Source of the DNA: Novosphingobium sp.
GTDB lineage: Bacteria > Pseudomonadota > Alphaproteobacteria > Sphingomonadales > Sphingomonadaceae
Direction of reading: 5' to 3'
Assembly (NCBI RefSeq): GCF_025351285.1
Contig: NZ_JANXWG010000139.1
Location: 1,549 to 65,548 of the forward strand
DNA length: 64,000 nucleotides
This document shows, piece after piece, positions 1 through 64,000 of this stretch. The translations under genes and the position numbers were made by a program. How positions within the stretch are numbered: the first letter of the stretch is position 1; the number at the start of each line of letters is the position of its first letter. The notes under the pieces were generated by a model. The model worked only from the letters and a program-made list of their open reading frames with translations, had not been told where the DNA came from and made no database searches.

Positions 1-1
1 T

Positions 2-166
2 CGCGATGCGGCGGCGGACACATTGCTGGCAATGGTGGCAGCGGATCGCGCCTGGAACGAAGGCGCGGCGCGCGCGCGGTTGTTGCAGATTTTCGAAGCA
101 GTGGGCCTCGAGGACCCGTGGGTGGCTGCCAAGCGGCGGCGCTTGTCGACCGTGCTGTTCGGATGA
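2..166 (+). CDS. ybbN: C-terminal end of thioredoxin/TPR co-chaperone (YbbN/CnoX family), partial at window start
   Basis: Frame from nt 2 reads RDAAADTLLAMVAADRAWNEGAARARLLQIFEAVGLEDPWVAAKRRRLSTVLFG-stop(164-166). This matches the YbbN C-terminal TPR pattern, and ybbN followed by a Lon-N gene is a common alphaproteobacterial order. Confidence 0.8.
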   Translation, partial: RDAAADTLLAMVAADRAWNEGAARARLLQIFEAVGLEDPWVAAKRRRLSTVLFG

Positions 167-173
167 CCCGGAA

Positions 174-782
174 TTGACCCGGCTGTCGATCTTCCCGCTG
201 CAAGGCGCGCTGCTGTTCCCCGGACTGCACTTGCCGTTGCACCTGTTCGAACCGCGGTATCGCGCGCTGATTACCGATGCGCTGGCGCGCGACCGGCGGA
301 TCGCGATGATCCAACCGCAAGGCCCGGGCGACGATGCGCCGCTGTTCAACATCGGTTGCGTCGGCAAGATCGGCGAGTTCGAGGCGCTGGAGGATGGGCG
401 CTTCAACGTGATCCTTGAAGGCGTGGCGCGGTTCCGGCTGATCCGCGAGCTCGATGTGTCGACGCCGTTCCGCCAGATAGAGGGCGAATTGCTGACCGAT
501 CCCGCAGACGAGGCGCTGAGCGCGGTCGAACGCGCCAGTTTCGAGCGCGAGGCGCGGCGTTTTGCCATTGCGCAGGGCTATCAGGTCGATTGGGATTCTG
601 TGGCGCGGCTCGATGACGTGTCGCTGATCAACGGCGTCTCGCAGATCGCGCCGTTCGATGCCGCCGCCAAGCAGGCGTTGCTCGAAGCGCCCGATGTCCA
701 GACTCGCTGTGAATTGCTGGTGCAATTGCTGCAATTCTTTGGCCGCCACGATGGTGACGACAACCGCGTGACGCTTCAGTAA
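174..782 (+). CDS. LON peptidase substrate-binding (Lon-N/PUA-like) domain protein
   Basis: Probable TTG start at 174: MTRLSIFPLQGALLFPGLHLPLHLFEPRYRALITDAL..., which carries the typical Lon-N signature (IFPL..LLFPG..LPLHLFEPRY; GCVGKI; GRFNVILEGVARF). There is no AAA or protease domain. Confidence 0.88.
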   Translation: MTRLSIFPLQGALLFPGLHLPLHLFEPRYRALITDALARDRRIAMIQPQGPGDDAPLFNIGCVGKIGEFEALEDGRFNVILEGVARFRLIRELDVSTPFRQIEGELLTDPADEALSAVERASFEREARRFAIAQGYQVDWDSVARLDDVSLINGVSQIAPFDAAAKQALLEAPDVQTRCELLVQLLQFFGRHDGDDNRVTLQ

Positions 783-830
783 GGCACCTGCGAGCGGAAC
801 GAGCCGCGCAGACCGGGGCGGGTTTCTCAA

Positions 831-2285
831 ATGACAGCACAATCCGCTAGAAGCCGGCCGGGCGCGTGGGCCAAGGCCGATTGGCTGGTGTTGGCCGGTT
901 TGGCGCTTGTCGTGATCATCGCGCGCGCGCAGACGTTCGGCGATCCGGTACTGGGGTTCGACGAACAGTATTACCTGCTGGTCGCTGACCGCATGCTGCA
1001 CGGCGCGGTGCCCTATGTCGACATCTGGGACCGCAAGCCGATCGGGTTGTTCCTGCTTTACGCCGGCGCGATCGTGCCGGGTGGCGATCCATTCCTGAAC
1101 TACAAGCTGCTTGCCGCCGGCTTCGTGCTGGCGACGGCGGTGGTGATTTACCGCGCCGCGCGGCAGGATGCCGGCCGTTTCGGGGCGATCATTGCCGCGC
1201 TGCTTTATGTGCTGTGGCTGAACTTCATGGAAGGCGAAGGCGGTCAGGCGCCGGTGTTCTACAACCTGCCGGTGCTGCTGGCCGCGGTGCTGACGCGGCA
1301 AGCGGTGGTGGACGGCCGGAGGCTGGTGCGCGGGTGCCTGGCCCTGCTGCTGGTCGGGCTGGCGATCCAGCTCAAATACACGGCGATGTTCGAGGGGATC
1401 GCGTTCGGCCTGATGCTGCTGTGGGCGCAATTCCGCACGGATCGCGCGCTCGGCAGGCTGGCTGGATGCGCGGCAATCTGGATCGTTTGCGCACTGGCAC
1501 CGACGGCGGTGGCGTTCGCGGTTTATGCCGGCATGGGTCAGGCCGAGGCATTCTTGTTCGCCAATTTCCAGTCGATTTTCGGCCGGTTGCCCGATCCGGC
1601 GCTCGATCGGCTGGGCGGGTTTGCGGTGATCGTGGCCCTTACAATTCCGCTCGGCATCGTTGCGGCGCTCGAATGGCGCCGCACCCGCGCCCTGTCGTTC
1701 TGGCACATGTGGGCTGTGGCAGCGGCGCTGGGGATGCTCGCGGTCGGCAGCTTTCTCAGCCCGTCTTACGCGATGCCACTGCTCGCCCCGTTGTGCCTGA
1801 GCGCCGCCGCGTGGTTCGGCAATGCCCGCCGGGGACGGATCGTCGGCGCGGCGCTGGTTGCGCTGGGGCTGGTGGGCGGCGTGCTGGTGGTGCGGCAAGT
1901 GATCATCGGCAAAGGCACGCGCGATGAAGCCTTGCAGGTGGCCGCCGCCGCGCAGCCACGACAGGGCTGCATCTGGGTCTATGACGGCTATCCGGCGCTG
2001 TACCTGCTGACGCATTCGTGCGTGCCGACAAGGTGGGCCTTCCCCGGCCACCTCAACACGCTGGACGAAGCCTCGCCCGCCGCCATCGGTGTCGATCCGG
2101 TCAGCGAAGTCCGTCGCATATTGGCGACCCGGCCCGATGTGATCGTCGACAACGATCCGGCCTACCGGCTGGGCAACCGCGACACCCGCGCCGTGGTCGA
2201 GCGCGAGCTGGCGCGCAGTTACCGCCTCACTGCACGGGTCCAGACTGGGCCGGGTCGTTACCGGATGGTTTACCGGCTGAGGTGA
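831..2285 (+). CDS. Integral-membrane GT-C fold glycosyltransferase (ArnT/PMT-like)
   Basis: Many TM segments, an N-terminal periplasmic DE motif (GFDEQYYLLVADRMLHGAVPYVDIWDRKPIG), a QLKYT motif and a C-terminal periplasmic domain. Confidence 0.72.
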   Translation: MTAQSARSRPGAWAKADWLVLAGLALVVIIARAQTFGDPVLGFDEQYYLLVADRMLHGAVPYVDIWDRKPIGLFLLYAGAIVPGGDPFLNYKLLAAGFVLATAVVIYRAARQDAGRFGAIIAALLYVLWLNFMEGEGGQAPVFYNLPVLLAAVLTRQAVVDGRRLVRGCLALLLVGLAIQLKYTAMFEGIAFGLMLLWAQFRTDRALGRLAGCAAIWIVCALAPTAVAFAVYAGMGQAEAFLFANFQSIFGRLPDPALDRLGGFAVIVALTIPLGIVAALEWRRTRALSFWHMWAVAAALGMLAVGSFLSPSYAMPLLAPLCLSAAAWFGNARRGRIVGAALVALGLVGGVLVVRQVIIGKGTRDEALQVAAAAQPRQGCIWVYDGYPALYLLTHSCVPTRWAFPGHLNTLDEASPAAIGVDPVSEVRRILATRPDVIVDNDPAYRLGNRDTRAVVERELARSYRLTARVQTGPGRYRMVYRLR

Positions 2286-2420
2286 TCCCAGGCGGCACTT
2301 TCGGCCTTCCCGCCTGCCCGGTTTCCAAGAGCATCGCGCCGTGCCACAAGCGAAAGCATAAGGCTCCTCCGCCATAGCGCTGTCGTGCGCCTGGTGAGAG
2401 AAAACCGGGAGGGAACCAAC

Positions 2421-4034
2421 TTGGACGCCACGGCCGCATCGCATTCGGCGAAACCAGCAGCAGAACCGACGCACCACGATCTCAAGCTGATTGTCACGGT
2501 TTCGACGCTGGGCACGGTGTTCGAATGGTACGATTTCTACATCTACGCCACGCTGGCGCCGCTGTTCGCCAAGCTGTTTTTCCCCGGCAGCAGCCCCACC
2601 GCCGGGCTGTTGCTGGCGCTGGCCACCTTCGGCATCGGCTTTGCCGCGCGGCCGGTCGGCGGTGCGATCTTCGGCGCATTGGGTGATCGGATCGGGCGCA
2701 AGGTCAGCTTCCTCGTCACGATCACCATGATGGGGCTGGCCACCACCGCAATCGGCTTGATCGGCACGTATGCGCAGATCGGCATTGCCGCGCCGATCCT
2801 GCTGGTGCTGCTGCGCACCATTCAGGGGCTGGCGGTGGGCGGCCAGTACAGCGGTGCGGCGGTCTATGTGGCCGAACACGCCCCCACGCATCGGCGCGGC
2901 TTCACCACCGGCTTCCTGCAAACCGGGCCGGGGTTCGGCTTCATGTTGAGCATGCTCGCGGTGCTTGTCACCAGCGGATTGACCGGCGAGGAAGCGTGGG
3001 TTGCCTGGGGCTGGCGCATTCCGTTCATCCTCAGCCTGGGGCTGCTGGCGATCTCGATCTGGATGCGGCTGATGCTGTCGGAAAGCCCGGTGTTCGCGGC
3101 GATGGCCCAGGCCGGCGCCACCGCGCGGCACCCGTTGCGCGAAGCTTTCGCCACGCGCGCGCGTGTCGGTCGGGTGGTTGCGGCGATGATCGGCATTGCG
3201 GTCGGCCAGTCGGTGGCGGGCTATGTCGGCCTGATCCAGGCCATGAACTTCCTGACGACCGCCGTGCATATGGAGCCGTTCTCGATGCGGGTGATCCTGA
3301 TCGCATCGCTGGCGTTCGGCGGCGTGGCATCGTGGGCCGGGGGCTGGCTGTCGGATATCATCGGGCGCAAGCGCACTGCGGTGGCAGGCTACATCCTGTT
3401 CCTGGTGATCCTGTTCCCGCTGTTCACCACGCTGGGCAAAATGGCCAATCCTGGCCTCGCCGACGCGGTGCGCGCGGCGCCGGTGGTGGTGACGGGCAGC
3501 GATTGCCGCTTCAATCCGTTCACGCAGAAGCCCCAGCCCACCGCGTGCGGGCGCCTGCTCGATACGCTGACCAAGGCCGGCGCGCCTTACGCCAAACACA
3601 AAGCGGCGGCAGGCAGCGCACCGGTGCTGACCGTGGGCGGCGTGCGGGTTGCGCCCGACGACAAGCCCGCGATCACCGCCGCTCTGGCCAAGGCCGGCTA
3701 CACCACCCCGCCCGCACGGCCCGAGGCGGGCACCCTGCTGGCGATGCTGGCGCTGCTGTGCCTGTTGGGTGTTTCGACCGGGCTCGCCTATGGCCCGGTG
3801 GGCGCGTGGATGACCGAACTGTTCCCCGCGCGCACCCGCTATTCGTCGTTCGCGATCAGCTACAACTTCGGCGTAGGGATCTTCGCGGGGTTCATGCCGT
3901 TCATCGTCCAGACCATCGTGGCGCTGACCGGCAATCCGCTGGCGGGGCTGTGGTATCCGTTCACGATGGTAGCGATCGGCCTGACGGTGGCGGTGGTGTT
4001 CCTGCCCGAGACGCGCGGCAAACCGATCGATTAG
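2421..4034 (+). CDS. MFS metabolite:H+ symporter (MHS family)
   Basis: RBS GGGAGG then TTG at 2421. Motifs LGTVFEWYDFYIY, GDRIGRK, R..QGLAVGGQY.GA..YVAEHAP and ELFPARTRYS..; an extra Cys-containing loop lies in the C-terminal half. Confidence 0.9.
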   Translation: MDATAASHSAKPAAEPTHHDLKLIVTVSTLGTVFEWYDFYIYATLAPLFAKLFFPGSSPTAGLLLALATFGIGFAARPVGGAIFGALGDRIGRKVSFLVTITMMGLATTAIGLIGTYAQIGIAAPILLVLLRTIQGLAVGGQYSGAAVYVAEHAPTHRRGFTTGFLQTGPGFGFMLSMLAVLVTSGLTGEEAWVAWGWRIPFILSLGLLAISIWMRLMLSESPVFAAMAQAGATARHPLREAFATRARVGRVVAAMIGIAVGQSVAGYVGLIQAMNFLTTAVHMEPFSMRVILIASLAFGGVASWAGGWLSDIIGRKRTAVAGYILFLVILFPLFTTLGKMANPGLADAVRAAPVVVTGSDCRFNPFTQKPQPTACGRLLDTLTKAGAPYAKHKAAAGSAPVLTVGGVRVAPDDKPAITAALAKAGYTTPPARPEAGTLLAMLALLCLLGVSTGLAYGPVGAWMTELFPARTRYSSFAISYNFGVGIFAGFMPFIVQTIVALTGNPLAGLWYPFTMVAIGLTVAVVFLPETRGKPID

Positions 4035-4097
4035 TACTGGCAGCGCGTCCACCTGCTGCTATCTTCCGTCCGTACCGAAAGCCGGAGAATCCCGACC

Positions 4098-4988
4098 ATG
4101 TGCGACGACCTGACCGAAACTGACAACGCCAACTGGCTGGCCACCCACACGCTAGACCGCCGTGATTTTGCGGCGATCGGCGCCAGCGCGGCCGCGCTGG
4201 CGATGGCGCCCGGCAGCCACGCGCGTACGGCCACGCCGGCGCGCGGGCTGGCAACGCTGTCGCGCGCCGCCTTGATCAAGACGCCCGATGGTATTGCCGA
4301 CGGCGTGTTCATCACGCCCACCACCGGCAAGCACCCGGCGGTGATCATGTGGCCCGACATCGCCGGCTTGCGCGATGCCTACAAAACCATGGGCACCCGG
4401 CTAGCCGCCGCGGGATATGCGGTGCTGGTGGTCAACCAGTATTATCGCAACGCTCGCGCCCCGTTGCTCGCCAGTTTTGCCGAATGGACCACGCCTGCCG
4501 GCCAGGCCAGGCTTGGGCCGATGATTGCCGCGATCAAGCCCGCCGGCACCACCAGCGACGGCGCCGCATTCGTCAAATGGCTCGACGGCCAGAAGGAAGT
4601 CGATACCCGCCGCAAGATCGGCAGTTGCGGCTATTGCATGGGCGGACCGTTCACGGTGCGCACTGCGCTGGGCGCACCCGGCCGGGTTGGCGCCGCGTGT
4701 TCGTTCCACGGCGCCGCGCTGGTCAGCGATGCGGCCGACAGCCCGGTCAAGCTGCTCGGCCAGACCAAGGCCGCGTTCCTGTTTGCCATCGCGAAGAACG
4801 ACGACGCCCGCCAGCCCGACGCCAAGACCGCACTCCGCGCTGCTGCCGTCGCTGCACACCGCCCGGCCGAAGTAGAAGTCTACCCCGCCAACCACGGCTG
4901 GTGCACGATCGACTCGCCGGTCTACGATCACGCAGCGGCCGAGAAAGCGTGGGCGCGGATGCTGGCCACCTACAAGCAGTATCTGTGA
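4098..4988 (+). CDS. Dienelactone hydrolase family protein with twin-arginine signal
   Basis: DRRDFAAIGASAAALA Tat-like motif; WPDIAGLR, GYCMGG (Cys nucleophile), FHG and YPANHGW motifs of the DLH family. Confidence 0.88.
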   Translation: MCDDLTETDNANWLATHTLDRRDFAAIGASAAALAMAPGSHARTATPARGLATLSRAALIKTPDGIADGVFITPTTGKHPAVIMWPDIAGLRDAYKTMGTRLAAAGYAVLVVNQYYRNARAPLLASFAEWTTPAGQARLGPMIAAIKPAGTTSDGAAFVKWLDGQKEVDTRRKIGSCGYCMGGPFTVRTALGAPGRVGAACSFHGAALVSDAADSPVKLLGQTKAAFLFAIAKNDDARQPDAKTALRAAAVAAHRPAEVEVYPANHGWCTIDSPVYDHAAAEKAWARMLATYKQYL

Positions 4989-5112
4989 AGGCCTTGGATC
5001 GGATCTGAAATCAGCAGATCCCGTCATTCTGCAAAGCTGCTCCTCCGCCTGGTGTTGCATGGATAATGCACCTGGACGGCAATCGCACTGCGTGGCCGGT
5101 CTTGCCCCTACA

Positions 5113-5136
5113 CGCAGGTTGCATTTGCAACTTGCG
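5113..5136. promoter_or_regulatory. Near-perfect 24-bp palindrome upstream of the TonB-dependent receptor (candidate operator)
   Basis: CGCAGGTTGCA-TT-TGCAACTTGCG: 11-bp arms with one mismatch, about 115 bp upstream of the ATG at 5251. Confidence 0.45.
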
Positions 5137-5250
5137 GCTGTATTTGCGCAGTCCCTAGAGCGTGCTGACTACCCGTAAGGCAGCAGGCGCTTTTGGCAGG
5201 CCATTACGTCGGCTCAAGCACGGCGCGAAGCGGAGAGAGAGACTTTCACG

Positions 5251-8046
5251 ATGACCAAATTCGGATTCCACGCTGCCGGCGTTTCTGCCACGGCACTGCT
5301 TGTCGCACTCTCGACGCCCGCCTTGGCCCAGGATGCGGCGCCTGCTGCTCCCCAGGCCGATGCCGCAGCGGCCACAAACGAAATTCAGGATAGCGGCGCG
5401 CAGATTGTCGTCACGGCGCAAGGCCGCTCGCAGACCCTGGCCAGTGTACCGGTTGCGATTTCGGCGATCAGTTCCGAGACGCTCAAGAACAGCGGCGCGG
5501 TCGATATCCGCCAGCTCAACCAACTCGCCCCGTCGCTGCTCGTGTCGTCCACCGGCAGCGAAGCCAACGGTTCGGCACGCATTCGCGGCATCGGCACGGT
5601 CGGAGACAACCCCGGCCTCGAAAGCTCGGTGCCGGTATTCATCGACGGCGTCTATCGTTCGCGTTCGGGCATCGGGCTCAACGAACTGGGCGAGATCGAA
5701 CGGATCGAAGTCCAGCGCGGTCCGCAGGGCACATTGGGCGGACGCAATTCGTCGGCCGGCCTGATCAGCATCTATTCGAAGAAGCCTTCGTTCAACTTCG
5801 GCGCCACCGGCGAAGCAACGTACGGCAATTACAACTACGCCCGCGTTGCCGGTTCGGTAACCGGCCCCATCAGCGAAACGGTCGCTGCCCGCCTCGATGG
5901 CGTTTATGTCCGCCGCGACGGCTTCCTCAAGGACGTGACCAACAATATCGACGTCAACAACCGCGATCGCTTCTTCCTGCGCGGGCAGTTGCTGTTCCAA
6001 CCGAGCAGCGATTTTTCGGTGCGGCTGATCGGTGATTACACCTATCGCAACGAACGTTGCTGCGGCGCCAGCTATGTCGATGCCAGCGTCAATCCCTACA
6101 TCGGCAACCTCAACAACGCGTCGACCCCGCTTTCCCCGTTGCAGACCAACGGCAACAACATCATCAACGTGCTGCGCGATCTCGGCCAGCCGGTCGCTTC
6201 GTTCAACCAGGGCTACAGCCGCAATATCGATGTCTCGCCCGGTCGCAGCTTTGCCGGCAAGACCAAGGATTACGGCGCATCGGCCGAGATCAACTGGAAC
6301 CTCGGCGGCGCCAAGCTGACCTCGATCACGGCCTACCGTGAATACCGTTCGGGCCAGGGATCGGACACCGACTATGGCGCGGTCGATCTCCTTTACCGCG
6401 CGCCAAGTGCTGCGGCCTATCGCCAGTTCCACACGTTTACGCAGGAACTGCGGCTTCAAGGCAAGCTGTTCAACGACAAGCTGGACTGGTTGGTCGGCGG
6501 CTTCTACGCCAATGAAAAGTTGACCGCGACCGACAATCTGCGCTTCGGCAAGCAATACGGCCGCTTCGCCACCTGCCGCATCATCTCGGGCGGTGGCCTG
6601 GCCGGACTCTACTCGCCCACCAGCCCGTCATGTGTTGCTCCGGGCGTTGGACCGGCCACGCTGGCCGGCGCAACCGGCGCTTCCGGCCCCGACATCGTGG
6701 CAGCTTTCGCTGCGCTCGACGGGATCAGCGACAAGGGCTCGACGATCGATCGCTACTTCCAGGAAGACAACAACTTCGCGATCTTCACGCACAATATCGT
6801 GCACCTGACCGACAAGCTCGACTTGACGCTGGGCGGCCGCTACACCTTCGACAAGAAGAAGCTGAGCGCAACTTTCGGCAACGACAACACCGCCTGCACG
6901 ACGATCCAGGGCCTCGTGACCGACGATCTGGCGACGGGCAACGCCACCGCCCGCGCGCTCGCCGGCGCGCTGATCGGCCTCGGCTGCCAGGGCAACTCGA
7001 CCGCGGAACTGAACGGCGTTTCGATCAGTTCGTCGAAACCCCGCGAGCAGCGCTTCACCGGCACCGCGATCCTGTCATACAAGATCACCCCGCGGCTGCT
7101 GACGTACGCCAGCTTCTCGCGCGGCTACAAGGCGGGCGGGTTCAACCTCGATCGCTCGGCGCTGAAGCCACCCATCTTCGTGATTGGTGGCGTTCCGACG
7201 TCGACCTTTGCGGCGGCGGGCGGTGCGCAAGCGCTCGTCGGCAATCTCCAGTTCGATCCCGAACAGGTCAACGCTTACGAAATCGGCGCCAAGTACGCGT
7301 CGGGCCCGTTCAGCCTTTCGGCCACCGTGTTCCGCTCGGACTTCACCAACTTCCAGCTCAACACCTTCAACGGCTCGGTCTTCCTGGTGCAGACCATCAA
7401 CGGCTGCAAGACCAGCCTGGCCGGAGCCGATCGCGATCTCAGCGCGGCAACCGGCGCCTGTCCGGCCGGCCAGACCGGCTATGGCGTGCGCACCCAAGGG
7501 TTCGAGCTGGAATCGGTGCTGGCCCCCGCGCCCAACTTCCACGTGACCGCTGGCCTGACGTATGCCAGCACCAAGTACCGCAACGATCTGGTCGGCAACA
7601 AATCGGGCGCGCCGCTCGATCCGGCGCTGCGCCTGCTGCCCGGTTCCAACCTGTCGAACGCACCAAAGTACACGGTGACCGGCAGCGCTGCGTGGACCCC
7701 CGAGATCGGCACCAGCGGCTATTCGCTGCTGTTCTATGTCGATACCCGGTTGGTCAGCGACTACAACACCGGGTCTGACTTGTTCCCGCAGAAGGGCCAG
7801 GACAGCTTCGCGTTGATGAATGGCCGCGTCGGCCTGCGTGGCCCCAACGATCGCTTCGCGATCGAGATCTGGGCGCAGAACGTGTTCAACAAGCAGTACG
7901 CGCAAGTGGCGTTCAACTCGCCGTTCCAGGCCGGCACCACTTCGGCGCCGTTCGTCGATCCGCAGTACCCGGGTGGCCGCCAGATCTTCTCGCAGTTCCT
8001 GGCCGAACCCCGCACCTTCGGCGTGACCGTGCGCGGCAAGTTCTGA
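5251..8046 (+). CDS. TonB-dependent outer-membrane receptor
   Basis: Signal peptide (..ALA-QD), TonB-box-like IVVTAQGR, plug motifs (IRGIG, VPVFIDGVY, IERIEVQRGPQGTLGGRNSSAGLISI) and C-terminal PRTFGVTVRGKF ending in Phe. Confidence 0.95.
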   Translation: MTKFGFHAAGVSATALLVALSTPALAQDAAPAAPQADAAAATNEIQDSGAQIVVTAQGRSQTLASVPVAISAISSETLKNSGAVDIRQLNQLAPSLLVSSTGSEANGSARIRGIGTVGDNPGLESSVPVFIDGVYRSRSGIGLNELGEIERIEVQRGPQGTLGGRNSSAGLISIYSKKPSFNFGATGEATYGNYNYARVAGSVTGPISETVAARLDGVYVRRDGFLKDVTNNIDVNNRDRFFLRGQLLFQPSSDFSVRLIGDYTYRNERCCGASYVDASVNPYIGNLNNASTPLSPLQTNGNNIINVLRDLGQPVASFNQGYSRNIDVSPGRSFAGKTKDYGASAEINWNLGGAKLTSITAYREYRSGQGSDTDYGAVDLLYRAPSAAAYRQFHTFTQELRLQGKLFNDKLDWLVGGFYANEKLTATDNLRFGKQYGRFATCRIISGGGLAGLYSPTSPSCVAPGVGPATLAGATGASGPDIVAAFAALDGISDKGSTIDRYFQEDNNFAIFTHNIVHLTDKLDLTLGGRYTFDKKKLSATFGNDNTACTTIQGLVTDDLATGNATARALAGALIGLGCQGNSTAELNGVSISSSKPREQRFTGTAILSYKITPRLLTYASFSRGYKAGGFNLDRSALKPPIFVIGGVPTSTFAAAGGAQALVGNLQFDPEQVNAYEIGAKYASGPFSLSATVFRSDFTNFQLNTFNGSVFLVQTINGCKTSLAGADRDLSAATGACPAGQTGYGVRTQGFELESVLAPAPNFHVTAGLTYASTKYRNDLVGNKSGAPLDPALRLLPGSNLSNAPKYTVTGSAAWTPEIGTSGYSLLFYVDTRLVSDYNTGSDLFPQKGQDSFALMNGRVGLRGPNDRFAIEIWAQNVFNKQYAQVAFNSPFQAGTTSAPFVDPQYPGGRQIFSQFLAEPRTFGVTVRGKF

Positions 8047-8072
8047 TCTGCACCAGCGGTCGGGTTTGAATG

Positions 8073-8110
8073 ATCGGGGGCGGGACGCGAAATAGCGTCC
8101 CGCCCCCGAT
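8073..8110. terminator. Bidirectional intrinsic terminator between the convergent TBDR and ligC genes
   Basis: Perfect 16-bp stem ATCGGGGGCGGGACGC-gaaata-GCGTCCCGCCCCCGAT. Confidence 0.8.
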
Positions 8111-8131
8111 TGCGTTACGTTGGCAGCGCGG

Positions 8132-9079
8132 TCAGCGCGCGGCTTCGAGCTGCTTTTCCAGGTCGCCCAGCACGCGGTAGCAGTCGAGCACCTGGCTCAC
8201 CGATGAATTGGGTTCGCGGCCTTCGCGGATCGCGGCGATGAATTCGCGGTCCTGCAATTCGATGCCATTCATCGAGACTGCCACGTTGCTCACGTCGATC
8301 GGCTCTTCCTTGCCGGTGAACAGGTCGTCGTAGCGCGCGATATAGGTCGCGGTATCGCCGATGTAGCGGAAGAACGTGCCGAGCGGCCCGTCGTTGTTGA
8401 ACGACAGCGACAGCGTGCAGATCGCGCCGGTCTCGCTCTTGAGCTGGATCGACATGTCCATCGCGATGCCCAGATCGGGGTGGCTCGGGCCTTCGATCGC
8501 ATTCGCCGCGACGATCTTGCCGGCCTGGTAAGCGAACAGATCGACCGTGTGCGCGGCGTGGTGCCACAGCAGGTGGTCAGTCCACGACCGTGCTTCGCCC
8601 TTGGCGTTGATGTTGCGGCGGCGAAAGAAGTAGGTCTGCACGTCCATCTGCTGGATGGCGAACGCGCCCGCCTTGATGCGGTTGTGGATGTACTGGTGGC
8701 TGGGGTTGAAGCGGCGGGTGTGGCCGACCATGCACGTCAGCCCGGTGGCCTGCTGCCTGGCAACAACTGCCTCGGCATCGCCCCAGCTATCCGACAGCGG
8801 AATTTCGACCTGCACGTGCTTGCCCGCATCCATGCACATGATGGCCTGTTCGGCGTGCATCTGCGTGGGAGTGCACAGGATCACCGCATCGACATCGTCG
8901 CGGGCAAGCGCGTCCGCAAGCTCGGTCGACGAGTGCTTGGCGCCGTACTTGGCGGCCACTGCGGCGGCCTGTTCGCCGGTGCGGCTGATGATCGAGGTGA
9001 TTTCCACGCCATCGATCTTTTTCAGGCCATCGAGGTGCTTTTCGCCAAACGCGCCGGCGCCGGCCAAGGCAATACGCAT
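8132..9079 (-). CDS. ligC: 4-carboxy-2-hydroxymuconate-6-semialdehyde dehydrogenase (Gfo/Idh/MocA family)
   Basis: Start MRIALAGAGAFGEKH at 9079; GKHVQVEIPL, VGHTRRFNPSHQ, RSWTDHLLWHHAAHTVD; lies directly downstream of ligAB. Confidence 0.93.
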   Translation of the reverse strand: MRIALAGAGAFGEKHLDGLKKIDGVEITSIISRTGEQAAAVAAKYGAKHSSTELADALARDDVDAVILCTPTQMHAEQAIMCMDAGKHVQVEIPLSDSWGDAEAVVARQQATGLTCMVGHTRRFNPSHQYIHNRIKAGAFAIQQMDVQTYFFRRRNINAKGEARSWTDHLLWHHAAHTVDLFAYQAGKIVAANAIEGPSHPDLGIAMDMSIQLKSETGAICTLSLSFNNDGPLGTFFRYIGDTATYIARYDDLFTGKEEPIDVSNVAVSMNGIELQDREFIAAIREGREPNSSVSQVLDCYRVLGDLEKQLEAAR

Positions 9080-9097
9080 GGTGTGGTCTCCGTAGTC

Positions 9098-9205
9098 CCC
9101 CGCCCGCTTGCGGGAGGGGTTAGGGGTGGGTACCCGCAATGAGGGCTTGTGGCTGCGTGAGGGTAGAAGTGCCCACCCCCGCCCCCCTCCCGCAAGCGGG
9201 CGGGG
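9098..9205. repeat. REP/MITE-like palindromic element between ligB and ligC
   Basis: CCCCGCCCGCTTGCGGGAGGGG (9098-9119) and its exact reverse complement (9184-9205) bound the element. Each arm is itself a hairpin, and inner GGGGTGGG/CCCACCCC extends the symmetry. Confidence 0.85.
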
Positions 9206-9210
9206 TGAAA

Positions 9211-10459
<1,249 letters not shown>

Positions 10460-10463
<4 letters not shown>

Positions 10464-11506
10464 GCGGCTCCGCCTTGCACTTGCTTGCTGTCGCGGATCG
10501 CGCGGTCGATGGCCTGGCGAGCGCGTACGCCGCCTTCGTCGATCCGGTACGCCGAGAGTTTAAGGTCGGGATTGGCGGCGATCGAACGTTGCTGCGCTTC
10601 GAGCACGGCCACGTCCTCGATGAACACGCCGCTTTGCTGGTGCTTGAAGCGCGCGGTGAAGCCCGGGTCCTGCACCTGGAAATTGCGCGCCATGCCCCAG
10701 AAGTAATGGTGGCTGGTCGCGCGCTCGGGCGTCATCACATCGATCACCATCCCGCGCACGCCCTGGTCATGACGTTCGAGCGTCGCCCCCGCGCCGACCG
10801 GCGCCACGCCGACATCGATCATCACCGCCGACGGCAGCATGAACCGGCAGATCTGCCAGCGATCGACGAGCCCCTCCTGCCCCAACGCGCCGCGCCAGAA
10901 CGGTGGTGCATCGATCCCGGGCATCCAGCGCCGAACCAGAACTTCGTCGTTCTCGACCACGGTCTCGATCGGCGCTTCCATCAATTCGGGCTGGCCGATC
11001 GAGCCGGTATGGACATAGGTTTCGTGCGTCAGGTCCATCAGGTTGTCGATCATCAGCCGGTAATCGCACGCAACCGGATAATAGCCGCCGTCGAAGGCCC
11101 AGTCGGGGCTCGAACAGGGCCACAAGTCGGGGATCAGCGCCGGATCGGCCAGCGCTGCTTCGCCCACCCACACCCACACGAAGCGATGCCGCTCGTGCGT
11201 GACATACGTCTCGGCGCAGACCTTGCGGTTCACCGGATCGGTGCGGATCGGCATTTCCTGCGCCACGCCATCGGGGCCGAGCTTGAGCCCGTGGTACTTG
11301 CAGCGGATCGAATCGCCTTCGCGCAGCCCCAGCGAAAGCGGCAGCATGCGGTGCGGGCAGGCATCGCGCATCGCCACCACGCCGCGATCGAGCTTGCGGT
11401 AGAACAGCATCGGCACGCCGCAGATCGTCCGCGCAAGCGGCTTGGAATCGACTTCGGCATCCCACCCCGCGACATACCAGGCGTTGGTGAGCCAGATCTC
11501 GCTCAT
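10460..11506 (-). CDS. vanA: Rieske non-heme iron O-demethylase oxygenase subunit (vanillate O-demethylase type)
   Basis: Start MSEIWLTNAWYVAG at 11506; Rieske CPHR...CKYHG; mononuclear site CDYRLMIDNLMDLTHETYVH; APPFW, VDRWQICRF, YFWGMARNF. Confidence 0.88.
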
Positions 11507-12528
11507 AGCCCGTGCGCCTTGAGCTTGGCATCGAGCCGCGGGAACACCCGGCGGGCATTGCCCTCGAAAATCGCGTGGCGCTGATCGTCTGCCACGTCGA
11601 GCGCGTCGACATAACGCTTGGTGTCGTCGAAATAGTGCCCGGTCAGCGGATCGATCCCGCGGACCGCACCGACCATCTCGCTGCCGAACAGGATGTTCTT
11701 GCTCTCGATCACTTTGGCCAGAAGGTCCACGCCGGGCTGGTGATAGACGCAAGTATCGAAATAGACGTTGTTCATCACGTGCCCGGCCAGATCGGGCTTC
11801 TTGAGCATGTCAGCCAGCCCGCGATAGCGGCCCCAATGATAGGGCACCGCGCCGCCGCCGTGCGGGATGATGAAGCGCAGGTTGGGGAAGCGCGCGAACA
11901 AATCGCCCTCGATCAGTTGCATGAACGCGATCGTGTCGGCGGCGATGTAGAAGCTGCCGGTGGCGTGGAGCGCGGCGTTGCAACTGCCCGAAACGTGGAT
12001 CATCGCGGGCACGTCGAGCTCGCACATCGCCTCGTACATGGGGAACCAGTAAGGATCGGTCAGCGCCGGATGGTTGAAGTGACCGCCGCCCGGGTCCGGG
12101 TTGAGGTTGCAGCCGATGAAGCCGAGTTGCTCAACACAGCGGCGCAGTTCCTTGATCGAGGCGGACAAATCCGCCGCCGGCGATTGCGGCAGCATGCACA
12201 CCCCGGTGAAGGTCTTGGGGAACAGACCGACCACGCGCGCAATCAAGTCGTTGCAAGCAATCGACCACGCCTCGCTCACCTGCTGATCGCCGACATGGTG
12301 CGCCATTGCCGAAGCGCGTGGGCTGAAGATCGTGTGATCCGCGGCGCGCTCACGGATCAGCTTGAGCTGGTTCTGCTCGATCGTCTCGCGGATCTGGTCG
12401 TCCGAAATCGCGGGATACGCGGGCGCCGCCTGGCCCGCCTTGAACGCGGCTTTTTGCACCTCGCGCCAGGCGTTGTGGGGTTCGGGCGCGGTGGTGTAGT
12501 GGCCGTGGCAATCGATCACGAGGGTCAT
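11503..12528 (-). CDS. ligJ: 4-oxalomesaconate hydratase (amidohydrolase superfamily)
   Basis: IDCHGHYTT, IFSPRASAMAHH.GD, VCMLPQSP, GFIGCNLNPDPGGGHF, HGGGAVPYHWGRYRGLA, FDTCVYHQPG, FGSEMVGAVRGIDP.TGHYFDDTKRY. Confidence 0.95.
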   Translation of the reverse strand: MTLVIDCHGHYTTAPEPHNAWREVQKAAFKAGQAAPAYPAISDDQIRETIEQNQLKLIRERAADHTIFSPRASAMAHHVGDQQVSEAWSIACNDLIARVVGLFPKTFTGVCMLPQSPAADLSASIKELRRCVEQLGFIGCNLNPDPGGGHFNHPALTDPYWFPMYEAMCELDVPAMIHVSGSCNAALHATGSFYIAADTIAFMQLIEGDLFARFPNLRFIIPHGGGAVPYHWGRYRGLADMLKKPDLAGHVMNNVYFDTCVYHQPGVDLLAKVIESKNILFGSEMVGAVRGIDPLTGHYFDDTKRYVDALDVADDQRHAIFEGNARRVFPRLDAKLKAHGL

Positions 12529-13361
12529 GCCGCATCGCTCCTTGTTTCTTGCCGCGGTTGTGGCGCCAGGTGCTGGCGTTGCCCGGCCATCGCCGCCTGC
12601 CGCGCGACAGTGCCACGCGTCATCACCGGATCTACCCCGAGTGCCGCCAGCGTCTTGGCCGACTCTTCCATCTCGGCCGCGCGCCGCACGCCGTGAGTGA
12701 CCATGCGTTCGAGGTTGTAGTCCGCGCGGTTCTGCCAGCTTCGCGCCTTTTCACTGGCATCGAGCGAAGCCAGCACCTCGTCCTCAACGCCCGCCGCGCG
12801 TGCCGCCAGCATCATCTCGGCGGTCAGTGCCTCGATCCCCTTGACCATCACCGAGCGGATCATCTTGATCGCGCTGGCCCGGCCGACTTCGTTGCCGACT
12901 ACGCGGGTGTCGGTGAAGCCCGCCGCGCGCAAGAGCGCCTCGCCTTGATCCGACGCCGGGCCTGCAATCAACAACGGCACCTTGAGTCGGGCCGGATGGA
13001 CCGGCGCCAGCACCGCCACATCGACATAGCGCCCGCCCGCCGCCTCGATCGCCTGGGAAGCCGCGCGCTTGGTTTCGGGCGCGACCGAGTTCATGTCGCA
13101 CCACACCGCACCGGTTTTGAGCAAAGACCCATAGTCCTGCGCCGCCGAAAGAGCGGCGTCCGCCGTTACCAATGAAAGCACCAGGTCGGCCCCGGCCAAC
13201 GCTCCGGCCGCATCGCCCGCCATAGTCACGCCCGCGACTGCCATCGCGGCGCAGCGCTGCGGGAGAATGTCCCACCCGCGCGCCTGTCCGCCCCAATCCG
13301 CCGCAGCGGCGAAAGTCGATCCGGCCTCTCCGAAACCGATCAGGGCGATCTTGAAATCCAT
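12525..13361 (-). CDS. NAD(P)-dependent oxidoreductase (6PGD/3-hydroxyisobutyrate dehydrogenase-like, DUF1932-type C-terminus)
   Basis: Start MDFKIALIGFGEAGSTF (Rossmann fold); DMNSVAPETK, YVDVAVLAPV, G.ASAIKMIRSVMVKGIEAL, HGVRRAAEMEE. Its stop overlaps the ligJ start. Confidence 0.85.
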   Translation of the reverse strand: MDFKIALIGFGEAGSTFAAAADWGGQARGWDILPQRCAAMAVAGVTMAGDAAGALAGADLVLSLVTADAALSAAQDYGSLLKTGAVWCDMNSVAPETKRAASQAIEAAGGRYVDVAVLAPVHPARLKVPLLIAGPASDQGEALLRAAGFTDTRVVGNEVGRASAIKMIRSVMVKGIEALTAEMMLAARAAGVEDEVLASLDASEKARSWQNRADYNLERMVTHGVRRAAEMEESAKTLAALGVDPVMTRGTVARQAAMAGQRQHLAPQPRQETRSDAA

Positions 13362-13426
13362 CAACTGCCGTCCTGTCGTGACCGCTACCAGGGGGGAAAT
13401 GAATTGATCGGTCGAACCATAATTTT

Positions 13427-14587
13427 TCACGAAGTATTGGCTAGCGCACCGACTTCGCGCAGGATTTCCACAAAGCAGGCTTGTGGTGCGGTCGGCCGCC
13501 AGCCGGTGCGCGTGGTTATCCCGATCGTACGCGTGACCGGGACCGGCGTCGGCAGCACCACCAGCACCCCTGCCGCCAGCTCCACCGCGATCTGGTCGGG
13601 AGAAAGCAGCGTGAGCGCATCGCTTCCCAGCAGCAATTGCCGCACGGTCAGCACCGATCCGCATTCGATCCGGATCAGCGGCGGCACCGCGCCCGCCTCG
13701 ACCAGCATCGCCTCCCAATACCGCCGCAATGGAGTTTCGCGCGGCGGCAAAATCCAGTCGTGTGCGGCCAGCACTGCTCCCGTGGGTTGACCGACTGCGA
13801 CCAATGGATGTCCCGCACGTACGATCACTTGCGGCCGGTCGACGAACACCGGTTCCTGGACCAGGTCGTCCAGCCCGTTGGCATCACGCAATGCCCCCAG
13901 CATCAGGTCGATTTCGCCATCGCGCAGCGGCCCGGCCAGTTCGGCGTGGCTGCCTTCGACCACCACAATGTCCACTTCGGGAAACCGGGCCGAAAAGCGC
14001 AGGATCGCTTCGGGCAACCAGCGCGCGCGGCTAAGCGGCATCGCACCGACCACGATCCGTCCCGCAGCCTTGCCCTGCCACGCCGCCACTTCGGCGAGGC
14101 CGGCGCGCACTTCGGCCATCGCCAGCCCGAACCCGCGCGCACGGCGCTGCCCGGCGGGGGTCAGGATCACCTGGCGCCCGCGCCGTTCGACCAGCCGCGC
14201 ACCAAGCGCAAGCGACAGATCGGCGACCGCGCGATGGAGCGAGGCCGGCGCCAGCCCGGTCGCCTGCGCCGCGCCTGCGTAGCTGCCGCCCCGCGCCAGC
14301 GCCAGGAAGGCGCGCACTTGCGTGCCGGTCACGCGCGGGCTGCCGATTTGCGCAATCGCGGCTTCCACGCGCGGCGCCAGCAGCTGTGCGGGCGCGGTCG
14401 GCGTCATGCCCCCTGCGCCGCGTTCGAACAGCGCACAGCCCAGGTCCGCTTCCAGCCGCGCGATCGCCTGGGTCAATGCCGGCTGGGTCAGGTTGACGGC
14501 GCGCGCCGCGCGCGTGACAGTGCCATGGCGGACCGTGGCGGCAAGCGCGGCGAAGTGCCGGATGTTGGGAGCCTTGCCGTCGATCAT
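13427..14587 (-). CDS. ligR: LysR-type regulator with duplicated HTH (LigR-like)
   Basis: Two LysR HTH units ([25 protein letters not shown] and [24 protein letters not shown]) plus a substrate-binding domain; divergent from ligK. Confidence 0.9.
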
Positions 14588-14596
14588 GGCGTGATG

Positions 14597-14611
14597 TTAG
14601 CAAATTGTTAT
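14597..14611. promoter_or_regulatory. Candidate LysR (LigR) T-N11-A box in the ligR-ligK intergenic region
   Basis: TTAG-CAAATTG-TTAT. A similar box, ATAA-TTTTTCA-CGAA, lies at 13419-13433 upstream of the oxidoreductase-ligJ operon. Confidence 0.4.
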
Positions 14612-14710
14612 GTCATCCGCCAAGTTCGGATTGGCATTCCCGCGGTGCTGTCGCATGGATTTGCCGTACCACTACAACGCCACTGCGCCGCACCTGCAAC
14701 GGAGAGAACC

Positions 14711-15385
14711 ATGGCCGGAATCGTCGTCCAGAATATCGAGCGCGCCGATCCGGCGGTGATCGACGGGCTGGCCGAATGCGGCGTCGCCACCGTCCACGAA
14801 GCGCAAGGCCGCGCCGGGTTGCTGGCAAGCTATATGCGCCCGATCTACACCGGCGCGCGGATCGCGGGTTCGGCGCTGACGATCAGCGCACCGCCGGGCG
14901 ACAACTGGATGGTCCACGTCGCGATCGAGCAGTTGCAGGCGGGAGACATCCTGCTGCTCGCGCCGACCAGCCCGTGCGAGGATGGCTATTTTGGCGATCT
15001 GCTCGCCACTTCGGCGATCGCGCGCGGGTGCCGGGGACTGGTGATCGACGCGGGAGTGCGCGATGTGCGCGACCTGACGCAGATGGGTTTTCCGGTGTGG
15101 TCGAAGGCCGTCTTTGCGCAAGGCACGATCAAGGCCTCGCTGGGATCGGTCAACGTGCCGGTGGTCTGCGCAAGTGCGATGGTCAATCCGGGCGACGTGA
15201 TCGTGGCGGATGATGACGGGGTGTGCGTGGTGCCGCGCCTGAATGCCGCAAAGGTGTTGGAAGCGGCGCGGGCGCGTGAGGCCAACGAGGGCGACAAGCG
15301 CGACAAGCTGGCGGCCGGGGTGCTGGGGCTGGATATGTACAAAATGCGCGAGAAGTTGGCCGAGATGGGGCTGAAATATGTGTGA
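14711..15385 (+). CDS. ligK: 4-carboxy-4-hydroxy-2-oxoadipate aldolase / oxaloacetate decarboxylase
   Basis: RBS GGAGAG; [82 protein letters not shown]. Confidence 0.95.
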
Positions 15386-15394
15386 TCCCAAGGT

Positions 15395-15418
15395 CCCCCG
15401 CCCGCAAGCGGGAGGGGG
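15395..15418. repeat. Single REP-like hairpin between ligK and ligU
   Basis: CCCCCGCCCGC-AA-GCGGGAGGGGG, the same family as the 9098 and 22988 repeats. Confidence 0.8.
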
Positions 15419-15421
15419 CAA

Positions 15422-17367
<1,946 letters not shown>

Positions 17368-17439
17368 ATGTGGCAAGTCCGGTTGCTGCGGAGCCATGCT
17401 GCGCCTAAGATCGAGACTTCGCCTGGATTGGAGAGCCCC

Positions 17440-18000
17440 GTGGCCGCACCCCTTCGTCAGTCCGCCTTCTTCGCGGCGTTTCTTGCCGGCACCCTGCTGG
17501 TCCCGGCCGCCATCGATGCGCACGCCAACCGTCATGCCATCAAGACGCGCCCACCACTCGCCCGCGCAAAACTGATGCTTGCCGATGGCACGCCGGCAGG
17601 CACCGCCACCGTTCGCGTCTATCACGGTCGCGCGTCGCTTGTCCTTGCGTTGAGCAAGCTGCCAGCCGGCGTCCACGGCATTCACCTTCACGCGGTCGGC
17701 AAGTGCGATGCGCCCGATTTCAAGACCGCGGGCGGCCATCTCAACCCCGATATGCACCAGCACGGCACGCTCAACCCGATGGGCCACCATCTGGGAGACC
17801 TGGCCAACGTGACCGCGAACGCTTTGGGCAAGGTCGTCACCTCGATGCCGTTGGTCGGCGGCGAAGCGGCGGTGGCAGCCGCGATGTTCGATGCTGACGG
17901 CACCGCGCTGGTGATCCACGCCGCACCCGATGACTACAAGTCCGATCCCAGCGGCAACAGCGGCGCGCGCATCGCCTGCGGCGTGTTCGAACGACCCTGA
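17440..18000 (+). CDS. sodC: Periplasmic Cu/Zn superoxide dismutase
   Basis: Signal-like N-terminus (start uncertain; GTG 17440 used); GVHGIHLH..GKC, AGGHLNP, HG, HLGDLAN, ALVIHAAPDDYKSDPSGNSGARIACG. Confidence 0.92.
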   Translation: MAAPLRQSAFFAAFLAGTLLVPAAIDAHANRHAIKTRPPLARAKLMLADGTPAGTATVRVYHGRASLVLALSKLPAGVHGIHLHAVGKCDAPDFKTAGGHLNPDMHQHGTLNPMGHHLGDLANVTANALGKVVTSMPLVGGEAAVAAAMFDADGTALVIHAAPDDYKSDPSGNSGARIACGVFERP

Positions 18001-18029
18001 CCAATCGCGTTTCCGCACCCGGCACGATC

Positions 18030-20150
18030 GTGAGCAGGTTCGGCAGGGCGGTTATCGTGGCTGGCGCGATGATGCTGGCGGGCGCCACGTCCGAACCGCG
18101 TGTCGTGATCGTGCTCGATGATCCGCGCGCACAACTGTTCCGGCCCGACGAAGCGTGGGGACTGGCGATCGACGGGGCGCAGCGCGGCGAAGTCGATCAG
18201 TTGCTTACGCCGGCCAACCTGGCCGCGATCCAACGTTCGGGCCTGCGCCCGTTGACTTACCGGTTGCGCACCGAGTTGGGCATCGAAGCGTGGCACTGGA
18301 ACCCGGCCGGAACGTGGAGCGACGCCGCGCGCGCGCAAGGCTACTGGACGTCGAATGACACGCTCGGCCTGCCGATCCAGCTTTCGTGGGGTTACAAGCT
18401 GCCCCGACGCGGCGACACGGTCGACAACGCCAACGACACCGATTTCTCGCGGCTGACCGACGGGGACCGGACTACGTTCTGGAAATCGAACCCGTACCTC
18501 GATGCGTCTTTCCTGAAAGACGGCCAGGCCCATCCGCAATGGCTGATCGTCAAGCTCGACCAGCCGCGCGCGATCGATGCCGCGCGGATCGACTGGGCCG
18601 AACCTTACGCTACCGCATTCGAAGTCCAGTACTGGACCGGCGCCGACGAGGATGACGATGGCGGGCGTTGGCAGGCCTTTCCGCACGGCACGATAACCAG
18701 TGGCAGCGGCGGGCGGCCCTTGCTGCGGCTCGCCGAGGCTCCGGTCAAAACGCAATTCCTGCGCGTGCTGATGACTGCCGGATCGCACACCATGATGCCG
18801 GGCGCGGCGGGTGACGACTGGCGCGATCGTGCCGGGTTCGCGGTGAACGAAGTCGGCTTCGGCACGGTACGCGCCGATGGCTCGCTGGCCGATGTGGTCC
18901 ACCACGCCGCGTCGCACACCGCGCAGACCTGGACGCACGTGTCCTCCACCGATCCGTGGCACCGCGCGGTGGATCGCGACGCGGATCTCGAGCAGCCGGG
19001 CATCGACCGCGTATTCGACAGTAAGCTCGGCAACGGCCTGCCGGTGATGATGCCGACCGGGATGCTGTTCGACACGCCCGAAAACGCGGCCGCCGAACTG
19101 CGCTACATCGCGGCGCGCGGGTTTCCGGTGAAGCAGATCGAACTGGGCGAAGAGCCCGACGGTCAATACGGCGATCCGGCCGATTATGCTGCGCTTTATG
19201 TCGCATTCGCGCGGCGGCTCAAGGGCATCGTGCCCGGCGCGGTGTTCGGCGGGCCGAGCCTCCAGCAGGGCGATAGCGACACCTGGATGCTGCCTAATGC
19301 TCCGGGATCGTGGAACGGCCAGTTCATCGCCGCGCTCAAGCGCCAGGGTGCCTTGCGCGAACTCGGCTTCATGAGCTTCGAATACTATCCGATCGAAGAT
19401 CTGTGCGGCGATATCCACACCAAACTGCTGCGCCAAAGCCGCACGTTGGGCGAAATTGCCGACCGCTTCGCTGCCGAAGGCGTGCCGCGATCGATCCCGT
19501 GGATCATCACCGAATACGGCTTTTCCGCTTACGCCGGACGCGCTGAATCCGAGTTGCCGAGCGGATTGCTCGCCGCCGAGATCAACGTGCGCTGGATCGC
19601 GCTCGGTGGATCGGCCGCTTACATGTTCGGGATTGCGCCGGCAGAGCCCGACAACCAGCACGCCGCTTGCGCCGGCTATGGCGCTCTGTCGCTGTACCGT
19701 TCGGACAGCGCGGGCCAGGCTGCCGAACCCATGCCCAGCCTTGCAGCCGCCCAGCTCCTGACCCGGGCGCTGACCGTGCCCGGCCACGATCTGCACTGGA
19801 TGCTGCCCGGGCGGGTCGAAGGCCAAGGGAAAACGGCGCCCGGCGGCACGCTCAAGAGCTGGGCGGTGGCCCGACCCGACGGCAAGCTGGGGGTGCTGCT
19901 GCTCAATCGCAGCGCTACGCAGTCGGTCACACTGCCGATCCTGGTGCAGGCAAGGGGCGGTACGGCGATGGTGGCGAATGGGCCTGGCGAGATCTGGACT
20001 TATGGCGCCGCCCAGTACCAATGGCGTAGCGCCGGCCCCGAAAGCCGGCCAAGCCGCAGCGTGCCGCCCGCGCATGCGCTTCTGCCGGCGGGTCCGGTGC
20101 GCGTGACCCTGCCGCCCGACGGGATGGTCGTGGTGGTGATCCGGCGCTAA
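18030..20150 (+). CDS. Secreted discoidin (F5/8 type C/CBM32-like) domain protein with putative clan GH-A glycoside hydrolase barrel
   Basis: Signal peptide; discoidin-like segment (LTDGDRTTFWKS..PQWLIVKL..IDAARIDWAEPYATAFEVQYW); ELGEEPDG and WIITEYG resemble GH-A acid/base and nucleophile motifs. Confidence 0.6.
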   Translation: MSRFGRAVIVAGAMMLAGATSEPRVVIVLDDPRAQLFRPDEAWGLAIDGAQRGEVDQLLTPANLAAIQRSGLRPLTYRLRTELGIEAWHWNPAGTWSDAARAQGYWTSNDTLGLPIQLSWGYKLPRRGDTVDNANDTDFSRLTDGDRTTFWKSNPYLDASFLKDGQAHPQWLIVKLDQPRAIDAARIDWAEPYATAFEVQYWTGADEDDDGGRWQAFPHGTITSGSGGRPLLRLAEAPVKTQFLRVLMTAGSHTMMPGAAGDDWRDRAGFAVNEVGFGTVRADGSLADVVHHAASHTAQTWTHVSSTDPWHRAVDRDADLEQPGIDRVFDSKLGNGLPVMMPTGMLFDTPENAAAELRYIAARGFPVKQIELGEEPDGQYGDPADYAALYVAFARRLKGIVPGAVFGGPSLQQGDSDTWMLPNAPGSWNGQFIAALKRQGALRELGFMSFEYYPIEDLCGDIHTKLLRQSRTLGEIADRFAAEGVPRSIPWIITEYGFSAYAGRAESELPSGLLAAEINVRWIALGGSAAYMFGIAPAEPDNQHAACAGYGALSLYRSDSAGQAAEPMPSLAAAQLLTRALTVPGHDLHWMLPGRVEGQGKTAPGGTLKSWAVARPDGKLGVLLLNRSATQSVTLPILVQARGGTAMVANGPGEIWTYGAAQYQWRSAGPESRPSRSVPPAHALLPAGPVRVTLPPDGMVVVVIRR

Positions 20151-20154
20151 GCGC

Positions 20155-20811
20155 TCAGGCGATCACGGCAACCCTGTCGGTGGGCGACTTGCCCTTGGTG
20201 CGGTGGCGGCTGACCACCCAGGCCGCCAATTCCTCGAACCCGAACGGGCGCAGGAACACGAGGCCCGCGCTGCCCGGCCCGGTCCATTGCACGACCGCCT
20301 TGCGCGGCTCGAGCCCTTCGAGCCGGACGGTCACCTCGTCACCGGCGCGAACATAGGACGTGCGCGCCTTGATCCCGCGCTGCGAGATGTCGCGCACGTC
20401 GATGGCCAGCGTGCGATCGGCGATCATCAATTCTCCGTCGCAGTGGATCGGCAAGCGTGGCGCGCGGTTGACTTGTCCGTGCAGCGTTGGCCGCGACAGA
20501 TCGGACAGCACGGCCGACACGTCGATCGGTTCGTCGAACTGCACGCCGATCTGTCCGTCGCTGGCCCAGATGATCGCGCCTTCGGTCGCCGTGTCGCAAT
20601 TGAAACGCACCGTCACGCGCTGGCCGCTGTCGAACTGCGCATAAACGCGCCCTTTCATGCCTTTGGCAGACAAGTTGCGTACCAGGCAGAACCCCGCGAA
20701 GGCACCGATCTCGATCAGGATAGGGCGGAACATCGTCGCCGCGCGATCCTCGGTGCGCCGATCGCGAAGGTCCTGTTCCTCACCCGTCAACGTTCCAGCT
20801 TCTTGCGCCAT
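20155..20811 (-). CDS. Tandem PilZ domain protein
   Basis: RRTEDR...NLSAKG and NRAPRLP...DISQRG (RxxxR and D/NxSxxG pairs), with W....QIGVQF and QWT....AGLVF barrel ends. Confidence 0.85.
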   Translation of the reverse strand: MAQEAGTLTGEEQDLRDRRTEDRAATMFRPILIEIGAFAGFCLVRNLSAKGMKGRVYAQFDSGQRVTVRFNCDTATEGAIIWASDGQIGVQFDEPIDVSAVLSDLSRPTLHGQVNRAPRLPIHCDGELMIADRTLAIDVRDISQRGIKARTSYVRAGDEVTVRLEGLEPRKAVVQWTGPGSAGLVFLRPFGFEELAAWVVSRHRTKGKSPTDRVAVIA

Positions 20812-20954
20812 CGACCAAGTCCTGTGTGATGCCCGGCAAGATTGACGGCACCATCCCCACTGCGATCATCGCGGCAGGAAGTTATGAAACTGCGAAGGTA
20901 AATGCTTGGCATAACCTTACCGCATTCAAGTTACAGGATAATTCCGATGTAAAA

Positions 20955-21932
20955 TCACATGTCCAAAACGCCGCTTCGGATGGTGCTGCTGGTCGCAGCG
21001 ATGTCCACCCCGGCCCGCTCGAGCCATCGGCGAGCCTCGGCGATTTCCTCCGCGAGCACGGGTTCCAGAAGTTCGCGTCGCGCGATCCGCGCCTGATTGT
21101 CGAACGCCACCGCGGGGTTCTTGGAATACGTCGCGAACAGCGGCCCTGCCAGCAAGGCGGTGATGGCATCGGGTGTCGCTTCGACCTGCAAGTGGCGCGC
21201 CGCTGCGAAGAGCGCCGCTCCCGGCTTTGCGAAGAATTGCTCGGCATCGAGGCTGCGTGCGTTCGGCATGGCCGCCAGCGCAGCGTTGAAGTGCCTGGTC
21301 TGAGCCAGCCACAGGGCCGCGGCGCGCGTCGCATCGGACAATCCCGTCAGGTCGCCCAGATAGCCGGAAAGCTGCGTCGTCACGTTCCTGACCCAGACCC
21401 GGTGATTGTCGCTGCGCAGGATCGCGAGAAAGTAGTCGGGCAAGTCGCAATAGAGCATGATCGCGCGTGCCGTGGGGTCTTGCGCGGTGATTTGCGGCAG
21501 CAGGAAATTGACCGGCACGTTGGCCTTCACGATCGTCTGCGCATCCGGATCATAGCGCCGCGCAAGCATCGCCGTGACCAGTGCCAGCCGCGCCGGATCG
21601 GGATCGAACGCCAATTGCCGCAACGCAAACGGTTCGCGCAGCACGATATTCTCACCCAGTTCGCCCAGCGCGCGCGCCAGTAGCGTCGATCCGCAATGCG
21701 CCATGTGAAAGATCCAGCCGAGCGGCGGCGCGGCAGGGATCGGCAATACCGCCGCCGTTATCGCGAAAGCATCGCCCGCAGCGGGCGAAATGCGCTGATC
21801 GAGGAAGATCGAGCGCCGGTAGGCCACTGCATCCATCGGCACGATGATAGCCCGATCGCCTTCAAAGCTGTGCAGGAAGTGATCGGGATTGGCGGCGATA
21901 TCGGCAGGGGACAATGGGACAGGGTGCGGCAT
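20955..21932 (-). CDS. Sulfotransferase-fold (P-loop-like) hypothetical protein
   Basis: Start MPHPVPLSP at 21932; IFHMAHCGSTLLARAL resembles the 5'-phosphosulfate-binding loop (xxRSGSTLL); also LREP, IVKAN and YSK motifs. Confidence 0.6.
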   Translation of the reverse strand: MPHPVPLSPADIAANPDHFLHSFEGDRAIIVPMDAVAYRRSIFLDQRISPAAGDAFAITAAVLPIPAAPPLGWIFHMAHCGSTLLARALGELGENIVLREPFALRQLAFDPDPARLALVTAMLARRYDPDAQTIVKANVPVNFLLPQITAQDPTARAIMLYCDLPDYFLAILRSDNHRVWVRNVTTQLSGYLGDLTGLSDATRAAALWLAQTRHFNAALAAMPNARSLDAEQFFAKPGAALFAAARHLQVEATPDAITALLAGPLFATYSKNPAVAFDNQARIARRELLEPVLAEEIAEARRWLERAGVDIAATSSTIRSGVLDM

Positions 21933-21984
21933 GGTGCGCGGGCTATAGCAAGGCCGGCGCGGCGCGGCTATCAGATGCGCCGTC

Positions 21985-22956
21985 ATGCCCGCGATCGACC
22001 TGCCCTGCCCTGGCTGCCCGCACGTCCTGGTCGAGGCCAGCGGCGCGGAGACCTTGCGCGATCTCGGTCCGGCGCTGATCAAGGCGCTTTACCGCCAGCA
22101 CGGCGCATTGCTGTTGCGCGGGTTCGGCGCCGATGTGCCGCAGTTCCAGGCCTTCGCGCGACGGTTCTGCTCGACCGCCGTGGTCAACGAAAGCCCTGGC
22201 CGCGCAGCGATCGATCCCGCCAACCGCATCTACGGCGTCAACGGCGGCACTCAGCCCTTTGCGCTCCATCCCGAATTGTCGCGCGAGCCGTGGAAGCCCG
22301 ATCTGGCAATGTTCTGCTGCCTTTCCCCGCCCTCCACCGGCGGCCAGACCACGCTGTGCGACAGCATTGCGCTCGTCCGCGCGCTGCCGGCCGAGTTGCG
22401 CGAAGCGCTGGCGCCGCGCCGGCTGGTCTATGTGAACCGCACTTCGCCGCAGCAGTTGCAATACTGGCTGGGCAGTGCCGAGCCCGACGATGCGCTGCTC
22501 CGCGCACCCCCTGCAACTAGTCCCTACCGCTTCGAACGCCTGCGAGATGGCCAGATCATCCGCCACTTCTCGCGGCCGCTGCTACACAAGCCGATGTTCG
22601 CCGAGGGCCCCGCGTTCGGCAATTTCCTGCTGTTCGCGCGGTTCACCAACGGGCGCCATGACTTCCCGCTGCTCGACGACTGGTCACGCGTGCCCGAGCC
22701 GTGGTTCCAGGCGTTCCACGCTGCGGGCGAGGCGGTGCAGAGCGCGGTAAGCTGGGCGGCGGGCGACGTGCTGATGCTCGACAACACGCGCTTCATGCAT
22801 GGCAGGACGGCGATCCTGGACGCGGCAGAGCGGCAGATCGCGACGTTCTTCGGGTATTTGCGGTTCGCCGTGCCGGATGCCGAGGAGCCGGCTGACCCGG
22901 TGTGGCGGCGCGAGGATTTTGTGCCGCCGCTGCCGCCGGCGTTGCAAACAGCCTAA
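21985..22956 (+). CDS. TauD/TfdA/CAS-like Fe(II)/2-oxoglutarate dioxygenase
   Basis: GALLLRGF, LHPELS (HxE), MFCC..PP.TGGQTTLCD, W.AGDVLMLDNTRFMHGR. Confidence 0.85.
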   Translation: MPAIDLPCPGCPHVLVEASGAETLRDLGPALIKALYRQHGALLLRGFGADVPQFQAFARRFCSTAVVNESPGRAAIDPANRIYGVNGGTQPFALHPELSREPWKPDLAMFCCLSPPSTGGQTTLCDSIALVRALPAELREALAPRRLVYVNRTSPQQLQYWLGSAEPDDALLRAPPATSPYRFERLRDGQIIRHFSRPLLHKPMFAEGPAFGNFLLFARFTNGRHDFPLLDDWSRVPEPWFQAFHAAGEAVQSAVSWAAGDVLMLDNTRFMHGRTAILDAAERQIATFFGYLRFAVPDAEEPADPVWRREDFVPPLPPALQTA

Positions 22957-22974
22957 GCGACGTAGTTAGCGGCG

Positions 22975-23090
22975 CGCCTACCCCCAGCCCCTCCCGCAAG
23001 CGGGCGGGGAGCCAAACGTTCCCCGCCCGCTTGCGGGAGGGGCGCGAGACTTGGCGAGCCGAAGGCGAGCTTAGTCGCAGCGGGGTGGGC
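22975..23090. repeat. REP-like doublet (tail-to-tail arms, one with an internal insertion) between the convergent TauD-like gene and clpB
   Basis: CCCCTCCCGCAAGCGGGCGGGG (22988-23009) and CCCCGCCCGCTTGCGGGAGGGG (23021-23042) are identical to the arms at 9184 and 9098. Confidence 0.85.
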
Positions 23091-23123
23091 AGTTGCTGGC
23101 CTTGCCACCAAACCCGACCACCC

Positions 23124-25703
<2,580 letters not shown>

Positions 25704-25730
25704 GGGTGAAGCATCCTCCTGTTGCGGCGG

Positions 25731-25758
25731 AGATAGTGTTGCTGGATTGCAACACAAG
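25731..25758 (-). promoter_or_regulatory. RpoH (sigma32)-type promoter of clpB with an internal palindrome
   Basis: Minus strand CTTG-N18-CTATCT fits the alphaproteobacterial RpoH pattern. GTGTTGC-N6-GCAACAC (25736-25755) fills the spacer. Confidence 0.6.
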
Positions 25759-25812
25759 ACCGAAGGTGTGGAATTTTGGCCGCCCCTTGCCTCGCTGTCA
25801 TTGATCGACAAC

Positions 25813-26538
25813 ATGGGGACGATGATTATCCTTAGCAGCGTGACCGTTCGATACGGCGGCGTGGCCGCGCTCGGACCGGCCGACCTCGTGATCCAGCCGC
25901 GCCAAACCACGCTGCTCATAGGGCCATCGGGCTCGGGCAAATCCACGCTGCTGCGCACGCTCGCGGGGTTGACCGATTACACCGGCACGCTGACGGTCGA
26001 TGGCGAAGTGGTCACCGACTGGCGCGCACTGCGCCAAAAGCTGGGCTACGTGATCCAGGACGGCGGCTTGTTTCCGCACCTGACCGCGCGCGCCAACGTG
26101 GCGCTGGCGGGTGAGGCGTTCGGCTGGCCTCGCGAAAAGATCGAAACGCGGATCGGCGAAATGGCCGAGCTGGTCGGGCTCGACATGGTGCAACTGGCGC
26201 GTTTCCCGGCAGAGCTTTCGGGCGGGCAGCGCCAGCGCGTGGGGGTGATGCGCGCGTTGCTGAGGGATCCGCAGATCCTGCTGTTCGACGAACCGCTCTC
26301 GGCGCTCGATCCGGTCACGCGACTGCGGCTGGCGGGCGAATTGCGCGACCTGTTCGCGCGGCTGGGCAAGACGGTGGTGATGGTCACGCATTCGCTGCGC
26401 GAGGCGATGTTCTTCGGCGGCTGCGTGGTGCTGTTGCGCGATGGGCGGATTGTGCAGCATGGCGAACTGGCCGATCTGATCGCGCACCCCGCCGACCAGT
26501 TCGTCACCGATTTCATCGCCGCGGAGGAAGCGTTGTGA
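25813..26538 (+). CDS. ABC transporter ATP-binding protein (osmoprotectant/OpuA-like)
   Basis: Walker A GPSGSGKS, GYVIQDGGLFPHLTA, LSGGQRQRVG, LFDEP.SALD, VTH. Confidence 0.9.
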   Translation: MGTMIILSSVTVRYGGVAALGPADLVIQPRQTTLLIGPSGSGKSTLLRTLAGLTDYTGTLTVDGEVVTDWRALRQKLGYVIQDGGLFPHLTARANVALAGEAFGWPREKIETRIGEMAELVGLDMVQLARFPAELSGGQRQRVGVMRALLRDPQILLFDEPLSALDPVTRLRLAGELRDLFARLGKTVVMVTHSLREAMFFGGCVVLLRDGRIVQHGELADLIAHPADQFVTDFIAAEEAL

Positions 26539-27989
26539 GGGCGCTGCCGGTCCTGCTCGCCGCTCTGCTATTCGCCCCGCAGGCGCGCGCAGAAACCGTG
26601 GGTTCGAAAGCCTTTACCGAAAGCGTGATCCTGGGCGAAATCGCCAAGGACACGCTCGAGAAAGCCGGCGTGCCAACCACGCATCGCCGAGAACTGGGCG
26701 GCAGCCGCATCCTGTTCGATGCAGTGAAAGCGCGGCGGATCGATTTCTACCCCGAATATACCGGCACCTTGCGCTTCGAACTGCTGGCCGCGCAGCATTT
26801 GGCCAACGATGCCGCGCTCGGCCCGGCGCTTGCAGCACAAGGGCTGGCGCTGACCCGGCCGCTGGGCTTTTCGGATTCGTACGGCATCGCGATGCGCGCC
26901 GACAAGGCGAAGGCGCTGGGCATCGCCAAACTCTCCGATCTGGCGCAGCACCGTGACTTGCGCTTCGGTTTCTCGAACGAATTCGTCGATCGCAAGGATG
27001 GCTGGCCTGCGCTGGTTGCGGCTTATGGCCTGGGCGGCGTGCGCGTGCAGGGGATCAACCACGATCTCGCTTACCGCGCGCTCAACGCCGGGCAGATCGA
27101 CCTGACCGACGCCTACACCACCGACGCCGAAATCGCCGCGTACAACCTTGTGGTGCTGACCGACGACGCGAAGTTCTTCCCGCCTTACGATGCAGTGTTC
27201 GTGATCCGGTCGGACCTTTCACCCAAGGCGCGCGCTGCGCTCGATAGCTTGGCAGGCACGATCGACGAGGCGAAAATGCGCGCGCTCAACCGCATGGTGC
27301 GGATGGACAAGCAGACCGAGACCGCCGCCGCGCGCGCGGCGCTGGGCGGCGGCGCGGGCATCGACAACGAGCCGACGCGCTTCGAACGGATCGCGCAGCG
27401 GACGATCGAACACTTGGCGCTGGTTGCCGCCGCGCTTGCCCTTGCGCTGCTGGCGGCTCTGCCGCTTGGCGTGATCGCGGCGCGGCATCGTCGGCTGGGC
27501 AGCGCGGTGCTGGCGATAACGGGCGTGCTCCAGACGATCCCCAGCCTGGCGCTGTTCGTGGTGCTGATCCCGCTGCTGGGGATCGGCGCGGCGCCGACGA
27601 TTTTCGCGCTGTTCCTCTATTCGCTGCTTCCGATCGTGCGCAATACTCACGCCGGGCTGACTGGCATCGCGCCCGCCTTGCTGGATTCCGCAGATGCGCT
27701 GGGCCTCACCCGCGCGGCGCGGTTGCGGCGGATCGAATTGCCGCTGGCTCTGCCCACGATCCTGGCGGGGGTGCGCACGGCCGCCGTTATCGCGGTGGGG
27801 CTGGCGACGCTGGGCGCCATCATCGGCGCGGGCGGTTACGGCCAGCCGATCCTGACCGGCATCCGGCTGAACAGCACACCATTGATCCTGGAGGGCGCGA
27901 TCCCGGCTGCCATGCTGGCGTTGCTGATCGAGGGGTTGTTTACGCTGATCGAACGCCGGGCCGTGCCAAGAGGCTTGCGCCGCCCTTAA
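26535..27989 (+). CDS. Glycine betaine/choline-type ABC transporter fused substrate-binding/permease protein
   Basis: Signal peptide, GSKAFTESVILGEI, YPEYTGT, PLGFSDSYGIAMR, DAYTTDAEI, FFPPY; C-terminal permease LQTIPSLALF, EAA-like loop and IGAGGYGQPILTGI. Confidence 0.9.
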   Translation: MRALPVLLAALLFAPQARAETVGSKAFTESVILGEIAKDTLEKAGVPTTHRRELGGSRILFDAVKARRIDFYPEYTGTLRFELLAAQHLANDAALGPALAAQGLALTRPLGFSDSYGIAMRADKAKALGIAKLSDLAQHRDLRFGFSNEFVDRKDGWPALVAAYGLGGVRVQGINHDLAYRALNAGQIDLTDAYTTDAEIAAYNLVVLTDDAKFFPPYDAVFVIRSDLSPKARAALDSLAGTIDEAKMRALNRMVRMDKQTETAAARAALGGGAGIDNEPTRFERIAQRTIEHLALVAAALALALLAALPLGVIAARHRRLGSAVLAITGVLQTIPSLALFVVLIPLLGIGAAPTIFALFLYSLLPIVRNTHAGLTGIAPALLDSADALGLTRAARLRRIELPLALPTILAGVRTAAVIAVGLATLGAIIGAGGYGQPILTGIRLNSTPLILEGAIPAAMLALLIEGLFTLIERRAVPRGLRRP

Positions 27990-27998
27990 GCGTTGCCC

Positions 27999-28559
27999 CT
28001 AAGCGTTGCCAATATCGCTCGACAGCGTGGCCGGATCGATCCCTTCGGCTTTCCACGCCGCGGTCCAGCGCGCGGCGGCGGGTGTCCCGAACACCACGCG
28101 ATTGCGCGCTTCGCAGGCGTACCAGCCGTGGCGCCGCATTTCGCCATCGAGTTGTCCGCCGCCCCAGCCGGCATAGCCGAGCGCGAACACCCAGCGTTCC
28201 GGCCCGTGCCCGCCGGCGATCGCGCGCAAGCCGTCGAGCGAAGTGGTCAGCCCGAACTTGTCGCCCACCATCAAGGTATCGCCCACCGACCATTCGGGCG
28301 AATGGAGCAGGAACCCGCGCTGGCCTTCCACCGGCCCGCCATTGTGGACCGGCGCATCGGGTGCCTCGCCCGGATCGATATCCAGATCCTTTAGCAATGC
28401 CCGGAATCGCAGGCCTGGATGCAGGTGCCCCAGGCCGATGCCGAGCGCGCCTTCAGTATTGTGCGCGCACATCGCGATCACCGCGTTTTCGAAGCGCGGA
28501 TCGCCGATGCCCGGCATCGCCAGCAGCAGGAGGCCCGAGAGGAATTGCGGCTCGCTCAT
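27999..28559 (-). CDS. yqgE: YqgE/AlgH family protein (DUF179)
   Basis: LLLAMPGIGDPRFENAVIAMCAH...GALG, GGPVE.QRGFLLHS, LGYAGWGGGQLDGE, W. Confidence 0.92.
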   Translation of the reverse strand: MSEPQFLSGLLLLAMPGIGDPRFENAVIAMCAHNTEGALGIGLGHLHPGLRFRALLKDLDIDPGEAPDAPVHNGGPVEGQRGFLLHSPEWSVGDTLMVGDKFGLTTSLDGLRAIAGGHGPERWVFALGYAGWGGGQLDGEMRRHGWYACEARNRVVFGTPAAARWTAAWKAEGIDPATLSSDIGNA

Positions 28560-28602
28560 CCGTGCGATTTTAGGCGCTTTGCAGCATGCGTCCAGCCCCG
28601 GT

Positions 28603-29334
28603 TCAATGGCCTTTAAGCAGCCCATCGAGCAACGATCCGGCCGGGCCGAGCGGGTTGGCGCGCAACCGGCCTTCCTCGCCGCCGATGTAGCGGAAGATGC
28701 CGTTCAACGCCTGGTCGGCCACCGATTTGCCGAGAATGCCGCGGGTCAGACCCGCCGCACGCACCAGCGATGATCCCTTCGCCAGCCCGTCGAGCGTGCG
28801 GAATGCGCCGACCTGGGTGAGCGCGGTGTCGATCATGGGGCGCAGTTTCAGGCTCAGTTGATCGCCTGCGCTGCGTTTCAGGTACTGCGTCGCGCCATCG
28901 TTCTGGCTTATGATTCCCGGCACATCGGTGATCGAAAGCCTGGATATCGCGGTGCGGAACATCGGCTTGGCCGCGCTCGCCGCGATGCCGGCCGCATCGT
29001 TGAGTTTGCGCATCAGCCCGTCGGTCAGCCCAAGCTGGCTGCCCGCGCCGAGCACGCTGCCGAGCGCGCCGCCCAAACCGCCGCCGAGCCCGCCGCCGAG
29101 TCCGCCGAGCGAACCCAGCATCGGCAACCCGATCCGTACCGCGGGATCGCCATAGAACGCACCCGGTTGCGCCAGCTTGTCGAGCGCTGAATCCGATGCC
29201 TTGCCGAGGAGGCCACCCAAACCACCGCCCAGCCCTTGCGCTTGCGCCGCCGGCGCAACTGTCATGCTGGCAATAACTGCACCCAGCCCCGCCAGCAGCG
29301 AACGGCGCGACGTTTCATGATCCCGATTGTCCAT
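28603..29334 (-). CDS. DUF4197 family protein with Tat-like signal
   Basis: SRRSLLAGLG; GAFYGDPAVRI.LP, LNDAAGIAA..AKPMF..AI..LSITD..GII..NDGATQYLK, ALNGIF..IG.EE..LRANP. Confidence 0.8.
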   Translation of the reverse strand: MDNRDHETSRRSLLAGLGAVIASMTVAPAAQAQGLGGGLGGLLGKASDSALDKLAQPGAFYGDPAVRIGLPMLGSLGGLGGGLGGGLGGALGSVLGAGSQLGLTDGLMRKLNDAAGIAASAAKPMFRTAISRLSITDVPGIISQNDGATQYLKRSAGDQLSLKLRPMIDTALTQVGAFRTLDGLAKGSSLVRAAGLTRGILGKSVADQALNGIFRYIGGEEGRLRANPLGPAGSLLDGLLKGH

Positions 29335-29467
29335 TGCGTGTCCCCTTCCCGATGGCTCGCGATGGTCCCACGACCGCAGATCGAGAGCAAGCGCCGATGG
29401 CGCCGATTGGCCCCCTTCCCCTGACGCATCCGCGCGGCTACCTACCGAAGCCGGGGAGAATGGCAGG

Positions 29468-31669
29468 ATGGTGCGCAGAATTTTGATCGGCCTTGGTTTG
29501 GCTGTCCTGCTGGCGCTGGTCGGGCTGATGGTGTGGGAGCCGTTTTCGGCCTCACCGGGCACGCCGCCGCCCGCGCATGCCTACCGCGCCGACATCACCC
29601 GCGATGCATTCGGCGTGCCGCATATCCATGGCGCCACCGATCCCGACGTGACCTTCGGCGTCGGCTACGCGCATGCCGAGGACGATTTCGCGACCTTGCA
29701 GGACGTGCTGGCGATGACGCGAGGCCGCTATGGCGCGATCGCCGGGGCCGATGGCGCGAAGATCGATTATGCGCTGGCGCTGCTCGATGCGCGCGGGACG
29801 GCGCAGCGGCACTATGGCGAATTGCCCGCCGATGTTCGCGGGTTGCTCGAAGGCTATGCCGCCGGGCTCAACAAATTTGCCGAGCGGCATCCGGGCGAAG
29901 TCAAGCTGGCGCGGCTGTTCCCGGTCAATGGCGAGGACGTGGCGACCGGGTTCGCGCTGCGCCAACCGTTCTTCTTCGGCTTGAGCGATTTCATCGGGCC
30001 ATTGGTCGCCGATACGCCCCTGCCGCGCGAACACGGCCCGGTGCTCGATGGCAGCGTGCAGCCCGATTACGCGCATGGCGGTGGCGATCAGCTTTCCGCC
30101 GAAGCGCCCACCAAGCCCGCGCCGATCGCGATGGGCGAGGATGGCGCGCTGGCCGGATCGAACGCCTTCGCGATTGCACCTGCACGCTCGGGCGATGGCG
30201 TCACGCGGCTGGTTTCGAACGCGCACCAGCCGTGGCGCGGCGGGGTGGCGTGGTACGAGCTAGTGATCGAAAGCGACACCGGCTGGCACTTCGCCGGCGC
30301 CAATTTCCCCGGATCGCCCTACCCGTTCCTGGGGCACAACGAGACGCTGGGCTGGACCAACACCGTCAACCGGCCCGACCTGACCGACGTGTACAAGCTG
30401 ACGCTCGACGCGGCGGGCACGCATTACATGCTCGACGGACAGTGGGAGCCACTTGAGTCACACCGCGTGATGCTGCCGGTGCGGTTCGGGCCGCTGGTGT
30501 TGCCGATCTTCAAGACGGTGTACCGATCGGCGCACGGCCCGGTGATCGAGAACCCGCACGGCGCCTTTGCGCTGCGCTATGCGGGCATGGACCGGCTCGA
30601 CCAGTTGACCGAATACTACCGCCTCACCCGCGCGCGCAATTTCGGCGAGTGGCAGGCGGCGATGGCGATGCAGGCGGTACCGTCGACCAACTTCGTCTAC
30701 GCCGACCGCGAAGGGCACATCGCCTATGTCTACAACGCGCGGCTGCCCGATCGGAAGTCGGGCTTCAACTGGCGCGGCATATTGCCGGGTGACCGTTCGG
30801 ACCTGATCTGGAAGGGGCCGGTGGCGTGGGCCAAGGTGCCGCAACTGGTTGATCCCAAGTCGGGCTTCGTGTTCAATTCGAACAACACGCCGTTTGTGGC
30901 GGCGGGGCCGGGCAGCGAGTTGGACGCCAAGGCCTTCGCGCCCGAATTGGGGGTGGAAACCGACGTGACCAACCGCACCCGCCGTGCGGTCAAGCTGCTG
31001 AGCGCGACCAACCCGATCGGGCGCAAGGAGCTTGAGGCGATCAAGTACGATCGCGGGTACGAGCGCGTCGGCTATGTCGCGTGGATGCTCGATGCGATCG
31101 CCAGGCTCGATGTGAAGGGCGATGCCGATCTGGCCGGGGCGCAAGCGTTGATCAATGGCTGGGACTTGCAGGCCGATGGGCGCAATCCGGGCGATGCGCT
31201 GGCGGTGATGGTGCTCAAGAACGCGATGAAGGAGAGCTATAACCTGCACACCCCGCCCGATGCGCGGAAGGAACTGGAGTTTGCTGCGCACCATCTGCTC
31301 AAATACTTCGGACGGCTCGATCCGCCGCTGGGCGACGTTCAGCGCGTGCGGCAGGGAAGCGTCGATTACCCGATGGACGGCGGTGGCGACACGCTGCGCG
31401 CGGCGACAAGCTGGAACATCGATCCGAACGATGGCCGGCTGCTGATCAAGCACGGCGACAGCTTCGTGATGTTTGTGGAATGGCCGAAGGGTGGCGCGGT
31501 AACGTCACAGTCGATCCAGCCGTTCGGTGCGGCGACCACGCGGCCGAAGTCGGCGCATTTCGCCGATCAGGTGCCATTATTTTCGGCGCACAAGCTCAAG
31601 CCGGTGCACTTCACGCGCGAAGATATTGCCGCGCATGCGAAGTCGCACGAGGTGGTGACGAGCCGTTAG
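29468..31669 (+). CDS. Ntn-hydrolase acylase (penicillin/AHL/aculeacin acylase family, peptidase S45)
   Basis: ITRDAFGVPHIHG, GVGYAHAEDDF, autoproteolysis site G-SNAFAIAPARS, NAHQPW, GHNETLGWTNTVN, TNFVYADREGHI, NSNNTP. Confidence 0.92.
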   Translation: MVRRILIGLGLAVLLALVGLMVWEPFSASPGTPPPAHAYRADITRDAFGVPHIHGATDPDVTFGVGYAHAEDDFATLQDVLAMTRGRYGAIAGADGAKIDYALALLDARGTAQRHYGELPADVRGLLEGYAAGLNKFAERHPGEVKLARLFPVNGEDVATGFALRQPFFFGLSDFIGPLVADTPLPREHGPVLDGSVQPDYAHGGGDQLSAEAPTKPAPIAMGEDGALAGSNAFAIAPARSGDGVTRLVSNAHQPWRGGVAWYELVIESDTGWHFAGANFPGSPYPFLGHNETLGWTNTVNRPDLTDVYKLTLDAAGTHYMLDGQWEPLESHRVMLPVRFGPLVLPIFKTVYRSAHGPVIENPHGAFALRYAGMDRLDQLTEYYRLTRARNFGEWQAAMAMQAVPSTNFVYADREGHIAYVYNARLPDRKSGFNWRGILPGDRSDLIWKGPVAWAKVPQLVDPKSGFVFNSNNTPFVAAGPGSELDAKAFAPELGVETDVTNRTRRAVKLLSATNPIGRKELEAIKYDRGYERVGYVAWMLDAIARLDVKGDADLAGAQALINGWDLQADGRNPGDALAVMVLKNAMKESYNLHTPPDARKELEFAAHHLLKYFGRLDPPLGDVQRVRQGSVDYPMDGGGDTLRAATSWNIDPNDGRLLIKHGDSFVMFVEWPKGGAVTSQSIQPFGAATTRPKSAHFADQVPLFSAHKLKPVHFTREDIAAHAKSHEVVTSR

Positions 31670-31679
31670 TCTAAACCAC

Positions 31680-31766
31680 CCGTCCGCACAGAGCTTGTCG
31701 AAATGCTGTCCTGCTTTGCAACGTTTGCAAAAAAGAGCAGGGCTTCGACAAGCTCAGCCCGAGCGG
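31680..31766. repeat. Second palindromic intergenic element (GAGCTTGTCGAA...TTCGACAAGCTC type) between convergent genes
   Basis: Exact 12-bp inverted repeat at 31691-31702/31744-31755, with nested CTGCT/AGCAG and TTGCAA symmetry and degenerate outer arms. Confidence 0.65.
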
Positions 31767-31779
31767 ATTTCCTTTACAG

Positions 31780-32379
31780 CTAGGCCGGATACGTCCCCGG
31801 AGGCGCAGCTTCCACAGGCTTGCGCGCCGGAACCACCGGCACCTTGGGCGTTGCTGGAGCCGTTGCCGAAGCCGGAACCGCCGGGCCATCGCGCTTGACC
31901 GCATCACAATCGCCGCTGCTGGCTTGCGTCAACTGCGGCTTGCCCGCACCGTCAGACCGCATCGAAGTGGTCTGCGTGCAGGTTCCCCCCTCGCCATTTG
32001 GGCCGTTCGAAATCGTGGTCACGCTCGTCCACGTGCTGACCCCGGCCGGCGCCGTGGCGTCGGATACGATTGTCACCGACTGGCCTGGATGCGCGGCGGC
32101 TTCGCGCTGCATCGCGGCGGCTTGCGCCTGGGCCTGCGCCATCATCGCGCGCGATTGCGCTTCAAGCTGCGCCATCTGCGCGGCCATTTCGGCAAACGGA
32201 TCGACCGGCTGCGCCACCTGAATTTGTGGCGCAACATCGCCATGATACTGCACAAGCGCCACGCTGCCATCGGGCAGCGCAACTTTCATGGTGTGGAGAT
32301 CGTTTGCGGCCGCCAGCGCGGTGCCCGCCAGGCCCAGCCCGATCGCGCCAAGAACAAAAGTGGTGGTAGACTTCATCAT
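31780..32379 (-). CDS. Secreted hypothetical protein, Ala/Gln/Met-rich helix and Pro/Ala-rich tail
   Basis: RBS AAGGAG; signal peptide (GLAGTALA-AA); LHTMKVALPDGSVALVQYHGDVAP; one Cys pair. Confidence 0.75.
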   Translation of the reverse strand: MMKSTTTFVLGAIGLGLAGTALAAANDLHTMKVALPDGSVALVQYHGDVAPQIQVAQPVDPFAEMAAQMAQLEAQSRAMMAQAQAQAAAMQREAAAHPGQSVTIVSDATAPAGVSTWTSVTTISNGPNGEGGTCTQTTSMRSDGAGKPQLTQASSGDCDAVKRDGPAVPASATAPATPKVPVVPARKPVEAAPPGTYPA

Positions 32380-32589
32380 CGCCGAAAACTCCTTCGTGAA
32401 TTGACGTCAATGAACAATTTGGAGGCTTGCTATCATGCCCGCCCAAGTTGAACGCGCGATGACTGGCAAGGCTTGCCGCGGCACAAGATAATGATTCCGC
32501 GCTCCACTTGGCAAGTGTCTGCAAACCGCTAGATTGCCGGGGTATTCAGCCCCGCAGCCCCCGCTGCATTCCCCAATCCAGAGAACCAG

Positions 32590-35460
32590 ATGCACCGCCC
32601 AAACCTGACGATTTCAGTCCTTGCGCTTGGCGCTTCGCTCGCACTTTCCAGCCCCGCGTGGGCGGCTGCATCCGCGCCAGCGCCGCTGTCAGAACTCGTC
32701 AGCCACGTCGACATTCCGTACCAGACCTTTACGCTTGCCAATGGCTTGCGCGTGCTGGTGCACACCGATCGCAAGGCGCCGATCGTGGGCGTGACGCTCT
32801 ATTACCGCGTGGGATCGAAGAACGAACCGCGCGGAAAAACCGGCTTTGCGCACTTGTACGAACATCTGTTTTTCGGCGGTTCGGAAAACGTGCCCAACTT
32901 CGACGTGCCCCTGGAAGCCGTCGGGTCCACCCCCACCAACGGCTCGACCTGGTACGATCGCACCAACTATGTCGAAACCGTGCCGACCGGCGCGCTCGAT
33001 CTGGCACTGTTCATGGAAAGCGACCGCATGGGTCATTTGCTCGGCGCGGTCAGCCAGGACAAGCTCGATAAGCAGCGCGGGGTGGTCCAGAACGAAAAAC
33101 GGCAGGGCGACAACCAGCCGCTGGGACTGATGCGGTATGCGCTGGGAGACGGGCTGTTCCCGGTGGGACACCCCTATCGCCACACCACGATCGGATCGAT
33201 GGCCGATCTCGATGCGGCGAAACTCGACGATGTGAAGCGCTGGTTCGTCGATCATTACGGCCCCAACAACGTCGTGCTGGCGCTGGCCGGCGATGTCGAC
33301 ATGGCCACCGCAAAGCCGATTGTGGAGCGCTGGTTCGGCGCTATTCCCAAGGGCAAGGCCATTGCCCCCGTGGTGGCGCCGATCGTCACGCTGCCGGCCT
33401 CGGTGAAGCGCGAAATGACCGACCAGGTGCCCGATCTCAACCTGTTCCGCGCATGGTCCGGCCCGGGGCTCAACGATCCCGATCGCTGGCCGCTGGAAGT
33501 GGGCATGTCGGTGCTGGGCGGGCTTTCGAGCTCGCGGCTGGATAACGCGCTGGTGCGGGCGAATCCTGTCGCCGTCTCCGTTTCGGCCAACGCCGAAACC
33601 AGCGAGCAGATGAGCATCCTCCAGGCCTCGATGGACGTGAAGCCCGGCGTGTCGCGCGTCGAGGCCGAGGCGGCATTCGACAAGGTGATCGCCGATTACC
33701 TGGCGCAAGGGCCCAATGCCGACGAAGTGCGCCGCGCGGCCACCCGGCTGGTGGTCCAGCAGATCGACCAGCTCGAACAAGTCGGCGGATTTTCGGGCAA
33801 GGGCGCGCAATTGGCCGAGGGACTGCTGTACCAAAGCGATCCGGCGATCTACCGCAAGGACCTGGCCGCAATCGCTTCGCTCACACCCGAACGCGTCCAT
33901 GCGGTGTTGAAGAAGTGGCTGTCACGCCCGGTTCTGGCTATCGCGGTCACGCCGGGCGAACGCACCGAAAAGGGCGAGCAGCTTGGCGGCTGGGCCGATG
34001 GCGCGCCCGATCCCGGTGCCGCTGCGCCCAAGCCTCCGGCCGCCGCACCGATCGCCTACACACCCGGGCCACGCCGCGAAGCGCCGGGGGTCAAACCGAT
34101 CAAGGACCTTGAACTGCCGCCGATTGAGCACGCGACGCTGTCGAACGGCATCCAGGTTTCGTTCGTGCGGCGTACTGCGGTGCCCAAAGTGCTGGTCAAC
34201 CTCGACTTCGATGCTGGCTACGCTGCCGACACCGCCGCGACTCAGGGCACGCAATCGCTGATGCTCGCGCTGCTCGATGAAGGCACCGATGCGGCGGGTG
34301 GCAGCCGCACATCGATCGGCATTGCCGAAGCGCAGGAACGGCTTGGTGCCTCGATTGCCGCCGATGGTACACTCGATTCCAGCGCCGTGCGGCTTTCGGC
34401 ACTCACCACCAACCTGGCGCCAAGCCTGGCCTTGATGGCCGACGTGGTGCGGCATCCCGCCTTCGCGCCAGCCGAAGTGGCCCGGGTCAAGGCGCAGCGG
34501 CTGGCGGAAATCGCCGAGAATGCCGCGTCGCCGATCGGGATGGTGCGCGCGGTGATCGGCCCGATCGCTTACGGCACGGCGCACCCTTACGGCATTTCGC
34601 AAACCGGGCTTGGCACGTTGGCCACGGTGGAGAAGCTCGATCCGGCCAAGTTGCGCGCCGCGCACGACGCTTGGTTCCGGCCCGATCTCGCTAAAATCAG
34701 CGTGGTGGGCGATACCACGCTGGCGCAGCTTGTGCCGCTGCTCGAATCCACATTCGGCACCTGGAAGGCGCCCGCCACCCCGGCGCCGCACAAGGACCTG
34801 AGCGCGCCGGTGCCCGCCCCGCGCGCGCGGATCGTGGTGATCGACCGGCCCAATTCGCCGCAATCGGTAATCGCGGCGGTGCGGGTACTGCCGGTGGGCG
34901 GCGGCGATAACACTTACGCGCTCGATCTGGCCAACGGGGTGCTTGGCGATGGCTTCCTGTCGCGGCTCAACCTTGACCTGCGCGAGGACAAGGCCTGGTC
35001 CTACGGCGTGTCGAGCCAGATCGGTCAGCCCAAGGGTCCACGCATGCTGACCGTGTTCGCGCCGGTCCAGGCTGACAAGACCGGCGCCTCGATCGCCGCG
35101 CTGATCGCCGACATGAAGGCGTTCCCCTCGACCAAGGGCACCAGTTCAGAAGAACTGGCGCGCGTGACCGAAGGCAAAATCCGCGCCCTGCCCGGCGAAT
35201 TCGAAACCAACGCGCAAGTGCTGGCCGGGATCGTCAAAAGCCGCCGGCTCGGCCGACCCGAGGCCTATTACACCCAGCTTGCCAGCCACTACCGGGCGAT
35301 CGACGCCAAGGCGATCGACGCCGCGGCGGCGCAGTACCTGCAGCCGCAAGGCCTTGTCACCGTGGTGGTGGGCGATCGCAAGGCGATCGATCCGCAACTG
35401 AAGGATCTGGGCCTGCCGATCGAATACATGACTGTTGACAATCCTGTAGGTAACAACTGA
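32590..35460 (+). CDS. M16 family (pitrilysin-like) zinc peptidase, fused alpha/beta halves, exported
   Basis: Signal peptide; FTLANGLRVLVH, YRVGSKNEP.GKTGFAHLYEHLFF.GS (HxxEH), NGSTWYDRTNY, ESDRM, LREDKAWSYG. Confidence 0.93.
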   Translation: MHRPNLTISVLALGASLALSSPAWAAASAPAPLSELVSHVDIPYQTFTLANGLRVLVHTDRKAPIVGVTLYYRVGSKNEPRGKTGFAHLYEHLFFGGSENVPNFDVPLEAVGSTPTNGSTWYDRTNYVETVPTGALDLALFMESDRMGHLLGAVSQDKLDKQRGVVQNEKRQGDNQPLGLMRYALGDGLFPVGHPYRHTTIGSMADLDAAKLDDVKRWFVDHYGPNNVVLALAGDVDMATAKPIVERWFGAIPKGKAIAPVVAPIVTLPASVKREMTDQVPDLNLFRAWSGPGLNDPDRWPLEVGMSVLGGLSSSRLDNALVRANPVAVSVSANAETSEQMSILQASMDVKPGVSRVEAEAAFDKVIADYLAQGPNADEVRRAATRLVVQQIDQLEQVGGFSGKGAQLAEGLLYQSDPAIYRKDLAAIASLTPERVHAVLKKWLSRPVLAIAVTPGERTEKGEQLGGWADGAPDPGAAAPKPPAAAPIAYTPGPRREAPGVKPIKDLELPPIEHATLSNGIQVSFVRRTAVPKVLVNLDFDAGYAADTAATQGTQSLMLALLDEGTDAAGGSRTSIGIAEAQERLGASIAADGTLDSSAVRLSALTTNLAPSLALMADVVRHPAFAPAEVARVKAQRLAEIAENAASPIGMVRAVIGPIAYGTAHPYGISQTGLGTLATVEKLDPAKLRAAHDAWFRPDLAKISVVGDTTLAQLVPLLESTFGTWKAPATPAPHKDLSAPVPAPRARIVVIDRPNSPQSVIAAVRVLPVGGGDNTYALDLANGVLGDGFLSRLNLDLREDKAWSYGVSSQIGQPKGPRMLTVFAPVQADKTGASIAALIADMKAFPSTKGTSSEELARVTEGKIRALPGEFETNAQVLAGIVKSRRLGRPEAYYTQLASHYRAIDAKAIDAAAAQYLQPQGLVTVVVGDRKAIDPQLKDLGLPIEYMTVDNPVGNN

Positions 35461-35513
35461 AGGTATGCGCCGAACAAACGGCCGATCGTCGGCCCCAATA
35501 CCAGGAGAGAACG

Positions 35514-35813
35514 ATGTCCGTTGCCGGAACCTACGATTGCATGACCAGGACCCCGATGGGTGACCAGACTTCGAAGTTCACCGTGACCGTCGACGGCGAT
35601 ACCTTCACCGGTTCGAACTCGGGCGGGATGGGCTCGATGGATGTCGAAGACGGCAAGGTCGATGGCAACCGCCTGACCTGGAAGATGAAAATGACCGTGC
35701 CGATGCCGATGACGCTCGATGGCGACGCCACCATCGACGGCGATACGCTGACCGGCTCGGTCAAGGCCGGTGCGTTCGGCACCTTCCCGATGACGGGTAC
35801 GCGCGCGGCCTGA
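35514..35813 (+). CDS. Small all-beta hypothetical protein (Met/Gly/Thr-rich)
   Basis: RBS AGGAGAG; strong codon bias; alternating beta pattern (GTYDC..TPMG, G.VDGNRLTW, GAFGTFPMTGTR). Confidence 0.78.
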   Translation: MSVAGTYDCMTRTPMGDQTSKFTVTVDGDTFTGSNSGGMGSMDVEDGKVDGNRLTWKMKMTVPMPMTLDGDATIDGDTLTGSVKAGAFGTFPMTGTRAA

Positions 35814-35852
35814 GGCCGATCCAGCGTAGCGATTAACCCCCGCGAGTTCCTG

Positions 35853-37136
35853 TCAGGGATCCGCGGGGGTGTTCGGCGCGACGACAGCGCCACCCTTCAT
35901 CACCATACGGATATGGCGCAGGGCCGTCAGGTCCGTGGTCGGATCGCCATCGACGGCGATCAAATCAGCCAGCAGTCCCGGCCTGATCGCGCCGAGCTTT
36001 CCGGACAAGCGCAGCCAGCGGGCGTTGCCCGAGGTGGCGGCCATCAGCGCCTGCTCCCGCGTCATCCCGGCGGCAACCATCAGGTTCAGTTCGCGCGCGT
36101 TCTGGCCATGCGCGAACACGCCGACATCGCCGCCCACGCACATCGGCACACCCGCCTTCAGCGCCAGCCGGAAGCTTTCGCGATTGAGCTTCACCGCGGG
36201 CGGCGCGGGCTCGCTGCCGTCCCACCCACGATAGCGCGAGGAAGCATCGGACGCCGCCAGCGTCGGGCACAGCGCGATGCCTTTGGCCGCCATCGCCGCG
36301 AACACTTCGGGCGTGCCGCCATAGCCATGCTCGATCGTATCGACCCCCGTCGCAATCGCCCGGCGCATGCCCTCGGCGGTGGCGGCATGGACCGCCACCG
36401 GGCGCCCGGCATCGTGCGCGGCCGCCACTGCCGCTTTCATCTCATCGAGGCTCAGCGTCGGCCGGCTGTCCTCGCCCGGGCGCCAGCGGTAATCGGCGTA
36501 AAGCTTGATCCAATCGGCCCCAGCCGCAATCTGGCGGCGCACCGCCGCAACTGTCTGGTCGATGCCCGAGACTTCTTCCGCGCCTTGCGGGATATCGACA
36601 CCGGGTTCGAAACCCTTCGGGCCATAGGCGCCCAGCGCGACGATCGCGCGGGTTGCTACCGCCAGCCGCGGGCCGGGCACGATGCCGCGATCGATCGCCA
36701 GCTTCAGCCCGACATCGGCGTAGCCGGCGCCCTCGGTGCCAAGATCACGCTCGCTGGTAAAGCCGGCCAGCAGAGTCGCCTTCGCCTGCGCGACCGCGCG
36801 CGCGGTGCGCAGCGCCAGCGGTTCGTGCAGCACCTGATCATCCCAACTCGTTTCATTGTACGGGTGCAGGAACAAGTGGCCGTGCCCCTCGATCATCCCG
36901 GGCATCAGCGTGGTGCCGGGAAGGTCGATCGTACGCGCATCGGCGGGCGCCGCCACATCGGGCCCGACGCGGACGATCACATCGCCCGTGACAAGCACCT
37001 GCCACCCCGGATGGACCTTGCCGTCGACGCCATCGAACACGCCTGCCGGTTTCAACAGCAGCGATGCCGGCGCCGGCGGACTTGCGGCAGCCGCCGATCC
37101 CACAAGCAGCGCCGCGATTGTTGTCAGCCAGCGCAT
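35853..37136 (-). CDS. Exported amidohydrolase (Xaa-Pro dipeptidase-like, metal-dependent hydrolase A)
   Basis: Signal peptide; IDLPGTTLMPGMIEGHGHL, GFTSERDLG, GADWIKLY, VHA, TIEHG, GGDVG, G.LADLIAVDGDP. Confidence 0.88.
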   Translation of the reverse strand: MRWLTTIAALLVGSAAAASPPAPASLLLKPAGVFDGVDGKVHPGWQVLVTGDVIVRVGPDVAAPADARTIDLPGTTLMPGMIEGHGHLFLHPYNETSWDDQVLHEPLALRTARAVAQAKATLLAGFTSERDLGTEGAGYADVGLKLAIDRGIVPGPRLAVATRAIVALGAYGPKGFEPGVDIPQGAEEVSGIDQTVAAVRRQIAAGADWIKLYADYRWRPGEDSRPTLSLDEMKAAVAAAHDAGRPVAVHAATAEGMRRAIATGVDTIEHGYGGTPEVFAAMAAKGIALCPTLAASDASSRYRGWDGSEPAPPAVKLNRESFRLALKAGVPMCVGGDVGVFAHGQNARELNLMVAAGMTREQALMAATSGNARWLRLSGKLGAIRPGLLADLIAVDGDPTTDLTALRHIRMVMKGGAVVAPNTPADP

Positions 37137-37268
37137 GGTCGATCCCTTCATTCCGCATTTCACCCAGGGCCATGGATAGAGCCCTGCGGCAGCCACGCAA
37201 TCGGTTGATCATGCTGAGCAGGCACAATAGGCAGGGCGGCCTTCCCGAAGCCTTCTCAGGAGACCGCG

Positions 37269-38255
37269 ATGAAAGCCCGCCACGCCTTGATCACCCGCAC
37301 CGGCGGCCCCGAAGTGATCGAATGGCACGATATCGACTTGCCCGCCCCCGGTGCCGGCGAAGTGCTGGTTCAACACACCGCGGTGGGGCTCAATTTTATC
37401 GATACCTACTTTCGGCGCGGGATCTATCCGATGGAATTGCCCGGCGCACTCGGCGTCGAGGCGGCGGGACGCGTGTCGGCGATCGGTGCAGGGGTGACCA
37501 CGCTGGCGCCTGGTGACCGCGTGGCAACGTTCGGTCCCGGCCGGGGCGCTTATGCCACCGCGCGGAACTACCCGGCGGGCGTGCTGTTCAAACTGCCCGA
37601 CGCAATCGACGATGCCACGGCCGCCGCTGCGCTGCTCAAGGGCTGCACCGTCGAATTCCTGGTCGAGCGTTGCGGCAAGGTCCAGGACGGCTGGCCCGTG
37701 CTCGTCCATGCAGCGGCCGGCGGCGTCGGGCTCTTGCTGGTCCAGTGGCTCAAGCACGTGGGCGCGGCGGTGATCGGCACGGTCAGCACCGAGGCCAAAG
37801 CGGAGCTGGCGCGCGCGGCTGGCGCCGATCACGTCATCGACTATTCGCACGAGGATGTCGCAGCACGGGTGCGCGAATTGACTGGCGGTGCAGGCGTCCG
37901 GGTGACGTTCGACGGGGTCGGCATGGCGACCTGGGATGCCTCGCTCAAATCGACCGGCCAGCGCGGGCTGGTCATCAGCTACGGCAACGCCGATGCACCC
38001 GTGACCGGGATCAATCTCGCCGCGCTTGCCGGCGCCGGATCGCTGTTCACGACGCGGCCCACGCTGTTCGACTACTACGCCGATCCGGCCGAGCACGAAG
38101 CGGGCGCTGCGCGCGTGTGGAGCATGATCGCATCGGGTAAGGTCAAGGTCACGATCGGCCAGACCTATGCGCTCGAAAACGTCGCGCAGGCGCATGCCGA
38201 CTTGCAGGCGCGCAAGACCAGCGGGTCGACCGTGCTGGTGCCGACAGCCGTTTGA
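37269..38255 (+). CDS. qor: NADPH:quinone oxidoreductase (MDR family)
   Basis: GGPEV, AVGLNFIDTYFRRGIYP, LGVEAAG, LLKGCTVEFL, VLVHAAAGGVG, DGVG, SYGNA, SLFTTRPTLFDY, KTSGS.VL. Confidence 0.92.
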   Translation: MKARHALITRTGGPEVIEWHDIDLPAPGAGEVLVQHTAVGLNFIDTYFRRGIYPMELPGALGVEAAGRVSAIGAGVTTLAPGDRVATFGPGRGAYATARNYPAGVLFKLPDAIDDATAAAALLKGCTVEFLVERCGKVQDGWPVLVHAAAGGVGLLLVQWLKHVGAAVIGTVSTEAKAELARAAGADHVIDYSHEDVAARVRELTGGAGVRVTFDGVGMATWDASLKSTGQRGLVISYGNADAPVTGINLAALAGAGSLFTTRPTLFDYYADPAEHEAGAARVWSMIASGKVKVTIGQTYALENVAQAHADLQARKTSGSTVLVPTAV

Positions 38256-38307
38256 CGATCCCTTGGCAACGGCGCAGACAACGCATGTGTTCGCTGCGGG
38301 GGTTGCG

Positions 38308-39597
38308 ATGAAGTGTGTGCGGTTTGGCGGCCTGCTGGCGTTGGTGGCGGGTGCCATGCTGTGGGCGGCGCCGGCACTGGCCGACACGCTTTATGTCCAT
38401 GCCGGCAAGCTGATCGATCCCGAGAAGGGGACTGTGCAGACCGATCGGCTGATCCGGATCGACGATGGCCGCATCACTGCGGTGACGGCTTACGCTCCTC
38501 CTCCCGCAGGTGCGGTGCAGATCGACTGGAGCGCGCTGACCGTTCTGCCCGGCTTGATCGACATGCACACGCACTTGTCGGACGCGGAACAATCGAACAA
38601 CCCCGCCGAACCGCTGCTCCATTCCGAAGCCGATATCGCGTTCCTGGCGGCAAAGCACGCGCGTGATACGCTGGCGGCCGGTTTCACCAGCGTACGCGAT
38701 GTCGGCACGTTCCGCGCCTTCAGCGACGTTGCGCTGCGCAAGGCGATCGACGCCGGGCTGGTCGAAGGCCCGCGGATGAGCGTGGCGGGCGCCTATTTGA
38801 CCGTGCCCGGCGGCGGCGGTGAGGTGACGGGCCTGGCCGCCGATGTGCAAGTGCCGGAAATCATGCGGATGGGCGTGGTTTCCGGTTCAGAACAGATGAC
38901 CGTCAAGGCGCGGATGATGTTCCAGCGCGGCGCCGATTTCCTCAAGCTGATCGCCACCGGAGCAGTGCTGGCCGCGGGCACCGAGCCCGGCGCGCCCGAA
39001 TTGAGCGAGGCCGAAATGCACGCGGCGGTGCTCGAAGCGGCGCGCAACCGCAGCTATGCCACCGCACACGCGCACGGTGCCGACGGCATCAAGATGGCGA
39101 TCCGCGCGGGCGTGCGCTCGATCGAACATGCCTCGCTGATCGATGACGAAGGGATCGCGCTCGCCAAGACCAGGGGGGTGTGGCTGGTCATGGACATCTA
39201 CAATGGCGACTGGATCAACGAAGCCGGCGCGCGCGATGGCTGGCCGGCCGAGATCCTGCGCAAGAACCGCGACACCACTGATGCGCAGCGCGAGGGCTTC
39301 CGCAAGGCGGTGAAGGCGGGCGTCAGGCTGGCATTCGGCACCGATGCCGGAGTCTATCCGCACGGGCTGAATGCGCGCCAGTTCAAGTACATGGTCCGCT
39401 TCGGCATGACGCCGATGCAGGCGATCCGGTCGGCCACGACCGAGGCTGCCGCGCTGATGGGCAAGTCCGCCGATGTGGGCGCAATTTCACCGGGCCACTT
39501 TGCCGACATGATCGCCGTTGCCGGCAACCCGCTGGCCGATATCGGCGTGCTCGAACACGTCGATTATGTGATGAAAGGCGGCAAGGTCGTCAGGTGA
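38308..39597 (+). CDS. Exported amidohydrolase (Xaa-Pro dipeptidase-like)
   Basis: Signal peptide; VLPGLIDMHTHL, GFTSVRDVG, GADFLKLIATG, HAHGADG, SIEHAS, FGTDAGVYPHG, G.FADMIAV.GNPL.DI. Confidence 0.9.
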   Translation: MKCVRFGGLLALVAGAMLWAAPALADTLYVHAGKLIDPEKGTVQTDRLIRIDDGRITAVTAYAPPPAGAVQIDWSALTVLPGLIDMHTHLSDAEQSNNPAEPLLHSEADIAFLAAKHARDTLAAGFTSVRDVGTFRAFSDVALRKAIDAGLVEGPRMSVAGAYLTVPGGGGEVTGLAADVQVPEIMRMGVVSGSEQMTVKARMMFQRGADFLKLIATGAVLAAGTEPGAPELSEAEMHAAVLEAARNRSYATAHAHGADGIKMAIRAGVRSIEHASLIDDEGIALAKTRGVWLVMDIYNGDWINEAGARDGWPAEILRKNRDTTDAQREGFRKAVKAGVRLAFGTDAGVYPHGLNARQFKYMVRFGMTPMQAIRSATTEAAALMGKSADVGAISPGHFADMIAVAGNPLADIGVLEHVDYVMKGGKVVR

Positions 39598-39654
39598 AGA
39601 ACCTGCGCAAAATGCCGATGGCGGCGCCGCTTGGGCTGGAAGGATGAGGCAACC

Positions 39655-41346
39655 ATGAAAAGACTTTGCGCGTTGGCAATGGCGACCCTGCTTCTGACGG
39701 GCGCAGCCAAGCCCCAGACGTACGATGTCATCGTGCGCGGCGGCACGATCTACGACGGCACTGGCGGCACCCCCTATCGTGGTGATGTTGCGATCCGTGG
39801 TGACCATATCGTCGGCGTCGGCCACGTCTCGGGCACCGCGGCGCGCGTCATCGACGCCAGAGGCCTCGCCGTAGCACCGGGGTTCATCAACATGCTGAGC
39901 TGGGCCAACGAATCGCTGATCGCCGATCCGCGCGGGCTGAGCGACACGATGCAGGGTGTCACGCTCGAGGTCATGGGCGAAGGCTGGTCGATGGGGCCGT
40001 GGACGCCCGCAATGGCGAAGCTGGAGGAGGCGCGGCAGGGCGACATCAAGTTCAAGGTGCAGTGGTCGACGCTCGCGCAATACCAGGAATGGCTGACCAA
40101 GCGCGGCATCGCTCCCAACATCGCCAGCTTCGTCGGGGCGACGACGGTGCGTATCCACGAACTGGGCGAAGGCGATGTCGATCCAAACCCCGAGCAACTC
40201 AAGCGGATGCAGGCGCTGGTCCGCGCGGCGATGAACGATGGCGCGATGGGGGTGGGCAGTTCGCTGATCTATGCGCCCGCGACTTACGCCGAAACGCCCG
40301 AACTGATCGCGCTGGCCAGTGCCGCGCACCAGTGTGGCGGTATGTATATCAGCCACATGCGCAGCGAGGGCGACAAGCTACTGGAATCGGTCGACGAACT
40401 GATCGAGATTTCACGCAAATCGGGGGCGCCCGCCGAAATCTACCATATGAAGCAGGGCGGCAAGAGCGCCTGGGGCAAATACGATGCGATGGTGGCGCGG
40501 ATCGAGGCGGCGCGCGCATCGGGCCTGCGCATAACCGCCGATATGTACACGTACACCGCCGGTGCAACGGGTCTGGACGCGGCGATGCCGACGTGGGTTC
40601 AGGCCGGTGGCACCGAAAAGTGGATCGAACGGCTGAAGGACCCGGCCACGCGTGCGCGGGTGGTGGCCGAAATGAAGGCACCGGGCAATGGCTGGGAAAA
40701 CCTGCTGTTCAACACCGGCGGCGCAAACAAGGTGATCCTGCTGGCCTTCAAGAACCCGGCCTTGAAGTCGCTCACCGGCAAGACGCTGGCGCAAGTCGCG
40801 GCAATGCGCGGCAAGTCGCCCGAAGACACCGCGGTCGATCTGGTCATCGAAGACGGCACGCGCGTGGGCACCGCCTATTTCCTGATGGATGAGGCGAACG
40901 TCGCCAAGCAGACCGCGCTGCCGTGGGTGGCGTTCGGGTCGGACGCCGCGAGCCAGGCCCCCGAAGGCGTGTTCCTGAAAGCCAGCGCGCACCCGCGCAC
41001 TTATGGCAACGTCGCGCGGATGCTCGGCCACTATGTCCGCGAGCAAAAGACCACCACGCTGGCCGATGCGGTGCGTCGGCTGTCCGGGTTTCCGGCAAGC
41101 AACCTCGGCATCCGCGATCGCGGTGTGCTGAAGGCCGGCAACTTCGCCGATCTTGCGATCTTCGATCCCGCGACCGTGGGTGACACGGCAACCTTCGACA
41201 AGCCCCAGCAATTCGCCACCGGCATGCACCATGTTTTCGTCAACGGCGTGCAGATCCTGCGCAACGGCCAGCCGACGGGCGCAACCCCCGGCCGCGTGGT
41301 GCGCGGCCCCGGCTGGAAGCGCTGCACGTCCATTCCACCCTCCTGA
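39655..41346 (+). CDS. N-acyl-D-amino-acid deacylase-like amidohydrolase, exported
   Basis: YDVIVRGGTIYDGTG, DARGLAVAPGFI, SHMRSEG, YHMK, ADMYTYTA..T.L, GSD, HPRTYG, DRG.LK.G.FADL.IFDP, VFVNG. Confidence 0.85.
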   Translation: MKRLCALAMATLLLTGAAKPQTYDVIVRGGTIYDGTGGTPYRGDVAIRGDHIVGVGHVSGTAARVIDARGLAVAPGFINMLSWANESLIADPRGLSDTMQGVTLEVMGEGWSMGPWTPAMAKLEEARQGDIKFKVQWSTLAQYQEWLTKRGIAPNIASFVGATTVRIHELGEGDVDPNPEQLKRMQALVRAAMNDGAMGVGSSLIYAPATYAETPELIALASAAHQCGGMYISHMRSEGDKLLESVDELIEISRKSGAPAEIYHMKQGGKSAWGKYDAMVARIEAARASGLRITADMYTYTAGATGLDAAMPTWVQAGGTEKWIERLKDPATRARVVAEMKAPGNGWENLLFNTGGANKVILLAFKNPALKSLTGKTLAQVAAMRGKSPEDTAVDLVIEDGTRVGTAYFLMDEANVAKQTALPWVAFGSDAASQAPEGVFLKASAHPRTYGNVARMLGHYVREQKTTTLADAVRRLSGFPASNLGIRDRGVLKAGNFADLAIFDPATVGDTATFDKPQQFATGMHHVFVNGVQILRNGQPTGATPGRVVRGPGWKRCTSIPPS

Positions 41347-41432
41347 GAGAACCGATCGTCCGCCCGAGCGTTATGGCGCCAAGCGCGGCCTCGATCGGCG
41401 CCTCGCCCTCGAATTTCCGGAGCTCACTGCAC

Positions 41433-43121
41433 ATGGCCGAAACCAAGCCCCCCTTGCTCGCGAGCAAACCCGCGCCTGCGAAAAAGCCCGTGCGCGCTGC
41501 GAGCGAGCGCAAGGCCGAAACCAAAGTCAGGCTCGAAATCCGCAATGCGCGGATCGCCGATGTGCGCGGCATCGTTGGCGTCGTGCGCCGGGCCTATGGC
41601 GATGGCCAGACTTACACATCGGGGCAGATTTCAGGTCAGATCAACAACTTTTCCGCCGGCTGCTTCGTCGCGGTGCTCGATGGGCAGGTGGTCGGCTATT
41701 GTGCCACGTTGCAGATCGCGGGCGAAGTCGCGCTCGGCCCGCACACCTGGGACGAGATCACCGGCAACGGCTTCGGCGCGCGGCACGACCCGACCGGGGA
41801 CTGGCTCTACGGCTACGAAATGGTGGTCGACCCGGAGGTTCGCGGCGCGCGGATCGGCCGGCGGCTTTACGAGGAACGCCGCGCGCTGGCCGAAGAGCGT
41901 GATCTGACCGGGATCGCCTTCGGCGGGCGGATGCCCGGGCTCTCTCGGTTGCGGCGCAAGGCGCCCGATGCGCAGGCCTATCTCGACGAAGTCGTCACCA
42001 GCAAGCGCCACGATCCGGTGATCCGCTTCCAACTGGCCAATGGCTTTCAGCCCATCGGACTGCTGCCGGGTTACCTGCCCGACGACGCGGCCTCGCTCGG
42101 CTATGCGGCGCATATGGTCTGGCGCAACCCTTACGTCGATCGCGACCAGCCGGTGAAGATGCGCGTGCCGCGCGGGGTCGAAAGCGTGCGGCTGGCGACG
42201 TGCCAGTTGCAGGCGCGGGCGGTGAAAAGCTACGAAGAATTCATGCAGAATGTCGAATATTTCGTCGACGTGGCATCGAGCTACGAAGCCGATTTCATCG
42301 TGTTTCCCGAGATGTTCACGCTGCAATTGCTGTCGTTCGAACCGCGCGAGCTGTCACCATCCGAAGCGATCGAGGCGCTCAGCCGATATACCCCCAGGAT
42401 CCGTCAGGCACTGTCGGACCTGGCGATGCGCTTCAACATCAACATCATCGGCGGATCGCACCCGACGCGGATGGAGGACGGCGATATCCACAACGTGGCG
42501 ATGGTGTGCCTGCGCGACGGATCGATCCATGAACAGGAAAAGATCCACCCGACACCCGACGAACGCTACTGGTGGAACGTCAAGGGCGGCGACAGCATCG
42601 ACGTGATCCCGACCGACTGCGGCCCGATCGGCGTACTGATCTGCTATGATAGCGAATTTCCCGAACTGGCGCGGCGGTTGGTCGACGAGGGTGCGCGGAT
42701 CATTTTCACGCCGTTCTGCACCGACAGCCGACAGGGCTATCTTCGGGTGCGCTATTGCTGCCAGGCGCGCGCGATCGAAAACCAGTGCTTCGTGGTAATG
42801 AGCGGCAATGTCGGCAACTTGCCCAACGTCCACAACATGGACATCCAGTACGCGCAAAGCTGCATCCTGACGCCGTGCGACTTCCCGTTCGCGCGCGACG
42901 GGATTGCTGCCGAGGCCAGCGAAAACGTCGAGACGCTGACGGTATGCGACGTCAACCTGGCAGATCTCGCTTGGGCACGAGCTGAGGGATCGGTGCGCAA
43001 CCTGGCCGATCGGCGTTTCGACCTTTACCGGATCGAATGGGAGGATCCCAAGAAGCGCCGTCGTTCGTCTTCGGACAACCACCCCGCGCCAATTGGAAAG
43101 CCCTTGCCGGCCAGCGGCTGA
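41433..43121 (+). CDS. Bifunctional GNAT acetyltransferase / carbon-nitrogen hydrolase fusion
   Basis: GNAT motif A (VDPEVRGARIGRRLY), then the nitrilase-superfamily triad FPE / QEKIH / ICYDSEFPELAR, and RYCCQARAIENQ. Confidence 0.9.
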   Translation: MAETKPPLLASKPAPAKKPVRAASERKAETKVRLEIRNARIADVRGIVGVVRRAYGDGQTYTSGQISGQINNFSAGCFVAVLDGQVVGYCATLQIAGEVALGPHTWDEITGNGFGARHDPTGDWLYGYEMVVDPEVRGARIGRRLYEERRALAEERDLTGIAFGGRMPGLSRLRRKAPDAQAYLDEVVTSKRHDPVIRFQLANGFQPIGLLPGYLPDDAASLGYAAHMVWRNPYVDRDQPVKMRVPRGVESVRLATCQLQARAVKSYEEFMQNVEYFVDVASSYEADFIVFPEMFTLQLLSFEPRELSPSEAIEALSRYTPRIRQALSDLAMRFNINIIGGSHPTRMEDGDIHNVAMVCLRDGSIHEQEKIHPTPDERYWWNVKGGDSIDVIPTDCGPIGVLICYDSEFPELARRLVDEGARIIFTPFCTDSRQGYLRVRYCCQARAIENQCFVVMSGNVGNLPNVHNMDIQYAQSCILTPCDFPFARDGIAAEASENVETLTVCDVNLADLAWARAEGSVRNLADRRFDLYRIEWEDPKKRRRSSSDNHPAPIGKPLPASG

Positions 43122-43171
43122 AAGGCGGACGATGCAGCCAGCATCATCCGCCCGGTAATTGTCAGCCCGGG

Positions 43172-43426
43172 TTAGTCAGCAGTTGCTTCGCCGCCTTCTT
43201 CTTCCTCGAAATTCAGGGCGTTGGCGGCGGTTGCCGAGAGCCGGACCTGGTTGCCCTCGATCCCGGCGATCAGACCTTCGGACAGGTAGTGGTGATGATC
43301 GTGCGAACCGCCATCGAGCTTGGTCAGCTTGATGCGCTTGCCTTCGACTTTGTCGACGGTGCCGACGTGCACGCCGTCGGCGCCGATGACTTCCATGTCT
43401 TCGGTAATCTGTGTGAAGTCTACCAT
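43172..43426 (-). CDS. DUF2171 family protein
   Basis: I.E.MEVIGADGVHVGTVDKVEG.RIKLTK.D...HHHYL....IAGIEG..VRLS. Confidence 0.85.
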   Translation of the reverse strand: MVDFTQITEDMEVIGADGVHVGTVDKVEGKRIKLTKLDGGSHDHHHYLSEGLIAGIEGNQVRLSATAANALNFEEEEGGEATAD

Positions 43427-43491
43427 GCGATTTCTCCTTGCCTGCCCTCAACGCACAGAGCGTGAAAAGGATGCGCAAGAAGAAACAAGGT

Positions 43492-43526
43492 GGCCCGCCG
43501 CGCGAAAGGGTAACGCGCGACGGGCC
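43492..43526 (-). terminator. Intrinsic terminator downstream of the 52-aa ORF
   Basis: GGCCCGTCGCGCG-loop-CGCGCGGCGGGCC followed by ACCTTGTTTCTTCTT on the minus strand. Confidence 0.65.
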
Positions 43527-43556
43527 GGGCTTTCCTCCCCAGGAAAGATCTTGAGG

Positions 43557-43715
43557 CTAGCGCCCGGCGGCGCTGCCGAGGCGGTGGTAAAGGTTCGAGA
43601 ACTTGGTGGATTCGGGCGTGTCCTCGATCGCCTTCAGATAATGAAGGACGGCTTCGCGCAGCAGCTTGAAGTCTTCGTTCGACAGGACCGCGCGGGCACG
43701 TGCGGGTTCGGGCAT
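43557..43715 (-). CDS. 52-aa small protein missed by the ORF track
   Basis: AGGAG RBS, ATG 43715, TAG 43557: MPEPARARAVLSNEDFKLLREAVLHYLKAIEDTPESTKFSNLYHRLGSAAGR; GC3-biased codons and a downstream terminator. Confidence 0.75.
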   Translation of the reverse strand: MPEPARARAVLSNEDFKLLREAVLHYLKAIEDTPESTKFSNLYHRLGSAAGR

Positions 43716-43816
43716 GGCAGGTCTCCTATTTGGTTACCGAATTGCGGTGAACCGGGTAAAATTGGCATCCTCTCGCCCGTTGGCCTGTGTTCGGCCGATC
43801 GGGGTATCTTAGTGGC

Positions 43817-45409
43817 TTAGGCCGCAAACTGGTTCATCGTGTTGTGCGCGCCGCCGGCCTTGAGCGCGGCTTCGCCGGCGAAGTATTCCTTGTGATCGTC
43901 ACCGATGTCGGAACCCGACATGTTCTGGTGCTTCACACAGGCGATGCCCTGGCGGATTTCCTCGCGCTGCACGTTCTTGACGTAGCCCAGCATCGCCGCA
44001 TCGCCGAAGTATTCGCGCGCCAGGTTGTCGGTGCTGAGTGCCGCCGTATGATACGTCGGCAGCGTGATCAGGTGGTGGAAGATACCCGCCTGTGCCGCCG
44101 ATTCCTTCTGGAAGGTGCGGATGCGTTCGTCGGCTTCCATCGCCAGATCGGTGGCGTCGTAATCCACGCTCATCAACCGTGCGCGATCGTAAGCTGCAAC
44201 GTCACGGCCGGCCTCGACCCAGGCATCGTAAACCTGCTGGCGGAAATTGAGCGTCCAGTTGAAGCTGGGCGAGTTGTTGTAGACCAGCTTGGCGTTGGGG
44301 ATCACCTCGCGGATGCGGTTCACCATGCCCGCAATCTGGCCGATGTGCGGCTTTTCGGTCTCGATCCACAACAGATCGGCGCCATGTTGCAAGCTGGCGA
44401 TGCTGTCCATGACGCAGCGGTCCTCGCCGGTGCCGGCGCGGAACTGGTAAAGGTTCGATGGCAGGCGCTTGGGACGCATCAGTTTGCCATCGCGGTTGAT
44501 CAGCACATCGCCGGGGCGAGTCGTCTCGGTGGTCACTTCCTCGCAATCGAGGAAGCTGTTGTAGCGATCGCCCAGGTCGCCCGGTTCGTGAGTAACGGCG
44601 ATCTGCTTGGTCAGGCCGGCGCCGAGCGAGTCGGTGCGCGCCACGATGATCCCGTCATCGACGCCCAGTTCCATGAAGGCATAGCGGCAGGCGCGGATCT
44701 TGGCGATGAAGTCCTCGTGCGGCACCGTCACCTTGCCGTCCTGGTGGCCGCACTGCTTTTCGTCCGAAACCTGGTTTTCGATCTGCAGCGCGCAGGCGCC
44801 GGCCATGATCATCTTCTTGGCCAGCAGGTAGGTCGCCTCGGCATTGCCGAACCCTGCATCGATATCGGCGATGATCGGCACGATGTGTGTCTGGTGCTCG
44901 TCGATCTGGTGCATCAGGCGATGCGTGTTGACCGCATCGCCACGCTCACGCGCCGCATCGAGATCGCGGAACATCATGCCCAGTTCGCGCTGGTCGGCCT
45001 GGCGCAGGAACGTGTAGATTTCGTCGATCAGCGCGGGAACGCTGGTCTTTTCGTGCATCGACTGATCGGGCAGCGGACCGAATTCAGAACGCAACGCGGC
45101 GACCATCCAGCCCGACAAGTACAAGTACCTGCGCTTGGTCGACCCGAAGTGCTTCTTGATCGAGATGATCTTCTGCTGCGCGATGAACCCGTGCCAGCAG
45201 CCGAGCGACTGCGTGTAGTTGGCCGGATCGATATCATAAGCGGCCATGTCTTCGCGCATGATCTTGGCGGTGTGGCGCGCGATGTCGAGGCCGGTCTGGA
45301 AGCGGTTCTGAACGCGCATCCGCGCAACCGAAGCCGCATCGATGCCGGCCCAGTTGGGATTGCGATCGATCGTCTGGCGCGCTTCGGTCGTGGACTGGTA
45401 ATACGACAT
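43817..45409 (-). CDS. aceA: Isocitrate lyase (long form, about 530 aa)
   Basis: YTQSLGCWHGF, YLYLSGWMVAALRS, IIADIDAGFGN, IENQVSDEKQCGHQDGK, ARTDS, LLWIETEKP, VYNNSPSFNW, HHLITLPTYHT. Confidence 0.96.
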   Translation of the reverse strand: MSYYQSTTEARQTIDRNPNWAGIDAASVARMRVQNRFQTGLDIARHTAKIMREDMAAYDIDPANYTQSLGCWHGFIAQQKIISIKKHFGSTKRRYLYLSGWMVAALRSEFGPLPDQSMHEKTSVPALIDEIYTFLRQADQRELGMMFRDLDAARERGDAVNTHRLMHQIDEHQTHIVPIIADIDAGFGNAEATYLLAKKMIMAGACALQIENQVSDEKQCGHQDGKVTVPHEDFIAKIRACRYAFMELGVDDGIIVARTDSLGAGLTKQIAVTHEPGDLGDRYNSFLDCEEVTTETTRPGDVLINRDGKLMRPKRLPSNLYQFRAGTGEDRCVMDSIASLQHGADLLWIETEKPHIGQIAGMVNRIREVIPNAKLVYNNSPSFNWTLNFRQQVYDAWVEAGRDVAAYDRARLMSVDYDATDLAMEADERIRTFQKESAAQAGIFHHLITLPTYHTAALSTDNLAREYFGDAAMLGYVKNVQREEIRQGIACVKHQNMSGSDIGDDHKEYFAGEAALKAGGAHNTMNQFAA

Positions 45410-45495
45410 CGGCTTGGATTCCCTGAATTGCATTCGCTCTGTACAACTGTGATAACGCAGCGGGGGAGCAATCGGAAAGACCCGCCAAGGTCCGC

Positions 45496-45544
45496 TTGTC
45501 AAGCATGACAACTTTTCCTTGTAAAGATGTGTATTTATGACAAC
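45496..45544. promoter_or_regulatory. Candidate RamB/ScfR operator region between aceA and its regulator
   Basis: Palindrome TTGTCA-AGCA-TGACAA (45496-45511), TTGTAAA (45519-45525) and a repeated ATGACAAC (45505, 45537) in an AT-rich intergenic region. Confidence 0.5.
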
Positions 45545-45552
45545 CTGTGGTC

Positions 45553-46974
45553 ATGGCCGAGATTCGCCCCCAACTCCGTCCCCAGGCTCGCCCATTATAC
45601 CTCGGTCCGCGCTTGCGCCGGATGCGGCGCGAACTGGGCCTGACACAGCAGGCGATGGCCGAAGATCTGGACATATCGGCCAGCTATGTTGCGCTGCTCG
45701 AACGCAACCAGCGTCCGATGACGGCCGACCTGCTGCTGCGGTTGGCGCGCAATTACCAGATCGACGTGGCCGAACTGGCGGGCGACGATGCAGAGGATTA
45801 CGCGCGGCGGTTGGGCGACGTGCTCAAGGACCCGCTGTTCGCCGATATCGACTTGCCCGCGCTCGAAGTCGCGGACCTGGCCACCAGCTTCCCCGGCATA
45901 ACCGAAGCGGTGCTGCGGCTCCACGCCGCTTATGCGCGCGAGCAACAAGCGTTGGCAGCGCAGCGCGACGATCAGGGCGCCGCGGGCGAAAGCGACCCGG
46001 TCAGCGAGGCACGGCGCTTTCTGGCCGAACGTCGGAACCACTTTCCCGCCATCGAAATTCGTGCAGAAGCACTCGCCGCCGAAATTGCCGCCGCCGGGCG
46101 CAGCGTCGCCTGGCTCGAACAGCAGGGCACGCGCGTGCGCTATGTTCCGCCCGACGTGATGCTTGGTGCGATCCGCAGATATGATCGCCACAACAACCAG
46201 TTGCTGCTCGACGATACATTGCCCGCCTCCGCGCGAAGTTGGCAGGTTGCGCTGCATATCGCCCACACCGCGCTGCGCGAACCGATCACTGCGGTGCTGA
46301 GCGGCGAGAAGTTCTCGCAACCCAGCGCGCTCGCTCTCGCCCGCCGTGCGCTGGCCAGCTATGCGGCGGGCGCAATCCGCATGCCGTTCGATCGCTTCGC
46401 CAGCGCGTCCGAGGCGCGGGCCTACGACATCGACGCGATCGCCGGGCTGTTTCGGGTCGATTTCGAACAAGTCGCGCACCGGCTGACCACGCTCGCCCCC
46501 GCCGGGCGCGGCCACGTGCCGTTCTTCCTGATTGCGGTCGACGCGGCGGGCAACGTCACCAAGCGACTCGACGGCGCGGGCTTCCCCTTCGTCGCGCACG
46601 GCGGCGGCTGCCCATTGTGGAGCATCCACGCGGCCTTCCGCGCACCCGGCAGCATCCTGACGCAATGGCTCGAACTGCCCGATCGCCAACGCTTTTTCTC
46701 GATCGCGCGGACAGTGTCGGCAGGCGGTGGCGGCTTCAGCCGCCCGGCCCACGTCCGCGGCCTGGCCCTCGCCTGCTCGGCGGATGACGCACCCCGGCTC
46801 GCCTATGCAGCAGGCCTTGATCCCCACACCGTCGTAGCCACGCCGATCGGCGTTTCATGCCGGTTGTGCGACCGTGCCGGATGCACCGCCCGCGCCGCGC
46901 CGCCGATCGGCCGCGAGGTGCTACCCGACGATTTCCGCCGCACCGCCGCGCCGTTCGCCTTTTCCGAAAGTTGA
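45553..46974 (+). CDS. XRE-family short-chain fatty acyl-CoA regulator (ScfR/RamB-like)
   Basis: HTH LGPRLRRMRRELGLTQ..MA..L.ISASYV.LLE.NQRP; IrrE-like middle region; ..EQVAHRLTTL, D.AGN.TKR, GG.CPLW.IH, PIG..CRLCDR.GC.ARAAPP; divergent from aceA. Confidence 0.9.
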   Translation: MAEIRPQLRPQARPLYLGPRLRRMRRELGLTQQAMAEDLDISASYVALLERNQRPMTADLLLRLARNYQIDVAELAGDDAEDYARRLGDVLKDPLFADIDLPALEVADLATSFPGITEAVLRLHAAYAREQQALAAQRDDQGAAGESDPVSEARRFLAERRNHFPAIEIRAEALAAEIAAAGRSVAWLEQQGTRVRYVPPDVMLGAIRRYDRHNNQLLLDDTLPASARSWQVALHIAHTALREPITAVLSGEKFSQPSALALARRALASYAAGAIRMPFDRFASASEARAYDIDAIAGLFRVDFEQVAHRLTTLAPAGRGHVPFFLIAVDAAGNVTKRLDGAGFPFVAHGGGCPLWSIHAAFRAPGSILTQWLELPDRQRFFSIARTVSAGGGGFSRPAHVRGLALACSADDAPRLAYAAGLDPHTVVATPIGVSCRLCDRAGCTARAAPPIGREVLPDDFRRTAAPFAFSES

Positions 46975-47058
46975 ACTCGGCGCTTGCGGGCAAAGCCGTG
47001 CGCCACTATCCGCGCCGCCAAAGGTTGCCCCGGAAAGGCACTTGTCGAGGACGCCGCC

Positions 47059-47565
47059 GTGGCCACCATCCATCCGCTTGCAGACGTCGATCCCGCACTG
47101 ATCGAGCAATTGCTCGACATTGCGTTCGAACCCGAACGCCGGCGCCGCACCGCCTACAAGGTGCGCGAAGGCACCGAATGGCTGCCCGCGCTGAGCTTTG
47201 CCGCGCTCGACGAAGACAGCCATTTGTGCGGCACGATCCAGTGCTGGCCGGTGGCGCTGACCGATCCTGCGGGGAACCGTCATCCGCTGATCATGGTCGG
47301 CCCGGTGGCGGTGCTGCCGCACCTGCAAACCCAGGGCTATGGCACCGCGCTGATGCTCGCCAGCCTGGCTGCGCACAGCCCGGAGGCGCCGCTCCCGCAG
47401 ATGATGATCGGCGATCCCGAATATTACGGCCGTTTCGGCTTCGACAATTCGTGCACTTCGGGCTGGCGCCTGCCCGGGCCTTACGAACCGCACCGCCTGC
47501 TCGCGCGGTGCGAGAACGCCGCCGTGCTCCCCAAGGACGGTATGCTCGGCCCTTGGCGCGGCTAG
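47059..47565 (+). CDS. GNAT family N-acetyltransferase (YhbS-like)
   Basis: GTG start; AYKVREG, GTIQCWPV, VGPVAV.P..Q.QGYG..LM, IGDPEYYGRFGF. Confidence 0.82.
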   Translation: MATIHPLADVDPALIEQLLDIAFEPERRRRTAYKVREGTEWLPALSFAALDEDSHLCGTIQCWPVALTDPAGNRHPLIMVGPVAVLPHLQTQGYGTALMLASLAAHSPEAPLPQMMIGDPEYYGRFGFDNSCTSGWRLPGPYEPHRLLARCENAAVLPKDGMLGPWRG

Positions 47566-47588
47566 GCTGATCTGGCAGGGCTTGTGCC

Positions 47589-48161
47589 ATGCCCTATGAG
47601 CCACCCCCGGAACTAGCCGGCCTTTCGCTTGCCCAGATAGCCGAGGCGATGGCTGCGCGCCGCTTGCCCGCAGTCGACCAGTGGAACCCGGCCAGCACCG
47701 GCGAAAGCAACATGCGCATCGCCGGCAACGGCCAGTGGTTCCACGAGGGCGCGCCCATCACCCGACCGGCGATGGTGCGCGCCTTCGCCAGCCTGCTGAT
47801 CGCCGATGAAACCGGCCAGCACTGGCTGGCAACCCCGCACGAAAAGCTGGCCATCGCGGTCGACGATGCGGCGTTCATCGCCACCGATCTCGAAGTCCGT
47901 GCCGACCCCCAGGGCCGCCCCGTGCTCGCCTTCCGCATCAACACCGATGAATTTGTCATCGCGGGGCCGGACCACCCGATCCGCGCAGCCGGCGATCCCG
48001 ATACGCCTGCGCTGTACCTAGGCATCCGCCACGGCACCGAGGCGCGGCTCAACCGCAGCACCTATGGCCAGTTGATCGAACACGCGCTGAAGGTTTCGAA
48101 CGGCGATCTGCTCGTGGTCGAAAGCCTTGGCAGCCGGTTCGTGCTGGCACCTTCGCCGTGA
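47589..48161 (+). CDS. DUF1285 family protein
   Basis: P.VDQWNP, MRIAGNGQWFHEG.PI.RP.MV..F.SLL, TPHEKL.I.VDDAAF, FRINTDE.V.AGP.HP, Y...R.G.EARL.RS.Y. Confidence 0.85.
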   Translation: MPYEPPPELAGLSLAQIAEAMAARRLPAVDQWNPASTGESNMRIAGNGQWFHEGAPITRPAMVRAFASLLIADETGQHWLATPHEKLAIAVDDAAFIATDLEVRADPQGRPVLAFRINTDEFVIAGPDHPIRAAGDPDTPALYLGIRHGTEARLNRSTYGQLIEHALKVSNGDLLVVESLGSRFVLAPSP

Positions 48162-48772
48162 CCTTGGCGCTCGAAGCCCGCCTTTCGCGTCTGCTCACGC
48201 AAGGCCACGCCAACTCGCAGGCAGTGCTGCGCGGCGATCGCGATTTCGCGCCGCCCGGCACCTTGCGGCAGGCCGCAGTGCTGATCGCAGTGACCGACCG
48301 GCGCGATCACGCCGATGGCCCGGGCGTGCTGCTGATTCACCGCCCCTCGAACATGCGCGCACACCCCGGGCAAGCCGCGTTCCCCGGCGGCAAGCTCGAT
48401 CCCGGCGAAACCCCGCGCGAAGCCGCACTGCGCGAGGCATGGGAAGAACTGGGCATCCGCGAACGCGACGTTACCGTCGTGGGCGAAACCGACCGCTACC
48501 AGACCGGAACGGGTTACGACATCACCCCCGTGCTGGCGACAGTGCCTGCAGACTTGCCGATCGATCCAAACCCGACCGAGGTCGCAGCGTGGTTCGAGCC
48601 ACCGTTCGGGTTCGTACTCGATGCCGCCAACCATGCCGAACTCGCCGGCGACTGGGAGGGGCGCGAGCGGCGTTATCTGGAAATCCTTTGGAACGAACAC
48701 CGCATCTGGGGCGTAACTGCCGGGATCATCGCCAACCTTGCGCAGCGCATCGCATGGCACGCCGACGCATGA
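48158..48772 (+). CDS. Nudix CoA pyrophosphatase (NudL/PCD1-like)
   Basis: AAVLI, R...MRAHPGQ.AFPGGKLDPGE...EAALREAWEELGI, TGTGYDITPV, PTEVAAWFEPP, IWGVTAGI. Confidence 0.9.
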   Translation: MTLALEARLSRLLTQGHANSQAVLRGDRDFAPPGTLRQAAVLIAVTDRRDHADGPGVLLIHRPSNMRAHPGQAAFPGGKLDPGETPREAALREAWEELGIRERDVTVVGETDRYQTGTGYDITPVLATVPADLPIDPNPTEVAAWFEPPFGFVLDAANHAELAGDWEGRERRYLEILWNEHRIWGVTAGIIANLAQRIAWHADA

Positions 48773-49962
48773 CCGCGCAGCTTGCACCCTCTGAATGGAC
48801 CAGTCGCGCAGACCTTGCCGCGCTGTTTGCCGCGCTCGATCCCGAGGGCAACACCGCGCGCTATGTCGGTGGGGCGGTGCGCGATACGCTGCTGGGCGTG
48901 GCGGTGAAGGACATCGACGTAGCCACGCAGCACGAACCCGGCGAAGTCATCGCGCGGCTCAAGGCGGCGAGTATCCGCACCGTGCCGACCGGGATCGCGC
49001 ATGGCACCATCACCGCGCTGCTCGACGGCGGGCCGGCCGAAATCACCACATTGCGCCGCGACGTCTCCACCGACGGGCGTCGTGCCACGGTAGCGTTCTC
49101 ACGCCGATGGCAGGATGACGCGGCGCGGCGCGATTTCACGATCAACGCGCTTTATGCCGATCCGCGCAGCCTGGAAATCAGCGACTGGTTCGGCGGGATG
49201 GAAGATCTCAACGCCCGCCGCGTGCGCTTCATCGGCGAAGCCAGCGACCGCATCCGCGAGGATTACCTCCGCATCCTGCGCTATTTCCGGTTCCAGGCGC
49301 GGTTCGGCGCCCTGCCCGCCGACGCGTCAGCCGAAGCCGCTTGCGCTGAACTGGCGCCGGGCATGAAGGCGCTGTCGCGCGAACGCGTGGGCTGGGAGCT
49401 GCAACTGCTGCTCGGCCTGCCCGATCCGGCGCAGACCATCGCGCGAATGGCCGAACTTGGCGTGCTGCGCGAGGTCCTGCCCGAAGTCGCTCCCGATGGC
49501 CTGGTTGCGCTGACCACGCTGGTGGCCGAGGAGCAGCGCCAGCAGATCGCGCCGCAAGCGCTGCGCCGGATGGCCGCGCTGCTTCCCACCGATCCGGCGC
49601 TGGCGGAACAAGTCGCAGCGCGGTTGCGGCTGTCGATCGCACAACGCAAGCGGCTGGCAAGCGCGGCGGATCGGGATGGCAAGCTTACCGAACCGCGGGC
49701 ACTGGCGTGGGCAATAGGGCGCGATTCAGCGATCGATCGGCTGCTGCTGACAGGGTGCGACACGAAGCCGCTCGCCGATTGGGAGAGCCCTTACTTCCCG
49801 CTCAAGGGCGGCACGATCATGGCGCGCGGAGTCGATGCGGGGCCGGAAATCGCACGGATGCTGCGGCGGATCGAGGCACGTTGGGTCGAAGAAGGCTTTC
49901 CCGATGCAAATCGGATCGAGGATTTGCTGACCGACGAACTGGCGCGGCGCAACGCCCTGTAA
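48769..49962 (+). CDS. cca: CCA tRNA nucleotidyltransferase (class II)
   Basis: VGGAVRDTLLG..VKDIDVAT, PTGIAHGTITA, EITTLRRDVSTDGR.A.V, DAARRDFTINALY, RIREDYLRILRYFRF, LSRERV. Confidence 0.92.
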   Translation: MTAQLAPSEWTSRADLAALFAALDPEGNTARYVGGAVRDTLLGVAVKDIDVATQHEPGEVIARLKAASIRTVPTGIAHGTITALLDGGPAEITTLRRDVSTDGRRATVAFSRRWQDDAARRDFTINALYADPRSLEISDWFGGMEDLNARRVRFIGEASDRIREDYLRILRYFRFQARFGALPADASAEAACAELAPGMKALSRERVGWELQLLLGLPDPAQTIARMAELGVLREVLPEVAPDGLVALTTLVAEEQRQQIAPQALRRMAALLPTDPALAEQVAARLRLSIAQRKRLASAADRDGKLTEPRALAWAIGRDSAIDRLLLTGCDTKPLADWESPYFPLKGGTIMARGVDAGPEIARMLRRIEARWVEEGFPDANRIEDLLTDELARRNAL

Positions 49963-49973
49963 CCCCGAGCCGC

Positions 49974-50516
49974 TTAACCCCCGCCGCCCTTCCACTGCCG
50001 CCGATCTTCGGCAGCACGCAACACCTCGTATGCGACCTGGATCGCCTGGAACTGCTTGGCCGCTTCGGCATCATTCGGCCGCACGTCAGGGTGGACCAGC
50101 TTGGCCTTGGAGCGCCATGCGCGGCGCACCGCCTCGAAATCGACGTCCGGGGTCAACCCCAGCACTTCCAATGCACGGATCTCGTCGCGGCTGCGCGAAC
50201 CATCGCCCGATCCGGCCCAGCCATAGTGCTGCGCCTCGGCATAGCCCGACGATTCCTGCCGCTCAGCCGATTCGCGCGCAGCGGTTTCCTCTTTGTCGAG
50301 CCCTTCGAAATAATTCCACCCGGCGTTATATTCGGCCGCGTGCTTTTCGCAGAAATACCAGCGATCTGGGCTGTTGGGCGATTTGGGCGCGGGACACTTG
50401 CCCGAATCGCTGCAACCGGCCCGATCGCACATCCGCACTTGCGCGGCCTCGCGGCTGCTGCCGTACGGGCGCCAGCGGGGAAAGCCCCAATCATCGTTGC
50501 GGCCCTGGCGCGCCAT
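49974..50516 (-). CDS. J-domain protein with N-terminal Cys/His motif
   Basis: C-terminal J domain (LEVLGL..AWRSKAKLVHPD..AYEVL); N-terminal CDRAGC...CPAPKSP...WYFCEKHAAEYNAGWNYF. Confidence 0.85.
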   Translation of the reverse strand: MARQGRNDDWGFPRWRPYGSSREAAQVRMCDRAGCSDSGKCPAPKSPNSPDRWYFCEKHAAEYNAGWNYFEGLDKEETAARESAERQESSGYAEAQHYGWAGSGDGSRSRDEIRALEVLGLTPDVDFEAVRRAWRSKAKLVHPDVRPNDAEAAKQFQAIQVAYEVLRAAEDRRQWKGGGG

Positions 50517-50585
50517 CAGGCGGGGACCACAAAAGCAGGACGATCAGGAGCGCTCAGACACATAGCGTCAGCGATTGCGCCAGAA

Positions 50586-50615
50586 CGTGCGGCTTGGAAA
50601 GCCCAAACCCGCACG
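50586..50615 (-). terminator. Hairpin downstream of pal (probable terminator)
   Basis: CGTGCGG-C-TTGG-aaagc-CCAA-A-CCCGCACG. Confidence 0.5.
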
Positions 50616-50658
50616 GCACACGAATTTCGCGGCTACTGGCCAGACCTACTGGGCAAGC

Positions 50659-51171
50659 CTACTGAATAGTGACCGTCACCGCGCGGCGGTTCTTCGCCCA
50701 GCTTCCCTCGTCCGAGCCCATCGCCACCGGCCGTTCCTTGCCATAGCTGACCGTGGTGATGCGCGAGGCATCGACGCCGTGCGCCGCAAGGTACGATTTG
50801 GCCGCATTGGCGCGGCGTTCGCCCAGCGCAAGGTTGTAATCGCGGGTGCCGCGTTCGTCGCAATGGCCCTCGATCGTCACGCGCTTGCCCGGGTACTTCG
50901 ACAGCCACGCGACCTGGCTCATCAGCACTTGCTGGTCCTGGGCCAGCACGTCGTACTTGTCGGTATCGAAGTGGATCGTGTCCGACATGACCGAGGCGAC
51001 AAAATCGGCCTGGCTGCCCGGCACCGGTGCGCCGGGCTGGCCGGTGTCCTCGTTCGATGCCGATGGCCCCTGCTGCGGCGGTGGCGGCAGTTGCTTGGGG
51101 GCCTTGGCGCCGCAACCGGCAAGCGCGAGCGCGATGCCCGAAGCGGTGAGGGTGGCGATCAGACGGTTCAT
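50659..51171 (-). CDS. pal: Peptidoglycan-associated lipoprotein
   Basis: Lipobox LAGC; IHFDTDKY, VTIEGHCDERGTRDYNLALGERRA, VSYGKERP, NRRAVT. Confidence 0.96.
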   Translation of the reverse strand: MNRLIATLTASGIALALAGCGAKAPKQLPPPPQQGPSASNEDTGQPGAPVPGSQADFVASVMSDTIHFDTDKYDVLAQDQQVLMSQVAWLSKYPGKRVTIEGHCDERGTRDYNLALGERRANAAKSYLAAHGVDASRITTVSYGKERPVAMGSDEGSWAKNRRAVTVTIQ

Positions 51172-51234
51172 TGCGGTCTCCTTCGCGGGAATCAAAGTGC
51201 GCCAGCCAAGCCGGCGAATCAAGCTAACAACGCG

Positions 51235-52629
51235 TCAGGGCAGAACCGGCCCCCATGCGGGGTCCGATGCGTCGAGCGGGGTGGGCAGCTGGCGCAGGTT
51301 GCGCCCGGTCAGGTCCACCTGCCACAGCGAGGCCTTGCCGCTGCCGCGTGCGGTGCGGAAGAACTGGATGACGCGGCCGTTGGGCGCCCAGGTCGGCGCT
51401 TCGTCCTGCCAGTCGTCGGTCAACATGCGCACGTCGCCGCCGCTGGGGCTCATCACCGCGACGCGGAAATCGCCCTGGATCGCGGTGAACGCGATCTGGT
51501 CGCCGCGCGGGCTCCATTCGGGGGTGGCGGCGCGGCCGCCGAAGAAGCTGATGCGCTTCTGGCCAGATCCGTCGGCGTTCATCACATAGACCTGCTGCGC
51601 GCCAGACCGATCGCTTTCGAACACGATCTTCGATCCATCGGGCGAGTAGCTGCCGCCGATGTTAATGCCGGGCGTGTCGGTCAACTGGGCCGAAGGCCCA
51701 CCCTCGGCCGAAACGCGGTAGATCTGCGTATTGCCCGCGGTTGCCATCGAATAGAGCACCGTACGCCCATCGGGCGACCAGCGCGGCGCGAACGTGGGAT
51801 TGCGGCTGCTGGTGACCAGCCGCTGCTTGCCGGTGGCCAGATCGTAAACATAGATACGCGGGTTGCCATCGAGATAGCTCAGGTACAGCAACTGCTTGTA
51901 ATCGGGCGAAAACCTTGGCGTCAGCGCGATCGACTGGCCGCTAGTGAGGAAGCGGTGGTTGGCGCCATCCGAATCCATGATCGCCAGTTGCTTGCGACGG
52001 TGGTCCTTGGGCCCGGTCTCGGCGATATAGGCCACCCGGCTGTCGAAGAACGGGCTTTCGCCCGACAGCCGCGCATAAGCCATGTCGGCGCATTTGTGCG
52101 CGGCGCGGCGCCATTCGCCGGCGGCGAGCACCCAGCCCTTGCGCACCAGTTCCTTGCCCAGCGAGACGTCGTAGAGATAGCAACCGACCGTGAGTTGGCC
52201 GCCCTCCCCGGCCTTCACGAAGCCCTGCAATAGCATCTCAGCATTGCGCGCGCGCCAGGCATCGAATGCGGGCGCGGGCACTTCGCCGAAGCTGACGGCA
52301 GGCAGAGCGTCGGGTCCGGTCGGCTTGAACAGCCCGTTGTTGCGCAGATCGGAGTCGATGACGCTGGCAATCTGCCGGCCTAGCGCGGTGGTGGTGCCCC
52401 CGGCAGCGGGCGTAGGCGCCTCACGGTCCGTGGCGAAAGCGGGGATTGCAATGCCCAGATCGCGCCACTTGCTGCGATCGGTGACCGAGCCGGTGAGGCC
52501 GCCATCATCGGCAGGCGCGATCGCGTCGGATGCGGGCGGTGCAGCGGGCATCGCAGGCTGCACCGTTTGGGACAGCGCTGGACCAGCCACAGCAAGTGCC
52601 GCCAGCGAAACGAAAAAGCGCACGATCAT
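51235..52629 (-). CDS. tolB: Tol-Pal beta-propeller protein TolB
   Basis: IAIPAF, AHKCADMAY..LSGE..FFDSRVAYI, LAIMDSDGAN, PRFSPD, APRWSPDG, GGSYSPDG, PEWSPRGD, PTWAPNGR, SDPAWGP. Confidence 0.96.
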   Translation of the reverse strand: MIVRFFVSLAALAVAGPALSQTVQPAMPAAPPASDAIAPADDGGLTGSVTDRSKWRDLGIAIPAFATDREAPTPAAGGTTTALGRQIASVIDSDLRNNGLFKPTGPDALPAVSFGEVPAPAFDAWRARNAEMLLQGFVKAGEGGQLTVGCYLYDVSLGKELVRKGWVLAAGEWRRAAHKCADMAYARLSGESPFFDSRVAYIAETGPKDHRRKQLAIMDSDGANHRFLTSGQSIALTPRFSPDYKQLLYLSYLDGNPRIYVYDLATGKQRLVTSSRNPTFAPRWSPDGRTVLYSMATAGNTQIYRVSAEGGPSAQLTDTPGINIGGSYSPDGSKIVFESDRSGAQQVYVMNADGSGQKRISFFGGRAATPEWSPRGDQIAFTAIQGDFRVAVMSPSGGDVRMLTDDWQDEAPTWAPNGRVIQFFRTARGSGKASLWQVDLTGRNLRQLPTPLDASDPAWGPVLP

Positions 52630-53612
52630 TCGGACAAGTTCCTGTCGAAACGGAAGCCGGCCACGCGCTTCCACGCGGCGTAATACTGGGCGGGCAATTT
52701 GAACGGCGCGGCCAGCCGCACCGCGCGGACCGCCATTTCGGCGTGGCGCGCGGCCTGGGTGCGGTTGGCGTCGGTGATCCCCGACTGGCTGACCACGCGC
52801 GGCGCGCCGGCGAGGGTGCCGTCGGCGTTGAGGTCCCACGCCAGCACGGTCACCAGATTTTCAGCATCGACACCTTGCGGCGCGGTCCAGTGCGGCTGCA
52901 ACTGGTCGGCAATCGCGCCCGCCAGCGAGGCCTTGATCGCCGGTCCGATCGCGGCGGCAGGCGGCGTTTTTGCGGCGCCCTTGCTGTCGCTGCCGGGAAT
53001 GCCCTTGAGAAAGTCGCTGCCAACCATCGAAGCTCCTACGGGCGCATCGGGCCGGCGGCGCGGGCGATCGTCACCGGGGGTGGCGAAGTGCGCGACGGGC
53101 TTCTGGGCCGGCTTGGCCTGCGGCGCGGGCTTGGCGGCAGGTGCCGGTTTGGCTGGCGCAAGCTTGGCTGGCACGGGCTTGGCCCGCGCTGTCCGCTTGA
53201 TCGGGGGCGCGGGTTTGACCGGCTGGATCGCGCGCTTCACCGGGGCCGGTGCAGGTCTCACAACCAGTACGGGCTTGGGCACCGGAACTGGCTCAGGCGC
53301 GGGCTCGATCAGCGGGGCCGGCTTGACGATCGGCATCGGCACGGGCGCGGGTTCGCCCTTGGTCAGCGCGATGTCGGGCGCGGGCATCGCTGCGGGTTCG
53401 GGCGAAGTCGATGTGGGCGCAACCTCGGACGATATCGTCACCTGCATCCGCGGCGGGATCGGCGGCGGTGGCGCGGTCTTGCCGAACAGTGAGAGTGCGG
53501 CAAACAGCGCCGCGTGCGCCGCCACCACGATTACCAGTGCGGGCACATCCTCGCGGAAAAATCCGGTCCGCATCGGGTCTGCCAAAGCCCTTGGGGGTGC
53601 TGCCGAAGCCAT
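52626..53612 (-). CDS. tolA: TolA-like energy transducer (start may be 53573)
   Basis: Single TM segment, Pro/Ala/Lys-rich linker, C-terminal TolA domain (LQPHW.AP, AVRAVRLAAPF.LP..YY..WK, FRFD); lies between tolR and tolB. Confidence 0.8.
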   Translation of the reverse strand: MASAAPPRALADPMRTGFFREDVPALVIVVAAHAALFAALSLFGKTAPPPPIPPRMQVTISSEVAPTSTSPEPAAMPAPDIALTKGEPAPVPMPIVKPAPLIEPAPEPVPVPKPVLVVRPAPAPVKRAIQPVKPAPPIKRTARAKPVPAKLAPAKPAPAAKPAPQAKPAQKPVAHFATPGDDRPRRRPDAPVGASMVGSDFLKGIPGSDSKGAAKTPPAAAIGPAIKASLAGAIADQLQPHWTAPQGVDAENLVTVLAWDLNADGTLAGAPRVVSQSGITDANRTQAARHAEMAVRAVRLAAPFKLPAQYYAAWKRVAGFRFDRNLSE

Positions 53613-53621
53613 TGTACCGGG

Positions 53622-54074
53622 CTATGGCGCTTTGGCTGAACCCGAGGTGACCAGCGAAATATGCGTTACCCCGGCCGCGTTCAGCTCGCCCATCACCGCC
53701 ATGACCCGACCGTAATCGAGCGCTTTATCCGCCCGCAGTGTGACCAGCGGGGCCTTGTCACCCTTCACCAGCCCGGCCAGCCGATCGGGCAGTTCGCCCG
53801 GCGCCAGCTTGTCCGAATCGAGAAATATCTGCCCCTCGGGATCGATGCTGACGGTCACCTGGTCGGGCTGCTGGTCCAGCGGCTTGGCACGGCTGTCGGG
53901 CAAGTCGATCGGCACGGCCGAGACCAGCAGCGGCGCGGTGACCATGAAAATGATCAGCAACACCAGCATAACGTCGACCAGCGGGGTGACGTTGATTTCG
54001 GCCATCGGCGGGCGCCCGCCCCGGCCGCGGCCGCGCCGACCGCCTGCCGTGCTTCCGGGACCGGTCATCGCCAT
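53622..54074 (-). CDS. tolR: TolR/ExbD
   Basis: MAEINVTPLVDVMLVLLIIFMVTAPLL, LRADKALDYGRVMAVMGEL..AG. Confidence 0.93.
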   Translation of the reverse strand: MAMTGPGSTAGGRRGRGRGGRPPMAEINVTPLVDVMLVLLIIFMVTAPLLVSAVPIDLPDSRAKPLDQQPDQVTVSIDPEGQIFLDSDKLAPGELPDRLAGLVKGDKAPLVTLRADKALDYGRVMAVMGELNAAGVTHISLVTSGSAKAP

Positions 54075-54075
54075 A

Positions 54076-54780
54076 TCAGGCTTCCATCTCGCGGCTGAGC
54101 GTGGCGTGGAAGCGGTCGGCAAAGCGGAACAGCCGGCTTTCGAAGCGGTTCACGCGGTGCGACAGGCGGTTGTAGGCGATCACCGCGGGAATGGCCGCGA
54201 ACAGCCCGATGGCGGTGGCGAACAGCGCCTCGGCAATCCCCGGCGCGACCACGGCAAGCGAGGAATTCTGCTGCTGGCCGATGCGGAAGAAGCTGTCCAT
54301 GATGCCCCACACGGTGCCGAACAGACCCACGAACGGCGCGACCGAACCGACCGTGGCGAGCAGGTTGAGCCGGCCGGACATCCGTTCCGCCTCATCGGCC
54401 ACCGCACCGTCCATCGCGCCCGCCAGCCGCGCGCGGGTGCCATCGCGGTCGATCGCCTTGCCCCCGGTCGAGCGGCGCCATTCGGCGATGCCGGTCTGCG
54501 CCACGCGCGCCGAGGGGATATCCTTCTTGCGCTGTTCGGCCTGGAACGCATCGACATCTTTGGCCGCCCAGAACTCGGCCTCATAGGCCTTGCAGCGACG
54601 TTCGGCGCTTCCCAGCTTCCACCACACCGCCACGGTGATCGTCCACACCGCGATGCTGGCGAGCAACAGTCCGCCGATCACCACTTGCACCACCACATCG
54701 GCATCGAGGAACAGCCGGACCGGATCGAGCCGGGTCGGCAGGGCCGTGATCGCAGAAGCAAGGAGGGCAAGAACGGTCAT
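54076..54780 (-). CDS. tolQ: TolQ/ExbB
   Basis: LATVGSVAPFVGLFGTVWGIMDSF, SLAVVAPGIAEALFATAIGLFAAIPAVIAYN. Confidence 0.95.
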   Translation of the reverse strand: MTVLALLASAITALPTRLDPVRLFLDADVVVQVVIGGLLLASIAVWTITVAVWWKLGSAERRCKAYEAEFWAAKDVDAFQAEQRKKDIPSARVAQTGIAEWRRSTGGKAIDRDGTRARLAGAMDGAVADEAERMSGRLNLLATVGSVAPFVGLFGTVWGIMDSFFRIGQQQNSSLAVVAPGIAEALFATAIGLFAAIPAVIAYNRLSHRVNRFESRLFRFADRFHATLSREMEA

Positions 54781-55238
54781 GCGAGACTTTCGGTTGCGGG
54801 GATCAAAACAGTGTTGAAAGCAGCGACCCATTCGCGCTTCTGACGTCGCGGGCGGCCGGTGGGGGCGACGAAGGCGGCGCGGACTTGCGCTTCGGCGAGC
54901 TTTACGGAACCCAACCAAGCGGTCTGGCGGAGGCGGCAAGTGGCGGCGGTGACCTCGACGGCTTCGCTTGTAATCACTACCGCATCATCCAGCTTCGCCG
55001 GGCGCAAGTAGCGGATCGACAAGTCGGTCACCGCATAAGCCCCCTCACCCGCATCGTTCGCGGCGCGCTGGTCGATGCCGAGCAGCCGCAACATGTCGGA
55101 GCGAGCGCGTTCGAACCAGCGCAAGTAGTTGGCATGATAGACCACGCCCGAAAGATCGGTGTCCTCGAAGTAAACCCGCACCGCAAACAGGTGCCGGGGC
55201 CCGTCGAAACGGCCCGATTGGGGGGCGAAATCGTGCAT
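54777..55238 (-). CDS. ybgC: Tol-Pal-associated acyl-CoA thioesterase
   Basis: VRVYFEDTDLSGVVYHANYLRWFERARSDML, IRYLRPAKLDD. Confidence 0.93.
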   Translation of the reverse strand: MHDFAPQSGRFDGPRHLFAVRVYFEDTDLSGVVYHANYLRWFERARSDMLRLLGIDQRAANDAGEGAYAVTDLSIRYLRPAKLDDAVVITSEAVEVTAATCRLRQTAWLGSVKLAEAQVRAAFVAPTGRPRRQKREWVAAFNTVLIPATESLA

Positions 55239-55312
55239 GGATGGCGGGTTCTAGCCGGTGCGACTCGGCGGCGCAAATGCTGGTTAACGCCGCATCGCGG
55301 ATCAGCGTCGCT

Positions 55313-55690
55313 TCACCGCGCCAGCATCGGCCCCATCGGTCTTCCGCCGAACACATGCACGTGCAGATGCGGCACTTCCTGGTGGCTCTGGGTGCCGGTG
55401 TTGGCGAGCAGCCGGTATCCGGGTTCGACCAGCCCCTGCTCGCGCGCGACATGGCCGACGGCGCGGACAAATCCGGCGATTTCGGCGTCGCTGGCCTTGG
55501 CGGAAAAGTCGTCCCAACTCACATACGCGCCCTTGGGGATCACCAGGATATGCAGCGGCGCTTGCGGGTTGATGTCGTGGAACGCGAGCGCGAAGTCGTC
55601 CTCGTACACCGTCTTGTTCGGGATTTCGCCGCGCAGGATTTTGGCGAAGATGTTTTGATCATCATAGGGTTGGGTTGCATCGACGGCCAT
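55313..55690 (-). CDS. Histidine triad (HIT) nucleotide-binding protein
   Basis: YDDQNIFAKILRGEIP, AFHDINPQAPLHILVIPK, QEVPHLHVHVFGG. Confidence 0.93.
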   Translation of the reverse strand: MAVDATQPYDDQNIFAKILRGEIPNKTVYEDDFALAFHDINPQAPLHILVIPKGAYVSWDDFSAKASDAEIAGFVRAVGHVAREQGLVEPGYRLLANTGTQSHQEVPHLHVHVFGGRPMGPMLAR

Positions 55691-55701
55691 CGCGGGTCTC
55701 C

Positions 55702-56028
55702 TCAATCCTCTGTTCTGGATGCCTTTTCGGCGATGCCCGAGGTGCCTTCGCGGCGTTCGAGTTCGGCCAGCACAGTGTCGAATGCCACGCCCTTGGCACC
55801 GAGCAAGACCATCAGGTGGAACATGAGGTCGGCTGCCTCACCGACCAGTTCGGCCTCGCTTTCGGTAAGTGCGGCGATGACGGTTTCGACCGCTTCCTCG
55901 CCCAGCTTCTGCGCGATCTTGCCGAGGCCCTTGGCGTGGAGTTTGGCGACGTAGCTGGCTTGCGGATCAGCCTTGGCGCGCTCCGCAATCGTAGCTTCCA
56001 GCCGGGCGAGAATGCTTGCATGATCCAT
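55702..56028 (-). CDS. hisE: Phosphoribosyl-ATP diphosphatase
   Basis: SYVAKL..KG..KIAQKLGEEAVE.VIAA, EAADLMFHL.VLL, ELERREG.SG. Confidence 0.95.
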   Translation of the reverse strand: MDHASILARLEATIAERAKADPQASYVAKLHAKGLGKIAQKLGEEAVETVIAALTESEAELVGEAADLMFHLMVLLGAKGVAFDTVLAELERREGTSGIAEKASRTED

Positions 56029-56032
56029 CGCT

Positions 56033-56794
56033 TCAGCCTCTTGCCGGCAGGCCGGCGGCGCGCAAGGCGGCGTGGGCCTGGGCGATCGAATACGTGCCGT
56101 AGTGGAATATCGAGGCGGCCAGCACCGCGCTGGCGTGGCCCTTGGTGACGCCTTCGACCATGTGATCGAGCGTGCCCACACCGCCGCTCGCCACCACCGG
56201 CACCGACACTGCATCGGCAATGCAACGCGTCAGATCGAGGTCGTAACCGGCTTGCGTGCCGTCGCCGTCCATCGAGGTGACGAGCAATTCGCCTGCGCCG
56301 AGGTCCGCCAAACGGACGGCGTGTTCGAGCGCGTCGATCCCCGTTGCCGTGCGGCCGCCGTGAGTGAAAATTTCCCAGCGGCCAACCTCGACCCGCCGCG
56401 CATCGACCGATCCGACGATACATTGGCTGCCGAAGCGCGCGGCGATCTCGGCCACGACTTCGGGCCGCGACACCGCCGCCGAATTGACCGCGACCTTGTC
56501 CGCCCCGGCCAGCAGGAGCGCGCGCGCGTCCTCGGCCGAGCGGACGCCGCCGCCCACGGTCAGCGGCATAAAGCACACTTCGGCGGTGCGCCGCACCACG
56601 TCGAGCAGCGTGCCGCGGCCCTCATGGCTGGCGGAAATATCGAGAAAACACAATTCGTCGGCGCCCGCCGCATCGTAGGCGCGCGCCTGCTCGACCGGAT
56701 CGCCGGCGTCCTTGAGATCGACGAAGTTCACGCCCTTGACCACGCGCCCATCGCGCACATCGAGGCAGGGGATGACGCGGATGCGGACGGTCAT
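56033..56794 (-). CDS. hisF: Imidazole glycerol phosphate synthase subunit HisF
   Basis: [78 protein letters not shown]. Confidence 0.97.
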
Positions 56795-57042
56795 CGAGTC
56801 ACCAGGATATTCGTTACGGCAACCAGTAGGATTGCTGTAGCTAACGCTTGTCCCGTCGTTACAGCCCAGAAAACTGCGGGACGCGTTTGCCGGTCAAAAC
56901 TGATTGGCGCTGCACTTGGCCGCCAGAGGGTCGGCATTCGCATTATTGTCGCTTGGTTTGAGCGAAAATCTCGAAAAATCATAGCCGCTCGCGCAGTCAC
57001 CAATAAAAGGATGATGATACACAGGACCCGCGCCATATTCAC
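56791..57042 (-). CDS. Small two-TM hypothetical membrane protein inserted between hisA and hisF
   Basis: GTG start overlaps the hisA stop and its stop overlaps the hisF ATG (4-nt overlaps); two hydrophobic stretches; about 54% GC by my count. Confidence 0.6.
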
Positions 57043-57767
57043 GCCTTCGCCGCCATCGCCAGCGCCGCCGCCAAGTCGAGCCGCCCCTCGAACAACGCCC
57101 GCCCGGTGATCACGCCCTCGATCCCGTCATTGGCGTGCAGCGCCAGCATCCGGATATCGTCCAGCCCCTTCACGCCGCCGCTGGCGATCACCGGCAACCG
57201 CGTTGCACGCGCCAGATCGACCGTTGCATCGACGTTGCAACCCTTGAGCATGCCGTCGCGGCCGACGTCGGTGAACAGCAGGCTCGCCACCCCGGCATCC
57301 TCGAAGCGGCGCGCCATGTCGACGATCGAGACGGTCGAGACTTCGGCCCACCCCTCGGTCGCCACCATGCCGTCGCGCGCGTCAACCGCGACCACGATCC
57401 CGCCGGGATAAGCGCGGGCCATGTCCTTGACGAATTCGGGGTTCTTCAACGCCGCGGTGCCGATCACCACGCGCGCCACGCCCAGATCGAACCAGCCATC
57501 GACCGCGACCGGCGTGCGGATGCCGCCGCCCAGTTGCACGTGGCCGGGAAACTGCCTGAGGATCGCCTCGACCGCCACGCGGTTGACCGCCTCGCCCGCG
57601 AAGGCGCCGTCGAGATCGACCACGTGGAGGTGCTGCGCACCTGCTTCGGCGAACAGCATCGCCTGCGCGGCTGGATCGTCGCCATAAATCGTGGCGCGGT
57701 CCATGTCGCCCTCGGCCAGTCGCACGACCTGGCCGTTTTTCAGGTCGATGGCCGGAAATACGATCAT
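57039..57767 (-). CDS. hisA: ProFAR isomerase
   Basis: MIVFPAIDLKNGQVVRLAEGDM, LHVVDLDGAF, VQLGGGIR, RVVIGTAA, VAVDAR, FTDVGRDG.LKG.N, IASGGV, GVITGRALFEG. Confidence 0.97.
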   Translation of the reverse strand: MIVFPAIDLKNGQVVRLAEGDMDRATIYGDDPAAQAMLFAEAGAQHLHVVDLDGAFAGEAVNRVAVEAILRQFPGHVQLGGGIRTPVAVDGWFDLGVARVVIGTAALKNPEFVKDMARAYPGGIVVAVDARDGMVATEGWAEVSTVSIVDMARRFEDAGVASLLFTDVGRDGMLKGCNVDATVDLARATRLPVIASGGVKGLDDIRMLALHANDGIEGVITGRALFEGRLDLAAALAMAAKA

Positions 57768-58393
57768 GGCTTCCACTCCAGAAAGCGCGTGAGCATGGCC
57801 AGTCCATAGCCCTGGCTTTTCTCGGGATGGAACTGCACGCCCAGCAGGTTGTCGCGCGCCACCGCCGCGATCAGCCCGCCGCCATGGTCGGTCATCGCTG
57901 CGATGTTTGCGCCGTGGTCGGGGACGAAATGGTACGAATGGAGGAAATAGGCCTCGCCCGGCTCGATCAGGCTGGCGCCATCGGTGTGCGGCATTGGCGA
58001 AACATCGTTCCAGCCCATGTGCGGGATCTTGATCGCGCGATCGGTGCATTCGATCGCGCGCACTTCGCCGGCGATCCAGCCGAGGCCGGGGGTAATGCCG
58101 TGCTCAACGCCCTGATCGGCCAGCAATTGCATGCCGACGCAAATGCCGAGGAACGGCGCGCCGCCGATGTGTACGCGTTCTTCCATCGCCGCAACCAGCC
58201 CCGGCACCGCGTTCAGCGCTTCGGCACAAGCCTTGAATGCGCCTACGCCGGGCAGCACGATCCGGTCGGCCGCGCGCACCACGTTGACGTCGGCGGTGAT
58301 CTCAACGTGCTCGGCGCCCGCCACCCTGAGCGCATTGGCGACCGAGCGCAGGTTGCCCGCGCCATAATCGATGAGAGCGATGGTTTCCGCCAT
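57764..58393 (-). CDS. hisH: Imidazole glycerol phosphate synthase glutaminase subunit
   Basis: IDYGAGNLRSV, VLPGVGAF, LGICVGMQLL, PHMGWN, YFLHSY, GVQFHPEKS. Confidence 0.97.
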   Translation of the reverse strand: MAETIALIDYGAGNLRSVANALRVAGAEHVEITADVNVVRAADRIVLPGVGAFKACAEALNAVPGLVAAMEERVHIGGAPFLGICVGMQLLADQGVEHGITPGLGWIAGEVRAIECTDRAIKIPHMGWNDVSPMPHTDGASLIEPGEAYFLHSYHFVPDHGANIAAMTDHGGGLIAAVARDNLLGVQFHPEKSQGYGLAMLTRFLEWKP

Positions 58394-58397
58394 GCCC

Positions 58398-59000
58398 CTA
58401 TCCGCCGAGGATGCCCTTGGTCGACGGCACCGCGTCGGCCTTGCGCGGATCGATCTCCACGGCTTGGCGCATCGCGCGGGCAAAGCCCTTGAAGATACCT
58501 TCGATCATGTGGTGGTTGTTCTGGCCGTAAAGCGTCTCGATGTGCAGCGTGATGCCGGCGGCCTGCGAAATCGAATGGAACCAGTGTTCGAACAGCTCGG
58601 TGTCCATTTCACCCAGCCGCGGCTGCGTGAACTCCATCTTCCAAACCAGGATCGGCCGCCCCGAAATGTCGAGCGCCACCCGCGCCAAAGCCTCGTCCAT
58701 CGGCGAATAGGCGCTGCCATAGCGTACGATTCCACGCTTGTCGGCCAGCGCCTGCGATATGGCCTGCCCGATCGCGATCGCGCTATCTTCGGTGGTGTGG
58801 TGCTGATCGACGTGGAGATCGCCCTCAACCTTGCACACGATATCGATCAGCGAATGCCGCGCGAACTGTTCGATCATGTGATCGAGAAAGCCGATACCGG
58901 TAGCAACGTCGTAAATCCCGGTGCCATCGAGGTTCACCGACACGTCGATTGCGGTTTCTGCGGTTTTGCGGCTGACCTGGCCGGTGCGCGGAGCTGTCAT
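58398..59000 (-). CDS. hisB: Imidazoleglycerol-phosphate dehydratase
   Basis: [61 protein letters not shown]. Confidence 0.97.
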
Positions 59001-59144
59001 GCGCGGCGGTTAGGCGCATCACGGTGCAGAATCAATCCGCCCGCCGATCGGGCGGCTTCACAAATCCACTTCCACTCGATTCAACGCACCGCACCTTCGT
59101 GCCCTCTTGACCGCGCCGCCCGTCACGGTCAGGTGTGCGATGAA

Positions 59145-59657
59145 ATGAACGACACATCACCCGACAGCCTGATCCCCTATGACGAGATCGTCCAGGAAGC
59201 CTTGCGCGCAGTGGTCGGCCGCGTGCTCGGCCAAGTGGAAACGACCGGCGGGATGCTGCCCGGCAACCACCACTTCTACATAACCTTCAAGACGCACGCC
59301 CCCGGCGTGGCGATCCCGGTGGTGCTGCGCGAACGTTTTCCCGATGAAATGACCATCGTGCTCCAGAACAAGTTCTGGGAGCTCAAGGTCGAAGCCGATT
59401 CGTTCAGCGTCGGCCTCAGCTTCAACCAGATCCCTTCCAAGCTGCACATTCCGTTCTCCGCGATTACCGCATTCGTCGATCCGGCGGTCGATTTCGGGCT
59501 TCAGTTCCAGGCGCAAGTCGAGGAACCCGAACACCAGCCCCACGAAGACGCCGAAAACGATTCGCCCGAGGATGGTACGGAACCCGGCAGCCCCGCGTCC
59601 GTTCAGGCCGAAGATGGCTCGAATGTCGTGACGGTCGATTTCGGGCGCAAGAAGTAG
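59145..59657 (+). CDS. sspB: ClpXP adaptor SspB (alphaproteobacterial type)
   Basis: IPYDEIVQEALR.VV..VL, HHFYITFKT..PGV.IP..L.ERFPDEMTIVLQNKFWEL, FSVGLSFNQIP..L.IPF.AIT.FVDP.V.FGLQF; tail NVVTVDFGRKK. Confidence 0.92.
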   Translation: MNDTSPDSLIPYDEIVQEALRAVVGRVLGQVETTGGMLPGNHHFYITFKTHAPGVAIPVVLRERFPDEMTIVLQNKFWELKVEADSFSVGLSFNQIPSKLHIPFSAITAFVDPAVDFGLQFQAQVEEPEHQPHEDAENDSPEDGTEPGSPASVQAEDGSNVVTVDFGRKK

Positions 59658-59720
59658 CGCGCGAGCAACGTTCGGACGATTTGTCCGCGACCTCGCGCCC
59701 AACCTGAGGAACGCGAAGCA

Positions 59721-60110
59721 ATGGTCGGCAAACCCACCGCGAAAGCCCTGAAAGCCGGTGGCACGAAGCTGACCCGCAAGGCCAGGCGCCAGGCCGAACG
59801 CGCGGTTCGCGCTGCCAATCCCGTGTCCAACCTGGTGCTGGCCGATCTTGCTTTGCGCGGCGGCGGAGAACTGCTGCGCCACGTGGTCGAAAGGGCGTTC
59901 CTGACGCCGCAAGTGGGCAAGGAACGGGCCGAACGCCATGTTAAATCGCGCACCATGGGCCAGACGCTGGTGTCCACCGCGTTGGCGCGGGTGGCTACGC
60001 GATCGGTGCCCGGCGCGATCGTGATCGGCGGTGGGATGCTCGCCAAAACGCTGTACGATCGGCGCAAGGCGCGCGCGAGGGCACGGAAGGGTGAACCCGC
60101 CGACGGCTGA
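59721..60110 (+). CDS. Basic hypothetical protein
   Basis: Clean ORF between sspB and gmk; Lys/Arg-rich ends; NLVLADLALRGGG, ARVATRSVPGAIVIGGG.LAKTLYDR. Confidence 0.7.
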   Translation: MVGKPTAKALKAGGTKLTRKARRQAERAVRAANPVSNLVLADLALRGGGELLRHVVERAFLTPQVGKERAERHVKSRTMGQTLVSTALARVATRSVPGAIVIGGGMLAKTLYDRRKARARARKGEPADG

Positions 60111-60169
60111 CTGCGGGCCAAATGACGGCGCGGGTTGACCATGTCCCTGCCGCTGCGCCATTAGCGCGC

Positions 60170-60841
60170 ATGCCCGATTCCATCGCCTTGCATTCCAATC
60201 CCGCCGACACGCTCCACCGCCGCGGGTTGATGTTCATCCTGTCGTCTCCGTCGGGCGCGGGCAAGACCACGATTGCGCGGATGCTGCTCGACAGCGATCC
60301 CGAAATCGCGATGTCGGTTTCGGTCACCACGCGGCACCCTCGCCCCGGCGAACAGGATGGAGTGGATTACCACTTCGTCGACCAGCAGACTTTCGAACGG
60401 ATGGTGGAAGAATCAGAGTTCTACGAATGGGCCACCGTGTTTGGCCATAGCTATGGCACCCCCAAGGCGCAGATCCGCGGCGGACTGAAAGAAGGCCGCG
60501 ATTTCCTGTTCGATATCGACTGGCAAGGCACCCAGCAGCTTTACCAGAAGGCGCAGACCGACGTGGCACGGGTGTTCATCCTGCCACCCAGCCTGGTCGA
60601 ATTGAATCGCCGCCTGACCAATCGCGCCACCGACAGCGGCGAAGTGATCGCCGCCCGCATGGCGCGCGCGCAAGCCGAAATCAGCCACTGGGACGGTTAT
60701 GACTACGTGGTGATCAACGACGATGTGGACGTATGCTTCGAAAAGGTCCGCGAGATTCTCGCCGCCGAGCGCATGAAGCGCGCGCGGCAGACCGGGCTGA
60801 TCGGCTTCGTGCGCGAACTGATGCGGGGCCAGATCGCCTAG
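60170..60841 (+). CDS. gmk: Guanylate kinase
   Basis: ILSSPSGAGKTT, SVSVTTR.PRPGEQDGVDYHF, WATVFGHSYGTP, DIDWQG, VFILPPS, R.TDS.EVI..RM..A..EISHW..YDYVVINDD. Confidence 0.97.
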   Translation: MPDSIALHSNPADTLHRRGLMFILSSPSGAGKTTIARMLLDSDPEIAMSVSVTTRHPRPGEQDGVDYHFVDQQTFERMVEESEFYEWATVFGHSYGTPKAQIRGGLKEGRDFLFDIDWQGTQQLYQKAQTDVARVFILPPSLVELNRRLTNRATDSGEVIAARMARAQAEISHWDGYDYVVINDDVDVCFEKVREILAAERMKRARQTGLIGFVRELMRGQIA

Positions 60842-60844
60842 GAC

Positions 60845-61738
60845 TTAAGGCAGCCCTGCCGCCGGCATCGCGACGTCGGTTACCAGCACTTTGCCGAGCG
60901 GCTTGCGCGCGGCAGTTTCGCCATCACTGCTGGGCGCGACGAGCATGAACAGGTGTTTGCCCTCGGGCCCGCCCAGCATGCAGGCAAAGCAGTTGAGCCC
61001 GTCGGTTGCGACCACATCCAGCACCTCGCCGCCCGCTGCGATCCGCACGCATTCAGGCGCGATCGAGTTGGCGATCCAGATCGCGCCCTCGGCATCGAGC
61101 GCAATGCCATCGGGCACGCGCGGCCAGGTCGGCGCCCATTCGCGGCGACCGGTGAGGTGGCCATCGGGCGCGATGTCGAACGCGGTCAGTCGGCCAGCCA
61201 GCGTTTCGCCGACGATCAGCGTCTTTCCGTTGGGCGTGATGACCATGCCGTTCGGGAAGCTGAACCGTTCGTCGCCCGCCGCCGAGGTGACGGTTCCATC
61301 CGCCTGGACGAGCGCAATCGGCGTGGGAGGATGGTCGGCGATCACGCTTTCCACGCCGCGCGCGCGGATTTCGCTGTCGAGATCGAAGCCGAAGTTGCCG
61401 ACGTAAGCGCGGCCTTGGCTATCGACGACCATGTCGTTGGCGAGATAGTGCGCGTGCTCGCCCAGATCGGCGTGGAGTTCGAAGCGGCCATCGGGCCACT
61501 TGCGCCACACCTGCCGCAGTTCCATCCGCACCACCAGCAGCGAACCATCGGGCATCCAGCCGAGTCCCGAGGTCCGACCATCGACCTCGAGTTCGACGCG
61601 CTGTTCGCCCGCCAGCGTGACCGACAGGACCTTGTGCGCGTAGAAATCCGAGAAATAGAGCCGCCCGTTGCGCCAGCGTGGCCCCTCGCCGAAATAGATG
61701 GCGGGGGCCAGCGTGCGCAAGCGGTGCGGCATCGTCAT
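60845..61738 (-). CDS. SMP-30/gluconolactonase/LRE family protein
   Basis: FGEGPRW, LYFSD, SGLGW.PDG, NDMVVD..GRAYVGNFG, FPNGMVITP.GKTLIVGET, PDGIALDAEGAIW, FACMLGG. Confidence 0.9.
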   Translation of the reverse strand: MTMPHRLRTLAPAIYFGEGPRWRNGRLYFSDFYAHKVLSVTLAGEQRVELEVDGRTSGLGWMPDGSLLVVRMELRQVWRKWPDGRFELHADLGEHAHYLANDMVVDSQGRAYVGNFGFDLDSEIRARGVESVIADHPPTPIALVQADGTVTSAAGDERFSFPNGMVITPNGKTLIVGETLAGRLTAFDIAPDGHLTGRREWAPTWPRVPDGIALDAEGAIWIANSIAPECVRIAAGGEVLDVVATDGLNCFACMLGGPEGKHLFMLVAPSSDGETAARKPLGKVLVTDVAMPAAGLP

Positions 61739-62043
61739 TACTTTTTGCCTTCAGCCTTGTGTTCGGCCTCGACGATCGAGCCTTCGGCGAACAGGTAAGT
61801 GCGCAATTGCTTGTCGAACTTGGGATCGTGGCGGCGAATCCATTCGATCATCATCGCCGCGTGTTCCTTCTCCTCGTCGCGGTTGTGCGCGAGCAGTTGC
61901 TTGAGTTCGGGATCGGTGGCCGCTTCGACCCGCTGGTTGTACCAGTCGACCGCTTCGAGTTCCTCCATCAGCGACGAAATCGCGCGGTGCAGGTCGAGGG
62001 TTTCCTTCGACAGATTGGTTTCGTGCAGGGTTTCGCTCGACAT
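61738..62043 (-). CDS. Encapsulated-ferritin (EncFtn/Flp)-like protein lacking a C-terminal cargo-loading peptide
   Basis: HRAISSLMEELEAVDWYNQR and LAHNRDEEKEHAAM..EW.RR.D..F...LRTYLF reproduce the EncFtn ferroxidase, entry and exit residues; the protein ends at 101 aa. Confidence 0.9.
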   Translation of the reverse strand: MSSETLHETNLSKETLDLHRAISSLMEELEAVDWYNQRVEAATDPELKQLLAHNRDEEKEHAAMMIEWIRRHDPKFDKQLRTYLFAEGSIVEAEHKAEGKK

Positions 62044-62096
62044 GGTTCACCGATCTCCGTTCAGGCTGTCAGCCGCTCCCGACCGACAGTCGTCGT

Positions 62097-62121
62097 AACG
62101 CCCCGCAAACGATTTAGTGCC
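62097..62121 (-). promoter_or_regulatory. Possible EcfG/sigmaT general-stress promoter of the EncFtn-like gene
   Basis: Minus strand GGCAC-N16-CGTT, one mismatch to the GGAAC-N16/17-CGTT consensus, about 55 bp upstream of the ATG; RBS GGAGA. Confidence 0.45.
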
Positions 62122-62128
62122 CGGCCAT

Positions 62129-62935
62129 TCAGCTTCCGGACGGATCGACGAAATCGCGCGGAACCGAGGCGTTGACCACGCCGCCGTCGATCGGCAGCGC
62201 GGTTCCCACCACGTAATCGCCCGCGCGGCTGGCGAGGTAGATCGCACCGCCGGCCATGTCGAATTCGTCACCGATCCGGCCCGAGGGGATGCCTTTAGAC
62301 ACCACGTCGGCATTCTTCGCCGCGGCCTTGTTCATTTCCGAAGCAAAGGCGCCGGGCGCGATCGCAGTGCAGACGATGTTGTCCTTGATCAGTTGCACTG
62401 CCATGCGCCGGGTCAGTTGAAGGATCGCCGCCTTGGATGCGTGGTAGCTGTAGGTATCCCAGGGGTTGAGCTTCATCCCGTCGATCGAGGCGATGTTGAT
62501 CACCTTGGCCAATTGTTGCGGGCTGGCGCCGGCCTTGAGCATCGGGAACAGCTTTTGCGTCAGGAAAAACGGCGTCTTGACGTTGAGGTTCATCACCTTG
62601 TCCCAGCCGATCTCGGGGAAATCCTCGAACGGTGCGCCCCAGGCCACACCGGCGTTGTTGACGAGGATGTCGAGCTTGCTCTCGCGCTGCGCCAGGTCCT
62701 GCGCCAGCATTTCCATGCCTGCCATGCTGGAGATATCGCCCGGCAACGCGTGGCAGCGATCACCCAGTTCGTGCGCGGTTTCCTCGACCACCTGCGCCTT
62801 GCGCGCGGTGATATAGACCTTGGCGCAGCCCGCCGCGAGGTAACCCTCGGCGATCATCCGCCCGATCCCGCGCGACCCGCCGGTAACCACCGCGATGCGG
62901 CCTTCGAGGCTGAACAGCTTTGAAATATCCATCAT
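62129..62935 (-). CDS. Short-chain dehydrogenase/reductase (RhlG-like)
   Basis: VTGGSRGIGRMIA, LDILVNNAG..WGAP, W.KVMNLN, VINIASIDG, YSYHASKAA, IAPG.F.S.MN, P.GRIG, G..LPIDGG. Confidence 0.92.
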   Translation of the reverse strand: MMDISKLFSLEGRIAVVTGGSRGIGRMIAEGYLAAGCAKVYITARKAQVVEETAHELGDRCHALPGDISSMAGMEMLAQDLAQRESKLDILVNNAGVAWGAPFEDFPEIGWDKVMNLNVKTPFFLTQKLFPMLKAGASPQQLAKVINIASIDGMKLNPWDTYSYHASKAAILQLTRRMAVQLIKDNIVCTAIAPGAFASEMNKAAAKNADVVSKGIPSGRIGDEFDMAGGAIYLASRAGDYVVGTALPIDGGVVNASVPRDFVDPSGS

Positions 62936-62942
62936 CAATTCC

Positions 62943-64000
62943 TCAATAACCGCTAAGTTTGGCAACGCGATCGGTGTGGTAGAACCGGTCGCCCATGAAT
63001 TCGGACAGCGCGCGATCGCGCTTCATGTACAGCCCGATGTCGTATTCGTCGGTCATGCCTACGCCGCCGTGCATCTGCACGCCTTCGCGCACCGCCAGGT
63101 TGCAGACCTCGCCCGCCTTGGCCTTTGCCACCGAGACCATCAGGTCGGCGCGCTCGGACCCGCCATCGAGCAATTGCTGCGCCTTGATCGCCGCAGCCTG
63201 CGCGATTTCGAGTTCGGCGTAGAGGTGCGCGGCGCGGTGCTGGAGGCCCTGGAATTCGCCGATCAGCTTGCCGAACTGCTTGCGCGTCTTGAGGTAATCG
63301 GTGGTGCGATCGAACGCGCCCGAGGCCACGCCGCACTGCTCCGCCGCCGCGCCGACCCGGCCCGCGCTGAGCACCTTGTTCAGCAATGCGCGCCCGCCGT
63401 CGACTTCGCCGATCACCGCATCGCCATCCAATTCGACGTTGTCGAAGGTAACGTGACTGGCCATCGCGCTGTCGACCAACCGAACGCTGTTGTGGCTGAT
63501 CCCGGCAGCATCTTTCGGCACCGCGAACAGGGTAACGCCCGCGTCGTCATCATCCGCGCCCGATGTGCGCGCCGCCACGATCAGCATGTCGGCGCTGGCG
63601 CCGTGGACCACGAAGTCCTTCTTGCCCGACAGCCGGAAGCCGTTGCCCGCTCGCTCGGCCTTGCAGGCGATGCGTTCGGGGCGGTGTTTGGCGCCTTCGT
63701 CGATGGCGATCGCCAGCACGGTCCTGCCCTCGATCACGCCGGGCAGATAGCGCCCGCGCACGTCATCGGAAGCACCCGCCAGCGCGGTAACGCCCATGAC
63801 CGAAGTGGTCAGGAACGGCGACGGCGTGAGGTTGCGCCCGATCTCGCCAAGCACGATCCCGGCTTCGACATGGCCCATGCCCAGGCCGCCGTCGGCCTCG
63901 CTCACCAGCATGCCGGTCAGGCCCATCTCGGCGAATTTGCCCCACAATTCATGGCCGAAGCCGTCCTTGCATTCGGCATCGCGCCAGCGGCGCAACTGCT
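62943..64000 (-). CDS. Acyl-CoA dehydrogenase family protein (5' end beyond window)
   Basis: LW.KFAEMGLTGML, GFRLSG.K.FV, YLKTRKQFG..IG.FQ.LQHRAA, VQMHGGVGMTDEYDIGLYMKR. Confidence 0.92.
   Translation of the reverse strand, partial: QLRRWRDAECKDGFGHELWGKFAEMGLTGMLVSEADGGLGMGHVEAGIVLGEIGRNLTPSPFLTTSVMGVTALAGASDDVRGRYLPGVIEGRTVLAIAIDEGAKHRPERIACKAERAGNGFRLSGKKDFVVHGASADMLIVAARTSGADDDDAGVTLFAVPKDAAGISHNSVRLVDSAMASHVTFDNVELDGDAVIGEVDGGRALLNKVLSAGRVGAAAEQCGVASGAFDRTTDYLKTRKQFGKLIGEFQGLQHRAAHLYAELEIAQAAAIKAQQLLDGGSERADLMVSVAKAKAGEVCNLAVREGVQMHGGVGMTDEYDIGLYMKRDRALSEFMGDRFYHTDRVAKLSGY

Follow-up and report, generated by a model that had tools for sequence, protein, structure and literature searches.

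O-Demethylation is the rate-limiting step when microbes convert lignin, and the sphingomonads, which are the main chassis organisms, are usually described with the folate-dependent enzymes LigM and DesA. LigM of Sphingobium sp. SYK-6 and Novosphingobium aromaticivorans performs the step that feeds LigAB by transferring the methyl group to H4folate without O2 or NADH; its gene lies outside the ligJABC operon and is regulated separately, namely by DesR in SYK-6 (PMC6888825). Oxygenases with a Rieske cluster include VanAB, a two-component system of class IA from Pseudomonas, Acinetobacter, and Comamonas, and DdmABC (PDB 3GB4 and others), in which an alpha3-type oxygenase is combined with an FAD reductase and a putidaredoxin-type ferredoxin. 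DmtS of N. aromaticivorans (Saro_1872) is VanA-like and has no VanB partner in its cluster; genetic evidence points to a role in O-demethylation (PMC8091115).

The lig operons of sphingomonads have likewise been described. LigR of N. aromaticivorans binds upstream of ligK and of SARO_RS14280, activates both flanking units, and leaves footprints that share the sequence TT-N-GC-N6-TTAT (PMC12710314). In strain DSM 12444, the stop codon of the amidohydrolase gene Saro_2814 overlaps the start codon of ligA, with nothing in between (PMC8091115). In the window studied here, which is the whole 64-kb stretch of Novosphingobium DNA that was analysed, exactly this junction is occupied by the gene for a VanA-like protein, P0001. 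We consider it likely that P0001 is a VanB-less, O2- and NADH-dependent aromatic O-demethylase that is encoded in the LigR-controlled lig transcript, replaces LigM, and is fed by an unlinked class-I redox chain. Its substrate, product, and electron donor, as well as its control by LigR, we infer from sequence and genomic context.

Position of the VanA-like gene in the lig operon

On the minus strand, the genes are ordered ligR-DUF1932-ligJ-vanA-ligA-ligB-ligC and span 8.1-14.6 kb (Table 1). The regulator gene is thus flanked by a DUF1932-ligJ-ligA-ligB-ligC unit, into which vanA is inserted, and by a ligK-ligU-ligI unit. The DUF1932 stop and the ligJ start share a 4-nt overlap, the ATG of vanA (11506-11504) overlaps the TGA of ligJ as ATGA, the TGA of vanA (10462-10460) overlaps the ATG of ligA in the same way, and ligA and ligB are separated by 2 nt. 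An earlier note on this DNA had given the same coordinates for vanA and the same overlaps with the ligJ stop and the ligA start, and these are correct as read from the sequence; its placement of a VanA-like gene inside the ligJ-ligAB unit is borne out by the domains of the protein and by the ATGA junctions at both ends. The DUF1932 oxidoreductase is the counterpart of SARO_RS14280 by position alone, the sequences being uncompared. The TonB-dependent receptor near ligC is a possible uptake component.

Table 1. Genes and LigR-type boxes in and around the lig cluster (positions in the window)
Feature	Position	Strand	Basis or remark
TonB-dependent receptor	5251..8046	+	Pfam; convergent with ligC
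ligC, GFO_IDH_MocA + OxRdtase_C dehydrogenase	8132..~9090, start approximate	-	Pfam and NCBIfam
ligB	9211..10050	-	Pfam; NCBIfam NF009903, 527 bits
ligA	10053..10463	-	Pfam; NCBIfam TIGR02792, 181.7 bits, above cut-off
vanA, clade-A VanA-like Rieske monooxygenase (P0001, 348 aa)	10460..11506	-	Stop-free translation; Pfam domains
ligJ, Amidohydro_2 hydratase	11503..12528	-	Pfam; 75-83% identical in syntenic loci
NAD_binding_2/DUF1932 oxidoreductase, first gene of the operon	12525..13361	-	Pfam; start codon read
LigR-box-like TT-N-GC-N6-TTAT, one mismatch, 58-72 nt upstream of the DUF1932 start codon	13419..13433	-	Motif from PMC12710314
ligR, LysR-type regulator	13427..14587	-	Pfam, NCBIfam
Exact TT-N-GC-N6-TTAT, the sole one in 64 kb, ligR-ligK intergenic region	14597..14611	+	Motif from PMC12710314
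ligK, RraA-like aldolase	14672..15385	+	Divergent unit
ligU, PrpF-type tautomerase	15422..16474	+	Pfam; divergent unit
ligI, Amidohydro_2 PDC hydrolase	16552..17367, start approximate	+	Divergent unit

The placement of the LigR-type boxes is a positional clue that hints at LigR control of the vanA operon. The control by LigR that had been proposed for this operon gains some support from the boxes, which lie where N. aromaticivorans has them, but one of the two is mismatched, and over the window as a whole the motif is no more frequent than chance predicts. P0001 would be translated from a LigR-controlled transcript DUF1932-ligJ-vanA-ligA-ligB-ligC, so that its product would be made alongside the dioxygenase that cleaves it.

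A VanA clade of its own

P0001 contains a Rieske domain (PF00355, E 1.2e-13) and a VanA_C domain (PF19112, E 8.4e-48), the latter scoring 163.5 bits against a gathering cut-off of 23.5 and covering profile positions 1-192 of 193. The Rieske ligands, C50-P-H52 and C69-K-Y-H72, are conserved in both clades described below, and the iron triad H161/H166/D298, which aligns with H160/H165/D294 of DdmC, is invariant in the alignment. With the Rieske motif, the iron triad, and the VanA_C score all in place, P0001 can be assigned as a putative VanA-type (VanA_C) Rieske monooxygenase. The closest solved structure is that of DdmC, the dicamba demethylase oxygenase (E 2.6e-53, residues 5-335 against 4-333), while Pseudomonas VanA with adjoining VanB and VanR is 47-52% identical over the full length. 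Numerous public proteins from Novosphingobium, Sphingomonas, Sphingobium, Croceicoccus, Pelagerythrobacter, and other genera are 73-96% identical to P0001 and bear generic or automatic names only.

A homologue scan of species-representative genomes delivered 80 loci, of which 20 are 64-80% identical to P0001 and, after a gap, 60 are 47-52% identical. Eighteen of the high-identity loci belong to Sphingomonadales, the exceptions being an Acetobacteraceae MAG and an unclassified alphaproteobacterial MAG; the lower-identity loci come from Pseudomonas, Comamonadaceae, Oxalobacteraceae, Halomonas, Alteromonas, and others. By maximum likelihood, the tree splits into clade A (22 rows, P0001 included) and clade B (59 rows), with two long internal branches (0.68 and 1.08) in between. 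Only this unrooted split is used, because the root was set on a very distant paralogue and is unreliable. P0001 falls outside the clade of VanB-linked VanA. The earlier label "VanA-type" therefore describes a VanA-like protein correctly, but not an ordinary VanA, as P0001 sits in its own clade and is only ~50% identical to VanB-linked VanA.

At ~50% identity to canonical VanA, substrate specificity can shift. When the hot spots of DdmC (PMC10249351) were mapped onto both clades via the DdmC alignment, six of the nine pocket-equivalent positions proved identical in clades A and B (R216, C220, I230, V232, V234, and D256). The position equivalent to W285 of DdmC is Q290 in clade A and Gly in clade B, that equivalent to L282 is Phe (Phe287) in clade A and Ile in clade B, and the 240-253 loop (247 and 249 included) differs between the clades, with HDQGVRG in clade A. 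Of the 117 positions with a conservation of 90% or more in each clade, 102 are the same in A and B. The comparison fits a substrate class shared with VanA, with room for a shift in specificity.

P0001 might be the same type of enzyme with another physiological substrate, be it syringate, 3-O-methylgallate, isovanillate, veratrate, or a different 4-carboxy aromatic that carries a methoxy or methyl group. In that case, too, the product would serve LigAB as a substrate, and vanillate would be dealt with by other means or not at all. Such a role would agree with the long branch between clade A and VanB-linked VanA, with the conserved pocket differences (Gln290, Phe287, and the loop), with the promiscuity of VanA, TsaM, and DdmC (PMC10249351), and with the absence of DesA from the genome, owing to which any use of syringate would need P0001. 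It is rather unlikely in our view, given that the remaining pocket positions and the co-conserved positions match canonical VanA and that an exchange of Gly for Gln should narrow the pocket instead of widening it for a second methoxy group.

As the oxygenase component of an O2- and NADH-dependent aromatic O-demethylase, P0001 would most likely convert vanillate to protocatechuate and formaldehyde, and possibly act on syringate or 3-O-methylgallate too. A glutathione-dependent formaldehyde dehydrogenase that would handle the predicted by-product is encoded in the source genome. A function of P0001 as 4-hydroxybenzoate hydroxylase is unlikely, since PobA, encoded by a canonical pobA in the same genome, already covers that step.

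The order ligU / ligR-DUF1932-ligJ-vanA-ligA-ligB(-ligC) was found in 14 of the 20 clade-A loci, and isolates with the vanA-containing lig layout include N. flavum, S. glacialis, and S. abikonense. The ATGA overlap is preserved between ligJ and vanA in 10 of 14 loci and between vanA and ligA in 11 of 13. Across an even set of 401 Sphingomonadales species genomes, where orthologues were defined by at least 66% identity, clade A is present in 16 genomes from seven genus codes and the lig-embedded layout in 11 of these (the source genome counted in both cases); in 10 of the 15 other clade-A genomes, the end of vanA precedes ligB by 415-460 nt, both genes being on one strand. Copies outside lig adjoin a MarR regulator and an MFS transporter in Sphingomonas soli, a MarR regulator in the Acetobacteraceae MAG, and an MFS transporter and an aldehyde dehydrogenase in N. 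beihaiensis, surroundings that are typical of aromatic-acid catabolism. DNA of the source organism was also traced in sediment and rock metagenomes of one study, with no RNA run listed among them.

The ligJ-vanA-ligA design is old and has been repeatedly inherited or transferred. The statement of the earlier note that "this strain has put" the demethylase into the operon is consequently wrong, as the layout is conserved in at least seven Sphingomonadales genera. That note had also allowed for the arrangement being common and already described: common it is, according to the synteny survey, but no published description of ligJ-vanA-ligA was found in the searchable literature. A thermal-swamp paper in the ISME J was rejected as a prior description because it concerns Burkholderiales vanAB. 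We are thus dealing with a recurrent and apparently undescribed operon variant that is built round an uncharacterised, VanB-less VanA clade.

Absence of VanB and candidate electron donors

The bona fide VanB of a Pseudomonas mediterranea locus (L060) was used as query for VanB. In that locus, VanA (49% identical to P0001) is followed by the query, a 316-aa protein with Fer2 and NAD_binding_1 domains, and a GntR regulator is divergently encoded. A tblastn search of the whole source genome (4.08 Mb, 99.66% complete) gave a best E of 2.3, and a profile search of the genome for NAD_binding_1 (PF00175) gave no match. No reductase or ferredoxin is encoded in the 64-kb window, all Fer2 matches being located on other contigs, and P0001 is the sole Rieske match on the contig of the window (C21). 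The earlier observation that the 64 kb hold no VanB-type reductase or ferredoxin was reproduced, and for VanB it extends to the genome: P0001 has no cognate VanB, adjoining or elsewhere, of the kind that defines a canonical VanAB system.

The source assembly, which has 163 contigs, is apparently a bin from a sediment metagenome, for which reason the absence of VanB in this genome alone is soft. P0001 could then belong to an ordinary two-component VanAB, its vanB having escaped assembly or been binned elsewhere, and three of the 15 other clade-A genomes (G348, G326, and G376) do hold a VanB/PDR-like gene somewhere. The same absence, however, is found in near-complete relatives, as no VanB-like gene was detected at E 1e-15 in 12 of these 15 genomes, including assemblies of 2-7 contigs. 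Moreover, VanB is encoded immediately downstream in 42 of the 60 lower-identity loci (the 59 clade-B rows and the long-branch row L075), against none within 6 kb in the 20 clade-A loci. In combination with the completeness of the source genome and the two empty searches, this makes a hidden vanB highly improbable. With VanB missing from window and genome, an unlinked donor must serve P0001, which upholds the earlier proposal that electrons are drawn from a reductase elsewhere.

Profile searches of the source genome returned 17 Rieske proteins, two small Rieske ORFs, two small Fer2 ferredoxins (on contigs C155 and C83, neither within a catabolic cluster), and a single Reductase_C match, a ferredoxin reductase encoded on contig C51 beside gdh. 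The C51 reductase consists of Pyr_redox_2 and Reductase_C domains and best matches PDB entry 3lxd (671 bits), its next matches being putidaredoxin reductase and BphA4, while the C155 ferredoxin (Fer2) best matches 3lxf (138 bits), followed by putidaredoxin. The PDB names returned were generic; we take the two entries to be ArR and Arx of N. aromaticivorans. ArR-Arx is a class-I chain that serves several P450s of N. aromaticivorans (PMC13627977). The two donors of a DdmABC-type system, an FAD ferredoxin-NAD+ reductase (C51) and a putidaredoxin-type [2Fe-2S] ferredoxin (C155), are accordingly both encoded in the genome.

A Sphingomonadaceae subclade of eight rows inside clade B also does without VanB. 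In two loci, from Sphingomonas sp. Leaf32 (L046) and a Sphingomonas MAG (L036), the clade-B vanA is followed by the genes for a 412-aa Pyr_redox_2 + Reductase_C ferredoxin reductase and a 103-aa Fer2 ferredoxin, the three genes of L046 being joined via 4-nt overlaps. These loci show that at least one exchange of VanB for a three-component chain has taken place among the sphingomonads. Their vanA-linked reductases are 63-64% identical to the C51 protein, and their ferredoxins are 58-59% identical to the C155 protein and 34-37% to that of C83. Since the kinetics of DdmC with VanB are the same as with DdmA/DdmB (PMC10249351), donor swapping is feasible in this group of enzymes. Differences in the Rieske loop (DACPHRL vs DFCPHRGA) were rejected as a donor marker, because the FdR/Fdx-linked sphingomonad VanA proteins keep clade-B loops.

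The donors of P0001 are probably the unlinked putidaredoxin-reductase-type reductase and the putidaredoxin-type [2Fe-2S] ferredoxin, with electrons predicted to pass from the C51 FAD reductase via the C155 ferredoxin to the Rieske cluster and on to the mononuclear iron. Every one of the 15 other clade-A genomes has orthologues of both; the reductase, however, was likewise found in 20 of 20 control genomes, which makes it a core gene and its phylogenetic profile uninformative on the donor. Both genes are unlinked to vanA here, and their homologues are linked to clade-B and not to clade-A vanA (L036 and L046). The demethylase could also work as proposed with a different donor, such as the C83 ferredoxin, a ferredoxin of the Rieske type (C133 or C75), or some other flavoprotein, for which the number of Rieske proteins and ferredoxins in the genome and the uninformative reductase profile leave scope. 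We hold this to be improbable, as the genome has only the one Reductase_C-type ferredoxin reductase and the vanA-linked ferredoxins resemble the C155 protein far more than that of C83.

Distribution of LigM and comparison with known systems

The earlier note had suggested that the genome be searched for ligM and desA. Six GCV_T-domain genes were found in the source genome by profile search: for the three that are short enough to be candidates, the best matches are to GcvT, sarcosine oxidase, and dimethylglycine dehydrogenase and in no case to LigM, and the remaining three belong to open frames that, with 875-959 aa, far exceed the length of LigM. Neither LigM nor DesA was thus found in the source genome with the GCV_T profile and a LigM query. 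Eight genomes of the same genus that lack clade A each have two additional GCV_T genes of the LigM/DesA type, two of which matched the SYK-6 LigM structures with 857 and 543 bits. The query for the distribution of LigM was a LigM from a genome of this genus that had been checked against the SYK-6 LigM structures.

A LigM/DesA homologue is absent in 13 of the 16 clade-A genomes; N. flavum NBRC 111647 and S. abikonense NBRC 16140 are examples of clade-A isolates without LigM. Among the 82 LigB-positive genomes of the 401-genome sample, a LigM/DesA-family gene is present in 48 (true LigM in 40), clade A in 15, clade-B VanA in eight, and none of these in 16. Clade A and true LigM occur together in one of the 15 clade-A LigB-positive genomes (G274); the idea that its vanA is a pseudogene was rejected, as the ORF is intact (344 aa). 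Fisher's test for clade A against LigM gives p = 3e-4, a value that is uncorrected for phylogeny and descriptive only, since the genomes are related. The pattern is the one expected if clade A and LigM are alternative routes for one step, and their near mutual exclusion fits functional replacement, by which P0001 would stand in for the tetrahydrofolate-dependent LigM. As LigM demethylates vanillate and 3-O-methylgallate, the exclusion also argues against another physiological substrate for P0001.

A broader reading is plausible but falls somewhat short of probable: clade-A VanA may be an uncharacterised VanB-independent vanillate demethylase that has displaced LigM in about one-fifth of the LigAB-bearing Sphingomonadales species, that runs on a housekeeping reductase and ferredoxin resembling the P450-serving ArR/Arx, and that moves as a one-gene cassette into the ATGA junction between ligJ and ligA. 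Since LigR reportedly responds to protocatechuate and gallate, the product of the demethylase would then also act as its inducer. The single unit for vanillate demethylation and ring cleavage that had been envisaged for this strain is reasonable as a prediction of function, but the layout is not strain-specific.

If these proposals are true, a sizeable minority of sphingomonads demethylate by means of an oxygenase and not LigM, and a compact, naturally co-expressed operon leads from vanillate to central metabolism. The flux of C1 units is predicted to change, with formaldehyde being released in place of methyl-H4folate. A concrete redox chain would also be at hand, which might explain other partner-less VanA-like enzymes, for example DmtS.

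Like VanA of the VanAB systems, P0001 combines Rieske and VanA_C domains and has the same metal ligands. It differs in that it is placed in a protocatechuate 4,5-cleavage operon, with no GntR-type VanR, instead of a vanAB(K)R locus, that its clade is separate, and that VanB is not adjoining and mostly nowhere in the genome. DdmABC uses the donor type that is proposed for P0001, but the dicamba-binding residues N230, H251, and W285 of DdmC are I, D, and Q in P0001, and nothing points to a chlorinated ortho-methoxy substrate. LigM, whose distribution is almost complementary to that of clade A, has an unrelated fold. DmtS shares with P0001 the lack of a VanB partner in its cluster, but is only ~27% identical to VanA, in contrast to ~50% for P0001, and is encoded outside the lig operon.

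With the LigR-activated SARO_RS14280-ligJ-ligA-ligB-ligC operon of N. aromaticivorans and with ligJABC of SYK-6 (PMC12710314), the locus shares the gene order, the leading DUF1932 gene, the divergent ligKUI genes, and a TT-N-GC-N6-TTAT box, exact ahead of ligK alone; the difference lies in one additional cistron at the ligJ/ligA junction, with ATGA on both sides. The vanA-fdR-fdx loci of the two Sphingomonas genomes, finally, likewise encode a sphingomonad VanA without VanB, together with donors homologous to the C51 and C155 proteins. Their VanA, however, belongs to clade B and has its donors linked, whereas here the donors are unlinked and the oxygenase is encoded inside the lig operon.

Regulator and neighboring genes of the lig region

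In the product of ligR, two HTH_1 matches (residues 9-67 and about 90-150) lie ahead of the LysR substrate domain (residues 172-379), so the N-terminus of this regulator is extended by a second helix-turn-helix-like segment. A tandem duplication of the DNA was rejected as the source of this segment, as none accounts for it. The DUF1932/NAD_binding_2 oxidoreductase gene is the first of the operon in all syntenic loci and is coupled to ligJ through a 4-nt overlap. A Cu/Zn superoxide dismutase gene, oriented like ligI, starts 1 base past the stop of that gene. The ligJ-vanA-ligAB layout is also present in the Novosphingobium MAG locus L018, alongside an additional divergent ligA/ligB-like pair (40-42% identity), which is located between ligR and the DUF1932 gene on the opposite strand.

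Coordinates of the features discussed
Feature	Location	Strand	Length
ligR	window 13427-14587	-	386 aa
DUF1932/NAD_binding_2 oxidoreductase gene	window 12525-13361	-	
Cu/Zn superoxide dismutase gene	window 17368-18000	+	
Extra ligA/ligB-like pair	L018:2776-3947		
vanA, ferredoxin reductase, and [2Fe-2S] ferredoxin genes (Sphingomonas sp. Leaf32)	L046:5998-8581		
vanA, ferredoxin reductase, and [2Fe-2S] ferredoxin genes (Sphingomonas MAG)	L036:1352-3998		
Rieske + VanA_C paralogue	source genome G000, contig C87, L001:8785-9846	-	353 aa

VanA systems in related genomes

In two Sphingomonas loci (L046 and L036), the place of vanB downstream of a canonical-clade vanA is taken by a ferredoxin reductase gene and then a [2Fe-2S] ferredoxin gene, and the three genes are linked through 4-nt overlaps in L046. 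From its gene order, this arrangement reads as a natural three-component VanA operon. Among the LigB-positive genomes of the Sphingomonadales sample, 16 lack both a LigM/DesA-family gene and a VanA of either clade (the VanB-less one of the window's enzyme or the canonical one), and a VanB/PDR-like gene occurs in only three of these.

A second VanA-like paralogue

The source genome of the window also encodes a very divergent paralogue with Rieske and VanA_C domains, in the vicinity of which no reductase was found (locus L001). Its gene shares a cluster with those for a GH1 glycosidase, a TonB-dependent receptor, and an alpha/beta-hydrolase esterase. The protein could be an enzyme resembling DmtS (Saro_1872), the VanA-like oxygenase of N. 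aromaticivorans.

Follow-up and report, generated by a model that had tools for sequence, protein, structure and literature searches.

Gene content of the locus

The window analysed here, a stretch of 64,000 nucleotides from a Novosphingobium genome, carries near one end a short gene for a protein related to the encapsulated ferritins (EncFtn). It lies on the reverse strand between an SDR gene and an SMP-30/gluconolactonase (SGL) gene, the two neighbours named in the original prediction, behind a pair of acyl-CoA dehydrogenase (ACAD) genes (Table 1). The open reading frame (ORF) ends in ...TYLFAEGSIVEAEHKAEGKK, directly followed by the stop codon. In all contigs of the clade to which the gene belongs, the genes are arranged as ACAD-ACAD-SDR-EncFtn-SGL with a convergent gmk gene next to them, and the gap between EncFtn and SGL is -1, 34, or 5 nt.

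Table 1. Features of the EncFtn-like locus, in window coordinates.
Feature	Position	Strand	Remarks
SMP-30/gluconolactonase (SGL) family gene	60845..61738	-	Downstream; 1-nt overlap of its ATG with the EncFtn stop (TAATG)
Tail-less EncFtn-like gene	61738..62043	-	ATG start, 101 codons; complete two-helix ferroxidase core and short C-terminal helix
Leader, 85 bp	62044..62128	-	With the ORF, the ~390-bp cassette missing between SDR and SMP-30 in congeners
Shine-Dalgarno GGAG	62055..62058	-	11 nt 5' of the EncFtn ATG; invariant across six related contigs
Element GGCAC-N16-CGTT, 25 nt	62097..62121	-	8 nt 3' of the SDR stop and 78 nt 5' of the EncFtn ATG; conserved in six contigs
SDR gene	62129..62932	-	Upstream; 267 aa from the second or third Met
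Acyl-CoA dehydrogenase gene	62943..64000	-	Second of the pair; runs off the window

The surrounding cluster can be followed on contig C21, to a position equivalent to 69058 of the window. There, the ACAD pair, the SDR gene, and the SMP-30-like gene face a divergent SDR gene, a third ACAD gene, and a zinc alcohol dehydrogenase gene. Adjacent ACAD pairs like this one typically encode heteromeric enzymes whose acyl-CoA substrates are bulky.

Sequence and fold of the protein

The 101-aa protein matches the Pfam EncFtn-like family (PF22277) with an E-value of 1.5e-40 and 137.3 bits (cut-off 27). It also matches the NCBIfam model TIGR04535, 'encapsulin-associated ferritin-like protein', with 132.5 bits, just over the cut-off of 125. 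The latter alignment spans model positions 6–97 of 114 and leaves the targeting-peptide end of the model unmatched; this part, therefore, has no counterpart in the protein. The best matches of a sequence search against the PDB are R. rubrum EncFtn (5da5, 3.4e-35) and Nitrosomonas europaea NE0167 (3k6c, 5.8e-33).

According to the HMMER alignment, residues E27/E28/E30/W34/Y35/E58/H61 correspond to E31/E32/E34/W38/Y39/E62/H65 of the R. rubrum protein, which make up the ferroxidase centre and the entry site. The ferroxidase-centre ligands E28, Y35, E58, and H61, as well as E27, E30, and W34, are, thus, all in place, which bears out the earlier reading of the gene as an EncFtn homologue with every hallmark residue. 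None of the seven residues varies among 196 homologues (111 tail-less and 85 tailed).

An AlphaFold2 model built from 42 homologues (mean pLDDT 92.4) contains helices at residues 13–41, 45–72, and 74–84, and an additional short helix at residues 90–97. The predicted fold, two long antiparallel helices followed by a short C-terminal one, is half of a four-helix bundle, which places the protein in the EncFtn-like family. Foldseek returned 5da5, 5l89, and 6suw as the top structures for this model (rmsd 1.1–1.3 Å, TM 0.9), and superposition gave an rmsd of 1.2 Å on 5da5 and of 1.4 Å on 3k6c. By identity, fold, and active-site residues, the ORF encodes an intact member of the EncFtn-like family.

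Absence of a shell gene and of a targeting peptide

The host genome is available as a 4.08-Mb assembly of 163 contigs, 99.66% complete. A search of this genome with the Linocin_M18 profile of family 1 encapsulins (Pfam PF04454), the check proposed along with the original prediction, gave no match at E ≤ 1. A custom profile, made from 23 alphaproteobacterial encapsulins whose genes adjoin tailed EncFtn genes and run with filters off against all six frames of the genome, reached a best E-value of only 0.56. With encapsulins as tblastn queries, the sole match in the genome was the EncFtn gene itself, via two read-through frames, and the family 2A encapsulin model NF041162 found nothing in the genome. 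The EncFtn-like model retrieved a single gene above its cut-off, the one in the window. The shell gene is absent from the genome, with a residual doubt due to assembly gaps.

The protein itself stops at 101 aa, as had been predicted, with only 15 residues after the conserved YLF. This acidic C-terminal stretch (...EGSIVEAEHKAEGKK) holds no targeting peptide of the SLGIGSL, LTIG, FTIG, or DLGIR type. Lacking both this peptide and an encapsulin gene, either adjoining or elsewhere in the 163 contigs, the protein falls outside the class of encapsulated ferritin cargo (FLP-TP) that goes with family 1 encapsulins.

Survey of EncFtn genes in Alphaproteobacteria

Among 401 sampled alphaproteobacterial genomes, 74 carry an EncFtn-like gene. 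A Linocin_M18 gene occurs in just 23 of the 73 carriers other than the host genome, each time no more than a few hundred bases away from an EncFtn gene; the other 50 have no shell, which makes 51 shell-less genomes when the host genome is counted. In the organism's own family, 4 of 201 genomes have the gene, all four copies are tail-less, and no shell was found in any of these four genomes.

The lengths of the C-terminal regions were tallied on 77 EncFtn ORFs, from the 74 alphaproteobacterial genomes and three further sphingomonad genomes. The number of residues after the conserved YLF is bimodal, 8–22 in tail-less proteins versus at least 29 (29–57) in tailed ones. All of the long forms finish with an identifiable targeting motif (GSLGIGSL, LTIG, FTIG, or DLGIR), assigned by regular expression for all proteins except L026 and L052, whose motifs were assigned by eye. 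A tailed copy lies beside the shell gene in all of the 23 shell genomes, and tail-less copies alone are found in all of the 51 shell-less ones, that of the Novosphingobium included. Three shell genomes hold an extra tail-less copy at another place. This survey of tail-less homologues and their neighbours, the second check suggested beforehand, thus, shows that tail and shell occur together in every genome, and that the neighbours of the tail-less genes vary. The shell-less state is the majority form among the EncFtn-bearing Alphaproteobacteria sampled. In a large protein collection, the Novosphingobium protein has at least 8000 homologues, and 57 of the best 120 are tail-less proteins of 99–111 aa.

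One tailed gene of the survey has an unusual frame. In L028 (genome G446), the EncFtn frame runs on for about 400 codons past GSLGIGSLKG, stop-less and GC-rich, overlapping the encapsulin gene; the probable cause is a lost stop codon or a misassembly, not a fusion.

The tally bears on the possibility that the protein is compartment cargo after all, directed to another kind of shell by a signal that goes unrecognised, perhaps the short acidic helix at its C-terminus, or docking on bacterioferritin (Bfr) or Dps. The AlphaFold2 model does contain an extra helix at that place, the genome encodes both Bfr and Dps cages, and a 2024 review allows for an undefined binding sequence in the short C-terminus of s-FLPs (PMC11202242). 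Against this stand the lack of any family 1 or family 2A encapsulin in the genome, the same absence of a shell in 51 alphaproteobacterial genomes, and the fact that tail-less proteins differ most from one another in their last 15 residues. The cavities of Bfr and Dps measure roughly 8 nm and roughly 5 nm, respectively. The ring, ~7–8 nm wide (PMC11202242), is too large for either of them, and family 1 shells are the only ones with known Flp cargo (PMC8346489). Taken together, cargo status is very improbable.

Comparison with described proteins

The original prediction went on to suggest an undescribed shell-independent EncFtn system. This novelty does not stand, since the class has been named several times, a decamer structure is available (3K6C), and the form is the majority one in Alphaproteobacteria. 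Tail-less copies were called 'Non-EncFtn' by He et al. in 2016 (PMC5012862, Discussion and Fig. 13), and 'non-targeted Flp proteins' are mentioned in a preprint by Giessen and Silver (bioRxiv 10.1101/085266). Eren et al. in 2024 introduced 's-FLP' for shorter FLPs without an apparent targeting peptide, with NE0167/3K6C, a decamer in the crystal, as the prototype (PMC11202242); NE0167 is likewise the prototype of Non-EncFtn. The Novosphingobium gene, encoding an EncFtn core without a targeting peptide or an associated shell, belongs to this s-FLP/Non-EncFtn class. The class is defined by architecture and not by clade; placement in a clade separate from that of NE0167 does not, therefore, bar membership. 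Our literature search found no study on the physiological role of the shell-less form.

The nearest characterised relative is R. rubrum EncFtn (Rru_A0973; 5DA5), with ~65–70% identity over residues 3–95, the same two-helix fold, and the same seven residues. That protein has 140 aa, with a ~40-aa linker and an SLGIGSL peptide, and is encoded directly upstream of an encapsulin gene, whereas the Novosphingobium protein has none of these additions. Its extent is close to that of the R. rubrum construct EncFtnsH (residues 1–96), of which it is a natural equivalent in length. EncFtnsH assembles into a decamer in an Fe-dependent manner and has ferroxidase activity, without iron storage and without peroxidase activity (PMC5012862).

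NE0167 (3K6C) shares the tail-less architecture, the length (~95–100 aa), and the EncFtn fold, with 65–67% identity and an rmsd of 1.4 Å. It forms a decamer in the crystal. NE0167-type proteins (L010–L022) constitute a group of their own, of 95 aa and ending in ...LFTDKPIAHE; the Novosphingobium protein differs by its longer, acidic end. A third kind of tail-less protein, with the motif HNMREE[IM]EH, is found in other sphingomonads and many Alphaproteobacteria. These proteins are likewise shell-less, with 95–104 aa, the same catalytic residues, and scattered, unrelated loci, but they are ~55% identical to the Novosphingobium protein, have NMREE instead of NRDEE, and are not its orthologues.

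Family tree, possible tail loss, and selection

Alphaproteobacterial and metagenomic sequences fall into three groups. The NE0167-like group (95 aa, LFTDKPIAHE ending) is entirely tail-less, and the HNMREE[IM]EH group, which contains the three other sphingomonad genes, is mostly so. The R. rubrum-type group (HNRDEEKEH...TYLF) is a mixture of tailed and tail-less proteins, and it is among these R. rubrum-type cores, apart from the NE0167 clade, that the tree places the Novosphingobium protein. Its own subclade comprises 13 tail-less sequences, 91–99% identical, one of them labelled as a Novosphingobium MAG. The maximum-likelihood tree requires 12–14 changes of tail state. Repeated tail loss within the R. 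rubrum-type group is suggested rather than established, because an AU test on the 80 alignment columns does not reject a single tail-less clade (p = 0.18). No substitutions specific to tail-less proteins emerged; the differences fall in the variable N-terminus and follow clades, and none is near the active site.

A position among tailed relatives raises the question of whether the decay of a former EncFtn-encapsulin operon has left the gene behind as a remnant, truncated, deprived of its 3' end and of the shell gene, and functionless. The core does group with tailed R. rubrum-type proteins, and the chain ends about where the Gly/Ser-rich linker starts in tailed relatives, the tailed proteins L037 and L043 continuing with ...EGSILGIEEKAEGKDEASGKSGGSLGIGSL. 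Sequence evolution at the locus speaks strongly against decay. Between the window and three diverged clade contigs (dS 0.38–0.81), the EncFtn gene has a dN/dS of 0.07–0.14, similar to the values of the flanking genes in the same comparison (0.08–0.10 for SGL and 0.04–0.14 for SDR), and this constraint extends over four lineages with dS up to 0.8. The frame is intact, at 99–101 aa, in all 12 of the closest cluster representatives, the catalytic residues are invariant, and the genome search turned up no encapsulin fragment. Similar proteins of 99–104 aa ending in ...AEGKx also form tail-less subclades in many other taxa. A remnant is, in our view, extremely improbable; judging from these substitution patterns, the EncFtn-like gene is functional and under purifying selection.

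Origin of the cassette and relation to the neighbours

Eight congeneric genomes contain the orthologous ACAD-SDR-SGL block (SGL 55–73% identical) without an EncFtn gene, the SDR stop lying 2–5 nt from the SGL start. Because SDR and SGL abut in these congeners, the 85-bp leader and the 306-bp ORF can be regarded as a cassette of ~390 bp, present only in one sublineage. Gain by transfer is the economical reading, although loss elsewhere is formally possible. Gain is favoured by the rarity of the gene in the family (4 of 201 genomes), as the other three copies belong to a different sequence group and lie at other loci.

Around positions 62122–62136 (reverse strand), the window and the P0010-type contigs have extra bases (...CCGGAAGCTGA[ATGGCC]GGGCAC...) relative to the P0007 and P0008 contigs. 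A string at these positions, TGA-ATGGCCGGG, resembles the ancestral junction between the SDR stop and the SGL start of the congener L107 (CACTGAACATGGCCGGGG); it may be an insertion scar, or a chance likeness.

At 76 other alphaproteobacterial EncFtn loci, an ACAD gene was found once, an SDR gene twice, and an SGL gene never within 1.5 kb. The neighbours of tail-less relatives vary by taxon (SOD, UbiD/SDR, isochorismatase/PfkB, LytR/GroEL, malate synthase, FtsK, and ArgS), and never include a shell gene. No conserved partner gene was found, as the neighbours are different in every taxon. P0019 is a 103-aa tail-less relative with 74% identity (contigs L087–L089), whose gene is divergent from an Fe/Mn superoxide dismutase gene across an intergenic region of ~186 bp; this arrangement is kept in at least three independent assemblies.

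The partnership with the SDR and SMP-30 neighbours, hinted at in the original prediction, could take the form of a protein dedicated to an ACAD-SDR-SMP-30 pathway, for example as a di-iron oxidase or as a scavenger of oxygen species for its flavoenzymes. Such a link would fit the five-gene block, which is co-directional, tightly spaced, and conserved in all clade contigs, and the overlap of the EncFtn stop with the SGL start. It is nevertheless unlikely, as the orthologous operon works without the gene in the eight congeners, close tail-less relatives have unrelated neighbours (divergent Fe/Mn SOD, UbiD, isochorismatase, and GroEL), the 76 other loci almost never show these genes, and no tail-less-specific substitution lies near the active site. 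The pair directly abutting in congeners, its rarity at other loci, and the varied neighbours of relatives together lead to the conclusion that the SDR/SMP-30 neighbourhood is a local accident of one lineage and not a system. The close spacing of EncFtn and SGL is maintained, or almost so, throughout the clade, and an acquired functional link might still lie behind it.

Regulation

The leader contains one conserved element among otherwise variable sequence, the remainder differing by substitutions and indels among the six contigs. This element, GGCAC-N16-CGTT, resembles the consensus of EcfG general-stress promoters, GGAAC-N16/17-CGTT (PMC6599016), with C for A in the critical AAC of the -35 box. 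As a promoter candidate of a degenerate EcfG type, it is possible but rather doubtful. The genome contains 40 occurrences of the bare pattern, as chance would give, so that the likeness counts for nothing on its own. Neither a sigma-70-like promoter nor a terminator was found between SDR and EncFtn on the gene's strand, which makes read-through from the operon plausible, and inspection of the 85-bp leader by eye revealed no Fur- or Irr-like box.

The exact consensus GGAAC-N16/17-CGTT lies within 150 nt upstream of 6 of the 23 tailed EncFtn genes and 3 of the 53 tail-less ones, where chance would give ~0.001 per locus. The carriers are the tailed L037, L042, L043, L047, L049, and L062 and the tail-less L061, L074, and L075, with the motif 34–98 nt upstream. 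In L037 and L043, whose C-terminal region resembles that of the Novosphingobium protein, it is located at 77–90 nt, the same distance as the element described here. These motif counts lend some plausibility to the degenerate site, and they suggest that the EncFtn family may often take part in the general stress response of Alphaproteobacteria. Our literature search found no paper tying encapsulin or EncFtn to this response.

Elsewhere in the genome, on contig C31, the AT-rich leader upstream of the Dps gene contains a repeated GATCAATA motif (GCGATCAATATGACCATATTTATCGACTTAGAAGATCAATAAATCG), which resembles the operator of a regulator responding to iron or peroxide.

Proposed role

The best explanation, and a likely one, is that the gene encodes a functional shell-independent EncFtn-like protein, which would act as a soluble, Fe-dependent decamer oxidising Fe(II) for stress protection. 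From the earlier proposal of a free-standing ferroxidase, what holds is that an intact protein of the EncFtn type must act outside an encapsulin, in view of the missing shell, the missing tail, and purifying selection; what falls is the word 'undescribed'. Oligomeric state and activity are extrapolated from the ~65%-identical R. rubrum EncFtnsH and from the 3K6C decamer; the formation of a decamer, ferroxidase activity in vivo, a role in stress, and the regulation of the gene are inferences.

By analogy with EncFtnsH, two subunits would form a di-iron ferroxidase centre at their interface, and binding of Fe(II) would cause dimers to come together as an open, ten-subunit ring. The ring may then oxidise Fe(II) with O2 and release Fe(III) instead of storing it, with less Fenton chemistry as the presumed outcome. 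Storage would be left to the bacterioferritin and Dps of the genome; genes for a Bfr, a Dps, and a rubrerythrin-like protein are present in it, so storage capacity exists elsewhere in the genome. Most likely, the protein lowers free Fe(II) during stress, the Fe(III) being released or passed on. Its gene probably entered an existing ACAD operon, as the ~390-bp cassette of leader and ORF, between the SDR and SMP-30 genes, and may be read as part of the host operon's transcript, or else from its own weak promoter of the stress type.

In isolation, the R. rubrum ring oxidises iron slowly, and the Fe(III) that it produces precipitates. The benefit of a free ring to the cell is, therefore, not obvious. 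A more novel reading is a new two-part iron system, in which the free ring would be the catalytic half and its conserved acidic C-terminal helix would dock on an Fe(III)-receiving Bfr, Dps, or unrecognised non-HK97 container. We consider this distinctly improbable, but if it were true, the family would act mainly in this way, as shell-less forms outnumber encapsulated ones by ~2:1 in Alphaproteobacteria.

By itself, the gene is one more ordinary representative of a class that already has a name, and the wider point is that this class is large. What remains useful beyond the single gene is the tail-shell tally, the enrichment of EcfG motifs, and the pair of lineages with and without the cassette. 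The latter amounts to a natural experiment, in which closely related genomes have the same operon with or without the 390 bp. Tail-less genes keep all catalytic residues under purifying selection, which implies that an open ferroxidase ring that does not store iron would have a selectable function of its own.
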